Shown: in pieces, positions 1 to 64,000 of the stretch | Layout of the letters: every line of letters starts with the position of its first letter | How positions within the stretch are numbered: the first letter of the stretch is position 1 | Virus record (IMG/VR): IMGVR_UViG_2617271087_000004 | Origin: a virus | Lineage: Duplodnaviria; Heunggongvirae; Uroviricota; Caudoviricetes | Direction: 5' to 3' (one strand) | DNA: 64,000 nucleotides | Position numbers and translations under genes: made by a program | The notes under the pieces: model-generated | Seen by the model: the letters and a program-made list of their open reading frames with translations, nothing else | What the model was told of the DNA's origin: nothing | Database searches by the model: none

Positions 1-264
1 TGAAAGGGCATTGTTTACCTTACCCAGGAGTTCGCCAAATTCCACCATCACTCTAGTAAGCCCGCGCCGCGCTTCCTCCTCCGTTGCATTCATCACAAAA
101 TGTTCAGCACTCCGCATGCTTTTAACGGGGAACGCAACAGATATCGAGTCGATATCAGGCATCCTATCGCTCAACTTTACGGTGACAATGACAGATGGTG
201 ACTGAATTTGAGAGCTTACAGACAGCACCACATATTTTCCGTCTATTTTGAAATTCTTCCGCAT
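1..264 (-). CDS. hypothetical protein, N-terminal 88 codons; ORF runs off the left edge (position of P1 cra/ref downstream of cre)
   Basis: Open minus-strand frame from ATG at 262-264 with no stop to position 1; C1-operator-like site just upstream. Confidence 0.4.
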   Translation of the reverse strand, partial: MRKNFKIDGKYVVLSVSSQIQSPSVIVTVKLSDRMPDIDSISVAFPVKSMRSAEHFVMNATEEEARRGLTRVMVEFGELLGKVNNALS

Positions 265-280
265 GTGTCACCATAAATAT

Positions 281-297
281 CAAATAATTAGAGCAAT
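281..297 (-). promoter_or_regulatory. C1 repressor operator-like site (14/17 match to ATTGCTCTAATAAATTT)
   Basis: Sequence caaataattagagcaat; lies upstream of the partial minus-strand ORF. Confidence 0.45.
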
Positions 298-314
298 ATG
301 GCGCAAATGAACGG

Positions 315-1346
315 CTAATCGCCATCTTCCAGCAGGCGCACCATTGCCCCCGTTTCACTATCCAGGTTACGAATGTAGTTCATGACAATATTTACGTTGG
401 TCCAGCCACCAGCTTGCATGATCTCCGGTATTGAAACTCCGGCGCGGGCCATATCTCGCGCGGCTCCGACACGGGCACTGTGTCCAGACCAGGCCAGGTA
501 TCTCTGCCCAGAGTCATCCTTAGCGCCATAAATCAATCGATGAGTTGCTTCAAAAATCCCTTCCAGAGCGCGAGTTGATAGCTGGCTGGTGGCAGATGGC
601 GCGGCAACACCATTTTTTCTGACACGGCAAAACAGGTAGTTATTCGGATCATCAGCCACACCAGAGACAGAAATCCATCGCTCGACCAGTTTAGTTACCC
701 CCAGGCTAAGTGCCTTCTCTACACCTGCGGTGCTAACCAGTGTTTTCGTTCTGCCAATATGGATTAACATTCTCCCACCGTCAGTACGTGAGATATCTTT
801 AACCCTGATCCTGGCAATTTCGGCTATACGTAACAGGGTGTTATAAGCAATCCCCAGAAATGCCAGATTCCGTATATCCTGGCAGCGATCGCTATTTTCC
901 ATGAGTGAACGAACCTGGTCGAAATCAGTGCGTTCGAACGCCAATGCCTGTTTTGCACGTTCACCGGCATCAACGTTTTCTTTTCGAATCCGCCGCATGA
1001 CCAGTGAAACAGCATTACTGTCACTTGGTCGTGACAGCCCGGACCGACGATGAAGCATGTTTAGCTGGCCCAAATGTTGCTGGATAGTTTTTACTGCCAG
1101 ACCGCGCGCCTGAAGATATAGAAGATAATCGCGAACATCTTCAGGTTCTGCGGGAAACCATTTCCGGTTATTCAACTTGCACCATGCCGCCCACGACCGG
1201 CAAACGGACAGAAGCATTTTCCAGGTATGCTCAGAAAACGCCTGGCGATCCCTGAACATGTCCATCAGGTTCTTGCGAACCTCATCACTCGTTGCATCGA
1301 CCGGTAATGCAGGCAAATTTTGGTGTACGGTCAGTAAATTGGACAT
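315..1346 (-). CDS. cre: Cre tyrosine site-specific recombinase
   Basis: 343-aa translation recognisable as P1 Cre essentially end to end; loxP lies ~420 bp upstream. Confidence 0.97.
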   Translation of the reverse strand: MSNLLTVHQNLPALPVDATSDEVRKNLMDMFRDRQAFSEHTWKMLLSVCRSWAAWCKLNNRKWFPAEPEDVRDYLLYLQARGLAVKTIQQHLGQLNMLHRRSGLSRPSDSNAVSLVMRRIRKENVDAGERAKQALAFERTDFDQVRSLMENSDRCQDIRNLAFLGIAYNTLLRIAEIARIRVKDISRTDGGRMLIHIGRTKTLVSTAGVEKALSLGVTKLVERWISVSGVADDPNNYLFCRVRKNGVAAPSATSQLSTRALEGIFEATHRLIYGAKDDSGQRYLAWSGHSARVGAARDMARAGVSIPEIMQAGGWTNVNIVMNYIRNLDSETGAMVRLLEDGD

Positions 1347-1353
1347 TTAACAC

Positions 1354-1575
1354 TCAGATAATGGTTTTAAGTAAAGTGTACAGGATCGGCTCTGCCTTTA
1401 CCTGTTTATGGTTCTCGTCATAGAAACGCCAGCGACCGCGCGTGCGTTCTATTTTCTCTTCACCGCGCGATAATGACAGTTGGCAACTATCACGATCAAA
1501 CCCTTTTGCCCGCCAGTAACCACGGTTTTTCTCAAGCTCAAGATGAGTGGACACTTTAGCAGCTGAATATCCCAT
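1354..1575 (-). CDS. hypothetical small ORF between loxP and cre (may be non-coding promoter region)
   Basis: 73-codon ORF from track; no recognisable family; region expected to carry cre promoters. Confidence 0.2.
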   Translation of the reverse strand: MGYSAAKVSTHLELEKNRGYWRAKGFDRDSCQLSLSRGEEKIERTRGRWRFYDENHKQVKAEPILYTLLKTII

Positions 1576-1764
1576 TTTTCACCTCTGATTGATTGGTGGT
1601 GCTAAGTGCGCTACGCGAAATCTGGAGCACAAACACTGCCAACAATTCGCAGATTTTACGTAGCGCAACCTTGATCAAATGATCAAGTGATCACTATTTG
1701 ACCTGATAAGGTATTGAACTGTATGGATTTACAGGTAAATTGATCATGTTCAATAACCCTTAAG

Positions 1765-1798
1765 ATAACTTCGTATAATGTATGCTATACGAAGTTAT
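1765..1798. other. loxP: loxP recombination site (13-bp inverted arms, 8-bp spacer ATGTATGC)
   Basis: Exact ATAACTTCGTATA-ATGTATGC-TATACGAAGTTAT. Confidence 0.97.
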
Positions 1799-1841
1799 TA
1801 GGTCCGAAGAGGAGTTTACGTCCAGCTGCGCATAAAAATCA

Positions 1842-1858
1842 AGAATTATTAGAGCAAT
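1842..1858 (-). promoter_or_regulatory. C1 operator (ImmC, Op99-like)
   Basis: agaattattagagcaat, 15/17 to reverse complement of ATTGCTCTAATAAATTT. Confidence 0.65.
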
Positions 1859-1924
1859 AAATTTTGAGAGAAAAATCCCACTCCACCAGCCAAAAACTGG
1901 ATTGTTTTTCATTGTTGTTTGACA

Positions 1925-1941
1925 ATTGCTCTAATAAATTA
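1925..1941 (+). promoter_or_regulatory. C1 operator (ImmC, Op99-like)
   Basis: attgctctaataaatta, 16/17 to consensus. Confidence 0.7.
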
Positions 1942-2179
1942 TAGTTTTGCCGCCGTTTCGTAATACGACTTTGGATTCACTATTTAATGTGTCTTCAGCG
2001 TTGTAGAGCGGCTCAGAAGGAAATGAGCAAACAGGGAAACCTTATACAACGGCATTACAGCTATGCATTGCTCATCTTACACACAGCGCAATGTTGTTAG
2101 ATTACCCCAGCATGGATCATGGGTGAAACAGTAGGTCAGAGCTTCAGGCTCTGTGTTGTCAATACAGTGAGGCATAATT

Positions 2180-2389
2180 ATGGCTTTCATTCCACCAACC
2201 ATCGACGACGTTAGACATTGCTCTAACGCTTTATCTGTAGACCCTGCCGAAACCGACGCTGCCCGCGCCATTGCTGAACACTACTCAAAGATATCCAATC
2301 AGGAGTACCGCATCACCCAAGACGACCTGGATGATCTCACTGACACAATCGAATATCTCATGGCCACTAACCAGCCAGACTCACAATAA
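2180..2389 (+). CDS. coi: Coi, C1 inactivator
   Basis: 69-aa ORF immediately upstream of c1 on the same strand, matching P1 coi size and position. Confidence 0.75.
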   Translation: MAFIPPTIDDVRHCSNALSVDPAETDAARAIAEHYSKISNQEYRITQDDLDDLTDTIEYLMATNQPDSQ

Positions 2390-2499
2390 ATGCACTAATA
2401 AATCTATTATTTTCGTTGGATCCTTCTATAATGGTGGCCAACAACTCCCAGTGTAATCCGCTGTGAGTTGTTGGCCATGTCAATTCTGGAGGAGGATCA

Positions 2500-3351
2500 A
2501 TGATAAATTATGTCTACGGCGAACAACTGTACCAGGAGTTCGTCAGCTTCAGGGATCTCTTTCTAAAAAAAGCTGTTGCACGCGCCCAACACGTTGATGC
2601 CGCCAGCGACGGTCGTCCTGTACGCCCGGTTGTCGTTCTGCCGTTCAAAGAAACGGACAGCATTCAGGCTGAAATTGATAAATGGACTTTAATGGCGCGA
2701 GAACTGGAACAGTACCCAGACCTCAATATCCCAAAGACTATTTTATATCCAGTGCCTAACATCCTTCGCGGTGTGCGTAAGGTTACAACTTATCAGACAG
2801 AAGCTGTGAACAGCGTCAACATGACCGCTGGCCGCATTATTCATCTGATTGATAAGGACATTCGCATCCAGAAAAGCGCGGGGATCAATGAGCACAGTGC
2901 GAAATACATAGAGAACCTGGAAGCAACAAAAGAGCTAATGAAGCAGTACCCGGAGGATGAAAAATTCCGTATGCGTGTACACGGCTTTAGCGAAACAATG
3001 CTGCGCGTCCATTACATTTCCAGTAGCCCTAACTACAATGATGGTAAATCAGTTAGTTACCATGTGCCGCTGTGTGGTGTGTTTATCTGCGATGAAACTC
3101 TCCGTGATGGAATCATCATCAACGGTGAATTCGAGAAAGCAAAATTTAGCCTTTATGACTCTATAGAACCGATCATCTGCGACCGCTGGCCGCAGGCAAA
3201 AATATATCGCCTGGCAGATATTGAAAATGTAAAAAAACAAATTGCCATCACTCGCGAAGAGAAAAAGGTCAAATCAGCCGCATCAGTTACGCGCAGCCGT
3301 AAAACTAAGAAGGGGCAGCCAGTAAACGACAACCCCGAAAGCGCGCAATAG
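2500..3351 (+). CDS. c1: C1 primary immunity repressor
   Basis: 283-aa ORF with SD (ggagga); size and position convergent with pacB as in P1; operators upstream. Confidence 0.9.
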   Translation: MINYVYGEQLYQEFVSFRDLFLKKAVARAQHVDAASDGRPVRPVVVLPFKETDSIQAEIDKWTLMARELEQYPDLNIPKTILYPVPNILRGVRKVTTYQTEAVNSVNMTAGRIIHLIDKDIRIQKSAGINEHSAKYIENLEATKELMKQYPEDEKFRMRVHGFSETMLRVHYISSSPNYNDGKSVSYHVPLCGVFICDETLRDGIIINGEFEKAKFSLYDSIEPIICDRWPQAKIYRLADIENVKKQIAITREEKKVKSAASVTRSRKTKKGQPVNDNPESAQ

Positions 3352-3375
3352 TTTCTATCCGGCATGGTTAATGAG

Positions 3376-4860
3376 TTATTCATTAAGCCATGCCAGAGCT
3401 TCATCAACCTGCGCTTCGTCTTCGACGCTAAGCACTTCATCCTGGGGAACATAGTTCGCCAACATAGCGAAACAATATGTATCCCAATGGTCCGGTGAGT
3501 GCAGGTTGAGTTTTTTCTTCATATCTTCCTTTGACATCACCTTCCATTGACCTGCGGAATTTATCCCTACCGGTATCTTTGATGCTTCCTCTATAGTCGC
3601 AGCCCCCTTATCAAGCCTCATACGCCCTGATTTTACAGCTTCTGCCGCCTGAATATTCGCGAAAGCGCGCATATCGAAATAAAGGCTTTTATCTTCACGG
3701 CTGTGCATCTTTTTACCCCAGCGGATACGCTGGACGGTAATACCATAGCGTTCGTACATTAGATCAGCCGTCGATTTCCCCAAGCCATCGCCATCAATAG
3801 CTATGGTTATGTTCGGGAACCGTTCTGGGTTACATTCTGCGAAAATCTTGGCGGCTAACTGCGTTTCTGTAACGTCTGTGTATTCCAGCATACGATAGTT
3901 GATTACACGGCGTTTATTTCGCTGGCCGGACACCATCATGATATTAATAACGGACTTATCTCGTCCTGTGCCACCAGCAACGTCAACACATGCAACCCAG
4001 CCCCATCCTTTGGCAATCTTGACCTTTCGCCGCGTCGCCCGCTCAACCTCATCACGACCAAGAAGAAAGCCATCTTGAGATTTGGGAAATTCACCACGTA
4101 CTTTGATCATGTACATGGGGTTATCACGACCGCCATACTCCGCAAGTTTTGCTCGTATAAATTTTGCATCTACAAGCGGAGATTCTTCACTATTCAGTAT
4201 TATCGCAGTAAACAATCCATCAGGATTTCCCGGGCGAATAGCTAGTCTGTGGTGTGAATCGTAGAAATAGCCTGAAGGTCGCGTAGGCTGGGAAAGAAGC
4301 AGAATACGGTTATCCTTACCGGTCAGCGCACCTGTTATCACACTGAATGCTTTATCACTCACACCCGACGCTTCGTCGATGATATACAAGAGATGATCGG
4401 CGTGTTCACCAGCCAACGCCTCCTCATTCCCGGGGCGACAGGACTTTATCAATATTGTCCAAACACCCTTGCCAGTCACCTCAAAAAAAGACGTTTCTGT
4501 AAGAATGAAATACTTCGACAACCACGGGAATCTGCTAACAGCAGTAGCCCAATTGCTCTTTATGTATTTGAAAATACCATCAAGGACTTGCTGTCTTTTG
4601 TTAGCGACCAGAATGACGCGAGCGCCGGGGAAAAACATGATGAAGAGTATTGCAATGATACTCGTCATATCCGATTTACCAGTACCATGGCCGGAGGTCA
4701 CACTTGTCCAACTGCCGTCCTGCTGCGTGGACTCAATGATCTCATCCTGCTGCCAGGTTGGTGTCTTCCCAAACAACACATCAGCGGCCGCAATCCAGTC
4801 ATAACGATATAGCGCCACAAGCTCGCGCCAACGTGGGTCCGTTACGCAACTTCTGGCCAT
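3376..4860 (-). CDS. pacB: PacB terminase large subunit
   Basis: 494-aa ORF immediately downstream of and overlapping pacA; terminase position in P1 synteny. Confidence 0.85.
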
Positions 4861-6053
4861 TAATCATCATCCCCGTACAGTTTGCGGGTAACTTCTTCGT
4901 CTTCCTCCTCGTCTTCGTCCAGATCCTGTTCAAGCCATGCTTCGTTTGATATGCCTTCCGCATCGACATCACCATAACCACCTGTATCGACGATATCGGC
5001 AATTTCTTCTCTACGATGCTCAATCCACAATGCGGCATCAGCGCGGCGGCTGGCGGCCCGTTCTCGCGCGATTTTATCCAGATCTTCAAGTGATGGAGCG
5101 CCAGATGCTGTTTGGTTTTCCTCATCATCGGTATTGGTCTTAGGAGCACGCAGATCGGCTTTGATTTGCTCCAGCATCAGGGGAGGCACTTTTCCTCCAT
5201 GCGCCTCGATGAATTCAGCCGCTTCCAGCACTGACCAGTTATTTTCACGCTTTCGTTCGTATGCCAGCTTAACAATGCCAGCTTGCCCCATAGATAAAGC
5301 GTGCTTTTCCGCCTCCCGGCTTTCTTTTCGATAGTTATTCCGGATGCTGTAAATGGTGTTGATCAGGCTGCTTATCTGCGCGGAACAGCTGTTTAGCATG
5401 CTCGCGATACGGTATTCAGGCGGAGTACCTTCATCATCGTCTTTTTGCTGATCGCGCATTTCCTGCACTAGGCGAATACACGTATCCCTGGCGTTCTCCA
5501 GCATAAGGAGATGAGAAAGAGACTTTTCCAGAAGAGTGGTTTCCAGAACATCGGCCCCGGACCGACGCAACATAGCGCGCGCGGCCTTCCGCGCTTCAAC
5601 GTTATCTATCAGGTAATCGCCAGCTTCGAATTCAAAGCGTTCACCATCATCATCCAGGGTGTCGCGTTCCAGGCGATCACGTAAGGTACGGTGGGCGCGG
5701 GTGATCACGTCATGATCATCAGAACGATCATTTATGCGCTTATTTTGGCGCTTAGCGTTCTCGACTGCGGCACTGACAACAGCATTAACTCTTTGTTTTT
5801 CAGCCATTTCAGCCACAATGTGATCACCTGCACGTTGATCATTAGCGTGATCAATGATCATGCTTTTTAGAGGCTTCCTGACTGGCTTATTTGGCTTGCG
5901 GCTGTCCGCTGTCCTGGTGTCTTCTTTGAAGGCACGGAGATAACGACGTGCGGTATTAGGGTTAAGATTAAACTCGGCGGCATACTGTGCGATGGTGTAA
6001 CCACCATCTCGCGCCAGGCGAGCAAAATTCTTCTTGTGATCGTCCCAGGTCAC
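4860..6053 (-). CDS. pacA: PacA terminase small / pac-recognition subunit
   Basis: 397-aa ORF containing the clustered GATC-hexamer pac site. Confidence 0.85.
5685..5860. other. pac: pac packaging site: two clusters of TGATCA/G hexamers carrying Dam GATC sites
   Basis: Four hexamers at ~5685-5730 and four at ~5821-5860 inside pacA. Confidence 0.7.
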
Positions 6054-6139
6054 TTATGCTTCCTTTCGTATAAAACTCTTTTTGACGCGAGGGTAACGAA
6101 AGTCACATGTCAAAAGGCCCGGAACGGGCAAGCAATCAA

Positions 6140-6592
6140 TCAGATACGTGCGGATGTGGCATTACCGTAATGACGGTGCTGACGGACCACCTTATTGAAA
6201 AGTTGACGCGCCATCACCCAAGGCTGGTGCTCCCGGCGTTCCTTTTCGTCCTGCGTCATATAGAGTTCGTTCTGGAGTTTTTCATCAAACCGGCGCGGAG
6301 CGCGGCTGCGGCGAAAGAATTCAGGATTCAGAGAGTGGATCTGAAATCTACGTGGGCGTGTACTGTCATCAATCAAAACAGACGAATACTTAGACACAGC
6401 GATAGCCTTTAAGCGCAGATAAACATCGCGCTTATCGACATCCAGATGCGGGTATTCCTTTTCAAGAATTGCTGCGAGTTCTTTCGCTGATAGAAGAGAT
6501 TTAGTGCGGATCATGTAATCCGCAATCTCGTACGATGTTATTCGTGAGTGATTTATTTCCATGAAGTGGCGTCCCTGCCAGTTAAGTAACAT
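6140..6592 (-). CDS. lpa: Lpa late promoter activator (alternative start at the second Met possible)
   Basis: 150-aa basic protein upstream of pacA with a C1-operator-like site upstream. Confidence 0.65.
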   Translation of the reverse strand: MLLNWQGRHFMEINHSRITSYEIADYMIRTKSLLSAKELAAILEKEYPHLDVDKRDVYLRLKAIAVSKYSSVLIDDSTRPRRFQIHSLNPEFFRRSRAPRRFDEKLQNELYMTQDEKERREHQPWVMARQLFNKVVRQHRHYGNATSARI

Positions 6593-6662
6593 CCTGTCAC
6601 CTACTGATTAGCCCATGTCAACTAATCAACGTCGAATATAATACCCTCGATTAAAGAAATAG

Positions 6663-6679
6663 CAATACATTAGAGCAAT
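6663..6679 (-). promoter_or_regulatory. C1 operator-like site upstream of lpa
   Basis: caatacattagagcaat, 14/17. Confidence 0.45.
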
Positions 6680-6680
6680 T

Positions 6681-7724
6681 TTATCTAACGCTCAACGAAT
6701 GACTTGTGATAGCGCCGACTCCAAGCGCGTAATCAAAGAACAATCGTTGATGCATCGCCAGCCTACCGTGCGTCTTCTCCCAATTATCGCGGTCACGCTC
6801 AATATCACGCTGGCATGACTGGCACAGAGGAATAGCATAAATGTCATGCGCGCATAATCGACTATGACGAACGATATAAGGCGTAATGTGAGCGCCAGCT
6901 CCCGCAGCTCCACAGCCACAGCATGGACGGGAAGCCACAAAGTCCATGTACTCGGGCAATTTTAGCGATTGAAGTTTTGGTATTTTGAAATGCGCCATAC
7001 CTGGGTCGGAGTCAACATCCACAGGGCATACTTTTGCACGCATCGGCGCGGCGCGTTCTTCCATCATCTGAACATATGCTGTAGCGCGATCGTCATACGG
7101 GCGAATATCCGCCTCTTTCAGAGGTCCGCTATCCTGCGGAGTAGCCTTCATCTTATTTATTGATATGCGGCAGACTTCTTCCGGCATCAGGTGCATCATG
7201 TTGCGCATGAAAGCCCACCAGCACAGCTCCTGAATACTTAAATCATGGCTATTTGAAAGGCCCATTTCCTGACGGGCGACATCCAGTATCCAGTTAACGC
7301 GATTATTGTGCAACGTTTCTTTCAGCTCATTAAAACCACGCATCCGGTAATGGTTATCGTGATGCCAGCACAACAACACCGCGCTATTGTCTCGTTCAGC
7401 GTGGACAATATGGTTGTCACACCAACTACGATCTGCGGCCTGGCATTGACCCTCTTTCCTACGCAACCACGCCACCAGCGAGTCAATTCCACCAATACGG
7501 CGAAACAGTTCATCGCTGTTAAAAAACGGCTGCAACGCCTCATTTGTTGCCATGGTTTGCTCGGTAACAACGAGGCCGTCTTCCATGTGCTCGATTAACT
7601 CACGCGGCACCGGCTCCATAATAAATTTACGGCCAGCCTCCACCAGCTTTCTGACCTCCTGATCCACTTTGAACGTGGCGAGGCCAAGCTCTTTCTGTAC
7701 AAAGGGAGTAATTACGGCTTTCAC
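6681..7724 (-). CDS. pdcB: PdcB-like protein with Cys-rich HNH-like C-terminus
   Basis: 347-aa ORF downstream of phd-doc-pdcA; C-terminal CCGCG...CAHD...CQSC motif. Confidence 0.6.
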
Positions 7725-7751
7725 ATCACACCTTTAATCACTGATTGGGCT

Positions 7752-7952
7752 TTATCTGCTGCCCGGCATTCTCTGTTTAAGCACAACCATTTCCTGACGG
7801 CATAACACAGCAATAGCGGTCCTGACTCCAATTTGCTTACCAACCAGGTATTGCTTTACCTTGCGGCGACTCACGCCATCAAGAAGCATCTTTAACGCTT
7901 CACGGGACAATTTGTTGTATTTGCGTGCCATTAATCTACTCCGCAGAACCAT
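7752..7952 (-). CDS. pdcA: PdcA-like small protein
   Basis: 66-aa ORF overlapping the doc 3' end, post-doc position. Confidence 0.5.
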
Positions 7953-8316
7953 ACAATCTACGTAACGTGTCGGCGACAGAAGATACAGATATCTCGCCAG
8001 TCGCAGCGCCTACGGTAAGGTCTGCCAGTTCAGGTGAATCAAATACCTGCACCCCGTTACGGCGTAGAAATAGCAGCGCACTGTTTAGCGCGGTACGCTT
8101 ATTGGCATCATTGAATATATGCCCTCTCGCTGTAGCCACCAGGTAGGTGGCGGAGACTTCGAAAAGGTCGGTGATCTCTTCGTAGGCAACTCTGGCCTGA
8201 ACTCTCCCGATAATGGCCTCTGCCCTACCCGGATCAGACATTCCCGGCAGGCCGCCGTAGCGGCTTATATTCGCATCATGAAGCGCAACAAGTTCTTCCG
8301 GTGATATATGTCTCAT
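7936..8316 (-). CDS. doc: Doc toxin (Fic-fold kinase) of the phd/doc addiction module
   Basis: 126-aa translation recognisable as P1 Doc; ATGA overlap with phd stop. Confidence 0.95.
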
Positions 8317-8537
8317 TATCGGTTAACCAGTTCCTTGTTGGTGGAGTCCAGGGTGTCAAACAGGGATGCAAATTCAGCATCCAGCGCCGCTTTTTTGTAG
8401 GCTTCGAAAGTAGCCTTGCTGACAATTACTGCTGGCTCACGGCCTCTGCGGGTGATTTCAACCTCTTCCCCGGCTTCAACATTGTTGAGCACTTCAGAAA
8501 GGTTGCCACGCGCGGTACGGAAGTTAATGGATTGCAT
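8316..8537 (-). CDS. phd: Phd antitoxin
   Basis: [16 protein letters not shown]... matches P1 Phd; track ORF begins two codons earlier. Confidence 0.95.
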
Positions 8538-8544
8538 AAACACC

Positions 8545-8600
8545 TCGTGTACTCGTTATGTGTACACAATTATAAACTTCACAGGCATAAAGCACCAGCA
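8545..8600 (-). promoter_or_regulatory. phd-doc promoter with palindromic Phd/Doc operator
   Basis: GTGTAC...GTACAC palindromes overlapping a TATAAT -10 and GAGGTG SD on the minus strand. Confidence 0.6.
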
Positions 8601-8609
8601 CTTTGCAGC

Positions 8610-8999
8610 TTAAATAACCGGACAATCATCAAATTCCCCACTTCGGGCATCATTGATGACATGAGTGATCACACCAAAAACAGCATTACTGCCCGTGTAT
8701 CCATCGTCATCTACTGGTAACGCCTCTTTCTTCCCGGTGCTTAAGTCCTCCAGGTGCTGGCGCGGATACTTCCTGTATCTCTTTATGCGATATTCACCCT
8801 CCATAGCGCACACAAGCAGAGAACCATCAACCGGAGTAAGCGAGGAATCAACCACCAGCAAAGCACCCTGCAATATTCCCTCACGGTGATGGCTATCAGC
8901 TGCCCGCATGAAGTAGGTCGCTGAAGGATGTCTAATTATCTGCTGATCAAGAGAAATTCGGCTTTCAACATAATCCGCCGCAGGAGAAGGGAAGCCCAT
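8610..8999 (-). CDS. humD: HumD, UmuD-like SOS mutagenesis protein
   Basis: 129-aa UmuD'-like translation; SOS box directly upstream. Confidence 0.9.
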   Translation of the reverse strand: MGFPSPAADYVESRISLDQQIIRHPSATYFMRAADSHHREGILQGALLVVDSSLTPVDGSLLVCAMEGEYRIKRYRKYPRQHLEDLSTGKKEALPVDDDGYTGSNAVFGVITHVINDARSGEFDDCPVI

Positions 9000-9017
9000 A
9001 GCGTTTTACCTCAATGA

Positions 9018-9037
9018 TACTGTTTATTCATACAGTA
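9018..9037. promoter_or_regulatory. LexA (SOS) box TACTGTTTATTCATACAGTA
   Basis: CTGT-N8-ACAG palindrome ~20 bp upstream of humD start. Confidence 0.75.
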
Positions 9038-9122
9038 TACATTGAAAAGGCATAGTTTGTGAAAGCGGGGTTTGTAGGCGCGCCACGCTGGGGGCTAATC
9101 ACATTTCTCCCCCATCTTGCCG

Positions 9123-9374
9123 TTATTTTTTTGGTGCATCCTCGTTCTGATACACCGGATCGCTCCCTTTTGGCAACTGGAGGCTTAACTGCCGGTAGTG
9201 CCGTAGCCGTTCCATGAAATAGGCGCGCAGGTTTTCCGGTTGCTCACGGGCCACCTGCTCTGCAATCACAGGTATATTCAGCCGTTCTTTGTAAGCAACG
9301 CCGCTGGCGGCAAGGTCTACGTTCACCTTGTCTCGCTCTTCCTGGCTTTTAGCTGCTATATTTCGATCTGACAC
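9123..9374 (-). CDS. hot: Hot, homologue of DNA polymerase III theta subunit
   Basis: 83-aa protein with [33 protein letters not shown] motif similar to HolE. Confidence 0.9.
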
Positions 9375-9406
9375 AAGAAACCTCCAGGAGTTAGTGGATC
9401 AGGCAC

Positions 9407-9757
9407 ATGCACAATAACGTTCTCAATGTTAGCCGTTCAATTCAGACAATCAGAGACTGCACCAGTGTGGTGGCATCAATCCCATTGCGAAACAGCATAG
9501 ACGAACTGCAAATTCGTGTATTGAATCCGAATCAGGCTAATAAGCAATTGCGCTTTATTTTGACGCTGAAAAGTGAAACAGAGGGGATAAAGCACAGCGT
9601 AAAAGTGTTTTCTGAGGCCATTCTGCTTAATGGGAAGCTCCGGCATCTGGTAAGGCCAGAACGTCAATATCCTGACGTCCTGGCGCGTGAAAAAGACCTT
9701 CTTTCTGAAGTTCAGGATAGGGTGATCGATTTCGTCAAATGCTATCCCCTGCATTGA
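9407..9757 (+). CDS. hypothetical protein, opposite-strand ORF embedded in a minus-strand gene block
   Basis: 116-aa ORF with balanced composition; weak RBS; competes with overlapping minus ORF 9476..9754. Confidence 0.3.
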   Translation: MHNNVLNVSRSIQTIRDCTSVVASIPLRNSIDELQIRVLNPNQANKQLRFILTLKSETEGIKHSVKVFSEAILLNGKLRHLVRPERQYPDVLAREKDLLSEVQDRVIDFVKCYPLH

Positions 9758-10026
9758 GGGCAGGTGTTCCCTTCCGCAAAGTAGGGAAAATTGCTATCAA
9801 GTTCATCACACCATCTGCGATGGTCGTAGCACCAAAACGCCTCCCACGGTGCACGGAAATACTTCATCCACCAGGACACTCGATCAGGTATATCTGCTGG
9901 TGGCAGTTCTTCTGGCAATAATTTGCCTGATAATTCCCTTTCCGCCCGCGACAGCATTTTTTTGAGGCTCGCGTTCTCTTTTTCAAGCTCATCTACGCGC
10001 ACCTGTAATTCAGCTTTCGTTGGCAT
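9742..10026 (-). CDS. hypothetical protein with C-terminal Cys motif (start moved to internal Met with GAGGTG SD)
   Basis: Track ORF 9742..10107 overlaps the upstream gene by ~100 nt; internal ATG has a strong SD. Confidence 0.4.
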   Translation of the reverse strand: MPTKAELQVRVDELEKENASLKKMLSRAERELSGKLLPEELPPADIPDRVSWWMKYFRAPWEAFWCYDHRRWCDELDSNFPYFAEGNTCPQCRG

Positions 10027-10660
10027 GGTCCACCTCATGCTTTTCAGCCACCAGCGGCAATAAAGCCCTGGCCATCTTATGAACCAATAGTGCATCAATA
10101 ATGCCAAGCGTATGCCCCGGCTTAATGTTTAATGCCGCCTCAAGGCGACACCTTTCCAGGCCACTTTTCTCGGCTTGTTTATGATGATCTGGTGTAATAA
10201 CGTCGCCCAAAACACGGCTAATTCTTTCTCGTAATTGCTGGGTGCCAGCACACTTGATCGCTGTATCGTGGAGACGGTTAACCAGTTCGCGATAAACATG
10301 CGGCTTAATGCGGATACGTTCACCGGTGACGCCCTTTTCTGGTGCTGGCACCGAACTATCCGGAATATCCGGATAGTTGCCAGCCTCGTAAGCTACCCGC
10401 AGCCAGTGCATGAATGTTTCAATGGACACACAACCACAGTCCACATCGATTTTCCCGCGTTGCTGTTCCAGCCAATGCTCAAAATTCAATCTACACGTAT
10501 TACTTTCATGTTGCTCTTTTTGTCTCAAGGCCAGCATCTGCTTGGCTATTTCCAATACTTCATCTGCCGTATATCCAGCACCGTGACCATACATTTCGAT
10601 ACGGGAAATAATCTCTGATATGCGCTCTTCAGTGATTCTGGTCATTTCTTTTTGCGCCAT
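10010..10660 (-). CDS. hypothetical protein
   Basis: 216-aa ORF in minus-strand operon; no recognisable family. Confidence 0.5.
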   Translation of the reverse strand: MAQKEMTRITEERISEIISRIEMYGHGAGYTADEVLEIAKQMLALRQKEQHESNTCRLNFEHWLEQQRGKIDVDCGCVSIETFMHWLRVAYEAGNYPDIPDSSVPAPEKGVTGERIRIKPHVYRELVNRLHDTAIKCAGTQQLRERISRVLGDVITPDHHKQAEKSGLERCRLEAALNIKPGHTLGIIDALLVHKMARALLPLVAEKHEVDHANES

Positions 10661-11016
10661 TTCTTTTCACATTCCTTAGTCCATTCTTCAATGTTCATTT
10701 TGGCAATATCAGTCATTCCATCACCTAAGAAATACTTTTTCCGGTATGTCTTGCACTTAACCCACACTACAACAGCCACCAGCCAGAAAATAAAAGGCCA
10801 TACAGCAATACCAACGACAGCCGCGATAAAGCCCAATAGCCATAAATGAAGCTCTCCAACTTCTGTTTGCGGCAATATTCTTAAAGAATTAAACAGCAGA
10901 CTGAAGGAATGGTCGTATGCATTGGCGGTATAAGACATGCAATCCATATAATTAAAGTCATAGCCTGAGGCTGCCGCCCATAATGGGCGGTCAAGAAAAT
11001 GTTTTAGTGTCATCAT
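10642..11016 (-). CDS. hypothetical membrane protein (one TM helix, basic C-terminus)
   Basis: 124-aa ORF with hydrophobic segment LWLLGFIAAVVGIAVWPFIFWLVAVVVWV. Confidence 0.5.
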   Translation of the reverse strand: MMTLKHFLDRPLWAAASGYDFNYMDCMSYTANAYDHSFSLLFNSLRILPQTEVGELHLWLLGFIAAVVGIAVWPFIFWLVAVVVWVKCKTYRKKYFLGDGMTDIAKMNIEEWTKECEKKWRKKK

Positions 11017-11022
11017 ATAAAT

Positions 11023-11316
11023 TTAAGGTTCAGACCAGTTATCTTCAATAGCAATGCTTAATCTTTGTAGCCATTCTGCTAATTTCAGCATTGCTTCTCT
11101 TTCGCTTAAACCACGAGGAAAATCATCAAGCGAAATTGTTGGCTTGAAGCCCCCGTAATTATCCATTTCAACAGTCAGATTTTGCTCCAGCACGGTATTC
11201 CTTACGCGGCTATTGTGCCGAAGCAAATATACTGAACGTGATTTATTGGTTTTATGGTCAAACTGATATTCGGTAAGTATCATCTGGCTTTTGCCATGAC
11301 TATTACCTCTCCACAT
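11023..11316 (-). CDS. hypothetical protein (start moved to internal Met with TGAGGT SD)
   Basis: Track ORF 11023..11412; internal ATG at ~11316 has a strong SD and follows the small peptide ORF. Confidence 0.4.
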   Translation of the reverse strand: MWRGNSHGKSQMILTEYQFDHKTNKSRSVYLLRHNSRVRNTVLEQNLTVEMDNYGGFKPTISLDDFPRGLSEREAMLKLAEWLQRLSIAIEDNWSEP

Positions 11317-11323
11317 ACTTACC

Positions 11324-11446
11324 TCACTTAATAAAACAACTCCATGCGTAGTTGATGATTTTTTCCCACGTAATATAAATCTGCACTCCGGCAGTAAAAC
11401 CAAAGCCAACAATTGCTGAAAAAATCAAAACATTTACTTTTGACAT
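11324..11446 (-). CDS. 40-aa hydrophobic small peptide (MSKVNVLIFSAIVGFGFTAGVQIYITWEKIINYAWSCFIK)
   Basis: Short ORF below the track size cut-off; single predicted TM segment. Confidence 0.35.
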   Translation of the reverse strand: MSKVNVLIFSAIVGFGFTAGVQIYITWEKIINYAWSCFIK

Positions 11447-11494
11447 TATAAATTTTCTCTCGGTGTCGTAGGTGATAGCACCATAATTGATAAT

Positions 11495-11746
11495 TTAGTG
11501 AGTTAGCAGTTCCATTTTTTGGATGATTTCCGCATGAGCATCATCGTTATCAACACTTAGCTCGTTTAATGCTTCTCGCACTACATCAACTTCTTCAGGC
11601 TGAAAGAAGTCGTCGCGGTAATCACCAAATAGAACCGAAACCAGCCTGCCACCAGCAACATCAAGATTGGCGCTAACAGGTGGCTCTTTGCCATCCTCAA
11701 ATTCGACTACAAAAGTTAATTTTCCCATCGTTACCACCAGCGACAA
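11495..11746 (-). CDS. hypothetical acidic small protein
   Basis: 83-aa ORF. Confidence 0.45.
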   Translation of the reverse strand: MSLVVTMGKLTFVVEFEDGKEPPVSANLDVAGGRLVSVLFGDYRDDFFQPEEVDVVREALNELSVDNDDAHAEIIQKMELLTH

Positions 11747-11810
11747 ATTGAATACAAACCCAGTGCTGCCGCCATCACAATTCCTACCGTTGCGAATGCT
11801 TCAGGCCAGC

Positions 11811-12440
11811 TCATTGATTCACCTCCTGCGGCGGTTCTGGTAGCGGCATCCAGTGTGACGGTTTCCACGACGCACCAGGAATTATCCACCCATCATTAGC
11901 GTCAGGATGCCCCGGGATGTAAGTAGCCCATTTCATTCGCCAGTCACCTTTCCTGTCAAACTCCACGGCAACAAGAACGGCTGTTTTGGTATTCGGCATT
12001 CGCTCACTACAGCTTATCCAACCATCCGGAGTTACCGGAACTTGCGGAATGGCTGTCTGCTCTCGAACGTCATTAGGCGCTATAGGTTCTGCTGCCAACT
12101 GACTGGCATATTTGTTAATGGTAACGATTAGCTCTTGCTCGACCTCATCCAGACAATCACCGATACCTCGCCTGTCACCGTCAAAATCATCGAAATCGGC
12201 ACGAATCTTGGCAACCTCCCGGATTGCGGACAACACCTCACTAGGAATTACCGGATAGTTGGTTGACGTTTCCGCGATTTCCCGAAAATTATTGGTTGAC
12301 GAATTCTTGTTTTCCCGAAAGTTTCCGGACTGAAGCATGGCGGCGCGGCAGGCGTTCCAGCCATCTGCGTAACAATCTCTGTGTGTCTTGAAATATGTCA
12401 CCGCCCTTGGTACATCGTTTACGTCTATTTCATCCGGCAC
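11811..12440 (-). CDS. hypothetical protein with DUF551-like C-terminal domain
   Basis: C-terminus WISCSERMP...VLVAVE...SHWMPLPEPP resembles the phage DUF551 family. Confidence 0.5.
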   Translation of the reverse strand: MPDEIDVNDVPRAVTYFKTHRDCYADGWNACRAAMLQSGNFRENKNSSTNNFREIAETSTNYPVIPSEVLSAIREVAKIRADFDDFDGDRRGIGDCLDEVEQELIVTINKYASQLAAEPIAPNDVREQTAIPQVPVTPDGWISCSERMPNTKTAVLVAVEFDRKGDWRMKWATYIPGHPDANDGWIIPGASWKPSHWMPLPEPPQEVNQ

Positions 12441-12505
12441 AACCGGCGCAGGTGAGTCAGCATAAACAGGAATAACGTCCGGTTGCTCTTTATTGCTTTC
12501 ATCCG

Positions 12506-12694
12506 TTAAAGCCCAGAATAATTTCCCGGCCGGATGTTTGAAAAATAAGCAACTGGCTCTGCTTCCAGCGATGCCAGTGCAATTCGTGCCAGTTCTTCCG
12601 CTTCTTCTGCTGGCAGTACAACGTTGCTATCAGGTCCGTATGTTTCGCGCCACTGCTTGATTGTCAGCAGTCGCTCTTTGGTAATAGTGATCAT
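12506..12694 (-). CDS. hypothetical small protein
   Basis: 62-aa ORF with ATGA-type overlap to the upstream gene. Confidence 0.35.
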   Translation of the reverse strand: MITITKERLLTIKQWRETYGPDSNVVLPAEEAEELARIALASLEAEPVAYFSNIRPGNYSGL

Positions 12695-13278
12695 GCCGCG
12701 TTTCCTTCTTTCTTATTAACAATTACACCGTCATATATTTCATTAAGGTGCCCTCTCAACTCCATGCGCCTTAATGCAGATAACATGTAATCGCATTCAA
12801 CCTGCTTATTTCCAGTAAATGGCTTATCGTCAGGATTACCCCAACAGCAATTACCCTTGGGCCACCCATGTACTTTCCGTACTCTTCCGTTAACAACGTG
12901 AAGTAATCCCCAGCCAGGTGGTAAATCCTCAATTGAAATAATTCCCGGCTCACTAATAAAGAATCGCCAGTCGCCCATGCCAAGTGAGGGATTTTTACGG
13001 AAACGCTTTTTTCTATCTGCCAACAAGTCAGCACGAGAACACTTCGCCTCTATCAGGCATGATGCTGAATTTCTGAACCCCATAGCATCTGGCTGTTCTC
13101 CGGTACTGGTTACAGCTATAAAGCGGTCATGAAAACAAACCTTGAACCCGTTGCGCTTAAGGAACTTGTACGCAATTTGACAGAGTTCGCGGTGTGTTAA
13201 CGCCATATCACTCTCCTTTAGTGCGCAAATGGTTTTTCCAGCGGTTTTGCGCCGCGCTGGGCTTTTTGCAAAAACCAC
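12691..13278 (-). CDS. hypothetical protein, possible PD-(D/E)xK-type nuclease (start may be the internal Met MALTHREL)
   Basis: D...EAK motif (PDAMGF...CLIEAKCS) suggestive of a restriction-endonuclease-like fold. Confidence 0.4.
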   Translation of the reverse strand: MVFAKSPARRKTAGKTICALKESDMALTHRELCQIAYKFLKRNGFKVCFHDRFIAVTSTGEQPDAMGFRNSASCLIEAKCSRADLLADRKKRFRKNPSLGMGDWRFFISEPGIISIEDLPPGWGLLHVVNGRVRKVHGWPKGNCCWGNPDDKPFTGNKQVECDYMLSALRRMELRGHLNEIYDGVIVNKKEGNAA

Positions 13279-13396
13279 AATCCATCATCCCGTAATATTT
13301 CATCAACCCCATCCGTCGGTTGCTGAGTCTCACCCACTGCCAGACGCCAGGAGCGTTTCTACGAACTAACAGAATCTTTGCTTTACGGTTTTTCAT
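13208..13396 (-). CDS. small basic protein (MKNRKAK... N-terminus)
   Basis: 62-aa Arg/Lys-rich ORF; start overlaps the stop of the upstream paralogous small ORF (ATGA). Confidence 0.35.
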   Translation of the reverse strand: MKNRKAKILLVRRNAPGVWQWVRLSNRRMGLMKYYGMMDCGFCKKPSAAQNRWKNHLRTKGE

Positions 13397-13569
13397 CTTA
13401 CTGCGTACCCTTTCTTCCGCCTGTTCTGTGACGCAGTAGGCTTACGCTTTGCGGCAAAAGCCACCTGACCAAATGGATGGAGTACCGCTATCTTATGGTT
13501 GCTAATAACCAGCTCCACCACACGCACAGGCCGCTGTAAAAAAAGTCGTTTTGCCTTACGGTTTTTCAT
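13393..13569 (-). CDS. small basic protein, 57 aa (MKNRKAK... N-terminus), translationally coupled to the next ORF
   Basis: ORF below track cut-off with AGGAG SD; shares start-region DNA repeat with ORF 13208..13396. Confidence 0.35.
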   Translation of the reverse strand: MKNRKAKRLFLQRPVRVVELVISNHKIAVLHPFGQVAFAAKRKPTASQNRRKKGYAVR

Positions 13570-13741
13570 CGCTTTGCTCTCCTGCGTCTCTTTGCTGCTC
13601 GTCGTGCCGCTGCAATACCGGTATGGCGGCGCTTTGGTGCCGGGATGATGTTGTCAGCCATCAGGACATGTGGCTTTGCAATTAGCGCAGAAGCCCAAAA
13701 ACGAGTCGGGTACGGTAACAAGCTGATACATACCACACGCA

Positions 13742-14560
13742 CTACTCACCTCCGTTGATACGGATGCCAGCGGCGCGGATTGCAGCGATGACCTCAGAAA
13801 CTTTGTATGCCATTACCGTTTGGTAATCATCGTGAAAATCTGTTCGATGAAGCATGCTGCTACGTTCCGGGAGCGATATTTCCCGAGCATCCAGTTCCTT
13901 AACGCGTTCCTCCAGTTCGTAGACCCTGCATTGTTCTCTATCATCAATCAGATATAACCCAAGACATTCGCTTTCTACCCAACCGCCAAAATCATGATCG
14001 TAACGCTCACATGAAAACTCACCGTCACCGTCCTTTGTTGGAATGGTGTAACTATCTAATGGGCCACCATATGTCGGCACATTTCCCAATGTTGGATGCT
14101 CAATCCACATGAAAAATGCACGTCCGGTTATTGGGCAAATATCTGGCCGCCATTGGTTACGAACAGCCTTGGTTTCGGATAATTCTTCAGCGTGTTGTTT
14201 TACTTCCTCAAGCTCAACTCTCAGCTTCCCTACCGTTAGCGCAATCTCCTCGTTCTCCTGGTCGCGGCGTTTGATGTATTGCTGGTTTCTTTCCAGCTCA
14301 TCCAGCAGCGCCAAGACGGTAGCGGGATTGGCTGCGGCGATGAATTCAGCATTGGCCTGCTGTTCCATTTGGAAATCTTCATCGAAACCGCTTTCTGGAT
14401 GCGCTCCTTCAATTCTGCAAATAGGAATATATCCAGCAACTTCACGATGAATTAGCGCATCATCACCATCAAATCGGCTCTCTCCATATTCGAGCGACCA
14501 CTCACCACACGTTGCTTTTTCTGCCTTAGCACGCAGTGCCTGATAGTCAATCTTGCTCAC
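13742..14560 (-). CDS. Ea22-like protein
   Basis: N-terminal IDYQALR...NPATVLALLDELE motif typical of lambdoid Ea22-family proteins. Confidence 0.55.
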   Translation of the reverse strand: MSKIDYQALRAKAEKATCGEWSLEYGESRFDGDDALIHREVAGYIPICRIEGAHPESGFDEDFQMEQQANAEFIAAANPATVLALLDELERNQQYIKRRDQENEEIALTVGKLRVELEEVKQHAEELSETKAVRNQWRPDICPITGRAFFMWIEHPTLGNVPTYGGPLDSYTIPTKDGDGEFSCERYDHDFGGWVESECLGLYLIDDREQCRVYELEERVKELDAREISLPERSSMLHRTDFHDDYQTVMAYKVSEVIAAIRAAGIRINGGE

Positions 14561-15114
14561 TGGTTGCCTCCTTTGCGAAGCTGGGCAGCAAAGTCAACTA
14601 ACCACTCAGTCATTTCAACCTTCCCTACCAGGTCTGAACCAGGGTGCATACAGCAATCACTCTGCGCCGCTTTGAAATCCTTATACTCATATTCTTGGGC
14701 CACCAGATTTTTTGCAGCTTCTATAGCAGCATCCACCCCCTGCGCCCGCACTTCAGACAGGAAAGCATCGGTAGCTGGAGTTTCGCTGTGGTGTAGGGCA
14801 TCGTTGATAATCATTGCAGCAACACCAGCCTGCCCTGCATCCGTGACCGACACATGCTCAAGAGTTACGGCCATTGCGTGTTTCAGTCCGGCGTTCTCTG
14901 CCACCAGCGCCGCGAGATTAGTCTCAAGCTCTGCAATACGGCACATAGCATCAATATTTGTGTCTTCCAGCCGCTTAATTTCATCCAGTAGTGCCAGTGC
15001 CACCGATGGCGTGAACGCCATACGAAACGCCACAAAATTTTGATGCATAGGTTCTGTTTCTACTGCAACTGCCGCATCTCGCAGTGCCTGATAGTCAATT
15101 GTCATTCTCGCCAT
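14557..15114 (-). CDS. Ea22-like protein, paralogue of the downstream gene
   Basis: Shares IDYQALR...ALALLDE N-terminal motif with ORF 13742..14560. Confidence 0.55.
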   Translation of the reverse strand: MARMTIDYQALRDAAVAVETEPMHQNFVAFRMAFTPSVALALLDEIKRLEDTNIDAMCRIAELETNLAALVAENAGLKHAMAVTLEHVSVTDAGQAGVAAMIINDALHHSETPATDAFLSEVRAQGVDAAIEAAKNLVAQEYEYKDFKAAQSDCCMHPGSDLVGKVEMTEWLVDFAAQLRKGGNQ

Positions 15115-15746
15115 CCTTCACAGTTGTAATCACTACAGCCTTCAAAATCATATGGGCTGTACTGCCAGGTTATTTTTCCGCAATGCGGACAATTCCAACG
15201 CACCTTCCCGCTTCGCGACTTCTTTCTTCTGTTCTGCTCTTTCAACCAGTCAGGCATGACCAAACCTGCGCCCTGAACCATTGTTCTGCGGCTAAAGTTA
15301 TTGATATTGAACGTCCGACGCTTTGCTGCATCAGCAATGGAAAATGGCAACCAAACTATTCCTGGTTCGTTTTTGTTGGCGACGCTAAAGATGGTCGCTT
15401 TACTGAAGTCATCTGTTGGCAATCCACCGTGTTGAAGCCAGTAAACATCGTTGCCGTTCCAGCTACCTTTTTTGTAGGCCACATACGCAGTGCAATCTGA
15501 CTCAATCAGGCTTTCTGTGGGGATGTACTGGCAATCAACGTGCCACACAGCCATTGCATCCACGCTATCAGCGCAAACAGGCTGATCGATATCTCGCCCA
15601 CAATTCCAGGCTTTTTGGGCTTCTTCCAGCGTGTAAACATGAGCGCGATCGATATCAGAACTGTAACCATTGCCGTTATGGCAATGGAATGAGGCGTTAT
15701 TACCCACAGTTTCACGCAAGCACATCATGTAAAAGCGGTTATTCAC
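15102..15746 (-). CDS. hypothetical protein with C-terminal CPHCG...C...C zinc-ribbon-like motif
   Basis: 214-aa ORF. Confidence 0.5.
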   Translation of the reverse strand: MNNRFYMMCLRETVGNNASFHCHNGNGYSSDIDRAHVYTLEEAQKAWNCGRDIDQPVCADSVDAMAVWHVDCQYIPTESLIESDCTAYVAYKKGSWNGNDVYWLQHGGLPTDDFSKATIFSVANKNEPGIVWLPFSIADAAKRRTFNINNFSRRTMVQGAGLVMPDWLKEQNRRKKSRSGKVRWNCPHCGKITWQYSPYDFEGCSDYNCEGWRE

Positions 15747-16023
15747 TGGTTGCCTCCGCTTCCCACGTTTTCAGACTTTCACCACAGAACGGGCAAAATG
15801 AAACTCGAATAGGCGATTTAGAAAATTCACCAGACCGCAGCATGATCAGGTCTTGTGAATGAATTAATTCATGGTTATAGATTTTGTATTTCAGCAGACC
15901 TTTTCGCGTCGTGTATTCAGCGTCATGCTCCAGGGATTGTGCCAACGCCGCGCACGGCTCTATCTTGTTGCCATTAATTTGGCATTTTGACTCACTCACT
16001 GGTTGCCCCCTGAATACGCTCAA
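15739..16023 (-). CDS. hypothetical protein with CPFCG motif
   Basis: 94-aa ORF overlapping its neighbours by a few nt. Confidence 0.4.
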   Translation of the reverse strand: MSVFRGQPVSESKCQINGNKIEPCAALAQSLEHDAEYTTRKGLLKYKIYNHELIHSQDLIMLRSGEFSKSPIRVSFCPFCGESLKTWEAEATSE

Positions 16024-16573
16024 ACTCTATTACCCACACCCAAGGATTAGCGTTCCAACTATCTTCGCCATAAATTGATTTCCATAGGCTACGGAAACCT
16101 GGGTAATGCTTATCGCCAATGAGGGTCGATTCTGTTGGTGCGCCCTCAGCCCTTGCATCACATTCGCTGATATCGTTCAACCGCTCAACGCGCACGTTGG
16201 TAATTTCCAGAAGAATGCGCGATGCCCAGCGCGGCATGTGAATTGATGGCGTCCACTTTTCTGATACTGGTTTATTACAAACCTCGACCGGAACCCGGTG
16301 CGTTTGTTCTGTCCAGGAGTTACGCACGCTTGCGCGATAAACCAGCGTTGCGACGTCCGTCGCTTTGCCATGTACCCGGTAGGTTTCGCGAACCCAAATA
16401 CGATCGCCCGGTTGACCATATGGACAATGCTTAGCAAGCAACTCTGCGGCCACTGCCCGTCCATAGAATTTTTCTTCAACAATCCTGCGAGTCTGTGTTT
16501 TATTCCCGCCAAGAATTACCCGGACCATCTCATCGTTGAAAATCATGCCGCGCTCTTTCACTTCGCCTTTCAT
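15992..16573 (-). CDS. hypothetical phage protein, possibly ASCH-like
   Basis: 193-aa ORF; family assignment from motif memory only. Confidence 0.45.
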   Translation of the reverse strand: MKGEVKERGMIFNDEMVRVILGGNKTQTRRIVEEKFYGRAVAAELLAKHCPYGQPGDRIWVRETYRVHGKATDVATLVYRASVRNSWTEQTHRVPVEVCNKPVSEKWTPSIHMPRWASRILLEITNVRVERLNDISECDARAEGAPTESTLIGDKHYPGFRSLWKSIYGEDSWNANPWVWVIEFERIQGATSE

Positions 16574-16582
16574 GCATCCCCC

Positions 16583-16669
16583 TTACCCATGTGCGACGAT
16601 GCCGCCAAAAGTGATAGAGAACAGCCAGAAATAGATCGCGGCCATAATGATTTTGAATGCCGTGTTCAT
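16583..16669 (-). CDS. 28-aa hydrophobic peptide (MNTAFKIIMAAIYFWLFSITFGGIVAHG), first ORF of a C1-operator-controlled operon
   Basis: AGGAG SD 8 nt upstream of ATG; ORF below the track size cut-off. Confidence 0.4.
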   Translation of the reverse strand: MNTAFKIIMAAIYFWLFSITFGGIVAHG

Positions 16670-16751
16670 ATTTTCAGCTCCTGTGATTGATTGGATACAT
16701 GCCGCGCCTTGCGGCATGTTTTTATTTTCACTTTCTCCGTTTTAAAAATCA

Positions 16752-16768
16752 AGATTTATTAGAGCAAT
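16752..16768 (-). promoter_or_regulatory. C1 operator
   Basis: agatttattagagcaat, 16/17 to consensus; upstream of the minus-strand operon starting at ~16669. Confidence 0.6.
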
Positions 16769-17274
16769 CATTGTTGATGAAGAAGCGCATTTTCATACTC
16801 CCTGACCATTAACGTAAGCACGCCGTGCCTCCTGAAAACACGCGCCACTTCAATCTTATCTTCCAGCGCGAACGCGATTTTACTTAGACCAATTTTCTTA
16901 AGGAGATCAATCTTTGCTGGGCCGTCATTTCTGTCATCGGTGGCAGGACGCATAGATAGCAAAGGCTCAGCCCCGTTTGTTACGTACTTCCGCAGCCAGG
17001 CTCGTGTTTTATCCCTTGCGATCTCACAGCGCCCGGTTACAAACCAGACCGTGTAAACGTTAAATAACTGGCGCACCATATCAATAACTGAAGTGATGGG
17101 AGTATCGGTGTCACAGGCGAGATTAAACTCGTTCCAGTCCTTTGTTAATGCACCTTTACCTGGTGGCGGAAGCAAATGCAGTCTGTCTTCAGTTGCCTCT
17201 GATATTGTTCCATCAATATCAACTATGACGATATACGGACGTTCCTGGTGTGCGTGTTTATTGAAAATACTCAA
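16768..17274 (-). CDS. HAD-superfamily phosphatase-like protein (candidate P1 Pap)
   Basis: DIDGT motif near the N-terminus. Confidence 0.55.
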   Translation of the reverse strand: MSIFNKHAHQERPYIVIVDIDGTISEATEDRLHLLPPPGKGALTKDWNEFNLACDTDTPITSVIDMVRQLFNVYTVWFVTGRCEIARDKTRAWLRKYVTNGAEPLLSMRPATDDRNDGPAKIDLLKKIGLSKIAFALEDKIEVARVFRRHGVLTLMVREYENALLHQQ

Positions 17275-17346
17275 ATGCCCTCCTCATTGGACGAAAAAAA
17301 TGCTGGTGGGCGCACTCCACCAGCATTAAAAGTGACACTGTAACTG

Positions 17347-18609
17347 TCAGCGAACGTAAATAGTGCCGCCGTTCTCTTTTTCCCATGCATCGCTACGTGC
17401 ATAGCAAACATCGAGAAGTCTTCTTGCCGCTGTTTCCTCTAAACCCAATTCGACAACCAACTGCTCATGACGGCGGGTAACCACATCAAACAGGGTATGC
17501 AGCCCTTTAGCTGCCAGATCATCAATAAATTCCGGTTCGAACGGCAGCTCTGCATCTGCCAACATAACCTCTTGCGCCCACTCGACACGGCGGACCAGTT
17601 CCGGGCGGCGGCTTTCCATCTCTTTACAGATCAATTCATGGAAGAACTCTACCCAACCTTCCGGCTGGAACTCGCGGAAAATGGCCAGCGGCTGGAAGTT
17701 TGGCATCAACCATTCGTTGATTCGGATATCAATGGCATAGCCCATGTCGCAGCAGAACTGATAAGCAAAGTCCAGCTTAGAAACGATATAAGGACGCTCG
17801 TTATTGAACTCTTTAGGCGATGAGATCCCATAAGCCAGGAGGCGCGGGAAGAAGGAGATTTGCCCTAACGTCGGATGAAGTTTGCTTGCAGGGAAACGGC
17901 GCTCAGTAATGCCATACATTTCCTTCTTGAGCGTCGCAAATTTGGCATTCTCATTAACCAGCGCGGTAACCTCTGCTTTTTTATTAGCAAATGCCACGCG
18001 CGCCTCGCTTGCATCTTTAATAGTTTTTTTGAGCTGTTGGTTAAGGTCGGCGACCTGCTTACGCAGTTCCTGTCGCTCGCTTTTAGCTTTGTTATAGCGT
18101 TTCTCAAGGTTAAAAGGATCAAGTTTCATGATCTCTTTATATTGAGATTTTAGCGTTGAAATCTGTGAGTTCCGCAGTTCAACCATCGCGGTCATTTCAT
18201 TGAGTTTTGTTTCCAGCTCAATGCTTATACGTTCGGCATTATCAGCACGCTGGTTGGCGTCATGCGTCGCATCGTCGATCGCGTCCTGTTGCTGGCGTTT
18301 CAAATGTTCAATTTGTAGCTGAAGCTCTTCAATTTCTTTACCCTTCAGACCGAGATCCAACTGCATATTTTCAGCTGCATCTACCAGGGAGTTATGGCTA
18401 TCAGCTTCTGCGTTATAAACATCAATAAGCTGTGCGTGAAGCATCTCCGCTGACTGAACCGCATTATCAAAAAAACGCGCTGTGAGGTCATCACAACTAA
18501 CGCGGCGTTGCGCGGCCCGGATGTTCTGGATAATGGCCGGGATACCGGCATTCAGGACGTCAGGGATAGATACATTTTCGATTGATTGGTTTTGTGCTGA
18601 AGTGATCAT
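17347..18609 (-). CDS. hypothetical protein with long N-terminal coiled coil and globular C-terminal domain
   Basis: 420-aa ORF; heptad-rich Q/E/K/L N-terminal half. Confidence 0.6.
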   Translation of the reverse strand: MITSAQNQSIENVSIPDVLNAGIPAIIQNIRAAQRRVSCDDLTARFFDNAVQSAEMLHAQLIDVYNAEADSHNSLVDAAENMQLDLGLKGKEIEELQLQIEHLKRQQQDAIDDATHDANQRADNAERISIELETKLNEMTAMVELRNSQISTLKSQYKEIMKLDPFNLEKRYNKAKSERQELRKQVADLNQQLKKTIKDASEARVAFANKKAEVTALVNENAKFATLKKEMYGITERRFPASKLHPTLGQISFFPRLLAYGISSPKEFNNERPYIVSKLDFAYQFCCDMGYAIDIRINEWLMPNFQPLAIFREFQPEGWVEFFHELICKEMESRRPELVRRVEWAQEVMLADAELPFEPEFIDDLAAKGLHTLFDVVTRRHEQLVVELGLEETAARRLLDVCYARSDAWEKENGGTIYVR

Positions 18610-18610
18610 T

Positions 18611-18829
18611 TCAAAGTTCCGTATTAGCTTGTGCTTCGGTCATTTTTCCTAAGTATGAAGGAGGAAGGACTACGCAATTTGTATCCAGTCCCTCACCTAT
18701 GGCAGCCTGTAAAATTCTGGCTAAGGTGAGTCTCTTGTTGCGATACCTGGTGATGACATGCCTGATACCGCCGGTCGGCGTAACAAAGGCGATCAGCCAG
18801 TAGTGATATTTCCGTCGGAATGGCCACAT
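18611..18829 (-). CDS. hypothetical small protein
   Basis: 72-aa ORF just downstream of the paired C1 operators. Confidence 0.4.
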   Translation of the reverse strand: MWPFRRKYHYWLIAFVTPTGGIRHVITRYRNKRLTLARILQAAIGEGLDTNCVVLPPSYLGKMTEAQANTEL

Positions 18830-18843
18830 AGTGCACCTTGTAG

Positions 18844-18909
18844 ATTGCTCTAATAAAAAACGTGATGAGTGTACATCACGTTTTAAAAATATGGAATTAT
18901 TAGAGCAAT
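18844..18909. promoter_or_regulatory. pair of inverted C1 operator sites flanking a ~30-bp spacer
   Basis: attgctctaataaaaaa (18844-18860) and ggaattattagagcaat (18893-18909). Confidence 0.6.
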
Positions 18910-18910
18910 A

Positions 18911-19612
18911 TTATTCTGATTCTCGCTCAAAAAATGAGCTGATAAGGGGAAGCCAATCCTCTGACACTTCGCGAGGTCGCGGTTTGCCGTGGAAAAAGAT
19001 TATTCGGCAGTCTTTTGGTAATGCCCCATTCCCCCTGGAGTAACGCGCGCTCGCATATTTTGAACCAGGTTCCACAACATCGGCCTTGTAACTTACAAAC
19101 CATCCTGGATACAGATCCTGAAATGCTGGTGTATCATCGCCCATAACCTTTCGTAAGAACCCCTGGTCACCCCAGCACTCAGTAGTGACACAACGAGAAA
19201 TCCAACCTTCCGGATCTTGCCAGAATGAACTCCAGATATGCGCTTTAACACTATTTGGTATCCACAGGGCACCGCTGCCACGATATTGTGGATGGTAAAA
19301 ATCCCTAAGCATGGTGAAGCTGGTTGGTGGATGCTCTAGGATTGGGCGTATATCACCGGCAATAACCGTGTCCAAATCCAGATAGAACAGATCATCGGTT
19401 ATATCCGGTCGGAACAACTCGATTTTCGCCCACCAGCCACGGCACTTTTGCCACTGGTTGATCAATGGGACAACTTTGACGCCAGGTACATGTAAACACT
19501 TCAGGTCTGTCAGGCAAATAATTTCATAGTCTTTTGGCAGTTGATTAACCAGCCACTGCACATCGGAAGCGTTATAGTCACCACCAGAGCGAAGAACTAA
19601 AGCAATCTTCAT
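18911..19612 (-). CDS. putative DXD-motif glycosyltransferase-like protein
   Basis: 233-aa ORF with [12 protein letters not shown] (DxD) motif. Confidence 0.45.
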
Positions 19613-20301
19613 GCTGCACCATCACCTTTCACTTTCATCAATGTCAGGTTTCCGCAAAATACGGCACCAGTGTCGATATACTGCTGATTCCAGAATGTCT
19701 TCGGGCTTTTCACCGGAGTGTGACCAAAGATAAAACGATCTGCGCCCGAAATTTCGCCACCAATATCATCCATCGAATCACTGATACGCTCGCGCGCCCA
19801 GACAACGTTGAAAAGCGGCACCTCCTTACCGAATTGGTATTCATTATCCGGATAGTCGGCATGGGCTATAACGATAGTTTCTTGCCCGGTGTTCAACTCA
19901 ATGATATAGGGCAGACGCTTTACCAGCTCCACCAGCGCCCTGGCTAATATTTCCTGATCAGTGTCCAGCATGAAGAACCATTGTCCGCCATTCATTAGCC
20001 AGTTATTCACGTTGCCATCAGGACTTAACGCATCGAGCATCAACCGCTCATGGTTCCCCATCACTGCCCTGAACCAGGGCATCTGCAATAGTTCCAGACA
20101 TTCGACATTTTCAGTACCGCGATCGATAAGGTCGCCGACCGATATCAGTAAATCCTGCGCCGGGTCAAAATCCACACGATGGAGTTCGGACATCAGTCTG
20201 GTGTAGCAACCATGCAGATCACCAACAACCCAGACATTCCTGTATTTGGTACCGTCGATACGGTGATAAATTGTGGGTGCCATCATGTATTCTTCAGCCA
20301 T
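19609..20301 (-). CDS. ppp: Ser/Thr protein phosphatase (calcineurin-like metallophosphatase)
   Basis: GDLHGCY...GDLIDRG...GNHE metallophosphatase motifs. Confidence 0.85.
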
Positions 20302-32965: not shown

Positions 32966-34974
32966 ATTGCTATAACGTCATGAGCAACACCTCGAGTGTC
33001 CCCCTTACAAGACACAGAACGTCTGGCAAAAAGAGGTTCCACTCTGAAGCCACTGTCCTGATAAAGTTCTCTGATGTTTGGCGCGCCACTGTTAGTAATG
33101 AGAACCTTTGCACCTCGGCGATGAGCATCCGTCAACAGAGACGCCAGGCGTTTTTGCTCTTCAAACTTAAAGTCATGACCGGAATAGTTCGTGAATCCCT
33201 CTGTATTTGGGAGCGGTTCATACGGCGGATCGCAAAAGATGACATCTCCTTCTCCGGCAGCTTCAATCACCGCAGCAAAATCACCACATACAAACTCAGA
33301 ACGCCCTTCCGCACCAAGGAAGGCTTCCATCTCCTGCAATGGGAAATACGGAGTTTTATACTTCCCATAACCGACATTGAACTCACCGGCTTGGTTGTAA
33401 CGCGTCAATCCGTTAAAACAATGTCGGTTCAGGAACAAAAACGCCGCTGCGCGATGTAAATCATCATAGACTTGTTTGTTAAACGCATTCCGTACTGCCA
33501 GGTATCCTTCCTGCGTGTTGTAGTCCTGGAAGAAACGATGTGCCAGAGTGATAAGTGAATGCGCCTCGCGTTGCAGAGTCTTGTAAAAGTTAATCAGGTC
33601 AGCATTCACATCATTTAGCAGATTTTCCTGGTATCCGGCATTCATGAAGACAGCTCCGCCACCAACGAAAGGCTCAATCAGGCGCTTCCCTTCTGGCAAA
33701 TAGCGAAAGATTTGTTCCAGAACACCAAATTTTCCACCAGCCCATTTGAATATGGACCGTTCGAATTCTGCCGCTGGTTTAACTTTTCGCTCTTTTGTTT
33801 CACTCCCTTCCTTCTGCCGACATGCAGCCTTGGCAATCCGATCGCCAATCCAGCGCATTACTGGTATCGCCATACTATTGCCGATCGCTTTGTAACGCGG
33901 TCCGTCAGCTGCAAGCATCGCGGCCTCTTCTTCGCTCAAATCAGGATAGTTTTTGCGAAGGTATGCCAGTTCATCTGAAGAAACTTTTTTACGCTTTTCC
34001 GTAGGGATCAATGTATGTCCATCAGGAAAACCTTGCAGCCTTTCACATTCGACAGGGATAAGACGGCGCATTCTACCGTCGACGAGCAATACAATTGGTG
34101 CTTCATGGTTACATGTCAAAGTTGGTGCCGAATTATCGGTTTTTATCTCAGCCCCTCCTTGCCCATGTGCCATGGCAACTATGTTTGTATCATCGCAAGA
34201 TCTGATAGCGATGTTTGAAGTATATCTGGTAGTTTCCTTCCCCTCGCCTCTGCTCGGCGCAATATTCCGGCGCACGCCTTCGAACTCAAAAAGTACCGTT
34301 GCGGGATCGAGGTCTGTTCGAGCACTTGCGACAACAAACACGCGTCGGCGTCGTTGTGCCACTCCGAAGTATTGGGCATCAAGGATTCTCCAGGCCACCT
34401 TTCGCTGCGGTCCATAAATACAACCACACTGCGGCCACTTTGGAGCATGGCAACCGGTTTTGCCATCCCACCGCCAGAACGCGTTACTTTTTCCTGATTC
34501 AGGTCGATCACCTGGTTCAAATGGCGCATCTTCTCCAGCCAATCCGGCAAGGAAACATCCGAAGGCGTTATCTGCCGATGACAGGACTCCTGGGACATTT
34601 TCCCAGACGATAACTGTCGGTTTGAGGAAGGACTCAGACCGTTTGTCGTCAATTGCATTTGCAAGCTCCACATACTTCAAAGTTAGCGCGCCGCGTTCAT
34701 CATCAAGCCCACCACGTAAGCCCGCGATACTGAATGCCTGACAAGGCGTACCCCCGACGAGCACATCAGGGGATTCGATTTCCCCAGCCAGGACTTTTTT
34801 GGCAAGTTTTGTCATGTCGCCAAGGTTGGCGACATGGGGCCAGCGGTGCGCAAGAACGGCAGATGGAAAAGGCTCGATTTCAGCAAACCACGCCGGACGC
34901 ATACCCAACGGTTCCCAGGCAATACTCGCGGCTTCAATTCCACTGCAAACAGATCCATAGCACAGCTCTTTCAC
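32956..34974 (-). CDS. dmt: bifunctional DNA methyltransferase: N-terminal C5-cytosine MTase domain, C-terminal Dam-like N6-adenine MTase domain
   Basis: N-terminus has [24 protein letters not shown] motifs; C-terminus has KWAGGK...EPFVGGG and DPPY. Confidence 0.9.
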
Positions 34975-35876
34975 TGCTTAGCCTCTCCACCAAGGGCATT
35001 TACCAGAGCATCAACCAGGCACGAAATTTCACTGGTCAACAGGAAGAAATCTGCGTCCAGTCGCTGCGCAACATCTTCACTATCAATATCAGAGTTCTGC
35101 TCAAGCAATTCATCCGCAAATTTGACGCTGGTAAGGCTGAAGTTATGGTCCAGTGTAAATTTAATGCGGTTCTGCCAGTCGAGTGCCAACTTAGTAACGA
35201 GCTTGCCAGCTTCCAGGTGTGTGGAAATTTCATCGCTTCCCAAATCCTGCTTTTTCACTCGGGCAATACCGCCATCCTCAAGCACTGCCTTAAGTTCTGC
35301 CGCATCCCCCATTTGAAATCCCTGTGGAGCACTACCATCACGTACCCAGTCGGTCAGCGTTAATTCAATGGGATTTTCAACACTTAGGGGAACAACAGGA
35401 AGAGAACCCAGAGATTTACGCATAAGCGCGAGCATATCCTCTGCCTGCCGCGCGCTGGCATTGATATAGATACGTTTAGTTGAACCGTCGTAGATCGCCT
35501 GGATAACAGAAAACTTTGAAAAAGCCCGTGGCAGAAGAGAATGCAGAACTTCGTCTTTCAGGGAGTCCTTCTCTGTTTTCTTCAGTTTACGCGCTTGTTC
35601 TTGCTCGAGTTTTTCAATTTTTTCTTGAATAGCTCGCTGGATAACCGGCGGGGGAAGGATTTTTGTTTCGCGCTTTGCTTCAACAAGGATAAAACCATTT
35701 CCATGCATAGCGATAACTTCGGAATTATCACCAAATGGAGATACAAAACCGAACTTGGCCATATCCTGACTACCGCATGGCGTGAAAAGGATCATTTTCT
35801 TTTTATCTTCTAAGTCGGTCAGATCCGCTTCACGAGAAAGTTTATAAATAGTAATGTTTTTCCAGTGCTTAAACAT
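34971..35876 (-). CDS. hrdC: RdgC-like recombination-associated protein (start moved to Met matching the RdgC N-terminus)
   Basis: [13 protein letters not shown]...[17 protein letters not shown] resembles RdgC; track ORF 34971..35990 starts upstream. Confidence 0.85.
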
Positions 35877-36225
35877 GTTGTAACCCTTGAATATCAACCA
35901 CAGAAAGCTCGTTTTTGTAGAAAAAGGCCAGGTTGAGGCACCCCCTAGTTTGAGCGTATGAGCTGGGACCAATTTCGTTCTTCCAGACAAATGGCTTCAA
36001 ATCCGTACGGCGAAGCATAAAAACGCGATTTGTTCCGCTCTGATTCCCAATGAGGCAAAAGCCTTCTTTCACCTTGATAGCCTGCAAGTTGTCGAGTTCA
36101 CCGCTGGTTACACGGCTATCGAACTCTTTGCGGCTTATTAGCTCCATCTGCATCTGACGACTCCAAACAAATACCCATTGAAGGGCGATGGCTGAATGGT
36201 ACCGAAAACACGACATAAAAAACAA
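35869..36225 (-). CDS. uhr: hypothetical protein upstream of hrdC
   Basis: 118-aa ORF; start adjacent to a C1 operator. Confidence 0.5.
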
Positions 36226-36241
36226 TATTTATTAGAGCAAT
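36225..36241 (-). promoter_or_regulatory. C1 operator
   Basis: atatttattagagcaat, 16/17. Confidence 0.6.
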
Positions 36242-36321
36242 CATGCAATAGTTAACACCATATAGACCACAAGTAACCTAAGTTAAAATAACGAAAACCA
36301 GAGCAAATAATTGGTGATGAC

Positions 36322-36606
36322 GTGGCAAGTATTGCAACAAAAGACAGCATTTGTTCGGGGCACGGAGGATTCCCATCCAGGCCTCCTGTAGAGAGTGAAC
36401 CACTACTTAAAGTCAACGGAGTCGAAGTGTTAGTTGATGGTAAGCAATATGCACAGCATACCGATGGAAACAGTACGCACGGTGGGCAAGCTATATCAAC
36501 CAGGGCATGGTTTACCGTCAATGGTAAAGGGATCGTATGCGTTGGTGACCCTGTTTCATGCGGATCTACCGTAGCGTCCGGAGACGGCCTGGTTCAGGTA
36601 AGTTAG
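36322..36606 (+). CDS. PAAR-like small protein (candidate spike-tip protein)
   Basis: 94-aa ORF with spaced Cys/His/Gly motifs (CSGHGG...THGG...CVGDPVSCGS). Confidence 0.45.
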   Translation: MASIATKDSICSGHGGFPSRPPVESEPLLKVNGVEVLVDGKQYAQHTDGNSTHGGQAISTRAWFTVNGKGIVCVGDPVSCGSTVASGDGLVQVS

Positions 36607-36614
36607 GAGATATC

Positions 36615-37403
36615 ATGCTGGAAAAAGACTACCAGTTATCCGCATATAAAAAATTGGCCGCCACCGGTGGGATGAAAACACCTGGTGCCATAACATCGGC
36701 ACGAAACAGTGCTAACACAGCAAAACTGCTTGCAGAAGAATTGACCGGATTAATTCTCGATACAATTGTCTATCCCGACACTATTACCAGCTATGTTTCA
36801 ACGATCAGAACAACCACAACCGGCTTAACGAACATTGGAGAACTGGCAACTAAGCACGCGGACCTGTTGGCTGGTTATGCTGATCTGTCAATGCTCCTTC
36901 AACTCGATATTGGTTGGGATGTTTACTGTCGTGCTAATGAGCGAGAAGTATCAGAACTGCCGATCTCTATTGCCATTGGTGATGTGACTATTACTAAATC
37001 GCTTGAGGACGCTGTAAACGCGCTTAATACATCAAGTTTAGTCGCTGCTATGGGGGAGATTAACCAGACCCTTAACACTGGCTCAGGAAGCTCGTCAGGC
37101 TCTGGTTCAGGCGGCGGCACTGCCACTCCCCCACCAGCACTAACAGAAGAGCAAATTGAATCTCTGAAAGTAGCAACTGAACAGTTTGGGGTTGTTTTCA
37201 ACCAGACAACAGCGCCCACAACTGCGTTACAACAGCAGTATGAACGAGCGAATGAAAGCGCCAACGTAGCCATAACTGCTTATAACCATGCTATCGGTAC
37301 CGCGCTTGCGGAAGCATCAGCAAATAAGGTCAGCACAGCCAGCGCAGTTGCCGCTTTGGTTCCTGATTCTGTTCTTGATGAATTAAACAAAGCGGCACAG
37401 TAA
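36615..37403 (+). CDS. hypothetical protein with Gly/Ser-rich linker (start moved to ATG with AGGAG SD)
   Basis: Track ORF 36558..37403; internal GSGSSSGSGSGGG linker. Confidence 0.5.
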   Translation: MLEKDYQLSAYKKLAATGGMKTPGAITSARNSANTAKLLAEELTGLILDTIVYPDTITSYVSTIRTTTTGLTNIGELATKHADLLAGYADLSMLLQLDIGWDVYCRANEREVSELPISIAIGDVTITKSLEDAVNALNTSSLVAAMGEINQTLNTGSGSSSGSGSGGGTATPPPALTEEQIESLKVATEQFGVVFNQTTAPTTALQQQYERANESANVAITAYNHAIGTALAEASANKVSTASAVAALVPDSVLDELNKAAQ

Positions 37404-37442
37404 CAAAGGACTTCATTGATAATTTTTCTTCAGGAGGAAGAC

Positions 37443-37865
37443 ATGTCATTCTTTTCTACGTTAAAAACAGCTTTGTCTTTGAAGGAGAAACTTGCTGCTA
37501 CTGGTGTTCTTGTTCTGATTTGCGCACTTGTTGGTGCTGGGTTTGCATGGGAACGTCATCAGCTAAAGCAAGCCATGGAGAAAATTGGCAGTCTTGGTCA
37601 GGCTGTTAAGGAACGTGATAAGTCAATAATGGATCTTAACCAGACCATTGAGACGATGAACAAAGCAGAGCAACATTTTCACAGCCAGGAAGTGAAAAAT
37701 GAATCAGAACAAGCCAAATATGCTGACAGGCAAATGGAACGAAAAGCTGAAGTTCAGAAACAACTGGTTGCGGCGGGTAATGTTCGCCAGCGCATTCCTG
37801 CTGACACTCAGCGGTTGCTCCGGGAGTCGATCAGCGAATTTAACGCCGACGCCGACAAAGGTTAA
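37443..37865 (+). CDS. i-spanin (Rz-like): N-terminal TM anchor plus coiled coil
   Basis: AGGAGG SD; TM segment TGVLVLICALVGAGFAW followed by coiled-coil region. Confidence 0.6.
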   Translation: MSFFSTLKTALSLKEKLAATGVLVLICALVGAGFAWERHQLKQAMEKIGSLGQAVKERDKSIMDLNQTIETMNKAEQHFHSQEVKNESEQAKYADRQMERKAEVQKQLVAAGNVRQRIPADTQRLLRESISEFNADADKG

Positions 37866-38031
37866 CCACCCTGCCCCCAAAAGTGCATTTATGTGCAGAA
37901 TGCCAGAGTTTAGCAGTGAATATTTTGATGATCTGCCAGCGTATATCCTCGATACAGAAACGATGCTGAAGGGGATTAACAGGAAGAATCGCAACGTTAA
38001 TGATTACAACCGTGCTATCAGCGGTAACTAA
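37777..38031 (+). CDS. o-spanin (Rz1-like) lipoprotein overlapping the i-spanin 3' end
   Basis: Lipobox LTLSGC then Pro-rich mature region; +1 frame overlap with the preceding ORF; start uncertain. Confidence 0.5.
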   Translation, partial: VMFASAFLLTLSGCSGSRSANLTPTPTKVNHPAPKSAFMCRMPEFSSEYFDDLPAYILDTETMLKGINRKNRNVNDYNRAISGN

Positions 38032-38042
38032 AAGGAAAAACT

Positions 38043-38402
38043 ATGTCCGATATGGAAATTGAAAAAGAGATTCTGGCCAAAGGCAAAACAGCACCACGCC
38101 TGACTCCTGATCACATCGAGAGTGTGATTGCCGAAGAGCATTATTTCACAGCTTTTGACGGCATTCGCGCTGCGCACGAAGGCGTTCGTGAGGTGCTGTC
38201 TGTTCATCCCTCTACGCGTAGCCTGACCATCTGTGTCTTGGTGCTGTGCAATGGATTCATTGTTACCGGGGAAAGCGCCTGTGCCAGCCCTGAAAATTTC
38301 GACGCGGAGATTGGCCGTAAGGTGGCCCGTAAGAACGCCATTGAGAAAATCTGGCCGCTGGAAGGTTATCTGCTGAAGCAAAAGCTCAGCGAGCAGATTT
38401 AA
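38043..38402 (+). CDS. hypothetical protein
   Basis: 119-aa ORF. Confidence 0.5.
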   Translation: MSDMEIEKEILAKGKTAPRLTPDHIESVIAEEHYFTAFDGIRAAHEGVREVLSVHPSTRSLTICVLVLCNGFIVTGESACASPENFDAEIGRKVARKNAIEKIWPLEGYLLKQKLSEQI

Positions 38403-38472
38403 TCAACTGTAGAAATCGTAATATCAACACTCATGACTTTACTTTGGCAGGAAGCCACTAAGGACAAACAAC

Positions 38473-38874
38473 ATGTTTGCGGTTAAACAAGAAATAAACA
38501 ACGCTACTTCTTTGTTCGAAATTGAGAGTATTACCGTTGGATATCCTGGGTCAGATCAATTTAAACAGGCGTTCGAGATTGCTGAAGAACTGGGTATCAA
38601 AACGCCTGATGCGATTGAATATATCCCTGTTGCGTACGAAGATGAGGAGATGACAAAGGCAATCGGGGAAGAGCAAACTTTGAGTACAGAGCGTAAGGAT
38701 GTACAGCGGGATGACTGTATCGCCGTGATTTGCTCTGGGGTTGCTTCTGAAATGTTCCCCGACCTCCCTGCCATAGGAGGTGTTGGTTATCAATTCCTCT
38801 ACAAAGGTGATACGTTACGCATCTATACAAGTAGTTTGTTGATCGAAGAAGTAGGTACGGAAAACGACAACTAA
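38473..38874 (+). CDS. hypothetical acidic protein
   Basis: 133-aa ORF. Confidence 0.5.
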   Translation: MFAVKQEINNATSLFEIESITVGYPGSDQFKQAFEIAEELGIKTPDAIEYIPVAYEDEEMTKAIGEEQTLSTERKDVQRDDCIAVICSGVASEMFPDLPAIGGVGYQFLYKGDTLRIYTSSLLIEEVGTENDN

Positions 38875-38923
38875 TTCGCTTCAACTCTTCACAGAAATCG
38901 GTCCTCAGTGGCCGGTTTTTCAC

Positions 38924-39182
38924 TTATCCACATTATCCACTGGGTAGATCCAATAATCAGGTCCATACAGATCCCAATTAGATCCATATAGATCCCTGAT
39001 CGTTGCAGGCCGCGCCACGTCTGGCTTAGAAGTGTATCGCGATGTGTGCTGGAGGGAAAACGATGTGTGCTGGAGGGATAAAAATGTGTGCTGACGGGTT
39101 GCTAATGTGTGCTGGCGGGATATAGGATGTGTGCTGACGGGAAAGCCTGGGTAGTTATCACCACTTATAAAAACTATCCACA
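38924..39182. promoter_or_regulatory. oriR: plasmid origin oriR: tandem DnaA boxes, five GATC sites, incC iterons
   Basis: TTATCCACA/TTATCCACT at 38924-38941; GATC at 38947-39001; DnaA-like box at 39174-39182. Confidence 0.8.
39041..39144 (+). repeat. incC: incC: five direct 19-bp RepA iterons (GATGTGTGCTGGAGGGAAA-like)
   Basis: Five ~21-bp-spaced copies immediately upstream of repA. Confidence 0.85.
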
Positions 39183-39200
39183 CAATTCGGAAAAAGTAAT

Positions 39201-40061
39201 ATGAATCAATCATTTATCTCCGATATTCTTTACGCAGACATTGAAAGTAAGGCAAAAGAACTAACAGTTAATTCAAACAACACTGTGCAGCCTGTAGCGT
39301 TGATGCGCTTGGGGGTATTCGTGCCGAAGCCATCAAAGAGCAAAGGAGAAAGTAAAGAGATTGATGCCACCAAAGCGTTTTCCCAGCTGGAGATAGCTAA
39401 AGCCGAGGGTTACGATGATATTAAAATCACCGGTCCTCGACTCGATATGGATACTGATTTCAAAACGTGGATCGGTGTCATCTACGCGTTCAGCAAATAC
39501 GGCTTGTCCTCAAACACCATCCAGTTATCGTTTCAGGAATTCGCTAAAGCCTGTGGTTTCCCCTCAAAACGTCTGGATGCGAAACTGCGTTTAACCATTC
39601 ATGAATCACTTGGACGCTTGCGTAACAAGGGTATCGCTTTTAAGCGCGGAAAAGATGCTAAAGGCGGCTATCAGACTGGTCTGCTGAAGGTCGGGCGTTT
39701 TGATGCTGACCTTGATCTGATAGAGCTGGAGGCTGATTCGAAGTTGTGGGAGCTGTTCCAGCTTGATTATCGCGTTCTGTTGCAACACCACGCCTTGCGT
39801 GCCCTTCCTAAGAAAGAAGCTGCACAAGCCATTTACACTTTCATCGAAAGCCTTCCGCAGAACCCGTTGCCGCTATCGTTCGCGCGAATCCGTGAGCGCC
39901 TGGCTTTGCAGTCAGCTGTTGGCGAGCAAAACCGTATCATTAAGAAAGCGATAGAACAGCTTAAAACAATCGGCTATCTCGACTGTTCAATTGAGAAGAA
40001 AGGCCGGGAAAGTTTTGTAATCGTCCATTCTCGCAATCCAAAGCTGAAACTCCCCGAATAA
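39201..40061 (+). CDS. repA: RepA plasmid replication initiator
   Basis: 286-aa ORF flanked by iteron arrays. Confidence 0.95.
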   Translation: MNQSFISDILYADIESKAKELTVNSNNTVQPVALMRLGVFVPKPSKSKGESKEIDATKAFSQLEIAKAEGYDDIKITGPRLDMDTDFKTWIGVIYAFSKYGLSSNTIQLSFQEFAKACGFPSKRLDAKLRLTIHESLGRLRNKGIAFKRGKDAKGGYQTGLLKVGRFDADLDLIELEADSKLWELFQLDYRVLLQHHALRALPKKEAAQAIYTFIESLPQNPLPLSFARIRERLALQSAVGEQNRIIKKAIEQLKTIGYLDCSIEKKGRESFVIVHSRNPKLKLPE

Positions 40062-40345
40062 GTGTGTGCTGGAGGGCAGCTGCATTCAAAAAATGTGTGC
40101 TGCCGGGAAGGCTTGTCCAATTTCCTGTTTTTGATGTGCGCTGGAGGGGGACGCCCCGCAGTTTGCCCAGACTTTCCCTCCAGCACACATCTGTCCATCA
40201 GTTTTTCCCTCCAGCGCACATGTAATTCTCTGTCTTTCCCTCCAGCACACATATTTGATACCAGCGATCCCTCCACAGCACATAATTCAATGCGACTTCC
40301 CTCTATCGCACATCTTAGACTTTTATTCTCCCTCCAGCACACATC
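40062..40345. repeat. incA: incA: nine RepA iterons in two orientations
   Basis: Three forward and six reverse (CCCTCCAGCACACAT-type) copies downstream of repA. Confidence 0.85.
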
Positions 40346-40618
40346 GAAGCTGCCGGGCAAGCCGTTCTCACCAGTTGATAGAGAGTGAAGCCTGGCTGCC
40401 CGTTGAAGCAGGAAATCACCAAAATGATTCAGGCTACAACCTGAACATAGAAGAAATCCGCGTCCTTTATACGTGGAGGATGCCAAAGCATGTTGTGACA
40501 CACTTGGCAAAGGAGTAAACATGCAGAGAATGCTATGTACAAGCATCTACGCATACATTATTATTTTATGCAGCATTTTTAATTAAATTCAAAAATACAG
40601 CATAAAGGATGACTTTCG

Positions 40619-41815
40619 ATGAGTGATTCCAGCCAGCTTCACAAGGTTGCTCAAAGAGCAAACAGAATGCTCAATGTTCTGACTGAACAAGTACAGTTGC
40701 AAAAGGATGAGCTACACGCGAACGAGTTTTACCAGGTCTATGCGAAAGCGGCACTGGCAAAATTGCCTCTACTGACTCGAGCGAACGTTGACTATGCCGT
40801 AAGTGAAATGGAAGAAAAGGGCTATGTTTTCGATAAACGCCCTGCTGGCTCTTCAATGAAATATGCGATGTCAATTCAGAACATCATTGACATATATGAA
40901 CATCGCGGAGTGCCAAAATACCGGGATCGCTACAGCGAAGCGTATGTGATTTTCATCTCCAATCTTAAAGGCGGTGTGTCAAAAACTGTATCGACGGTTT
41001 CTCTGGCGCATGCAATGCGTGCCCACCCTCATCTTCTGATGGAAGATTTAAGGATTCTGGTTATTGACCTTGATCCGCAATCTTCAGCAACGATGTTTTT
41101 AAGCCATAAACACTCTATTGGTATCGTAAACGCAACATCTGCACAGGCTATGTTGCAGAATGTAAGCCGTGAAGAGCTGTTAGAGGAGTTTATTGTTCCT
41201 TCTGTTGTACCTGGGGTTGACGTTATGCCTGCGTCGATTGACGATGCCTTTATTGCATCCGATTGGAGAGAGCTGTGCAATGAGCATCTACCGGGTCAGA
41301 ACATCCATGCAGTCCTGAAAGAAAATGTGATTGATAAGCTGAAGAGCGATTATGACTTTATCCTCGTTGATAGTGGTCCTCACCTTGACGCCTTCCTGAA
41401 AAATGCTTTGGCCTCGGCCAATATACTGTTTACACCTCTGCCGCCTGCAACGGTTGATTTCCACTCATCGCTTAAATACGTTGCCCGCCTTCCTGAGTTG
41501 GTGAAACTCATTTCGGATGAAGGCTGCGAGTGTCAGCTTGCAACTAACATTGGTTTTATGTCCAAGTTGAGTAACAAGGCAGACCATAAGTATTGCCATA
41601 GCCTGGCTAAAGAAGTGTTCGGTGGGGATATGCTTGATGTTGTCCTCCCTCGCCTTGACGGTTTTGAACGCTGCGGCGAGTCTTTTGACACTGTTATTTC
41701 AGCTAACCCGGCAACGTATGTTGGTAGTGCTGATGCATTGAAGAACGCGCGAATTGCTGCGGAAGATTTTGCTAAAGCAGTTTTTGACCGTATTGAATTT
41801 ATCAGATCTAACTGA
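40619..41815 (+). CDS. parA: ParA partition ATPase
   Basis: 398-aa Walker-type ATPase (KGGVSKT) with extended N-terminal domain. Confidence 0.95.
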   Translation: MSDSSQLHKVAQRANRMLNVLTEQVQLQKDELHANEFYQVYAKAALAKLPLLTRANVDYAVSEMEEKGYVFDKRPAGSSMKYAMSIQNIIDIYEHRGVPKYRDRYSEAYVIFISNLKGGVSKTVSTVSLAHAMRAHPHLLMEDLRILVIDLDPQSSATMFLSHKHSIGIVNATSAQAMLQNVSREELLEEFIVPSVVPGVDVMPASIDDAFIASDWRELCNEHLPGQNIHAVLKENVIDKLKSDYDFILVDSGPHLDAFLKNALASANILFTPLPPATVDFHSSLKYVARLPELVKLISDEGCECQLATNIGFMSKLSNKADHKYCHSLAKEVFGGDMLDVVLPRLDGFERCGESFDTVISANPATYVGSADALKNARIAAEDFAKAVFDRIEFIRSN

Positions 41816-41831
41816 GGAGTAAGAAACCCCC

Positions 41832-42833
41832 ATGTCAAAGAAAAACAGACCAACAATTGGGCGAACCCTTAATCCTTCAATATTAAGCGGATTTGATAGT
41901 TCTTCAGCCTCTGGCGATCGAGTCGAGCAGGTATTCAAGTTATCAACTGGTCGCCAGGCCACATTTATTGAAGAGGTAATACCTCCGAACCAGGTAGAAA
42001 GCGATACCTTTGTTGATCAGCATAACAACGGGCGTGACCAGGCATCTCTTACGCCAAAATCATTAAAAAGTATCCGAAGCACTATTAAGCATCAGCAATT
42101 TTACCCTGCAATAGGTGTTAGACGGGCTACAGGGAAAATTGAAATTTTGGATGGTTCCCGGCGTCGAGCTTCTGCCATCTTAGAGAACGTAGGGTTGCGG
42201 GTTTTAGTCACGGACCAGGAGATCAGCGTTCAGGAAGCGCAAAATTTAGCGAAAGACGTTCAGACAGCATTGCAGCACAGCATTCGAGAAATAGGTCTGC
42301 GTTTGATGCGAATGAAAAATGATGGGATGAGTCAGAAGGATATTGCAGCCAAGGAAGGGCTGTCTCAGGCGAAAGTCACGCGTGCTCTCCAGGCAGCGAG
42401 TGCTCCGGAAGAATTAGTCGCCCTTTTCCCTGTGCAGTCGGAATTAACCTTTTCGGACTACAAAACGCTTTGTGCTGTTGGCGACGAAATGGGGAACAAG
42501 AATTTAGAGTTTGATCAGCTTATTCAAAACATATCCCCGGAAATAAACGACATCTTATCCATTGAAGAAATGGCCGAAGATGAAGTTAAAAATAAAATCC
42601 TGCGCTTGATAACAAAGGAAGCCTCACTACTCACGGATAAAGGTTCTAAAGATAAGTCCGTAGTTACTGAATTATGGAAATTTGAGGACAAGGATCGCTT
42701 TGCAAGGAAGCGCGTGAAAGGCCGTGCATTTTCTTATGAGTTTAATCGACTTTCAAAAGAGCTACAGGAAGAACTCGACAGGATGATTGGGCATATCCTT
42801 AGAAAGAGCCTCGATAAAAAGCCGAAGCCTTAA
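41832..42833 (+). CDS. parB: ParB partition protein
   Basis: 333-aa ORF immediately followed by parS. Confidence 0.93.
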   Translation: MSKKNRPTIGRTLNPSILSGFDSSSASGDRVEQVFKLSTGRQATFIEEVIPPNQVESDTFVDQHNNGRDQASLTPKSLKSIRSTIKHQQFYPAIGVRRATGKIEILDGSRRRASAILENVGLRVLVTDQEISVQEAQNLAKDVQTALQHSIREIGLRLMRMKNDGMSQKDIAAKEGLSQAKVTRALQAASAPEELVALFPVQSELTFSDYKTLCAVGDEMGNKNLEFDQLIQNISPEINDILSIEEMAEDEVKNKILRLITKEASLLTDKGSKDKSVVTELWKFEDKDRFARKRVKGRAFSYEFNRLSKELQEELDRMIGHILRKSLDKKPKP

Positions 42834-42836
42834 ACT

Positions 42837-42922
42837 TTCGCCATTCAAATTTCACTATTAACCTACTGTTTTTAAAGTAAATCACTCTAAAATTTCAAGG
42901 TGAAATCGCCACGATTTCACCT
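42837..42922. other. parS: parS centromere: ATTTCAC heptamer and TCGCCA hexamer boxes flanking an AT-rich IHF-like region
   Basis: tcgcca/atttcac at 42838-42855 and gtgaaatcgccacgatttcac at ~42900-42920. Confidence 0.8.
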
Positions 42923-42989
42923 TGGGTTTTACCTTCCTCCCCTACTCCCGAAAAAAAATAAAAAAATTGCTTGTCACGAGAAAGTCAAC

Positions 42990-43008
42990 AAGTGACTTTC
43001 AATAAAAT
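42990..43008 (+). promoter_or_regulatory. late promoter candidate (AGTGACT-N5-TAAAAT)
   Basis: ~30 nt upstream of the capsid gene start. Confidence 0.5.
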
Positions 43009-43038
43009 CTCTTCCGAAAAGGGATTCACACAAGTGCC

Positions 43039-44766
43039 TTGTGTTTAAGGAAGAGTAAATTGAGTAACTTACGCGAATACCAGAATCGTATTGCAGATAT
43101 CGCAAAACGCTCTAAAGCTGTGCTTGGCTGGGCAAGCACTGCGCAGTTCGGTACTGATAACCAATTCATTAAAGATGATGCCGCGCGTGCCGCATCTATC
43201 CTTGAAGCTGCACGTAAAGACCCAATTTTTGCGGGTATCTCTGATAATGCCACCGCTCAAATCGCTACAGCGTGGGCAAGTGCACTGGCTGACTACGCCG
43301 CAACACATAAATCTATGCCACGTCCGGAAATTCTGGCCTCCTGCCATCAGACGCTGGAAAACTGCCTGATTGAGTCCACCCGCAATAGCATGGACGCCAC
43401 CAATAAAGCGATGCTGGAATCAGTCGCGGCAGAGATGATGAGTGTTTCTGACGGGGTTATGCGTCTGCCTTTATTCTTGGCGATGATCCTGCCTGTTCAG
43501 TTGGGGGCAGCTACCGCTGATGCGTGTACATTCATTCCGGTTACGCGTGACAAGTCCGAAATCTATGAAATCTTTAACGTAGCGGGTTCTTCTTTTGGCT
43601 CCTATGCTATTGGTGATGTTCTGGACATGCAATCCGTTGGCGTGTACAGCCAGTTGCGCCGCCGCTATGTGCTGGTTGCAAGCTCCGACGGCACCAGCAA
43701 AACTGCAACCTTCAAGATGGAAGATGTCGAAGGTCAGAATGTCCCTATTCGCAAAGGTCGCACAAACATCTACGTTAACCGTATTAAGTCTGTTGTTGAT
43801 AACGGCTCCGGTACTCTGCTTCACACATTCAATAACAAAGCAGGCGAACAAATCACTGTTACTTGCTCTTTGAATTACAACGTTGGTCAGATTGCCCTGT
43901 CGTTCTCCAAAGCGCCGGATAAAGGCACTGAGATCGCCATTGAGGCGGAGATCAATATAGAAGCAGCTCCTGAGCTGATCCCACTTATCAACCACGAAAT
44001 GAAGAGTTACACCCTGTTCCCAAACCAGTTCGTCATCGCGGCTGAGCACACGGTACAGGCGGCGTATGAAGCACAGCGTGAATTTGGTCTGGATCTTGGC
44101 TCCCTACAGTTCCGCACCCTGAAGGAATACCTGTCCCATGAGCAAGATATGCTTCGTCTTCGTATCATGATTTGGCGAACTCTTGCGACCGACTCCTTTG
44201 ATATTGCACTACCAGCTAACCAGACCTTTGATGTGTGGGCAACCATCATTCGAGGCAAATTCCAGACGGTATATCGCGGTATTATTGAGCGTGTTAAATC
44301 TTCTGGTGCGATGGGGATGTATGCCGGTGCTGATGCGGCATCTTTCTTCAAACAATTGCCGAAGGATTTCTTCCTGCCAGCAGAAGATTACATCCAGACC
44401 CCATACGTCCACTACATTGGCACTCTGTTCGGCAACGTCAAAGTGTTCGAAGTACCAGAAGGTATTTGTACGAACCTGACCGCCGACGGTATCCAGTTCA
44501 GCCCAATGGATGTGCTGTGCTACGTCCGTGATGAAAATCCGGGCAAAGCGGGCTTCGTAACTGGTGATGCAGTCCCGGCTGTCCCATTCCAGCATCCGAC
44601 CACCCCGGCACTAGTCAACCGAACCACTCTGTGGGGTTCGGCTATCAACGATATGCATCCACGCAACGGTGCTGACTACTTCACCCGTGTAACTCTGACT
44701 ATGGCAAAAAATGGCGGAATTAACTTCCTGACCGGTAACACGATTGATGCTGGTGACTCTGAGTAA
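43039..44766 (+). CDS. major head (capsid) protein, position of P1 gene 23
   Basis: 575-aa ORF adjacent to parS and preceded by the late promoter motif; assignment by synteny. Confidence 0.6.
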   Translation: MCLRKSKLSNLREYQNRIADIAKRSKAVLGWASTAQFGTDNQFIKDDAARAASILEAARKDPIFAGISDNATAQIATAWASALADYAATHKSMPRPEILASCHQTLENCLIESTRNSMDATNKAMLESVAAEMMSVSDGVMRLPLFLAMILPVQLGAATADACTFIPVTRDKSEIYEIFNVAGSSFGSYAIGDVLDMQSVGVYSQLRRRYVLVASSDGTSKTATFKMEDVEGQNVPIRKGRTNIYVNRIKSVVDNGSGTLLHTFNNKAGEQITVTCSLNYNVGQIALSFSKAPDKGTEIAIEAEINIEAAPELIPLINHEMKSYTLFPNQFVIAAEHTVQAAYEAQREFGLDLGSLQFRTLKEYLSHEQDMLRLRIMIWRTLATDSFDIALPANQTFDVWATIIRGKFQTVYRGIIERVKSSGAMGMYAGADAASFFKQLPKDFFLPAEDYIQTPYVHYIGTLFGNVKVFEVPEGICTNLTADGIQFSPMDVLCYVRDENPGKAGFVTGDAVPAVPFQHPTTPALVNRTTLWGSAINDMHPRNGADYFTRVTLTMAKNGGINFLTGNTIDAGDSE

Positions 44767-44826
44767 TCAGGGGAAGCTCTCCGTTTAACATAGCGCCCCC
44801 GCGCGGGGCGCATAACAGGGAAAGTT

Positions 44827-46416
44827 ATGTCTCAATATTCAATTCAACAGTCATTAGGTAATGCATCCGGCGTCGCGGTTAGCCCGATCAATGCCGATGC
44901 GACGTTATCTACCGGTGTTGCATTAAATAGCAGCTTGTGGGCTGGTATTGGCGTATTTGCGCGTGGCAAGCCGTTTACTGTTCTTGCGGTTACTGAGTCC
45001 AATTACGAAGATGTTCTTGGCGAACCGCTGAAGCCGTCTTCCGGCTCACAGTTTGAACCAATTCGCCATGTGTACGAAGCTATTCAGCAAACGTCTGGTT
45101 ATGTTGTCCGTGCTGTTCCGGATGATGCGAAGTTCCCGATTATTATGTTCGATGAATCAGGCGAACCGGCTAACAGTGCGTTGCCATACGGTTCTGAAAT
45201 TGAACTTGATAGCGGCGAAGCCTTTGCTATCTACGTTGATGATGGTGATCCGTGTATTTCACCTACCCGTGAGTTAACCATCGAAACGGCAACAGCGGAC
45301 AGCGCGGGTAATGAACGCTTCCTCTTAAAACTGACCCAGACGACTTCGCTCGGTGTGGTAACGACCCTGGAGACACACACTGTGTCTTTGGCGGAAGAAG
45401 CGAAAGATGACATGGGCCGCTTGTGTTATCTGCCTACGGCTCTGGAAGCCCGTTCTAAATATCTGCGTGCGGTTGTTAATGAAGAGCTGATTTCTACAGC
45501 GAAAGTAACAAATAAAAAATCGGTGGCATTCACTGGCGGTACCAATGGCGATCAGTCGAAAATCTCAACCGCTGCTTACCTGCGTGCGGTTAAAGTGCTG
45601 AATAATGCGCCGTACATGTACACCGCTGTTCTTGGCCTGGGCTGCTATGACAATGCGGCTATCACCGCATTAGGTAAAATCTGTGCAGATCGCCTGATTG
45701 ATGGCTTCTTTGATGTCAAACCGACATTAAGGTACGCAGAAGCACTAACAGCTGTTGAGGGTACCGGTTTACTTGGTACCGATTATGTAAGCTGTTCTGT
45801 CTATCACTACCCGTTCTCCTGCAAAGACAAATGGACCCAATCCCGTGTGGTCTTCGGTCTGTCTGGCGCGGCGTATGCGGCGAAAGCTCGTGGCGTCAAG
45901 AAAAACTCTGATGTCGGCGGTTGGCATTACTCACCGGCTGGTGAAGAACGTGCCGTCATTGCTCGTGCGTCAATTCAACCGCTGTATCCGGAAGATACCC
46001 CGGACGAAGAAGCAATGGTCAAGGGCCGTCTCAATAAAGTATCTGTTGGCACCTCTGGCCAGATGATCATCGACGATGCTTTAACTTGCTGCACGCAGGA
46101 TAACTATCTGCACTTCCAGCACGTCCCATCCCTGATGAATGCAATCAGTCGTTTCTTTGTCCAGTTAGCCCGACAGATGAAGCATAGCCCGGACGGTATT
46201 ACTGCGGCTGGCCTGACTAAAGGGATGACCAAACTTTTAGATCGCTTTGTCGCCTCCGGCGCTCTGGTGGCTCCTCGTGATCCCGATGCTGACGGTACAG
46301 AACCGTATGTGCTGAAAGTTACGCAGGCGGAATTCGATAAATGGGAAGTAGTCTGGGCCTGCTGCCCGACTGGCGTAGCCCGTCGTATCCAGGGCGTACC
46401 GCTGCTTATTAAGTAA
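44827..46416 (+). CDS. tail sheath protein, position of P1 gene 22
   Basis: N-terminal WAGIGVFARGKPF...LGEP...YVVRAV pattern resembles contractile sheath proteins. Confidence 0.75.
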   Translation: MSQYSIQQSLGNASGVAVSPINADATLSTGVALNSSLWAGIGVFARGKPFTVLAVTESNYEDVLGEPLKPSSGSQFEPIRHVYEAIQQTSGYVVRAVPDDAKFPIIMFDESGEPANSALPYGSEIELDSGEAFAIYVDDGDPCISPTRELTIETATADSAGNERFLLKLTQTTSLGVVTTLETHTVSLAEEAKDDMGRLCYLPTALEARSKYLRAVVNEELISTAKVTNKKSVAFTGGTNGDQSKISTAAYLRAVKVLNNAPYMYTAVLGLGCYDNAAITALGKICADRLIDGFFDVKPTLRYAEALTAVEGTGLLGTDYVSCSVYHYPFSCKDKWTQSRVVFGLSGAAYAAKARGVKKNSDVGGWHYSPAGEERAVIARASIQPLYPEDTPDEEAMVKGRLNKVSVGTSGQMIIDDALTCCTQDNYLHFQHVPSLMNAISRFFVQLARQMKHSPDGITAAGLTKGMTKLLDRFVASGALVAPRDPDADGTEPYVLKVTQAEFDKWEVVWACCPTGVARRIQGVPLLIK

Positions 46417-46459
46417 GGGAATACAATGAGCAAAAACTTTTTTTCAATCCGGGGCATTT

Positions 46460-47242
46460 TTGGGGAATGGACTGTCCCGTTTCGCTTTGAACTCTGATCC
46501 TGTGCAGCTGATGGAGTCTGCCCGAGCAAGCGCCGAACCGCCAACAGATCCGGTTATTAATAATAATCCGGAACCGGCGGCACAGACTAACGATAACGTT
46601 CCATCTGCCCCGGCTCCAGAGCAAATCCTGGAAGGGAAAGACGGTAAAGAATGGACCGTCGAACAGGCGCACCAGATGATTCTGGAAGCTGCAAATCGAA
46701 GTGCTATGCAGAATGCGTTGAGTGATGCGGCAGACGCCGTTTTCTCCTGGGCTGATAGCGGTGATCTGACTTTCGACTCCCTTGATGGTTTCGTTCAGGC
46801 TATCGCTGGTATCTCTGATGACGACGACTCCGAAGTTACAGAAGAACAGGACGATGCCTATAACGAAGCATGGGCAAATGTTGCTGACTTCCTCGCAGCA
46901 TGCGGTGTAGATGATGACCTGATCGAAGCACTGGCTGACGATGAAGACGACGACGCTGCTGCTGATGTTGGTGCCTCTATCGCTGGTTTAGATAGCGACG
47001 ACCGCGACGAACTGGAAGCGGCGTTTGTTGTTGCTGGCACTTCTGATGAAATGCTGACTGAAGCATTTAAGAAGGTTGTTCGTAACGGTGAGATCAAACT
47101 CATCCGTAAACGCCTGCGTAAAAAACGTCTGACTGCGGCTCAAAAATCGGCGCTGAAAAAAGCGCGTCGAAAAGCCCAGACCGGCGCGGCAAAACTTGCC
47201 CGCAAAAAGTCAATGAAACTGCGCCGTAAGCGCCTTGGCTAA
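46460..47242 (+). CDS. structural-operon protein with acidic body and strongly basic C-terminal tail
   Basis: 260-aa ORF; Asp/Glu-rich middle, RKRLRKKR...RRKRLG tail. Confidence 0.5.
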   Translation: MGNGLSRFALNSDPVQLMESARASAEPPTDPVINNNPEPAAQTNDNVPSAPAPEQILEGKDGKEWTVEQAHQMILEAANRSAMQNALSDAADAVFSWADSGDLTFDSLDGFVQAIAGISDDDDSEVTEEQDDAYNEAWANVADFLAACGVDDDLIEALADDEDDDAAADVGASIAGLDSDDRDELEAAFVVAGTSDEMLTEAFKKVVRNGEIKLIRKRLRKKRLTAAQKSALKKARRKAQTGAAKLARKKSMKLRRKRLG

Positions 47243-47277
47243 AGGAGGAGGCCGGAGAACTCCGGCCTTTAACTTGA

Positions 47278-47859
47278 ATGGCACCTATACCTTATGGGGT
47301 TTACAGCCAGGCTGACGGTGTATCGCCATTTCTGAAAGTTACTTTAACGAACTCTCAGTACCAGGTTACCGGATATATCAGCCAGGGGGCAGCAATGAAC
47401 ATGGCCCAGAATTGGGAAGCGCCGTTTACCGGTATGTCCATGGGGTCTGTTGCTGGTGCTTTCAGTGGTTTTGCGCAGGTTGGTACTGAAACAACGTCGG
47501 TGGCCCGTTGGAACAGCTTAATGGTTTGGGAAGGGGGAACACCGCCGACTTTCACGCTGCCTGTAACTTTCATCGCTTTGTTTGACCCATTCACGGAGGT
47601 TTCAGGAGCTATCGCCGCATTGTCAGCGATGATTAGCCCGGAACTTAAAGATGCCAGCATTGGTGGTCGAATCCCGGAGCGTGTGACGCTAAACATTGGT
47701 CGCCGGATCAACATCATTGATGTCGCTATCCAGGACATAAGTTTCGATCTCGATGCGCCCAGGGACAGCAATGGGCATTTCCTGAAAAACACCGTCAACC
47801 TCCAGTTGACCGGTTCTTCGATATATAACAGCTCCGATATTGTTCGGGCGTTCCAGTAA
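47278..47859 (+). CDS. putative tail/baseplate structural protein
   Basis: 193-aa ORF in the late operon. Confidence 0.5.
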   Translation: MAPIPYGVYSQADGVSPFLKVTLTNSQYQVTGYISQGAAMNMAQNWEAPFTGMSMGSVAGAFSGFAQVGTETTSVARWNSLMVWEGGTPPTFTLPVTFIALFDPFTEVSGAIAALSAMISPELKDASIGGRIPERVTLNIGRRINIIDVAIQDISFDLDAPRDSNGHFLKNTVNLQLTGSSIYNSSDIVRAFQ

Positions 47860-47870
47860 AAGGATTTTAT

Positions 47871-48380
47871 ATGGGGCACAATAACACTAAGGGAAACCGT
47901 AAATTTATTAAGGGCCGCTATACTGCCAACGCGGCCAAAGGCGAACGACTGGTATCTTCTGAATTCCAGCTCACTTTTGCAGGCCATGAAGATATCAGCG
48001 TACTGGTTCGCACGTCGCAAATTCCTGAAATGACCCGCGAGGATGTGGAGGACTATGGTCCGAATGGTGTGAAGTTCAACCAGCACGGTCCAATTCGAAA
48101 CTCTGGGGAAATCCAGGTCCAGTGCGTGGAGACTATCGAAGGCGATATTCTTCAGTTCATTAAAGATCGCATTGCGGCGAAGGACTATGTTGATATCACG
48201 ATGGCTGCGACCCCTGAATCCAAATCTTCCGGGGTTAACGCTGTGACAAAAGCTGCTACAACAATTGAAATGTTGGACTGCAAAATCTACAGTGATGCAA
48301 TCGACTTTAGTACCGAAGATGTGACTGCCGCTGTGCGCCCGTCACTTCGTATCGTCTACAACTGGATTGAGTGGGATTAA
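47871..48380 (+). CDS. putative tail-tube-like structural protein
   Basis: 169-aa ORF; size and C-terminal WIEWD reminiscent of tube proteins; terminator follows. Confidence 0.45.
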   Translation: MGHNNTKGNRKFIKGRYTANAAKGERLVSSEFQLTFAGHEDISVLVRTSQIPEMTREDVEDYGPNGVKFNQHGPIRNSGEIQVQCVETIEGDILQFIKDRIAAKDYVDITMAATPESKSSGVNAVTKAATTIEMLDCKIYSDAIDFSTEDVTAAVRPSLRIVYNWIEWD

Positions 48381-48400
48381 GAGTCATCCCTTGTATTTTA

Positions 48401-48426
48401 AAGCTCCTTCGGGAGCTTTTTTATTT
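48401..48426. terminator. bidirectional rho-independent terminator
   Basis: AGCTCC-TTCG-GGAGCT hairpin plus T-run; ends the + late operon and the minus hok-like transcript. Confidence 0.75.
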
Positions 48427-48496
48427 GGAGAGGAAAGGGTGCATTGAGGATACCTGACACACGAAGAGTGGCGGAGATCTCTCCCCGCCAGGTCTC

Positions 48497-48652
48497 TTAC
48501 CTTTCAGATTCGTAGGCTGTGAAGACAGTGACCTCCGTCTGGCTGGTTCGGATTCGTACCTCGCAGAGGTCTTTCCTCGTTACCAGTGCCGTCACAATGA
48601 CGGTTAAACAGATGACGATCAGAGCGATTAACATCGCTTTTTGCTGCTTCAT
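48497..48652 (-). CDS. Hok/Gef-family type I toxin, 51 aa
   Basis: MKQQKAMLIALIVICLTVIVTALVTRKDLCEVRIRTSQTEVTVFTAYESER matches the Hok LTRK.LCE.R...EV..F.AYES signature. Confidence 0.8.
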   Translation of the reverse strand: MKQQKAMLIALIVICLTVIVTALVTRKDLCEVRIRTSQTEVTVFTAYESER

Positions 48653-48710
48653 AGCCTGCTTCTCCTTGACCTTTTGGTCGGTAAGAGGCTAATCTACGTA
48701 TGCTAAGCAT
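48504..48710 (-). CDS. Mok-like overlapping reading frame
   Basis: 68-codon ORF starting upstream of and overlapping the hok-like ORF in another frame. Confidence 0.5.
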   Translation of the reverse strand: MLSIRRLASYRPKGQGEAGYEAAKSDVNRSDRHLFNRHCDGTGNEERPLRGTNPNQPDGGHCLHSLRI

Positions 48711-48833
48711 AGATATGGCCTCAGATTAATGTTAAGCGTCTTGCAGGACGCGTAATGTTATCTGGGGCTTTCTTCTATCTGCTTTTCGGGTAATGCCTGA
48801 AGCAGATAGCCTCAAGCACCCGCAACGATTGTA

Positions 48834-49160
48834 TCAATGTCTGGCTTTTTTTCTATAGAAATCACCTGGAAGGGTGAATATCCACATCAGAAGAAATGTT
48901 GCAGCAAACATGATCCCTAATGGCCAGACCGCGCCAAAGAAAATCCATACTAAGATCTCCTCTGCTTGTTCTTTGCGGTCGATATCGACAAGCATTTTTC
49001 GGCTGATCATGTATACACAGAAGCCAATACAAACATATCCTGCAAAAGCGATCGCTAACTGTAAAAAATCAGATTGCATCTCCGACCTCAAACTGAAAAC
49101 GCCAGGTGACTCCAGATTAGAGCAATCTATCACCCTCTGAATCCTGCCGGTATACCCCAT
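48834..49160 (-). CDS. small membrane protein downstream of repL (probable start at internal Met)
   Basis: Two predicted TM segments. Confidence 0.45.
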   Translation of the reverse strand: MGYTGRIQRVIDCSNLESPGVFSLRSEMQSDFLQLAIAFAGYVCIGFCVYMISRKMLVDIDRKEQAEEILVWIFFGAVWPLGIMFAATFLLMWIFTLPGDFYRKKARH

Positions 49161-49975
49161 TGTTCGTTATCTTTATTTTTGGCTAAAACCGCATTAAGAG
49201 CTTCGTTTACCGTCATGCAATGCGGCAGATTATCGAAGTTTGATACCCCGCCAATATCAGGAGAACGCTTGTTCTTCAGGTAAGCATATTTCCGCGCTGC
49301 CGCCTCTGCTTTCTGCTTAAACTCATGTTTTTGAGCGCGTTTTTTGGATAACCGCAGATTGTCAGCCTTTGCTTTTGCCTCAGCGATCCATGAAGTCAAT
49401 TTTTTGAGTCTGGTCGTTCCGGCACCGCCGGAAACTGATCTTTTTGTTTTTTTAACTTGTGACTTCTTATTCTTTATTGCCACGTCATCCTGACAGGGGG
49501 AGGGGGTATCATTTTGACATGGGGGTGTGGATAAAAAATTAAATAAAGCCAATGTCTTAGCGAGAACAGCTTTAACCTTGGTTGCCGCTGAAGAGATCTT
49601 TAATTTGCTTTCAATCAGCGCATTTTTGGCTTGTTGTGCGAAGGCCAAAAAGGATGGCGTAAACCGGTACAGGTTAGCGCGACGTTCACGGTGATCGCCG
49701 ATAACAATCTCTACAGACAGAATTCCTTTGTTTACAGCTTCACGGAATGCACGAACGACGGTTGATTGGCTATAACCAGTTTCTGCCGCGATCAGGCGGT
49801 GAGGCTTGTGAATGAAGTATTCACTGGTTGTTGCCGCGAGATTTGCACATTGCGATAGGATATGCCCGGCGCTACGGGATAGACCGGAGTGTGTTACAAA
49901 GAAGGCCAATTCATAGCCAGAAAAAGTAAAATCGCTCATCGTTATACAGCTCAGGAAAGTGACTTTAGCCAGCAT
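49130..49975 (-). CDS. repL: RepL lytic replication initiator (oriL expected within the gene)
   Basis: 281-aa ORF downstream of kilA in the C1-controlled kilA-repL operon. Confidence 0.8.
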   Translation of the reverse strand: MLAKVTFLSCITMSDFTFSGYELAFFVTHSGLSRSAGHILSQCANLAATTSEYFIHKPHRLIAAETGYSQSTVVRAFREAVNKGILSVEIVIGDHRERRANLYRFTPSFLAFAQQAKNALIESKLKISSAATKVKAVLAKTLALFNFLSTPPCQNDTPSPCQDDVAIKNKKSQVKKTKRSVSGGAGTTRLKKLTSWIAEAKAKADNLRLSKKRAQKHEFKQKAEAAARKYAYLKNKRSPDIGGVSNFDNLPHCMTVNEALNAVLAKNKDNEQWGIPAGFRG

Positions 49976-50004
49976 TACAATGCTGGTGGTTCTTACTACG
50001 TCTG

Positions 50005-50805
50005 TTAGCGCGTTGCCGCGACAGGTACCAGCACACCAGCATCAAGCAATCGCTTCATCAGCCACTGCTGACCTTTGCCGGTTATACGAGTCGTGAAAGA
50101 AATCCTGCTTCCATTGCTTGTATCGATCACGGTTTCTTTAAGGGTGAAATACCCACGGGATATGTATTCTTGTTTGGGGACGTTCCTGCGTTCACCGGTT
50201 GCGATCAGAATTCCGTTATCACGCAACCAGGTGAAGAGATAGTTTTGGCCCAGGCCGAGCACTTTGGCATAGTTGCCGATTAGAACCCCGCTGGCGGTAG
50301 CAACGCGTTCGGCGAATTCGACTTTAGGTGCATCCATCAGCATTTTTTGCTCCAGCCGTTGCTTTTGCTCTGCCAGGTCAGCAGCCAAACGGAGAGCTTC
50401 TGGGAGGCTCTTCGGAATAGCAGGTTGTAATCTTCCGGCTCGATAGTCGATAAATGTCTGGTTTACCTTCAGCCGAAACGCGGGAGAAATCCAGCCTGCG
50501 TACTCCACTGCGAGCAATTCATGGGCAAAAGTGCCGCCGCCACGGCCTTCGAACGAAACTATGCAATTCTGCATAGTTTCTTTTTCAAGCTCTTCGATGA
50601 GCTGTTTGGCTGACAGCGTTCTTAGCCATTGAGCTGGCGCTTTATGGGCACCGAGTCCGCTCGCTCTGTGTAGAGCATTAAGGTTGTAACGGCCAGCGCG
50701 GTCGGTCGTAATTTCAACACCACAAATAACGGGCAGAGTGGTTGAAGGATCGACATTTTGATGAAGGTTTGATATATTCATATCCGCATTGAATGTTTGT
50801 TGCAT
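50005..50805 (-). CDS. kilA: KilA (KilA-N domain protein)
   Basis: 266-aa ORF; C-terminal domain paralogous to the Ant C-terminus; C1 operator upstream. Confidence 0.8.
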   Translation of the reverse strand: MQQTFNADMNISNLHQNVDPSTTLPVICGVEITTDRAGRYNLNALHRASGLGAHKAPAQWLRTLSAKQLIEELEKETMQNCIVSFEGRGGGTFAHELLAVEYAGWISPAFRLKVNQTFIDYRAGRLQPAIPKSLPEALRLAADLAEQKQRLEQKMLMDAPKVEFAERVATASGVLIGNYAKVLGLGQNYLFTWLRDNGILIATGERRNVPKQEYISRGYFTLKETVIDTSNGSRISFTTRITGKGQQWLMKRLLDAGVLVPVAATR

Positions 50806-50874
50806 TTTTTCTCCAAATTTGCATCAACCTTCAATCACCAGCTCGAAATGGTGATTCTTTGCACTTAGAAAACG

Positions 50875-50891
50875 AAATTTATTAGAGCAAA
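50875..50891 (-). promoter_or_regulatory. C1 operator upstream of kilA-repL (Op53-like)
   Basis: aaatttattagagcaaa, 16/17. Confidence 0.7.
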
Positions 50892-50969
50892 TTTTTCTGA
50901 CTCGATCCAGATCGGGTTGGACGATCTGCTCAGAAACCTGCCAGTTTGCTGGCAGGTTTTTTTCTTTTG

Positions 50970-52004
50970 TTAACCTATTGCTACTGGTTTTAACAAACCA
51001 GCATCAAGTAGCTTGCGAGTTAACCACTGCTGGCCTTTACCCGTTAATTGTGGCGTCAGCCGTATCTGATAGCCATTTTCATCATCCAGCACCACTTCTT
51101 TCACCGTGAAATACCCGGCGTTAATGTACTGCTGGCGCGGTACGTTTTTGCGCGCACCAAAAGCCATGAGAATGCCGTTCTGGCGCAACCATGAGAAAAG
51201 GGCGTTTTGCTTAAGTCCAACGACCTTTGCAAAGTTACCGATCAGGATTCCATTAGCCACTGATACCCGGTCGGCAAAATCGACTTTAGGTGCTGCGGCC
51301 ACCAGCTGTTGTTCCAGATGCATTTTCTGTTCTGCCAACTCGGCAGCCAGGCGTAGGGCTTCTGGTAATGTTTGGGGGATCGATGGGGTAGGGGAGTTTG
51401 CCTGCTGTAATTCTTCCAGTTTGTCGATCAGCGAACGGCGGACCGCTTTTGACTCGCGCGCGGCAACTCGCAGGGCTTGTTTGTAGGTCATGGTTATAAT
51501 ATCTATTTCTGCGCCGTTTTTTTGACCTACGAAAATTTCGTAGGTTTCTCCTTCAAGCTCATCCTTAACTCTGGCAATGAAATCATTGTTGCGAACTGGT
51601 TTTTCGCTACATAATTTCCGTGCCTCATTGACCATCTTCAACAATGTTTGGCTGTCGATTGTGTCTCCGGTGTTGGGGATGACATTCAGGGCTGGTGCTG
51701 GCGTAGCTGAAGCAACAGGTGCTGGTTTTTCAACATTTAAATTATTACCGGTCATTCTATGTGCCTCCTTTCTCATTTCTGCTGCCACTGTTGCGTAACG
51801 TAGACGTCCTTGTTCAATCAAATAATCCCTGATCTCGGCTATCAGTAGCCTGTTGATCACAGCCTTATCTGTTCGGGTATAAAAACGCCTGGTTATCATG
51901 AAATAGTTGGCAATTGCGCCGGGGATCTCCCGTGTCGGCATACAGATTGTATGCAAGGCGATCGCTTCGGCTATTTCATTACGGGTGACGAGAGGTGTTT
52001 TCAT
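50970..52004 (-). CDS. ant: Ant antirepressor
   Basis: 344-aa ORF overlapping icd; C-terminal domain shared with KilA. Confidence 0.8.
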   Translation of the reverse strand: MKTPLVTRNEIAEAIALHTICMPTREIPGAIANYFMITRRFYTRTDKAVINRLLIAEIRDYLIEQGRLRYATVAAEMRKEAHRMTGNNLNVEKPAPVASATPAPALNVIPNTGDTIDSQTLLKMVNEARKLCSEKPVRNNDFIARVKDELEGETYEIFVGQKNGAEIDIITMTYKQALRVAARESKAVRRSLIDKLEELQQANSPTPSIPQTLPEALRLAAELAEQKMHLEQQLVAAAPKVDFADRVSVANGILIGNFAKVVGLKQNALFSWLRQNGILMAFGARKNVPRQQYINAGYFTVKEVVLDDENGYQIRLTPQLTGKGQQWLTRKLLDAGLLKPVAIG

Positions 52005-52222
52005 AAACCCCCCTGAACGTCGGCAGAGAAGGGGAGGCTCCAGTAACTAAGTGAATTGCGCGAGTTAGTTGAAAAACGGGCAGTAAAAATGCAGGGGCCA
52101 TCAGGCAATTGAGAGCGTGCTTCGTCTTCTGTTGCTGCGATAACGAAGTGATAGTGGCGTTTTTTACAGGAATAGAAACGCCAGATGAATTCTTGGCGTG
52201 CGCAAGGATTGGCATTAACCAT
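52001..52222 (-). CDS. icd: Icd cell-division inhibitor
   Basis: 73-aa ORF with ATGA-type overlap to ant. Confidence 0.75.
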   Translation of the reverse strand: MVNANPCARQEFIWRFYSCKKRHYHFVIAATEDEARSQLPDGPCIFTARFSTNSRNSLSYWSLPFSADVQGGL

Positions 52223-52239
52223 AGTTACGGCCTCACTAA

Positions 52240-52420
52240 CAGGTTTAACAACCTGCTACCCGCTGCTAAACAGGTGGCAGGACGTGACGGGGTTAGCAGA
52301 CTGGCGTTAGTGAAACCAGCAGGCCGAAGCCTCCCCATCACGCCCCACCATAATTTGGGCGTAACGCGGTTTTACGGACACAAAAATACCGCAATATCGG
52401 ATATCTGCGGTTGTCCGCAC
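52240..52420 (-). ncRNA. c4: ImmI leader region expected to encode the c4 antisense repressor RNA (boundaries approximate)
   Basis: Non-coding stretch between the Op51-like operator and icd, with hairpin at ~52388-52412; c4 sequence not recalled. Confidence 0.35.
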
Positions 52421-52536
52421 TAACATTCAGGCTGCTAAACCCGGTCGCAGAATTTGCTACGACGGCGGAACTATAAGCCTGAACGATTAAAAGGTCAATA
52501 TGATGCGAAAAGATAGCATTCGCGACTTAAAAATAC

Positions 52537-52553
52537 AAATTTATTAGAGCATT
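52537..52553 (-). promoter_or_regulatory. C1 operator upstream of c4-icd-ant (Op51-like)
   Basis: aaatttattagagcatt, 16/17. Confidence 0.7.
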
Positions 52554-52649
52554 GTGTGCTTAATAAATACACAATTGGATCTAATAACCTCTTTTTTTTA
52601 AAGGCGAAAATATGTACCCTAAATGAGTTATAAGGCAGGTGAGGTTATA

Positions 52650-62895: not shown

Positions 62896-64000
62896 ATGAA
62901 TGACGTTACAGTTGTTACATCGGTTACTTACCCATCACCCGAGTCGTTGGCTCTGGTGGCTGATGTGCAATACCACGAACCATATCTGTCAGCCGCTCTA
63001 AACCGAAAATTCAGGGGAATTGTTGCCCCGGGATTTTATGCTGGTTTCTTGCCTAAGCCTGGCGGTGGGATGAACCTGTTAATCACCTCAGTGGATGGAG
63101 ATAAAACCGCTGGCGCGGCGTCAGTGGATATTGGTGAATTCTACCAGGTAACTATTCAGCATCGTAAGGATATCTCTCTTGCACTTAACGCAGGCAAGAA
63201 ATATGCAATTGTGCTGAAGGGAAGATACCTTCTTGGAGAAGATACCTATCAGGTGAATACCGCGTCACATATTCATGCAGCTGAATTTGTTGCCAGAACC
63301 TATACCGATTCATATCAGTTAGGTGATGGGGAACTGCTGGTTTGTACGGTGAATATCCCTGCTGGCGTATCTACCATTACTCAAGAGATGATTGATACAT
63401 CCGAGCGTATCAACCGCACGATCGGCATTGATATTTCAGACTCTGTAACCAGTACCAGAAGTGATGTTGCTGCGAGTTCGCTGGCAGTTAAAAAAGCCTA
63501 CGATCTGGCGAAAAGCAAGTATACGGCGCAGGATGCAAGCACAACGCAAAAGGGATTAGTTCAGCTCAGTAGTGCCACTAACAGTACGTCCGAAGTGCTG
63601 GCCGCCACACCGAAAGCTGTCAAGGCTGCATATGACCTGGCTAACGGGAAGTATACAGCCCAGGATGCAACCACGACACAAAAAGGGATAGTTCAGCTCA
63701 GTAGCGACACCAACAGCACTTCTGAAACATTAGCTGCAACGCCAAAAGCGGTTAAAGCTGCATACGATCTAGCAGCCGAAAAAGCACCATCCAGTCATAC
63801 ACATCCCTGGAATCAGATCACTGGTGTGCCAACAGCTTCATTGACAGCGAAAGGCATCACTCAGCTCAGTAGTGCCACTAACAGCACGTCTGAAGTGCTG
63901 GCCGCCACACCGAAAGCTGTCAAGGCTGCATATGACCTGGCTAACGGGAAGTATACAGCCCAGGATGCAACCACGACACAAAAAGGGATAGTTCAGCTCA
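62896..64000 (+). CDS. tail fibre protein, N-terminal constant part; continues past the window end
   Basis: Open frame from ATG 62896 with no stop; repeated TQKG(I/L)VQLSS.TNSTSE.LAATPKAVKAAYDLA modules. Confidence 0.8.
   Translation, partial: MNDVTVVTSVTYPSPESLALVADVQYHEPYLSAALNRKFRGIVAPGFYAGFLPKPGGGMNLLITSVDGDKTAGAASVDIGEFYQVTIQHRKDISLALNAGKKYAIVLKGRYLLGEDTYQVNTASHIHAAEFVARTYTDSYQLGDGELLVCTVNIPAGVSTITQEMIDTSERINRTIGIDISDSVTSTRSDVAASSLAVKKAYDLAKSKYTAQDASTTQKGLVQLSSATNSTSEVLAATPKAVKAAYDLANGKYTAQDATTTQKGIVQLSSDTNSTSETLAATPKAVKAAYDLAAEKAPSSHTHPWNQITGVPTASLTAKGITQLSSATNSTSEVLAATPKAVKAAYDLANGKYTAQDATTTQKGIVQL

Follow-up and report, generated by a model that had tools for sequence, protein, structure and literature searches.

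What does the dense block of small genes between hot and pap encode, and is it the place where anti-defence or exclusion cargo sits, as the first-pass annotation of this DNA proposed? We examined the block at 9407-16669 of the window (the whole stretch of 64,000 nt that was analysed), which spans about 7 kb and holds about 20 small non-structural genes, 19 on the minus strand and one on the plus strand. The features that frame it are the following.

9020-9035, no strand assigned: LexA box (CTGT-N8-ACAG), exact match, tactgtatgaataaacagta, upstream of humD in the left flank, outside the block
9123-9374, minus strand: hot, DNA polymerase III theta homologue, the left border gene (ORF, and RefSeq name in a near-identical plasmid)
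16697-16719, plus strand: terminator-like hairpin, a 10-bp stem followed by a T run, facing pap
16752-16768, minus strand: C1 operator, ATTGCTCTAATAAATCT, one mismatch to the consensus, overlapping the pap stop codon

Both borders named at first pass, an SOS-regulated humD with hot on one side and a C1 operator on the other, were found. A promoter-like site adjoins the LexA box, and the P7 and P1 records annotate a LexA site at the corresponding position. In the near-identical plasmid hot is labelled 'DNA polymerase III subunit theta' by RefSeq, and its dN/dS is 0.08. The C1 operator contains TTGCTC, the -35 hexamer of the operon promoter, and occupies the position annotated as OpmgT/Op88 in P1 and Op(hea) in P7; at the one-mismatch level, the whole window has 15 C1-type sites against 0.33 expected. 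The position of the hairpin relative to hsdR in relatives (L016, L065) would fit a role in stopping a convergent hsd transcript.

PHROG families were matched by 19 of the 21 candidate ORFs (E about 1e-23 to 1e-124), and a plasmid that is 99.9% identical carries RefSeq CDSs at matching places across the block. Eleven of 19 minus-strand junctions overlap, by 1-79 nt, and most of the remaining gaps are 10 nt or shorter, with coding density near 100% and coupled start/stop junctions preserved. The description of a tightly packed minus-strand block is therefore right in density, overlaps and coordinates, except that the gene at 9407-9757 lies on the plus strand. The minus-strand ORF antisense to it (9476-9754) has no PHROG match and was rejected as the gene in favour of g01, which has both a family match and a RefSeq CDS. 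For g02, g05, g08, g11 and g18, the starts are shorter than the longest ORFs. The corrected genes are listed below.

9407-9757, plus strand: g01, basic, 116 aa (phrog_2594, 1e-46; RefSeq CDS WP_000551789.1)
9742-10026, minus strand: g02, 94 aa (phrog_3797, 3e-59, from residue 28 of the long ORF)
10010-10660, minus strand: g03, modular, 216 aa (phrog_21459, 8e-84, and phrog_60)
10642-11016, minus strand: g04, 124-aa membrane protein (phrog_2638, 1.5e-62)
11023-11316, minus strand: g05, 97 aa (phrog_1258, 3e-49, from residue 33 of the long ORF)
11324-11446, minus strand: g06, 40-aa hydrophobic peptide (phrog_5525, 1e-24)
11495-11728, minus strand: g07, strongly acidic, 77 aa (phrog_3876, 8e-53)
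11731-11814, minus strand: g08, probable 27-aa hydrophobic peptide (ORF without PHROG match)
11811-12694, minus strand: EaA-like gene with a DUF551 domain at its end (Pfam E=3e-21), split by a frameshift
12691-13206, minus strand: g11, basic, 171 aa from ATG 13206 (phrog_9263, phrog_631), preceded by junction motif J2
13208-13569, minus strand: g12 (62 aa) and g13 (58 aa), very basic, pI 11-12 (phrog_1380, 1e-40 and 6.5e-23)
13566-13742, minus strand: g14, 58 aa, arginine-rich C-terminus (phrog_13831, 5e-40)
13742-14560, minus strand: g15, acidic Ead/Ea22 family protein, 272 aa (PF13935, 2e-30, residues 2-130), preceded by junction motif J1
14557-15114, minus strand: g16, acidic Ead/Ea22 family protein, 185 aa (PF13935, 1e-9)
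15102-15746, minus strand: g17, 214 aa, homologue of P7 Upf87.6 (phrog_2457, 8e-119), preceded by J1
15739-15999, minus strand: g18, about 86 aa, Cys motif, homologue of P7 Upf87.4 (phrog_4030, 5e-44, from residue 9)
15992-16573, minus strand: g19, 193 aa, homologue of the N-terminal part of P1 PmgT
16583-16669, minus strand: g20, 28-aa hydrophobic peptide with a good ribosome-binding site

The family calls made from the letters fared unevenly. Pfam confirms the DUF551-like protein, Cys motifs are present in g02, g12, g17 and g18, and the predicted membrane proteins correspond to the hydrophobic g04, g06, g08 and g20. The two Ea22-like proteins both match Ead_Ea22, but g16 and g15 have only the family motifs IDYQALR and LALLDE in common and are not recent duplicates; the C-terminal domain of g15 is unrelated. 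The nuclease call on g11 draws on residues D40, E53 and K55, which are invariant in 39 homologues, and on a best PDB profile match (3dnx) that reaches just E=0.15, with an alignment covering exactly the PD-(D/E)xK motif; its single-sequence structure model is poor (pLDDT 45). This weak, remote similarity makes g11 a putative PD-(D/E)xK (MmcB/DUF1052-like) nuclease domain. It has a dN/dS of 0.09, and its homologues are fused behind Ead_Ea22 N-termini in Salmonella proteins. Similarly, remote matches to g19, consistent with one another but weak and sub-threshold, suggest an ASCH-like (PUA-like) fold and include the solved E. coli YqfB, an ac4C amidohydrolase. g19 is the operon's first sizeable gene and the most widespread among the variable genes.

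Among the remaining products, g02 combines an N-terminal coiled coil with a C-terminal CPQC motif and otherwise gives only weak bZIP-like coiled-coil matches. About 140 aa of the C-terminal part of g03 are nearly identical in sequence to a stretch within the C-terminal half of P7 Upf89.5. g04 has a hydrophobic segment of mean Kyte-Doolittle 2.6 (34 of 80 related loci; dN/dS 0.21), g05 occurs in 36 of 80 loci (dN/dS 0.18), and g07 has a net charge of -12, a pI of 4.2 and a dN/dS of 0.05. The dN/dS of 0.51 for g06 is weaker evidence for selection. The start of g08 is uncertain and may be the ATG overlapping the DUF551 stop codon (ATGA). g12 and g13 are paralogues (37% identity, E=5e-10; dN/dS 0.19 and 0.08), and g12 and g11 as separate genes are the common state (29 loci). 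g14 is present in 6 of 80 loci, with a dN/dS of 0.54 from only 2 pairs, and g01, the sole plus-strand gene, in 9 of 80. g17 contains 10 Cys and a zinc-ribbon-like C-terminal motif, its zinc-finger Pfam matches being sub-threshold only (dN/dS 0.18, 24 alleles); no match backs the P7 note 'putative tyrosine phosphatase'. The true start of g18 is probably GTG 15999, behind J1 at 15995-16011.

Is this gene set a fixed property of the family? We found that the block is a version of the P1-family pap-hot variable slot, already described as RD-5, a hotspot between pap and lxr (PMC6906374), as the recombination hotspot 'region 8' (PMC9603915) and as the P7 hea operon. Across 80 related loci, 39 complete intervals show 36 different gene orders, clearly at odds with gene-for-gene conservation and morphogenetic roles, and range from 2.3 to 9.2 kb from pap to hot (to humD where hot is absent). 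The presence/absence variation that the first-pass annotation suggested looking for is thus real, and published in the same two studies. g20 belongs to the conserved backbone (77 of 80 loci; dN/dS 0.13), and the variable part begins right after it. P7 accounts for just 54% of the block; coverage of at least 80% is reached by no phage record but by 10 plasmid records, the best being 99.9% identical. IS elements are present in the slot in some relatives. In P1, where pmgT-upfO occupy the slot, pmgT, pmgU, pmgV, upfN, upfO and hot (pmgT to humD) were non-essential in a CRISPRi screen (PMC10695390), and a deletion survey, as cited there, likewise lists pmgT-upfO as non-essential. Content that varies in nearly every relative, together with these non-essential P1 counterparts, bears out the view of an accessory rather than a morphogenetic block.

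The expectation that these families are typical of lambdoid early regions was also borne out. Positions 11818-15757 (about 4 kb) are 97% identical to the exo-xis region of Stx2c phages, and in the Stx-type phage Ss-VASD the DUF551, g11-like and Ea22 genes lie between int/xis and exo/RecT. None of the characterised lambda genes orf60a, orf61, orf63 and ea8.5 was identified in the block. Phi24B can do without its exo-xis region, which promotes lytic development (PMC10789677); Ea22 favours lysogeny, and its N-terminus and coiled coil are conserved while its C-terminal domains vary (PMC10834534).

We then considered how genes are joined. J1, GGAGGCAACCnGTGA, occurs 3 times in the whole window against 0.13 expected, always within the block, with an exact copy at 14556-14572 ahead of g15. 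Relatives hold 118 occurrences in 54 loci, all inside the interval and ahead of at least seven unrelated families, and J2 is found 56 times, preceding 8 families. These junctions are 15-18 nt overlaps of ribosome site and start/stop codons, and J1 is conserved at the DNA level, since upstream genes read it in two different frames. Of 54 breakpoint clusters, 19 are no more than 30 nt from a gene junction, versus 17% expected (binomial P=9e-4), and many breakpoints are intragenic, inside g03 (10509, 10552), g09, g15 (14313) and g16 (14754, 14781); others lie by g20 (16520, 16581). J1 and J2 could alternatively be conserved as good translation-initiation signals or by inheritance with neighbouring sequence, rather than as recombination sites. 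Most block genes, including very small ones, have dN/dS of 0.05-0.35, compared with 0.09-0.10 for pap and pmgS.

Taken together, we favour, with moderate confidence, a C1-controlled cassette operon in the pap-hot slot that is reshuffled with lambdoid early regions and encodes dispensable early proteins. Gene orientation and the lack of strong internal terminators point to a single leftward operon whose promoter would be overlapped by the C1 operator at the pap end; in P1, a late promoter ahead of hot and predicted internal promoters count against a single unit. With C1 on the promoter, the operon is expected to stay off in the plasmid prophage and, judging from the homologous sites annotated in P1 and P7, would be transcribed when C1 is absent or inactivated, at infection or induction. 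The roughly 20 genes would be single-gene or single-domain cassettes linked by overlapping stop/start codons. The same ribosome-binding site and start codon stand ahead of unrelated genes in different elements, and homology tends to end at the borders of genes or of the domains of Ea22/EaA-type proteins. Cassettes may be reshuffled within the P1 family and with lambdoid/Stx exo-xis regions by homologous recombination between such micro-homologies. The products, apparently under purifying selection, would comprise nucleic-acid-directed domains (ASCH-like g19, PD-(D/E)xK-like g11, zinc-ribbon proteins), acidic oligomeric scaffolds of the Ea22/EaA type whose C-terminal domains can be swapped, a trio of tiny, very basic proteins and four small membrane peptides. 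Their most probable role is to adjust host physiology, the choice between lysis and lysogeny and possibly host defences at an early stage of lytic growth, roles that we borrow from distant homologues, the exo-xis genes, rather than from these proteins.

The part of the first-pass proposal that concerned anti-defence or exclusion cargo fared less well than its accessory, variable setting. In the PADLOC search that the proposal itself suggested, none of the 20 block products matched a defence model, and an NCBIfam search of them gave nothing informative. Even so, one or more products, for example g19, g11, g07 or the Ea22 scaffolds, might neutralise host immunity early in infection, a possible though doubtful reading. 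C1 control argues for action after derepression, and a block that is non-essential, hypervariable, horizontally exchanged and under early-type control looks as phage accessory regions typically do (concept from bioRxiv 10.1101/2023.04.06.535777). Genes for DNA methyltransferases and PAPS-reductase-like proteins occur in the slot or the homologous exo-xis region, and ASCH is placed among PUA-like domains linked to modified nucleic acids, in keeping with YqfB among the g19 matches. g07 is small with a strong net charge, and small size with strong negative charge is a feature of DNA mimics. Yet the Pfam, PHROG, NCBIfam and PADLOC searches showed no homology of block products to characterised anti-defence proteins, the N-termini of six of them are absent from the supplements of a large accessory-gene screen covering 200 genes, and where homologues have been studied (Ea22, the exo-xis region, the YfdS cluster), their phenotypes concern lysis-lysogeny, host expression or replication and not anti-defence. 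An improbable variant is that the block protects the lysogen by defence or superinfection exclusion, as would the type I restriction-modification system that occupies the slot in 17 of 80 related loci. That system is complete (PADLOC REase_I E=0, MTase_I, Specificity_I; Pfam EcoR124_C), some relatives have an orphan methyltransferase there, and the P1 record notes flanks downstream of pap and at phd-doc homologous to DNA beside the EcoDXXI and R124/3 hsd loci; Tyndall et al. 1997 is entry 364 in the reference list of PMC12707154. The restriction-modification and methyltransferase cargo of relatives is the sole firm link to defence, and it amounts to guilt by location only. The four small membrane proteins could work at the cell envelope, and g01 on the opposite strand could escape C1 control; but exclusion in the lysogen is disfavoured because a C1-repressed promoter precedes 19 of the 20 genes, all in one orientation, and these should be silent. 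The hsd loci, moreover, replace the block rather than accompany it and run convergently on the other strand, which means that the two cargo types differ in regulation.

Decay and morphogenesis were weighed against the same evidence. The EaA/DUF551 gene is split by a 1-nt deletion near 12544 into g10 (12506-12694, 62 aa) and g09 (11811-12440, 209 aa); residues 1-51 and 51-221 of P7 Upf89.5 align to the window in two different frames, and each of the 21 related loci alignable across the site has the missing base, the near-identical plasmid included. Part of the block may consequently be decaying. That it is largely hitch-hiker DNA without current function is very unlikely: this private frameshift, two small ORFs with dN/dS near 0.5 (few comparisons) and the relatives' IS elements stand against the low dN/dS of most genes, the dense coding and the preserved junctions. 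Least credible, and already contradicted, are morphogenetic roles, which draw on old or automatic labels only ('putative morphogenetic function' for P1 pmgT, pmgU and pmgV; UniRef 'Morphogenetic protein' for g19 relatives; 'minor tail protein' for P7 upf89.0). The content is missing or different in most relatives, the interval can shrink to 2.3 kb, the P1 counterparts are non-essential, homologues lie in the early-left region of lambdoid phages away from structural genes, and Pfam and PHROG searches matched no structural-protein family. The block products look functional, with anti-defence an unproven candidate among their roles, and the earlier caution that none can be assigned from sequence alone was correct. 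The block is an ordinary mosaic accessory operon, mainly useful as a candidate list.

The proposed cassette operon can be set beside four known systems. Like integron cassette arrays, by analogy only, it has one promoter, head-to-tail promoter-less exchangeable single-gene cassettes and a conserved border sequence, but here there is no integrase, there are no attC-like structured sites and many exchanges are intragenic. Type IC hsd loci (EcoR124, EcoDXXI, EcoprrI) with P1-like flanks use the same slot directly after g20 and the hairpin; they are bona fide defence on the opposite strand, replacing a block such as this one, and the window has no hsd genes. The exo-xis (early-left, ea) region of lambdoid/Stx phages and P22 shares the Ead/Ea22, DUF551 and g11-like genes, J1 and tight head-to-tail packing, and is dispensable while modulating lysis versus lysogeny. 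The lambdoid early-left operon is under PL/N control, whereas the genes here belong to a P1-type backbone with C1 as the repressor and do not lie between exo and xis. Compared with the P1 and P7 slots, the window has another gene combination, with lambdoid cassettes in place of P1 pmgU, pmgV and upfM-upfO and with lxr and the P7 IS903 absent; it shares with both the backbone position, the orientation and the C1 operator at the pap end, with P1 the N-terminal part of PmgT as g19, and with P7 Upf86.8, Upf87.4 and Upf87.6 as g19, g18 and g17.

Megablast of the block (9407-16669) returns P1-family phage-plasmids as the best matches, with Salmonella phage SJ46, P7 and RCS47 among the phages and, among plasmids, E. 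coli pEC190329_2, which covers 97% of the query with 99.9% identity. Matching records number roughly 1,300 plasmids and roughly 540 phages. Using ORFs and annotated homologues, we found the flanking genes in the same order as in P1 and P7 (lpa, pdcB, doc, phd, humD, hot, block, pap, pmgS). The block lies between pap and hot/humD of a Punavirus backbone, in the pap-hot variable region of the P1 family, and not between exo and xis of a lambdoid early-left operon; it sits in the P1 backbone behind a C1 operator. The name 'hea operon' comes from the P7 annotation, where control is by the operator Op(hea). The block adds a further gene combination to a published hotspot (RD-5 of Venturini et al., PMC6906374; region 8 of PMC9603915), with a near-identical copy in a sequenced plasmid, and existing knowledge of this kind of region is unchanged by our analysis.

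We counted 21 candidate genes in the block, and 19 of them give strong PHROG matches, every such family being labelled 'unknown function' (block genes are named g01 to g20 from the hot side to the pap side). Family scans of all ORFs identify only DUF551 (PF04448; 3e-21, 76.4 bits against a cut-off of 22) and two Ead_Ea22 proteins (PF13935; 2e-30 and 1e-9, 106.6 and 39.4 bits against a cut-off of 27 each) in Pfam, and nothing useful in NCBIfam and PADLOC. PDB sequence searches with g19, g11, g17, g15, g16, g09 and the g19 family profile yielded nothing meaningful. In Rfam, the only matches within 8500-17500 are mir-67 and GcvB, which we rejected as chance-level hits far under the gathering scores. 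Two labels carried by homologues, 'putative tyrosine phosphatase' (P7 note, g17 homologue) and 'DNA primase' (RefSeq, g19 homologue), come without any backing match and were judged unsupported.

The minus-strand genes overlap at 11 of 19 junctions, and the remaining gaps are mostly 10 nt or less. The dense block with named families, bordered by hot/humD and the C1 operator, that the first-pass annotation had described is confirmed with small corrections. The stretch 9407-9757, first placed on the minus strand, is coded on the plus strand, and for g02, g05, g08, g11 and g18 the true start is internal to the longest ORF. The gene described as DUF551 does belong to that family; it is actually the 3' part of an EaA-like gene (11811-12694, minus strand), split in the window into g10 and g09 by the following change:

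12540-12548, near 12544: frameshift in the EaA/DUF551 gene, a 1-nt deletion from TTATATTTTC to TTATTTTTC

Each of the 21 related loci that can be aligned over this site has the missing base, the 99.9% identical plasmid among them; the deletion is a mutation private to this element or else an error in sequencing. We also considered g12 and g11 as one frameshifted gene and rejected this, as the separate arrangement is common (29 loci) and the fused form exceptional.

The products include acidic Ea22/EaA-type proteins (g15, g16, g09), the small, very acidic g07 (net charge -12), the basic, nuclease-like g11, Cys-rich proteins (g17, g18, g02; CxxC-type motifs in g02, g12, g17 and g18) and four membrane peptides with a strongly hydrophobic segment (g04, g06, g08, g20). 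The tiny products of g12-g14 are very basic (pI 11.3-12, net charge +14 to +15):

13208-13742, minus strand: three consecutive genes of about 60 aa with extremely basic products, two of them paralogues

The arginine-rich end of the third product recalls RNA-binding arginine-rich motifs. Compared pairwise across alleles, most block genes, including the very small g07, g12, g13 and g20, show dN/dS values of 0.05-0.35; the backbone genes pap and pmgS lie at 0.09-0.10, and g06 and g14 near 0.5 in few comparisons.

We interrogated the borders of the block for regulatory elements and found the following:

16752-16768: candidate C1 operator of the Op88/OpmgT/Op(hea) type, one mismatch to the consensus, containing the -35 hexamer TTGCTC
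16697-16719, plus strand (opposite to the operon): strong terminator-like hairpin with a 10-bp stem and a T run, between the operator and g20
16583-16669, minus strand: g20, gene for a 28-aa hydrophobic peptide, with a good ribosome-binding site, directly behind the putative C1-controlled promoter
9020-9035: LexA box in front of humD

The candidate operator overlaps the pap stop codon. With up to three mismatches allowed, the 17-nt C1 consensus has 15 matches in the 64-kb window versus 0.33 expected, including an overlapping pair at 32938-32954 (plus) and 32949-32965 (minus) and a divergent pair near 18844-18909, a distribution that agrees with the dispersed immunity regulon of P1. An operator/promoter homologous to P1 OpmgT/Op88 precedes 19 of the 20 genes, all in one orientation, and from these signals the block is predicted to be expressed only when C1 is absent or inactive. 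Pap itself (16768-17274, minus strand) is called 'acid phosphatase' in P1, and '3'-phosphatase' or '3'-phosphatase, 5'-polynucleotide kinase' in newer records. The sequence at its start, IVIVDIDGT, resembles a HAD-type phosphatase motif, and Pap might act in the repair of RNA or DNA ends instead of in metabolism.

To survey the slot across the family, we collected 80 related loci from IMG/VR with Pap as the anchor; the ORFs of the slot fall into roughly 120 clusters. In the 39 loci with both borders, the interval from pap to hot (to humD where hot is absent) measures 2.3-9.2 kb and holds 36 different gene orders; window genes recur in 5 to 36 of the 80 loci, showing that content varies. The exception is g20 (dN/dS 0.13), found in 77 of the 80 P1-family loci: it belongs to the backbone, and variation begins right after it. 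The inspected P1, P7 and RefSeq plasmid records carry g20 without annotation. In 17 of 80 loci a complete type I restriction-modification system takes the place of the block; its genes lie on the opposite strand and converge with pap. The hairpin lies just downstream of this convergent hsdR in the relatives and therefore may insulate pap from antisense transcription. According to the P1 record, the pap-downstream and phd-doc flanks share homology with sequences next to the hsd loci of EcoDXXI and R124/3. Tyndall et al. 1997 appears as reference 364 of PMC12707154. Neither the variability of the slot nor its hsd link is new. Dispensability for lytic growth is documented for the P1 counterparts only (PMC10695390). 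Other cargo comprises an orphan type II methyltransferase, a PAPS-reductase-like gene, IS elements, DUF4752 and DUF1382, as well as the following features of single IMG/VR loci:

L060 11204-14839, also in L053: invasin/intimin-type inverse autotransporter, 1,211 aa, in the pap-proximal slot (Pfam IAT_beta, Big_1, Invasin_D3)
L013 15431-16504: lambda-type tyrosine integrase, a few kb downstream of pap (Phage_integrase and Arm DNA-binding domain)
L064 17680-18861: IS605-family TnpB in the hotspot, matching PADLOC Cas12f models
L001 (P7) 3732-4788: IS903 in the hotspot

The inverse autotransporter is virulence-type cargo on a P1-like element. The integrase-bearing contig may be a chimera of the assembly or a hybrid between P1 and a lambdoid phage.

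The block is tied to lambdoid phages by direct sequence identity. Window positions 11818-15757 (g09 to g17) are 97% identical to Stx2c-converting phages, and the annotation of the Stx-type phage Ss-VASD places the DUF551, g11-like and Ea22 genes in the exo-xis region, flanked by int/xis on one side and exo/RecT on the other. With Ead_Ea22 and DUF551 both above Pfam cut-offs, the block shares the lambdoid exo-xis gene pool, and the gene pool is all that the two regions have in common. The exo-xis region is dispensable and pushes development toward lysis (PMC10789677). Ea22 is pro-lysogeny, with a conserved N-terminus and coiled coil and interchangeable C-terminal domains (PMC10834534), and YfdS, a DUF551 protein, belongs to a prophage gene set that inhibits the initiation of replication on over-expression (PMC4776307). 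The slot draws on the gene pool that Shiga-toxin phages use, and among relatives its content alternates with a restriction-modification system.

Two further genes were examined through their families. g19 (193 aa) is part of a very large family that counts 44,099 cluster representatives at E<=1e-3 and in which the motifs GxKTQTRR, PGDRLWVRE and PSIHMPRWASR are strongly conserved. Its relatives are labelled 'Morphogenetic protein' in UniRef, and its ORF cluster also holds a 309-aa form, the length of P1 PmgT. g19 itself has no ASCH (PF04266) match in Pfam even at E<=10, the gathering score not being reached; among diverse relatives, 19 of 44 match ASCH weakly (best E=2.4e-4). A usable alignment came from a profile query, the initial homologue search having returned only proteins more than 80% identical, and the AlphaFold model from 74 sequences has a pLDDT of 65.5. 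We accept g19 as ASCH-like, with a possible PUA-like beta-barrel fold as in solved ASCH structures, because separate lines, each weak, agree.

g11 (171 aa, start ATG at 13206) represents a small family of enterobacterial prophage proteins (324 matches). Across 39 homologues (58-88% identity) D40, E53 and K55, which form a conserved D...(D/E)xK catalytic motif, are invariant, and D60, D64 and K67 do not vary either. The best PDB match of the family profile is 3dnx_A (E=0.15), aligned precisely over D...ExK-SRxD-xAD-K; we take 3dnx to be a DUF1052/MmcB representative. g11 has no Pfam match, and its single-sequence AlphaFold model (pLDDT 45) is too poor for a fold search. We regard g11 as probably PD-(D/E)xK-like. 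In some Salmonella proteins, the g11 domain is fused behind an Ead_Ea22 N-terminus.

What the block does for its carrier was approached through its regulation and through comparison with defence-related proteins. The first-pass annotation had read the block as accessory with lambdoid-type genes, and had suggested cargo with anti-defence or exclusion functions. The reading is supported in part: the block is accessory, mosaic and lambdoid-derived. Predicted C1 control suits early roles directed at the host, whether in the choice between lysis and lysogeny, in host physiology or in replication, and possibly in counter-defence. Protection of the lysogen agrees poorly with it, so that exclusion is disfavoured. 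The PADLOC check that the annotation had proposed (PADLOC-DB 2.0, E<=0.01) gave no match to defence-system models for the 20 products, whereas the hsd genes of relatives, our positive control, match strongly. Six block N-termini looked up in the supplements of PMC12373910 likewise found no match. Anti-defence is a reasonable guess for the block, and it is somewhat doubtful that at least one gene has it as its main role. The practical value of the analysis is a ranked set of candidates for functional screens: g19, g11, g07, g12-g14, the Ea22 pair (g15 and g16) and the membrane peptides. The slot is among the few sites at which P1-like phage-plasmids take foreign DNA; these elements are frequent in E. 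coli and Salmonella and disseminate resistance genes.

Our analysis adds short motifs at the junctions, an ASCH-like assignment for the very large PmgT family, and the presence of the g11 nuclease-like domain also on Ea22 scaffolds, and it gives a testable idea of how such regions are shuffled. The motif J1, GGAGGCAACCnGTGA, holds a GTG start with an overlapping stop, together with a ribosome-binding site. Three window junctions carry it versus 0.13 expected in 64 kb, and 118 copies in 54 related loci all lie within the variable interval, where they precede seven or more unrelated protein families; P7 and Ss-VASD have J1 as well. Upstream genes read J1 in two different frames, indicating that its conservation is at the DNA level. 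A second motif, J2, CTAAAGGAGAGTGATATG, precedes g11 in the window and eight different families elsewhere. Comparing the window with the 80 loci, we found that high-identity segments end within 30 nt of a gene junction in 19 of 54 clusters, about twice the expectation (P=9e-4). The other recurrent breakpoints lie mostly inside g03, g09, g15 and g16, modular Ea22/EaA-type proteins, and are taken to be domain borders.

We infer from these patterns that recombination at the micro-homologies J1 and J2 may move single genes and domains. A bolder proposal, which we consider improbable, is that the slot is an integrase-free cassette exchanger that trades genes and domains, including new counter-defence effectors, between P1-type phage-plasmids and lambdoid/Stx phages. 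The 15-18-nt junctions J1 and J2, together with the ATGA after DUF551, would then serve both as translation coupling and as preferred crossover points. The traded effectors might include the nuclease-like domain, either free as g11 or carried by oligomeric Ea22 scaffolds, and also the very large PmgT family, which is ASCH-like and would act on modified nucleic acids. Unlike an integron cassette array, the block encodes no product matching an integrase family, and a repeat search recovers short junction repeats only, without attC-like imperfect palindromes. Micro-homology recombination of the kind suggested here would fit the general mosaicism of lambdoid phages.

Follow-up and report, generated by a model that had tools for sequence, protein, structure and literature searches.

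A P1/P7-type phage-plasmid carries two conserved small genes for predicted single-helix membrane proteins in an accessory operon under repressor control

Small hydrophobic proteins of unknown function are common in phages. Among described proteins of this size, the small enterobacterial inner-membrane proteins CydH/YnhF, CydX, AcrZ, and MgtS serve larger membrane proteins as subunits or modulators. The toxins of type I systems (hok/sok, tisB/istR, ibs/sib, and ldr/rdl) are likewise short hydrophobic peptides (less than about 60 aa) with a transmembrane helix, are borne by plasmids or prophages, and are encoded at stand-alone loci in which the toxin mRNA is translationally inert, the Shine-Dalgarno (SD) sequence is sequestered by 5′ UTR structure, and an antisense or trans-acting RNA serves as the antitoxin.

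The stretch of DNA analyzed here, referred to as the window (64,000 nucleotides; IMG/VR record IMGVR_UViG_2617271087_000004), is a P1/P7-type phage-plasmid. A first-pass annotation had singled out two short ORFs in it, leaving their strand unstated. Both ORFs are present with the translations reported there, and both lie on the minus strand: peptide A, 28 aa (MNTAFKIIMAAIYFWLFSITFGGIVAHG), at 16583..16669 and peptide B, 40 aa (MSKVNVLIFSAIVGFGFTAGVQIYITWEKIINYAWSCFIK), at 11324..11446. The two sequences are unrelated and have nothing in common except their operon, a long minus-strand transcription unit behind a C1 operator (the Op88 operon of P1, the "hea" operon of P7), of which both are ordinary cistrons. 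In P1, this operon is not needed for plaque formation (PMC10695390), which fits an accessory role. We estimate a probability of roughly 65% that the two peptides are genuine small single-helix inner-membrane proteins made from cistrons of this one C1-repressed accessory operon.

The size proposed for the two peptides, that of a single transmembrane segment, was borne out by hydropathy and by structure prediction. The best 19-residue Kyte-Doolittle window scored 2.10 for peptide A and 1.83 for peptide B, and AlphaFold predicted a helix at residues 3-27 of a 46-aa homolog of peptide A and a single helix at residues 3-39 of peptide B (pLDDT 92). Conservation of the peptide relative to the nucleotide sequence had been named as a check, and both peptides are conserved while their nucleotide sequences diverge. 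Because hydrophobicity and one-helix size go together with this conservation, "small membrane protein" is a fair description of both. In length (28-40 aa), in their one hydrophobic helix, and in having a conserved helix face and small-residue motifs (GFGxxAG in peptide B), they resemble what is generally known of the CydH/YnhF, CydX, AcrZ, and MgtS class; unlike members of that class, to which they have no sequence relationship, they are phage-encoded and repressor-controlled. When both peptides were searched, the best NCBIfam match was CydH (E = 0.15; 12.1 bits vs. a cutoff of 30), Pfam returned either nothing or 60KD_IMP (12.8 bits vs. a cutoff of 35), PADLOC defence models gave no match, and PDB profile searches gave E values of at least 0.19. 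These genes do not overturn current understanding, and they make two defined small-protein families available for tests of host-membrane targets.

Control region and conservation of peptide A

Transcription of the operon is predicted to start behind a C1 repressor operator at 16752..16768 on the minus strand (ATTGCTCTAATAAATCT), which has one mismatch to the consensus and overlaps the −35 element of the operon promoter. The homologous operator is annotated as Op(hea) in P7 and as OpmgT/Op88 in P1, in the latter together with promoters P1pmgT and P2pmgT; C1 operator-like sites number 15 in the window, compared with 0.33 expected by chance. From the positions that GenBank gives for the homologous P1 sequence, two minus-strand sigma-70 promoters are predicted within 16724..16767, namely P2 (−35 TTGCTC at 16762-16767, −10 TAAAAC at 16739-16744) and P1 (−35 TTGATT at 16747-16752, −10 GAAAAT at 16724-16729). 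The operon mRNA would carry, at its 5′ end or close to it, a stable GC-rich hairpin of 9 bp (16697..16719, minus strand), whose sense-strand fold has a free energy of −20 kcal/mol (z = −3.0). An unstructured, conserved leader follows (16678..16693, minus strand), composed of CAATCAATCA (16684-16693) and an AGGAG SD (16678-16682) 8 nt upstream of the ATG of peptide A (16669-16667; the TAA stop is at 16585-16583). Peptide A opens the operon as its first cistron and is the first SD-bearing ORF downstream of the operator, in agreement with what had been noted on first reading.

This layout extends beyond the close relatives of P1. P1, P7, and SJ46 share peptide A with 100% identity, and it occurs in 873 plasmid records; two further lineages (L183 and L186), whose divergent homologs have 46 and 48 aa, retain the operator, the 5′ hairpin, CAATCAATCA, GGAG, and the ATG in this order. 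The hairpins of these two lineages have the same length (23 nt) and the same distance to the ATG, with a different sequence and no T-run on the antisense strand. The leader and SD are predicted to be unpaired in all three lineages, and the block ATCAATCAATCA[CT]nGGAGC is identical across them despite saturation of synonymous sites in the ORF. We suggest that these elements make up a conserved expression module in which peptide A is the gene nearest the promoter. The parts of the module would be the C1 operator with its promoter, a 5′ stem-loop that may stabilize the mRNA, a CA-rich leader that is unstructured and has a good SD, and the ORF. Relatives of peptide A were not found outside P1-type elements in an exhaustive profile search, and the best match among PHROG profiles had an E value of 0.16.

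Taken alone, such short ORFs are nothing remarkable, as 9 kb of sequence here contain 132 ORFs of at least 25 aa. This abundance in the window, together with the lack of annotation of either peptide in the P1 and P7 reference records, would be expected if the two had arisen by chance, or if they were non-coding sequence kept for some different reason. What raises the two ORFs above chance is their conservation, with codon-periodic divergence and a low dN/dS in the stated frame only. Between lineages of peptide A, synonymous sites are saturated while nonsynonymous change is low (pS 0.56-0.80 vs. pN 0.16-0.29, Fisher p about 1e-4; dN/dS about 0.1-0.2), differences are skewed to third codon positions, and the +1 and +2 frames have neutral-looking ratios of 0.6-1.9. 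Frame-specific purifying selection with neutral-looking off-frames holds for both families, and length and start context are kept across divergent lineages. The chance reading, which we find scarcely credible, is already contradicted by this codon-level analysis. In SJ46, peptide A is annotated as a 44-aa form, the start codon of which is not conserved and was probably assigned wrongly. P1 is among the most studied phages, yet this conserved, repressor-controlled 28-codon gene has gone unmarked between Op88 and pmgT, and marking it corrects the operon map of a widespread phage-plasmid family.

Conservation of peptide A is confined to its transmembrane core of about 25 aa, in which M1, T3, F5, K6, M9, A10, A11, Y13, W15, F17, I19, and F21 are invariant in the three lineages; the tails vary. 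This pattern bears on whether the 46- to 48-aa forms are secreted or processed, with the core acting as a Sec signal peptide and the 28-aa P1-type form as a truncated remnant. Beyond the hydrophobic stretch, the homologs do carry AKA/T and VKA/A motifs (cleavage before T and A, respectively) that resemble an AxA signal-peptidase site, and a polar tail of 19-21 aa comes after these motifs. However, it is the hydrophobic core that is conserved rather than the would-be mature peptide, and the tails show little conservation, with the most abundant lineage either lacking them or having others in their place. The uncharged stretch, at 19-22 residues, is also long for the h-region of a signal peptide. 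We regard secretion as very improbable. For a membrane protein, these data suggest that the core of about 25 residues would be the functional part of peptide A and that its C-terminal tail may be dispensable.

Gene exchange behind peptide A

The gene that follows peptide A differs from one element to another. In the window, it is a P7 Upf86.8-like gene of 193 aa (phrog_874; 15992..16573, minus strand), the ATG of which lies 9 nt past the peptide A stop; Upf86.8 itself follows peptide A in P7. In P1, the unrelated pmgT takes this place, in some plasmids a convergent hsdR does, and further genes are found there in other elements. The mosaic breakpoints fall at the stop codon of peptide A, where recombination may swap the following gene. 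Peptide A in this way flags a sharp recombination boundary at which accessory cargo, among it a type I restriction system, is exchanged. Its stop is separated from the next start by 9 nt in the window, P1, and P7 but by 4 nt in L183, and in L186 the two overlap as TGATG.

Such an arrangement recalls leader ORFs that act by translational coupling. Peptide A could be mainly a cis-acting leader, with little or no function of the peptide in trans: its strong, exposed ribosome-binding site (RBS) would keep the start of the operon mRNA loaded with ribosomes, and termination-reinitiation would hand them to the gene 9 nt downstream or overlapping, so that the transcript would be shielded from Rho and RNase E. 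As in coupling leaders, peptide A directly precedes the first long gene, has a stop near or overlapping the next start in every lineage, and stays in place while the gene behind it is exchanged; the module ends at its stop, and the C-terminal tail varies freely. In coupling leaders, however, the peptide sequence is unconstrained, whereas that of peptide A is under strong purifying selection, with its 12 invariant core positions being unexpected if only translation mattered, and its hydrophobic helix character is kept across about 40% nucleotide divergence.

A survey of 94 loci, chosen irrespective of what peptide they encode, bears on the same question. The peptide A ORF is intact in 92 of the 93 complete copies, and both the ORF and the operator persist at loci where only a terminator, and no gene, lies behind them, which is unlike a coupling leader. 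Within the P1 clade, variants amount to about 11 nonsynonymous and 9 synonymous changes, a diversity too low for a strong test. Altered peptides, including a Gly to Asp change, are enriched where the downstream gene is missing (10/20 loci vs. 3/71), although this enrichment is confounded by shared ancestry and these loci have the higher synonymous diversity as well. Part of the value of peptide A could accordingly lie in serving the downstream cistron. Taking these points together, a role mainly in cis is unlikely in our judgment.

It is also conceivable, though quite doubtful, that peptide A belongs to a portable "expression adaptor" composed of the operator and promoter, a stabilizing hairpin, the invariant CA-rich leader, and a hydrophobic leader ORF. 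Under this reading, translation of the leader ORF, possibly tethered to the membrane, would license any accessory cassette recombined behind its stop. If true, this would explain why the breakpoint falls exactly at the end of the ORF in P1, P7, hsd-linked plasmids, and many read-through tail variants.

Peptide B and the phrog_5525 family

Peptide B starts with ATG at 11446-11444 and ends with TGA at 11326-11324. Its own SD is weak (GAGAG, 11457-11461, spacing of 10 nt). The first reading had placed it just ahead of a gene with a strong SD, and indeed the GAGG SD of the next gene (phrog_1258, 96 aa; 11023..11313, minus strand) overlaps the peptide B stop, and the ATG of that gene comes 7 nt after it. 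Upstream is a gene for a 77-aa protein (phrog_3876; 11495..11728, minus strand).

Unlike peptide A, for which PHROG profiles gave no family, peptide B is a member of phrog_5525, which it matches from end to end (residues 1-40 on profile positions 1-40 of 40; E = 1.2e-24, 86.7 bits). This family comprises 58 clusters of constant length (40-41 aa) from enterobacterial prophages of Escherichia, Klebsiella, and Citrobacter. Peptide B shares with it the length and the pattern G14-F-G16...A19-G20...I25-x-W27...I31-N32...W35, but is only 45-53% identical to the main family and is carried by a P1-type phage-plasmid instead of a lambdoid or Uetakevirus-type prophage. The prophage copies have a strong AGGAGG SD and a stop-start overlap with the preceding gene, in contrast to the weak SD and 48-nt upstream gap in the window. 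They are located at the end of accessory gene strings with Ea22 and DUF551 genes, and the flanking genes are non-homologous from one context to another; the phrog_1258 gene, for example, is not homologous to the follower of peptide B homologs in Uetakevirus-type phages. Peptide B would accordingly represent a stand-alone 40-aa family, distal in lambdoid-type "ea" strings (Ead/Ea22, DUF551, and Lar-like).

Selection on the family is evident among 15 pairwise comparisons in the 12 with the greater divergence, for which dN/dS was 0.08-0.18 (p = 1e-4 to 3e-7), while off-frame ratios exceeded 0.9. The copy in the window belongs to a divergent and weakly constrained branch. Its comparison with the Uetakevirus type yielded pS 0.73 and pN 0.36 (p = 8e-4); comparisons with two copies (L264 and L263) within the P1 clade, the low diversity of which precludes a strong test, yielded p values of 0.13-0.35. 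Peptide B of the window may be under relaxed constraint.

Comparison with type I toxin loci

The likeness of both peptides to type I toxins, raised on first reading, did not hold up beyond their size, hydrophobicity, single helix, and location on a plasmid or prophage. Features of this kind, shared with Hok, TisB, and Ibs-type toxins, would also suit membrane-damaging toxins in a wider sense, of type I or of the phage "kil" kind, that arrest or depolarize the host on induction and are restrained by C1 repression, alone or together with an antisense RNA that escaped detection. Several plus-strand features could be taken in this sense. The hairpin at 16697-16719 with its T-run resembles an intrinsic terminator in P1-type elements and could end an antisense RNA over the peptide A RBS; the same stretch has a weak sRNA-like Rfam match (GcvB, E = 0.36); and weak promoter-like sites at 11255-11319 are directed into peptide B.

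Closer comparison argues against these features. The T-run is merely the complement of the A-rich −10 region, and L183 and L186 lack the antisense hairpin that resembles a terminator; no antisense promoter was found in them either. No plus-strand promoter was found near peptide A, and neither peptide has an antisense promoter or terminator conserved across lineages; promoter-like matches in the region are below chance (5 vs. 9.2 expected). An Rfam scan of 10500-17500 with E values up to 5 detected no known antitoxin family. In contrast to type I loci, both genes are cistrons of a long, C1-controlled operon rather than stand-alone loci, the promoter ahead of peptide A is under repressor control and not constitutive, and the SD of peptide A is exposed rather than sequestered. 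Hence, we consider a toxin role for one or both peptides improbable. As small membrane proteins, the two would more plausibly be silent in the lysogen and expressed on induction or infection, when each, once translated and inserted into the membrane, might bind or perturb a host membrane component without being the toxin of a toxin-antitoxin pair.

The window does contain a genuine type I system, and it looks quite different from peptides A and B. At 48497-48821 lies a hok/mok/sok locus encoding a 51-aa Hok and a 68-aa Mok. Neither the sok RNA model (Rfam RF01794) nor a Hok-like peptide with an overlapping mok has a match at peptide A or B, whereas in the same scan this model matched 48647-48821 with 115 bits.

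Two short ORFs in a C1-controlled gene string

Megablast comparison revealed that the best matches of 10500-17500 are P1-type phage-plasmids, including Salmonella phage SJ46, P7, P1, and RCS47, at 96-99% identity, and that parts of this segment also resemble the "ea" (early accessory) regions found in lambdoid and Stx phages. From ~9.4 to 18.6 kb of the window, the minus strand carries all genes, and the two short ORFs studied here, peptide A (28 aa, 16583-16669) and peptide B (40 aa, 11324-11446), are thus minus-strand genes in one long string. The string starts behind a C1 operator (ATTGCTCTAATAAATCT, 16752-16768, one mismatch to the consensus) that is annotated as Op(hea) in P7 and as OpmgT (formerly Op88) in P1. 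We found 15 sites in the window within three mismatches of the C1 operator consensus, as against 0.33 expected by chance. Examples of such operator-like sites lie at 1842-1858, 1925-1941, 18844-18909, 32938-32965, 36225-36241, 50875-50891, and 52537-52553; those at 32938-32965 and at 18844-18909 are overlapping or paired.

Both ORFs lie exactly where the first-pass annotation had placed them and have the translations that it gave. Peptide A runs from an ATG at 16669 to a TAA at 16583-16585; the AGGAG Shine-Dalgarno (SD) sequence claimed for it is present 8 nt 5′ of the ATG, and it is indeed the first cistron behind the operator. Peptide B, 5.2 kb downstream on the same strand, runs from an ATG at 11446 to a TGA at 11324-11326, with a weak SD in the window (GAGAG, 10-nt spacing); as proposed, it sits just ahead of another gene, whose GAGG SD is overlapped by its stop codon. 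No convincing terminator was found in the interval between the two. Given that ORFs this short are abundant by chance (132 of at least 25 aa within 9 kb), their existence alone is no proof of function.

The neighboring genes are of lambdoid "ea" type and unknown function; they encode two Ead/Ea22-like proteins (13742-14560 and 14557-15114, minus strand) and a DUF551 protein (11811-12440, minus strand). At the DNA level, genes of this type in 11811-15114 (minus strand) are 94-97% identical to those of Stx-converting and other lambdoid phages. Plaque formation by P1 was unimpaired when pap, pmgT, pmgU, and pmgV were knocked down by CRISPRi (PMC10695390). The operon is accessory.

Conservation, start codon, and exchangeable surroundings of peptide A

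The 28-aa sequence of peptide A is 100% identical in P1, P7, SJ46, RCS47, and other punaviruses, and 873 plasmid records contain the peptide. The reference P1 record leaves it unannotated at 84392-84475, flanked by Op88 and the predicted promoters P1pmgT and P2pmgT on one side and by pmgT on the other, and it is likewise unannotated in the P7 record. Searches of Pfam, NCBIfam, PADLOC, and PDB returned no match, and PHROGs yielded nothing better than E = 0.16. With each bacterial species represented by one genome, a scan detected two loci, both in Escherichia; a word-indexed search detected 27 clusters; and HMMER, run exhaustively with a profile against 1.84 billion representatives, detected 12 matches, all from the peptide A family, which is limited to P1-type elements of enterobacteria. 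We found no literature on this ORF, Op88, P1 small proteins, or P1 Ribo-seq. Peptide A is new to Pfam, NCBIfam, PHROGs, and the reference P1 and P7 annotations; where some records do list it, they call it a "hypothetical" or "membrane" protein, probably with the wrong start.

Besides the P1 type (window, P1, and P7; 28 aa, MNTAFKIIMAAIYFWLFSITFGGIVAHG), two divergent lineages occupy the same syntenic position: a Salmonella type (loci L006, L183, and L185; 46 aa, MHTVFKLAMAAFYIWIFTIVFTGIAKATPVNASEVGVRTIYCDLGE) and a third type (locus L186; 48 aa, MNTAFKLAMAAFYFWIFCIAFNGLVKAAPTLQVIYHNDAPASNQEGSF). Twelve core positions are invariant across the lineages, which share 60-76% nucleotide identity over the first 26 codons and differ mostly at third positions. 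In the peptide A frame, pS was 0.56-0.80 versus a pN of 0.16-0.29 (dN/dS ~0.1-0.2; Fisher p ~1e-4 for each lineage pair), while the other two frames gave ratios of 0.6-1.9. The comparison of peptide with nucleotide conservation, which had been proposed as a check, thus showed amino acids kept while nucleotides diverge. Such a pattern marks a gene that is translated and subject to purifying selection. Since loci chosen by peptide identity would make a within-clade test circular, we repeated that test for the P1 clade with 94 loci selected through their 5′ UTR, so that the peptide itself played no part in the choice. Peptide A was intact in 92 of the 93 complete ORF copies, the contig of the remaining locus ending after 9 codons; the variants, ~9 synonymous and 11 nonsynonymous (the latter mostly singletons), make this a low-powered test.

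The SD-preceded ATG favored by the first-pass annotation is kept in all lineages and is the only start conserved with an SD. By contrast, the SJ46 record (L001, 6031-6165) and several pipelines begin a 44-aa "membrane protein" at an upstream ATG (16717, inside a hairpin) that lacks a preceding SD; the counterpart of this ATG lies in another reading frame in the Salmonella type and is missing in the third type. Sequence comparison therefore favors the 28-aa start, and the 44-aa database form is probably mis-started. Gene callers have produced forms of 44, 49, 64, and 76 aa from upstream non-conserved starts (P0015, P0021, P0023-P0026).

All three lineages share the order C1 operator, ~45 nt, 23-nt GC-rich hairpin, leader block ATCAATCAATCA[CT]nGGAGC, and ATG. 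The hairpin sequences differ between lineages (ACATGCCGC...GCGGCATGT versus AGGCCAC...GTGGCCT) and were folded lineage by lineage, MAFFT not having aligned both 23-nt hairpins in structural register; each is predicted to fold, leaving the leader and SD unpaired. The predicted -10 element of P1pmgT in the P1 record would place the transcription start at approximately the foot of the hairpin, which, together with the unpaired leader, suggests a 5′-terminal stabilizing stem-loop and an open, efficient ribosome-binding site. The leader block (16677-16693, minus strand, and its equivalents in L183 and L186) is invariant although the ORF has reached saturation at its synonymous sites, which amounts to a nucleotide-level constraint; the block may serve as a translation enhancer or as a binding site. 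Pairing of the P1 C4 antisense RNA with this block was considered and discarded, as 66% of shuffled leaders equalled or beat its duplex energy.

Among P1, P7, and hsd-linked plasmids, similarity breaks off within a few bases of the peptide A stop codon. P1 has pmgT in the following position, P7 and the window have an unrelated gene of the Upf86.8 type (phrog_874), and in 20 of the 94 sampled loci only a terminator and a convergent hsdR follow. Several database copies have a Tyr codon in place of the TAA and continue into unrelated tails. The boundary at the stop codon and the varied tails indicate that the conserved unit extends from the promoter to the transmembrane core and that the C-terminal tail is dispensable. 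This junction anatomy is what would be expected under the main rival explanation, in which peptide A is a cis-acting leader ORF whose translation is coupled to that of interchangeable cargo behind it; we regard this explanation as unlikely given the selection on peptide A at the amino acid level. Altered peptides (including G22D and G23D) were found in 10 of 20 loci without a following gene versus 3 of 71 others (IMG/VR, L089-L182 set), a hint that could reflect either relaxed constraint or lineage structure, as the former loci also have more synonymous diversity and are not phylogenetically independent.

Approximately 350 peptide A copies reside in conjugative or mobilizable plasmids. In the two examined, both IncF, the peptide A segment is carried-over P1-type DNA adjoining a type I restriction locus, with pap-Op88-peptide A fused to hsdR/S. 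One of them (L005; NZ_CP034786.1, 1700-1960) retains pap, the operator, and an intact ORF, and the other (L004; NZ_CP020496.1, 3950-4085) has a truncated remnant of the ORF, IS1 having deleted the promoter and first codons.

Peptide B, a stand-alone mini-gene

The family of peptide B has already been catalogued, without an assigned function: peptide B matches phrog_5525 over its full length (E = 1.2e-24) and is labelled "hypothetical protein" in SJ46 and other records. Copies at 60-100% identity are present in 225 plasmid records, and relatives of ~50% identity are found in (pro)phages of the Uetakevirus and lambdoid types in Escherichia, Klebsiella, and Citrobacter. The family comprises 58 clusters at 90% identity, almost all of 40-41 aa, with the consensus MSKCxALLYAMVxGFGLAAGIRVYIAWESLINLAWSAIRG.

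Here, too, the proposed conservation check pointed to the peptide: moderately diverged prophage copies had a dN/dS of 0.08-0.18 (p 1e-4 to 3e-7) in 12 of 15 pairs, the three closest being uninformative, and off-frame ratios of about 1 or above. Between the window and the Uetakevirus type, pS was 0.73 and pN 0.36 (p = 8e-4). The selection signal within the P1 clade is weak (p = 0.13-0.35). An ATG-initiated full-length ORF is present in 78 of 80 P1-clade loci, the exceptions being a locus that has TTG instead of ATG and another in which the match begins at residue 7; two other loci have short read-through tails.

In prophages, peptide B has an AGGAGG SD, and its start overlaps the stop codon of a preceding DUF551, Ead/Ea22, or Lar-like gene. 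It is the last gene of an accessory string, followed by a regulator and terminase or by the nin region. A two-gene module was rejected because the neighbors are not homologous between contexts, which argues that peptide B moves as a stand-alone mini-gene.

Proposed role and comparison with type I toxins

The description of both peptides as hydrophobic and single-TM-sized agrees with AlphaFold, which predicted one helix for each: residues 3-27 of the 46-aa peptide A form, with confidence and followed by a low-confidence tail, and residues 3-39 of peptide B (pLDDT 92), whose N-terminal two thirds are hydrophobic with a G-x-G-xxx-G motif and whose C-terminal third is more polar. For both A and B, the coding sequence is conserved and specifies a hydrophobic peptide of one helix. 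In the reading that we favor, with a probability of roughly two in three, the two peptides would in addition be silent in the lysogen, be made after C1 inactivation or upon infection, and insert into the inner membrane, where they would act on some component of the host. Small hydrophobic proteins without an assigned function are already familiar from phages, and the peptide A gene leaves the general understanding of phage biology unaltered; its recognition as a conserved, selected gene with a defined start and expression module is useful curation for a model phage.

The first-pass annotation had likened both peptides to type I toxins or small membrane regulators. Their size and hydrophobicity fit type I toxins, but the testable defining features do not, and membership of that class is not supported. 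Rfam detected no antitoxin RNA family at either peptide, and only a sub-threshold GcvB-like match on the antisense strand near peptide A. In contrast to type I systems, peptide A has an open ribosome-binding site in the predicted fold, transcription is governed by a repressor protein, and both genes are embedded in an operon. Toxicity upon over-expression is possible, as for any such hydrophobic peptide. The same scan did find sok (RF01794, 48647-48821, minus strand, 115 bits), in a complete hok/mok/sok type I toxin-antitoxin locus (48497-48821, minus strand) that encodes the 51-aa Hok (MKQQKAMLIALIVICLTVIVTALVTRKDLCEVRIRTSQTEVTVFTAYESER, 48497-48652, minus strand) and an overlapping 68-aa Mok (48504-48710, minus strand).

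The strongest intrinsic-terminator-like site of the region (16697-16719, plus strand; 10-bp stem, then TTTTTATTTT) lies on the strand opposite all genes, complementing the peptide A hairpin and the A-rich -10 region. An antisense RNA suggested by this hairpin was rejected as not being a conserved feature: in L183 and L186 a hairpin persists on the sense strand, but neither a T-run nor a promoter is found on the antisense strand. Only the P1 type has the antisense terminator look, in which the T-run simply complements the A-rich -10 region. Promoter-like matches in the region are rarer than expected by chance. In P1-type elements, the site might stop stray antisense transcription.

Elsewhere in the window, two P1 immI elements are present on the minus strand, the C4 antisense RNA (RF01695, 52270-52355, 70 bits) and its a1/b1 target (RF03163, 52424-52476), and an Rfam gathering scan detected three phage tRNA genes (30054-30126, 32130-32202, and 32208-32280, minus strand).

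Follow-up and report, generated by a model that had tools for sequence, protein, structure and literature searches.

In the P1 record the two genes considered here carry the names upfC and upfB. The 2004 annotation of P1 reportedly suggested, from sequence, that UpfC is the spike tip. HHpred support for UpfC as the P1 spike tip was given in a 2022 paper, and cryo-EM at 3.2 Å placed monomeric UpfC as the tip on trimeric gp5 of P1 (PMC12810830, 2026). The role of UpfC as the P1 spike tip is settled, having been solved by cryo-EM in 2026. A zinc site made of three histidines and one cysteine has been described for PAAR proteins and for gp5.4 of phage T4 (PMC10715212). For UpfB, an AlphaFold3 model was fitted into density of medium resolution, and on this basis the protein was assigned to a 'tripod' that is anchored on the tip, in a paper containing no mass spectrometry (PMC12810830). 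Additionally, AF3 modelling by a second group, in another 2026 paper, yielded a UpfB-UpfC complex.

Judged by its sequence, the window (the whole stretch of DNA that was analysed, 64,000 nucleotides) is a P1-like phage-plasmid. Over the upfC-upfB region it is 96-98% identical to P1, P7 and SJ46, and its gene order and operator are those of P1. The two UpfC proteins differ by one substitution (Ser85 in the window, Ala in P1), and the window UpfB is 96-98% identical to P1-family UpfB, with a few substitutions. The region just 3' of the upfB genes (an upfA variant plus an extra ORF, 38036-38900) is unlike that of P1 and P7. The features needed below are the following.

22558..22576, plus strand: late promoter LP26, AAATGACTA-N4-TAGAAT, which drives the 26-25-7-24-6-5 operon (P1 annotation and sequence)
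25715..26731, plus strand: gene 6, baseplate hub, directly 5' of gene 5 (hub role from PMC12810830; homologues in relatives)
26724..27356, plus strand: gene 5, trimeric tail spike capped by UpfC according to the cryo-EM description; full-length match to PDB 9vzk_q 'Gp5' (E=1.1e-136)
27357..36321, mostly minus strand: block of 8,965 nt between gene 5 and upfC, with dbn, ban, a Band_7 gene, small ORFs, dmt, hrdC and uhr
36225..36241, minus strand: C1 operator Odmt (Op68), 17 bp, identical to the annotated P1 operator, which controls the divergent Pdmt promoter
36322..36606, plus strand: upfC, 94-aa PAAR/gp5.4-type spike-tip protein, GTG start
36605..36609, plus strand: upfB ribosome-binding site AGGAG, read directly from the sequence, overlapping the upfC stop TAG (36604-36606) and 5 nt before ATG 36615
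36615..37403, plus strand: upfB, 262-aa acidic all-alpha protein, reported as the 'tripod' on the spike tip
37080..37118, plus strand: Gly/Ser run GSGSSSGSGSGGG, UpfB residues 156-168, in the flexible hinge between helical modules
37440..37865, plus strand: ppfA, Rz-like i-spanin (phrog_89, E=2.7e-25), the next same-strand gene after upfB
37699..38031, plus strand: mlp, Rz1-like o-spanin lipoprotein overlapping ppfA in another frame (phrog_30284, E=3e-76; P1 annotation)
39201-40061: repA, replicon gene

The first-pass annotation of this DNA had described a possible detached spike-tip and effector-like module, far from the baseplate genes, next to a C1 operator and beside the plasmid replicon. 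All three positions are accurate: gene 5 lies 8,965 nt 5' of upfC, the operator is Odmt/Op68, and the interval from upfB to the replicon holds the spanin genes ppfA/mlp, upfA and one extra ORF. Our preferred reading, to which we give a probability of roughly 0.8 as a whole, is that the two ORFs represent the upfC and upfB genes of a P1-type phage, that they encode the tip and its cap, and that they were detached from the other tail genes by insertion.

UpfC as a PAAR/gp5.4-type spike tip

A PDB sequence search matched UpfC to chain 9VYI_A ('UpfC') at 93 of 94 positions (E=1.7e-60). The same search returned the T4-type protein 9f4b_BA (E=4.8e-10), T4 gp5.4 (5iv5 and 4ku0, E about 1e-7) and the V. 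cholerae T6SS PAAR protein 4jiv_D (E=3.7e-4), and PHROG 281 'PAAR motif' matched over the full length (E=2e-30). The Pfam PAAR_motif model (PF05488), which had been proposed as a check, gave a divided answer: UpfC scored 26.4 bits (E=8.5e-6), 0.6 bit under the gathering cutoff of 27, whereas three UpfC orthologues (L011, L013 and L008) scored 38.8, 44.8 and 28.6 bits, above the cutoff. UpfC is not a T6SS PAAR equivalog, as the NCBIfam NF033420 equivalog model scored it at 36.3 bits against a cutoff of 124. No T6SS genes lie near upfC, and the element is a phage-plasmid.

The spaced Cys/His/Gly pattern noted in the first pass corresponds to residues that do not vary among nine orthologues and two T4-type gp5.4 proteins: G13, H14, G33, H46, H53, G55, G68, D76, C80 and G81. 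Among these, the tetrad His14/His46/His53/Cys80 was found in 11 of 11 sequences, the T4-type proteins included; it matches the PAAR/gp5.4 zinc site and is a predicted metal site in UpfC. With the solved P1 structure, these matches establish the identity and fold of UpfC, and its position on gp5 is that seen by cryo-EM for a 99%-identical protein, from which the UpfC of the window would cap the gp5 of the window (PMC12810830). The spike at 26724-27356, called gpV-like in the first pass, is this gp5. Absence of UpfC from virions, one of the two outcomes on which the first pass would have given up its reading, is contradicted by PDB 9VYI and 9VZK. Thus, the suggestion of a detached spike tip was correct and was already published in 2026, in the study that also put forward the UpfB tripod (PMC12810830).

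Linkage, probable displacement and late expression of the pair

In order to compare gene order, we gathered the loci of relatives by contig look-ups and PAAR-seeded scans. The PAAR-seeded scan was ranked from a divergent first sequence. An UpfB-family gene was found 3' of the UpfC-type PAAR gene, on the same strand, for 47 of 48 distinct PAAR genes, and within 12 nt of it in 38 of those 47. The spacer is 8 nt in the window, and in four other lineages the two genes overlap, the PAAR stop codon sharing bases with the UpfB start codon (TGATG or TAATG). Edwardsiella and Vibrio elements keep this linkage even where UpfB identity falls to 22-25%. The suggestion that upfC and upfB make up a module is right, and the 47/48 linkage strengthens it.

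The same loci bear on how the pair came to lie away from the spike gene. In Vibrio-type relatives (L011, L098-L106) the PAAR gene starts 6-19 nt after the end of gp5 and the 8,965-nt block is absent. Genes for gp24, gp6, gp5, PAAR and UpfB are contiguous in L011, L012, L098-L106 and L124, and gene 6 homologues stand directly 5' of gp5-PAAR-UpfB in L011, L013, L015 and L098. Other lineages have gp5-PAAR gaps of 0.26-7.3 kb, making a stepwise rise from 8 nt to 9 kb. Adjacency to the spike gene is usual for PAAR/gp5.4 tip genes but does not strictly define the family. Because gp5 and PAAR genes are adjacent in relatives, the separation of the tip gene from the spike gene in the window is most likely secondary, and the order gp6-gp5-PAAR-UpfB, surviving in relatives, would be ancestral. 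The tip genes would then stand where the tail operon once ended, which would explain their place beside the replicon and away from the baseplate genes. Two blocks that arrived later would have split that operon: early genes, which now separate gene 5 from upfC, and plasmid maintenance genes, which now separate the spanins from gene 23. A P2/Mu-type phage (L123) serves as an outgroup. It has a spike of another family (gpV-type, 125 aa) with a 96-aa PAAR gene directly 3' of the spike gene, carrying the same conserved residues and followed by the gpW/gpJ baseplate genes with no UpfB. This outgroup, with PAAR but without UpfB, shows that UpfB is an addition specific to the P1-type lineage.

Published P1vir RNA-seq demonstrates that both genes behave as late genes. 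Between 10 and 30 minutes upfC rose from 4.9 to 10.6 and upfB from 4.1 to 11.1, kinetics that fall within the range covered by 23 virion genes and not within that of 15 early or plasmid genes. The late profile of ppfA/mlp is the same as that of upfC and upfB. A scan for the annotated -22 box plus -10 motif, which recovers LP26, LPpmgL and LP23, detected no Lpa-type late promoter on the plus strand in the 96 bp 5' of upfC. A sigma-70-like site at 36283-36311 was no better than chance. We also rejected regulation of upfC by the C1 operator: P1 annotates Odmt/Op68 to the divergent Pdmt promoter (uhr-hrdC-dmt) and not to upfC, and upfC is low at 10 minutes, when uhr, hrdC and dmt are already high. 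The link to the operator and replicon implied in the first pass is thus positional only; the operator serves a divergent early operon, while upfC and upfB are late. Both genes are dispensable for plaque formation, as a phage with upfC deleted plaques normally and CRISPRi scored upfB and upfC as non-essential in published work. More generally, genes can keep a conserved order because they are regulated together, even if their products never touch, and UpfB has lysis genes beside it just as constantly.

UpfB and its possible roles

The phrog_1559 profile matched UpfB at E=1.6e-137 (residues 1-262 of 263). This family (PHROG 1559) has 57 representatives at 50% clustering, about 35 of them full-length at 245-265 aa. 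The mechanical upfB ORF starts at 36558; the family alignment and a Shine-Dalgarno site favour the ATG at 36615, giving 262 aa. An AF2 model (pLDDT 80.9) contains helices only, arranged in two helical modules, with residues 157-170 the sole internal segment below pLDDT 50. In this model, UpfB is two helical modules and a disordered hinge holding the Gly/Ser run, which agrees with the long linker between two domains described in the first pass (run at residues 156-168). Across the family the N-terminus is conserved as ML(D/E)xxxQxxA(F/Y), and the hinge varies from 4 to 24 aa of Ala/Pro/Thr/Gly/Ser composition. Tandem Repeats Finder reports nothing at the Gly/Ser run, and we rejected a slippage-prone DNA repeat as its origin. 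The PDB sequence matches of UpfB were likewise set aside as low-complexity artefacts, being only the artificial Gly/Ser linkers of fusion constructs. UpfB has a net charge of about -13 and a maximum 19-residue hydropathy of 1.06. It has no TM segment, signal peptide or lipobox, no lysis-family match in Pfam or PHROG, and no enzymatic or toxin domain by Pfam, NCBIfam, PDB sequence search or fold search.

From the AF3 fit and the synteny, we infer that UpfB would be the tripod. Its stoichiometry on the tip, which we likewise infer, is ambiguous, being given as 'three trimeric tripod' (PMC12810830) and as 'three copies' in the second 2026 paper. A 2022 LC-MS/MS proteome of the P1 virion does not mention UpfB, and it likewise missed UpfC, gp5, gp26 and PmgA, all definitely virion proteins. 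Our comparative data independently support the pairing of UpfB with the tip, the weaker half of the 2026 claim. This support is new here, together with the account of why the tip genes stand beside the replicon.

A broader proposal, which we consider rather unlikely, has two parts. UpfB would be a non-enzymatic helical counterpart of PAAR-borne T6SS cargo on three faces of the tip; set free in the envelope on puncture, it would influence host range or the entry of DNA when the host is a natural, encapsulated or smooth-LPS strain. As a separate matter, the gene 5/upfC junction would be a lineage-wide integration hot spot at which P1-type phage-plasmids gather early and accessory genes, growing from 0 to 9 kb.

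By analogy with PAAR-borne T6SS toxins, UpfB could be a cargo or effector that rides on the UpfC tip and is delivered to the periplasm or inner membrane, acting there by, for example, helping to open a channel, blocking host defence or excluding other phages. We regard this as unlikely for a protein that lacks a toxin or enzymatic domain and a TM segment and that published work describes as a structural tripod. Additionally, upfB has no immunity or adaptor/chaperone neighbour; the spanins ppfA/mlp lie 3' of it, and holin, endolysin or amidase genes take that place in relatives. Of the module suggested in the first pass, the linkage and the spike tip therefore stand, whereas the effector-like character is not supported.

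The neighbouring lysis genes raise another reading, in which UpfB is not a virion protein and has a lysis-cassette or other late intracellular role, with the tripod density belonging to another protein. Lysis genes are always beside UpfB (Rz/Rz1 in P1, amidase and holin in Vibrio, endolysin in L010), a holin-like ORF stands between PAAR and UpfB in Edwardsiella elements, and UpfB shares its expression profile with ppfA/mlp. UpfB is also unreported in virions by LC-MS/MS, and cryo-EM named it by model fitting only. However, phage genomes commonly place a lysis cassette after the last tail genes, and this adjacency carries little information. The tight coupling of UpfB, with overlapping stop and start, is with the PAAR gene and not with the spanins, and the lysis partner varies between lineages while the PAAR partner is constant. 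The outgroup with a different spike type has no UpfB, the protein shows neither a TM helix, signal peptide or lipobox nor lysis-family similarity, and the AF3 modelling of the second group also yields a UpfB-UpfC complex. Thus, we find a role outside the virion distinctly improbable. It is very improbable indeed that UpfB serves as a chaperone or temporary cap that binds UpfC during tail assembly, for instance to shield the tip or to time the attachment of UpfC to gp5, and is largely absent from mature particles. Such a role would explain the co-expression and gene coupling, why the LC-MS/MS proteome lacks UpfB and why no plaque phenotype is seen, but it meets cryo-EM tip density in mature extended virions accommodating the UpfB model and a proteome that also missed known virion proteins of similar or lower copy number.

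Returning to UpfC and UpfB as tip and cap, the two products together would form the distal end of the tail puncturing device. UpfC would be a single-domain PAAR/gp5.4-type cone stabilised by its His3Cys metal site, and UpfB would dock on this cone to make a three-legged cap below the baseplate. Both would be made at tail assembly, because upfC and upfB are probably translated from one late transcript shared with the spanin genes. On sheath contraction, the gp5-UpfC-UpfB assembly would be the first part of the virion to enter the outer membrane, with UpfB presumably acting as an accessory without enzymatic activity, which is either displaced or carried in as the envelope is pierced. On some hosts UpfB probably modulates this penetration, and it would not be required for it, since both genes are dispensable for plaques on laboratory E. 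coli. P1 would have gained some 9 kb of early and accessory genes where gene 5 once met upfC, and the pair looks detached because of this insertion.

Comparison with T6SS PAAR proteins and T4 gp5.4

T6SS PAAR-repeat proteins, for example VCA0105 of V. cholerae (PDB 4JIV), resemble UpfC in their conical fold family, their zinc site at the apex and their capping of a trimeric spike (VgrG). They can also act as a platform for attached proteins. Unlike them, UpfC has no N- or C-terminal extension domain, and its partner UpfB comes without a toxin domain or immunity gene.

T4 gp5.4 is, like UpfC, a single domain of about 95 aa, and the two share the His3Cys tetrad and the pattern of glycines, although they are only about 31% identical. 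One copy caps a trimeric beta-helical spike and, like UpfC, is dispensable for plaques. The spikes themselves differ, T4 gp5 having a lysozyme domain that P1 gp5 lacks. Gene 5.4 lies close to gene 5 in T4, whereas upfC is 9 kb from gene 5 in the window. T4 has no UpfB homologue, and a 2026 paper speculates that T4 gp5.1 might be the UpfB analogue.

UpfC and the tip of the gp5 spike

Alignment with the annotated P1 genome identified the two ORFs as upfC and upfB, and the 2.7 kb around them is 96-98% identical to P1, P7, SJ46, RCS47 and other Punavirus records. The pair is flanked on one side by the divergent uhr-hrdC-dmt operon, which is under C1 control, and on the other by ppfA/mlp (Rz/Rz1-type spanin genes), upfA, oriR-repA and parAB. 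As the first-pass annotation had stated, a C1 operator lies next to upfC; its other observations on the two ORFs also held up.

36225-36241: C1 operator, 17 bp, identical at every base to P1 Odmt
36322-36606, + strand: upfC, GTG start, 94 aa
36615-37403, + strand: upfB, ATG start at 36615, 262 aa; the AGGAG ahead of the ATG overlaps the upfC stop codon

The reading of the first ORF as a PAAR-like spike-tip protein proved correct. UpfC shares 93 of its 94 residues with PDB chain 9VYI_A (deposited as "UpfC"), and PDB sequence comparison also matched it to T4 gp5.4 (4KU0, 5IV5; E about 1e-7), the T4-type homologue 9F4B (E=5e-10) and the V. cholerae T6SS PAAR protein 4JIV_D (E=3.7e-4). It belongs with PHROG 281 (E=2e-30), and the Cys/His/Gly pattern was confirmed in an alignment of nine orthologues and two T4-type sequences, in which G13, H14, G33, H46, H53, G55, G68, D76, C80 and G81 are invariant. 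PAAR proteins and T4 gp5.4 carry a zinc site at the apex, to which three His and one Cys of UpfC correspond (PMC10715212). The Pfam PAAR HMM proposed as a check recognised more divergent orthologues (38.8 and 44.8 bits) and narrowly missed UpfC itself (26.4 bits; cutoff 27). Assignment as a T6SS PAAR equivalog was ruled out, since NF033420 has a cutoff of 124 bits and UpfC scored 36.

The similarity to gp5.4 is remarked in the P1 record and was obtained by HHpred by Gonzales et al. 2022, who also found that delta-upfC phage forms plaques normally. In the 3.2 A cryo-EM study of 2026 (PMC12810830), UpfC was built as a monomeric tip with trimeric gp5 beneath, and the ORF at 26724-27356, previously called a gpV-like spike, is gp5 of that structure. 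Public records mislabel UpfC orthologues as 'putative phospholipase' or 'PAAR motif of membran proteins'; the SJ46 record uses 'alanine racemase' at this locus, and the gp5.4-like chain of 9F4B (9f4b_BA) is also labelled 'Phospholipase'.

Start, fold and family of UpfB

The P1 RefSeq upfB is a longer form of 281 aa which begins at an upstream ATG and overlaps upfC by 49 nt (window 36558-36614; P1 NC_005856 64771-64827). Every one of the 37 family sequences aligned starts with ML(D/E)xxxQ, and in many lineages the stop codon of the PAAR gene directly adjoins the corresponding ATG; we therefore place the real start at 36615.

When 1.84 billion representatives were searched exhaustively, 57 UpfB relatives were recovered, about 35 of them full-length (245-265 aa; identity down to 22%). 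Carriers include Escherichia, Salmonella, Enterobacter, Leclercia, Edwardsiella and Vibrio, and most of the contigs concerned are 80-135 kb long. UpfB is a member of PHROG 1559, a family of unknown function. With a net charge of about -13 the protein is acidic, and none of its segments reaches membrane-spanning hydrophobicity. An AlphaFold2 model built on a 20-sequence alignment (pLDDT 80.9, pTM 0.77) is helical throughout, with one module spanning about residues 24-155 and another about 178-237. Between them lies the GSGSSSGSGSGGG run (residues 156-168), much as had been described, and residues 157-170 are the only internal low-confidence stretch. No DNA repeat encodes this run. The hinge is kept family-wide as 4-24 residues of Ala/Pro/Thr/Gly/Ser, so the Gly/Ser makeup represents one local form of a generic flexible linker. 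The N-terminal ten residues form the most conserved block, have pLDDT of about 50 in the monomer model and are probably a docking segment.

A true effector acting after delivery is unlikely, and the effector-like label first proposed found no support; UpfB has no relative in Pfam, NCBIfam or PDB. Its PDB matches were spurious, to artificial Gly/Ser linkers. Searched against BFVD, the model was weakly similar in structure (E 0.01-0.06, TM 0.31-0.47) to two sets of DUF7217 proteins about 240 aa long, those of Pectobacterium phage Wc4 and of Serratia phage vB_SmaA_3M; they may be analogous accessory proteins, also helical, in other phages.

Gene order in relatives

Loci were collected by tracing distant UpfB genes to their contigs and from a separate set seeded on the PAAR protein, and every locus was scored with UpfB, UpfC, gp5 and gp6 profiles. 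A UpfB-family gene lies downstream on the same strand in 47 of 48 distinct UpfC-type PAAR sequences, within 12 nt in 38 of the 47, and in four lineages the PAAR stop and the UpfB start overlap. Such linkage down to 22% identity, together with translational coupling, is expected for two subunits of one complex. Small genes (one to four) intervene in L013 and L098-L100, and Edwardsiella-type elements (L003-L006; e.g. L003 5633-6001) carry a holin-like ORF of 122-129 aa at this position (phrog_3427, E=2.4e-8 for L003; also L098 8296-8685). L123, the lone exception, belongs to a GC-rich phage of the P2/Mu type and has the order gpV-type spike, PAAR, gpW/gpJ; UpfB is therefore specific to the P1-type spike lineage.

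The order gp24-gp6-gp5-PAAR-UpfB runs uninterrupted in relatives of the Vibrio type and in several metagenomic ones, with 6-19 nt between gp5 and the PAAR gene. Other lineages have intervals of 0.26, 2.5, 3.7, 4.2, 4.6, 4.8, 5.5, 5.8, 6.8 and 7.3 kb, and the window has 8,965 nt, so that the tip gene is indeed detached from the baseplate genes, as first proposed. In the loci inspected, the inserted block holds an RdgC homologue and a Dam-type methylase, to which the window adds dbn, ban and others. Lysis genes (spanins, amidase and holin, or endolysin) follow UpfB in all lineages; a non-virion, lysis-related role for UpfB, set against its linkage to the PAAR gene, is less likely still than an effector. 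Beyond them, relatives without a replicon at this position have the major capsid gene, at the point occupied in P1 by the oriR-repA-par module. Thus, upfC and upfB stand where the tail operon once ended, and their proximity to the C1 operator and replicon is due to later insertions.

In L008, a small crAss001_48/'Sequestin' family gene (5490-5735; PF21825, E=5e-15) comes directly before the PAAR gene, which it overlaps, and after a HicAB toxin-antitoxin pair within the inserted block. A 1,148-aa Dmt-like methylase in L010 (54-3500) has Hint_2 and LAGLIDADG matches, which suggests from sequence an intein inserted in a phage methyltransferase. The mlp-oriR segment of the window (38036-38900) is unlike P1 and P7, encodes a 119-aa UpfA variant (PF13876) and an additional 133-aa ORF (38473-38874; phrog_1453), and among phage records is common only to vB_EcoM-813R1. 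Between ban and dmt, where P1 has tci/plp genes, the window has a 275-aa ORF (30154-30981, - strand); by size and position, we suspect a relationship to the 277-aa Band_7 (PF01145) genes upstream of the partition genes in Edwardsiella-type L004 and L005.

Expression and role of the pair

In P1vir RNA-seq (PMC8201110, Table S1), log fold change rose between 10 and 30 min from 4.9 to 10.6 for upfC and from 4.1 to 11.1 for upfB. The 23 virion genes stood at 2.8-6.0 at 10 min and rose by 4.9-8.2, and uhr, hrdC and dmt were high by 10 min (8.6-9.4). Therefore, upfC and upfB are expressed late, alongside virion and lysis genes. An exact late-promoter motif, AAATGACTA-N4-TAGAAT, lies at 22558 ahead of the 26-25-7-24-6-5 operon; a two-mismatch scan, which also recovers LPpmgL and LP23, found no Lpa-type late promoter upstream of upfC (36226-36321). 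No + strand terminator was found after gene 5 (27200-27600) or between upfC, upfB, ppfA/mlp and upfA. Transcription might possibly come from LP26, reading through the antisense block, or start at an atypical promoter. A second exact copy of AAATGACTA-N4-TAGAAT occurs at 53844-53862 (+), and a weak two-mismatch motif, AAAGGACTT-N4-GATAAT (37405-37423, +), 17 nt ahead of the ppfA start, could be a candidate late promoter of the spanin genes.

The 2026 cryo-EM study reported a "novel tripod" attached to the spike tip, of ambiguous stoichiometry ("three trimeric"); UpfB "could not be resolved" and was modelled with AlphaFold3 in a paper without mass spectrometry. A second 2026 paper gives an AF3 model of the UpfB-UpfC complex and mentions three copies. 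The 2022 virion proteome makes no mention of UpfB, which is weak evidence because UpfC, gp5, gp26 and PmgA were missed too. The PAAR-UpfB linkage supports the published assignment of UpfB as the tripod, short of proving contact. A role as assembly chaperone is highly improbable.

Most likely, UpfB serves as a non-enzymatic accessory for penetrating the envelope or for host range; neither gene is needed for plaque formation. In the picture with the strongest support, UpfC would sharpen the gp5 spike, and UpfB would form a flexible, acidic, three-legged cap upon UpfC-gp5, presumably the outer membrane's first contact on contraction.

The spike-tip finding is already in the literature. Modestly new are the corrected upfB start, the recognition that the published UpfB assignment awaits biochemical proof, the family-wide PAAR-UpfB linkage, and the reconstructed ancestral gp5-PAAR-UpfB order with its graded series of insertions.

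Follow-up and report, generated by a model that had tools for sequence, protein, structure and literature searches.

A predicted intact hok/mok/sok type I toxin-antitoxin cassette in the repL-bplB interval of a P1-like phage-plasmid

We report that a 64-kb stretch of viral DNA (64,000 nucleotides, here referred to as the window) carries, between positions 48437 and 48855, what its sequence indicates to be an intact hok/mok/sok type I toxin-antitoxin cassette with every component of the R1 model present. The hok/sok (parB) locus of plasmid R1 is the archetype of the type I toxin-antitoxin and post-segregational killing systems. We are highly confident in the assignment of both the identity and the regulatory mechanism of the cassette as hok/mok/sok, and we consider it probable that the best overall explanation is an intact cassette that most likely serves as a second addiction module. 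Below we describe the setting, the toxin and antitoxin genes and the RNA elements, and how the cassette compares with known systems and with altered forms of the locus in related plasmids.

The window is a P1-like IncY phage-plasmid. An 821-bp region around the hok locus is 100% identical to pPK5086-95kb (NZ_CP080373) and to two further plasmids, and across the 24.4 kb compared the window and NZ_CP080373, in which repA and parAB lie about 8 kb from hok, are 97-99% identical. The replicon is a plasmid prophage of low copy number that has repA, parAB and phd/doc. The locus sits between bplB (47871-48380, + strand) and repL (49130-49975, - strand), in agreement with the original prediction, which placed it between the structural operon and repL and proposed it as a second candidate post-segregational killing module; phd/doc, the other such module, is indeed present in the same replicon at 7939-8537 (- strand).

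Comparison with the reference P1 genome (NC_005856) using blastn showed that homology passes through kilA and repL, stops at 49116 and resumes at 48422, i.e., 42 bp beyond the bplB stop codon. The 693-bp segment in between (48423-49115) replaces a P1 interval of 1,826 bp with Orlf-distal sequence, rlfA, rlfB and pmgF. At its left breakpoint, P1 homology breaks inside the C1 operator Orlf just after the core ATTGCTCTAAT, which is kept in the window. Eight variable cargo regions are distinguished in P1-like plasmids (Yang et al. 2022, PMC9603915); the repL-bplB site is region 5, and hok is alternative cargo at this known variable site. It had been suggested that hok might lie within what was named a replication-linked function in P1; since the segment 48423-49115 replaces rlfA-rlfB-pmgF, hok is not hidden in the P1 rlf genes. 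The P1 genes share the repL-bplB interval with the hok cassette but have no sequence relationship to it (rlfA encodes a DUF3800 protein of 234 aa and rlfB one of 154 aa), and a tblastn search of the rlfA-rlfB-pmgF interval detected no Hok-like ORF. Both reference P1 and P7 are wholly without the hok cassette.

The replacement segment also includes an 81-aa ORF (48834-49079, - strand; 108 aa if started at 49160) between repL and hok, which is a neighbour within the segment and lies outside the hok cassette. It corresponds to WP_001369095.1 (PGAP) and matches PHROG 3772, of unknown function, at 8e-54, while searches against Pfam and NCBIfam gave zero matches. Its homologues are found in P1-like elements only, two of them being named 'membrane domain protein' by their source.

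The toxin gene hok (48497-48652, - strand; 51 codons) is present in the list of ORFs, its translation is exactly the 51-aa peptide given in the original prediction, and it has a Shine-Dalgarno (SD) sequence, AAGGAG, at 48662-48667. The proposed Hok/Gef signature was borne out by the Pfam profile HOK_GEF (PF01848), which matched residues 6-47 over all 42 profile positions with an E-value of 1.3e-20 and 73.1 bits (cut-off 22), and by PHROG 251 ('MokW-like host killing'; 4e-31). Moreover, Hok retains C15, T17, L29, C30, E31 and E40, the equivalents of the conserved Hok-family positions listed in a 2026 preprint. The Pfam, PHROG and Rfam scores of the locus rule out a chance ORF. The NCBIfam Hok models scored below their curated cut-offs (NF007279, Hok family, 46.5 vs 73 bits; NF007290, HokA, 36 vs 89 bits) and a HokD-specific model was absent among the NCBIfam matches; PGAP calls the identical protein HokD despite these scores, presumably by another rule. 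A sequence search of PDB with Hok gave no match, and no second hok was detected in the 64-kb window by tblastn.

Overlapping hok in another frame is the 68-aa mok frame (48504-48710, - strand), which is also in the ORF list and matches PHROG 37205 at 5e-21. The frame runs from an ATG at 48710 to a stop at 48504, ending 7 nt before hok does, and both position and register are those of the annotated mokW of the Shiga-toxin phage 933W and mok of Rac, in keeping with its earlier description as the Mok-like frame. The mok SD, GAGG (48719-48722, - strand), is positioned 8 nt upstream of the mok ATG and is kept in all aligned loci. The overlap fits the translational coupling of the family, and from this arrangement we predict that hok is coupled to mok.

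The Tyr47 codon of hok, UAC, is followed by G (48511-48514, - strand), and the resulting UACG matches the motif for A-to-I editing by TadA, which recodes Tyr to Cys; our claim concerns the presence of the motif. UACG at the homologous Tyr position has been described for hokC, hokD and hokE. Inspection by eye of the surrounding sequence gave at most 3 bp of a tRNA-Arg-like stem, and the minimum free energy (MFE) fold has no such stem. As Tyr47 stands at a C-terminal position where some homologues have Cys, and other Hok members Cys or an editable Tyr, full Hok toxicity may need TadA editing.

The predicted hok/mok promoter (48828-48855, - strand) has a -35 element TAGAAA (48855-48850), a 16-nt spacer and a TGn extended -10 element TACAAT (48833-48828), with 9/12 consensus matches plus TG in a promoter scan. 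The -10 element is located 7 nt upstream of the first base of a match to the Rfam model RF01794 (48647-48821, hok strand; 114.9 bits, cut-off 59, E 5e-27), which in cmscan spans model positions 1-157 of 157 and is not truncated; despite its name, 'sok', what this model represents is the leader of the hok mRNA, on the hok strand. From the -10 element and the start of the Rfam model we infer a 5' end of the hok mRNA at ~48821, and its 3' end from the cassette homology, which stops at 48437; lambdoid, Rac and hokC-type loci are homologous over 48437-48833. The predicted full-length mRNA (48434-48821, - strand) would be about 385-388 nt. In an alignment of six loci, a conserved block extends from GGGTGCTTGAGG to CCTCAA(T/C)GCACCC, while the flanks (promoter and sequence beyond the block) are unrelated between loci; relative to the lambdoid hok loci, conservation is seen in the transcript region but not in that of the promoter.

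Unconstrained folding of the RNA 48821-48434 gave an MFE of -154.6 kcal/mol (z = -7.5, 100 shuffles), in which the long-range pairings of the R1 model appear. Specifically, the translational activator element tac, GGGUGCUUGAGG (48810-48821, - strand), at the predicted mRNA 5' end and with the same sequence in 933W, Rac and hokC-like loci, pairs with the fold-back inhibitory element fbi, CCUCAAUGCACCC (48437-48449, - strand), which is the final conserved block of the cassette. The tac/fbi duplex has 12 bp with one bulge and an energy of -21.0 kcal/mol; this energy was reached by 36/5000 shuffled 3' UTRs and by 2/1015 windows of the same 64-kb sequence, and the pairing elements are conserved in the aligned homologues. 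The ucb or anti-SD box GCCCC (48764-48768, - strand; 48768-48764 in the direction of transcription) pairs with GAGGC in the same fold and sequesters the mok SD, with a C.A mismatch that is the same as in R1 (C74/A106; Le Rhun 2022, PMC9841398). The downstream complementary box dcb, GCCUC (48685-48689, - strand), forms the 3' side of the hairpin around the mok SD in the Rfam consensus structure and is kept in the aligned loci. Finally, the GC-rich stem-loop GGCGGGGAGAGAUCUCCGCC (48470-48489, - strand) is present in the MFE structures of both the full-length and truncated RNAs and is predicted to form the 3' end of the processed (truncated) hok mRNA and to protect it; in R1, mRNA stability requires the equivalent hairpin (PMC9841398).

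For the truncated RNA, the MFE structure contains a local tac hairpin (leader alone -61 kcal/mol) rather than the open tac/ucb form, although the open-form Rfam consensus structure fits the leader when imposed as a constraint (-45 kcal/mol). The truncated RNA of the R1-type control likewise lacks the open form in its MFE structure, and MFE folding hence does not discriminate the open form.

The convergent antisense gene sok lies in the region where it had been suggested to look for it (48650-48830). Its predicted promoter (48666-48695, + strand), with a -35 element TTGACC (48666-48671), an 18-nt spacer and a -10 element TAATCT (48690-48695), was placed by homology to the R1-type and 933W loci and aligns with TTGCGC/TATCCT in the former and TTGCCT/TAACCT in the latter. 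It was not reported in a generic sigma-70 scan, which passed over it because the -10 element matches the consensus at just 3/6 positions; the -35 element is near-consensus. The predicted Sok RNA (48702-48776, + strand; the 3' end is approximate) would be about 71-75 nt and maps onto the annotated sokW RNA of 933W (48702-48772). Its first ~15 nt form a single-stranded tail that is complementary to the mok start codon and is followed by a long hairpin, which covers the mok SD, and a U-rich tail (MFE -30.4 kcal/mol, z = -4.6).

A bidirectional terminator had been proposed to close the locus. A hairpin, AAAGCTCC-TTCG-GGAGCTTT, is indeed present at 48400-48419; the bidirectional part of the proposal did not stand, as the scan calls the hairpin a terminator for the + strand alone, and on the hok strand, where it is weak, just three U come after it. 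It is the bplB terminator on the + strand, is the same in reference P1, and belongs to the phage backbone and not to the cassette. The hairpin at 48400-48419 is the sole terminator-like element downstream of fbi. Since terminator-like hairpins just past fbi occur at other aligned hok loci, it may act as such for hok too.

If the mechanism known from R1 (Le Rhun 2022, PMC9841398) applies, the weak promoter would give a stable hok mRNA of about 385 nt that is inert in its full-length form, with tac paired to fbi and the mok SD masked by ucb. Its 3' end would be trimmed slowly as far as the stem-loop at 48470-48489, with loss of fbi, and refolding of the leader in the trimmed mRNA would make both the Sok target and the mok SD accessible. 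As long as the plasmid is present, Sok, a short-lived RNA, would pair with the region spanning the mok SD and start codon, leading to cleavage of the duplex. Upon plasmid loss or transcription shut-off, Sok would decay first, mok would be translated, hok would be translated by coupling, and the 51-aa Hok would depolarise the inner membrane.

The likeness to R1 hok/sok extends to the order of the parts: weak hok promoter, tac, ucb, Sok target, mok SD and frame, dcb, hok SD, a Hok of ~50 aa, 3' stem-loop and fbi, together with a convergent sok gene whose promoter overlies the start of hok. The distance from tac to fbi is 385 nt here and 391 nt in the R1-type locus (L011), the truncated forms are 356 and about 358 nt, and the R1-type RNA folds alike, with the tac/fbi and ucb/SD pairings in its MFE structure. 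The differences are that Hok is about 40% identical to its R1 counterpart and the DNA can be aligned in short boxes only, that the Sok target hairpin has about 16 nt more than the Rfam consensus, and that tac/fbi reads GGGUGC.../...GCACCC with one bulge instead of GGCGC.../...GCGCC. Moreover, the function of R1 hok/sok has been demonstrated by experiment, whereas the present locus is known from its sequence.

A closer likeness is found to hokW/mokW/sokW of 933W and to the Rac-type hok/mok, with 88-91% DNA identity across 48437-48833 and the same enlarged Sok hairpin. At the protein level, Hok shares 90-92% identity with HokW of 933W and Hok of Rac, and 80% with a HokC-like protein. Residues 37 and 42 are Ser and Thr here, whereas they are Gly and Ala in the 933W, Rac and hokC-like proteins. 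The 933W and Rac loci belong to integrated lambdoid prophages, whereas the cassette described here is carried by an extrachromosomal P1-like plasmid prophage, and their promoter regions and the sequences past fbi are unrelated to those in the window. By sequence, we assign the cassette to the hokD/hokW (prophage) subtype of the hok/mok/sok family. The K-12 loci hokD (relF) and hokC (gef) are similar in that PGAP names the present protein HokD and in having UACG at the equivalent Tyr codon; insertion elements, or rearrangements with loss of components, are considered to have inactivated these loci, whereas the copy in the window is complete and free of insertion elements.

The gene itself cannot be said to have been overlooked, as implied in the original prediction, since PGAP annotates hokD in hundreds of identical or near-identical plasmids. 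In the identical plasmid NZ_CP080373 it is annotated 'hokD: type I toxin-antitoxin system toxin HokD' (PGAP/RefSeq); MH422554 mislabels the hok ORF 'MokW' and phi456 leaves it unannotated. The arrangement repL-ORF-hok-bplB is present in 236 of 5,426 complete E. coli genomes and in at least 263 plasmids, with the hokD label in nearly all of the best-matching plasmids listed. Venturini et al. 2019 (PMC6906374) had already noted the substitution, as an "antibacterial toxin". Literature searches found no dissection of hok/sok in P1-like elements, which is a weak negative since terms containing a slash could not be searched; the matches for P1-like elements and hok dealt with hok on other plasmids of the same strains.

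Two types of altered forms were found among the relatives. In PLSDB, 212 plasmids have an intact hok 3' UTR and 195 have the exact junction of an IS186 element (1,338 bp) inserted in the hairpin at 48470-48489, with a 10-bp duplication at 48476-48485 (L013), which separates fbi from hok. The IS186 allele is that of, for example, pfosA3 (NZ_CP047005). Since hok and fbi are split by IS186 in as many as 195 sister plasmids, the intact cassette is dispensable for these plasmids. The stem-loop at 48470-48489 fits GGGG-N6-CCCC, which we take to be the target preference of IS186. The second type is represented by RCS47, SJ46 and 673R5, which lack hok and keep the region 48833-~48687, i.e., the hok promoter, the leader and the Sok body, while a gene on the opposite strand replaces hok. 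The sok-like gene of these relatives still folds well and has promoter-like hexamers. The orphan sok hairpins show compensatory-looking changes, which could stem from selection after hok loss or from descent from a different hok allele.

With respect to the biological role, the most likely one for a plasmid prophage of one copy, in which our confidence is about even, is addiction: the cassette would be its second module for post-segregational killing, in addition to phd/doc. The two modules share the replicon and the expected outcome, i.e., death of plasmid-losing cells, but differ in that phd/doc has a protein antitoxin and a Fic-family toxin while hok/sok has an RNA antitoxin and a membrane toxin; phd/doc is conserved in essentially all P1-like elements (PMC9603915), in contrast to hok/sok, which is variable cargo. 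Against a killing role, the nearest relatives of the cassette are prophage and chromosomal hok loci and not plasmid ones, and according to a preprint (10.1101/2025.08.07.668861) chromosomal hokA, hokB and hokC do not kill cells that have lost a plasmid. That report also speaks for a hitch-hiking or decaying relic, transcribed and silenced by Sok and making no measurable contribution, like the chromosomal hok of K-12; we regard this as possible though doubtful. Nearly half of the plasmid copies have IS186 in the 3' stem-loop with fbi cut off, which parallels K-12 hokC/gef, where an IS186 just downstream of hok separates, and is thought to disrupt, fbi; in addition, hok is deleted in other lineages, and P1 and P7 manage without it. 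The IS186 insertions, however, may reflect a hot spot or one clonal event and not selection against hok, and in the window all elements are intact, with no frameshift, stop or IS. The conserved Hok residues are kept as well, and 42/45 Hok homologues were toxic irrespective of their location (Escalera-Maurer et al.).

A working toxin-antitoxin pair could also have been selected for defence or competition instead of plasmid retention, which we consider unlikely. In the case of defence, a lytic phage would shut off host transcription, Sok would decay and Hok would kill the cell (abortive infection), and exclusion of T4 by R1 hok/sok has been reported (Pecota and Wood 1996); in the case of competition, the cassette would exclude competing P1-like elements. 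That its closest relatives reside in lambdoid and Rac prophages fits such roles, as does its place in one of the eight variable cargo regions (PMC9603915), and the foldable sok-like gene kept by the hok-less relatives would suit anti-addiction. The circuit would nevertheless be the same as for plasmid retention, and the sequence does not separate the two. Though we consider this quite improbable, the repL-bplB site may be an arena of addiction and counter-addiction among P1-like phage-plasmids. If so, where a hok-bearing P1-like plasmid competes with an incompatible one that has orphan sok, the orphan antitoxin RNA could neutralise Hok, and its carrier could displace the rival plasmid without being killed. 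Far-fetched in our judgement is that read-through from kilA-repL at lytic induction opposes Sok synthesis and makes Hok an auxiliary host-killing or lysis-timing function. The order kilA-repL-ORF81-hok, all on the minus strand, the repression of the kilA-repL operon by C1, the C1 operator core kept at the left breakpoint and the presence of merely a weak terminator-like hairpin (48862-48877) in between are compatible with read-through, but the argument is one of position alone. A 5'-extended transcript would lack a free tac end, a change not known to activate translation; moreover, the cassette comes with a promoter of its own and works in other prophages whose contexts are quite different, and P1 and P7 lyse normally without it.

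In conclusion, the cassette is real and complete, yet its family is well known and the gene is already annotated, and the absence of a dissection of hok/sok in P1-like elements is a gap of description and not of biology. The contribution of the present analysis is local, namely the full map of mok, Sok and the RNA elements, which are left unannotated in public records of P1-like plasmids, and the demonstration that hok replaces rlfA-rlfB-pmgF of P1. The intact, IS186-disrupted and hok-deleted forms constitute a natural series for asking whether selection maintains such cassettes. P1-like plasmids frequently carry resistance genes and, as seen here, often harbour a second potential addiction module. 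Strategies for plasmid curing, and work with vectors derived from P1, could be affected by it.

The segment that carries the hok cassette in place of the P1 (NC_005856) genes rlfA-rlfB-pmgF (48423-49115) has its left breakpoint within the C1 operator Orlf (Op55; window 49110-49126), where the operator core ATTGCTCTAAT is retained and the last six bases are unlike those of P1 (CTGGAG vs TATAAC). Between repL and hok lies an 81-aa ORF (48834-49079, or 108 aa and extending to 49160 if read from an upstream ATG, in which form it shares 31 nt with the end of repL). It matches PHROG 3772 (function class: unknown), its homologues were found only in P1-like elements from E. coli, E. albertii and Salmonella. 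The source name given to two of these homologues is 'membrane domain protein'; by eye, the ORF has two hydrophobic stretches.

In the P1-like relatives 673R5, RCS47 and SJ46 hok is gone, and a gene on the opposite strand (171-210 aa) stands in its place. The hok-less remnants, equivalent to window 48833-~48687, map to 2252-2411 in 673R5 (L004), 3439-3598 in RCS47 (L005) and 2950-3031 in SJ46 (L006). The first two retain the hok promoter, tac (the pairing 5' end of the predicted hok mRNA), ucb (the anti-SD box over the mok SD) and the body of the predicted antisense RNA Sok, while SJ46 is recognisable only from ucb to the mok start, body of Sok included. The -10 element TAATCT is kept in all three, each with a -35-like TTGCTC 18 nt upstream, and the predicted Sok RNAs give good folds (-28.8 to -30.6 kcal/mol) despite approximately 10 substitutions. 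These sok-like sequences could be orphan antitoxins, or mere remnants.

The 3' side of the cassette is altered in a sister plasmid (NZ_CP047005, L013), which carries a 1,338 bp IS186 (2859-4196) in the GC hairpin directly 3' of hok, flanked by a 10 bp target duplication, GGAGAGATCC. Among PLSDB plasmids, 195 have IS186 in this hairpin, cutting fbi (the pairing 3' end) off from hok, and 212 have an intact 3' UTR; disruption of the same kind is known for K-12 hokC/gef. In the window the hairpin (48470-48489; insertion site equivalent to 48476-48485) reads GGGGAGAGATCTCC, one base off the GGGG-N6-CCCC form of the IS-bearing allele, which fits the target preference of IS186.

RepL of the lytic replicon (49130-49975) had no Pfam match in our scan, and RefSeq calls it a 'helix-turn-helix domain-containing protein' or a 'MarR family transcriptional regulator', automated names that hide the replication function. 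Rfam RF01794 'sok antitoxin' matches 48647-48821 on the hok strand; since its 157 positions begin at tac and end at the hok AUG, what it models is the leader of the hok mRNA rather than the antisense Sok RNA of ~70 nt, and an annotation pipeline relying on it would put 'sok' on the wrong strand.

Finally, the hok Tyr47 codon is UAC followed by G (window 48511-48514), i.e. the TadA A-to-I editing motif. The equivalent Tyr is recoded to Cys by editing in hokC, hokD and hokE, and such recoding here would supply a partner for Cys30.
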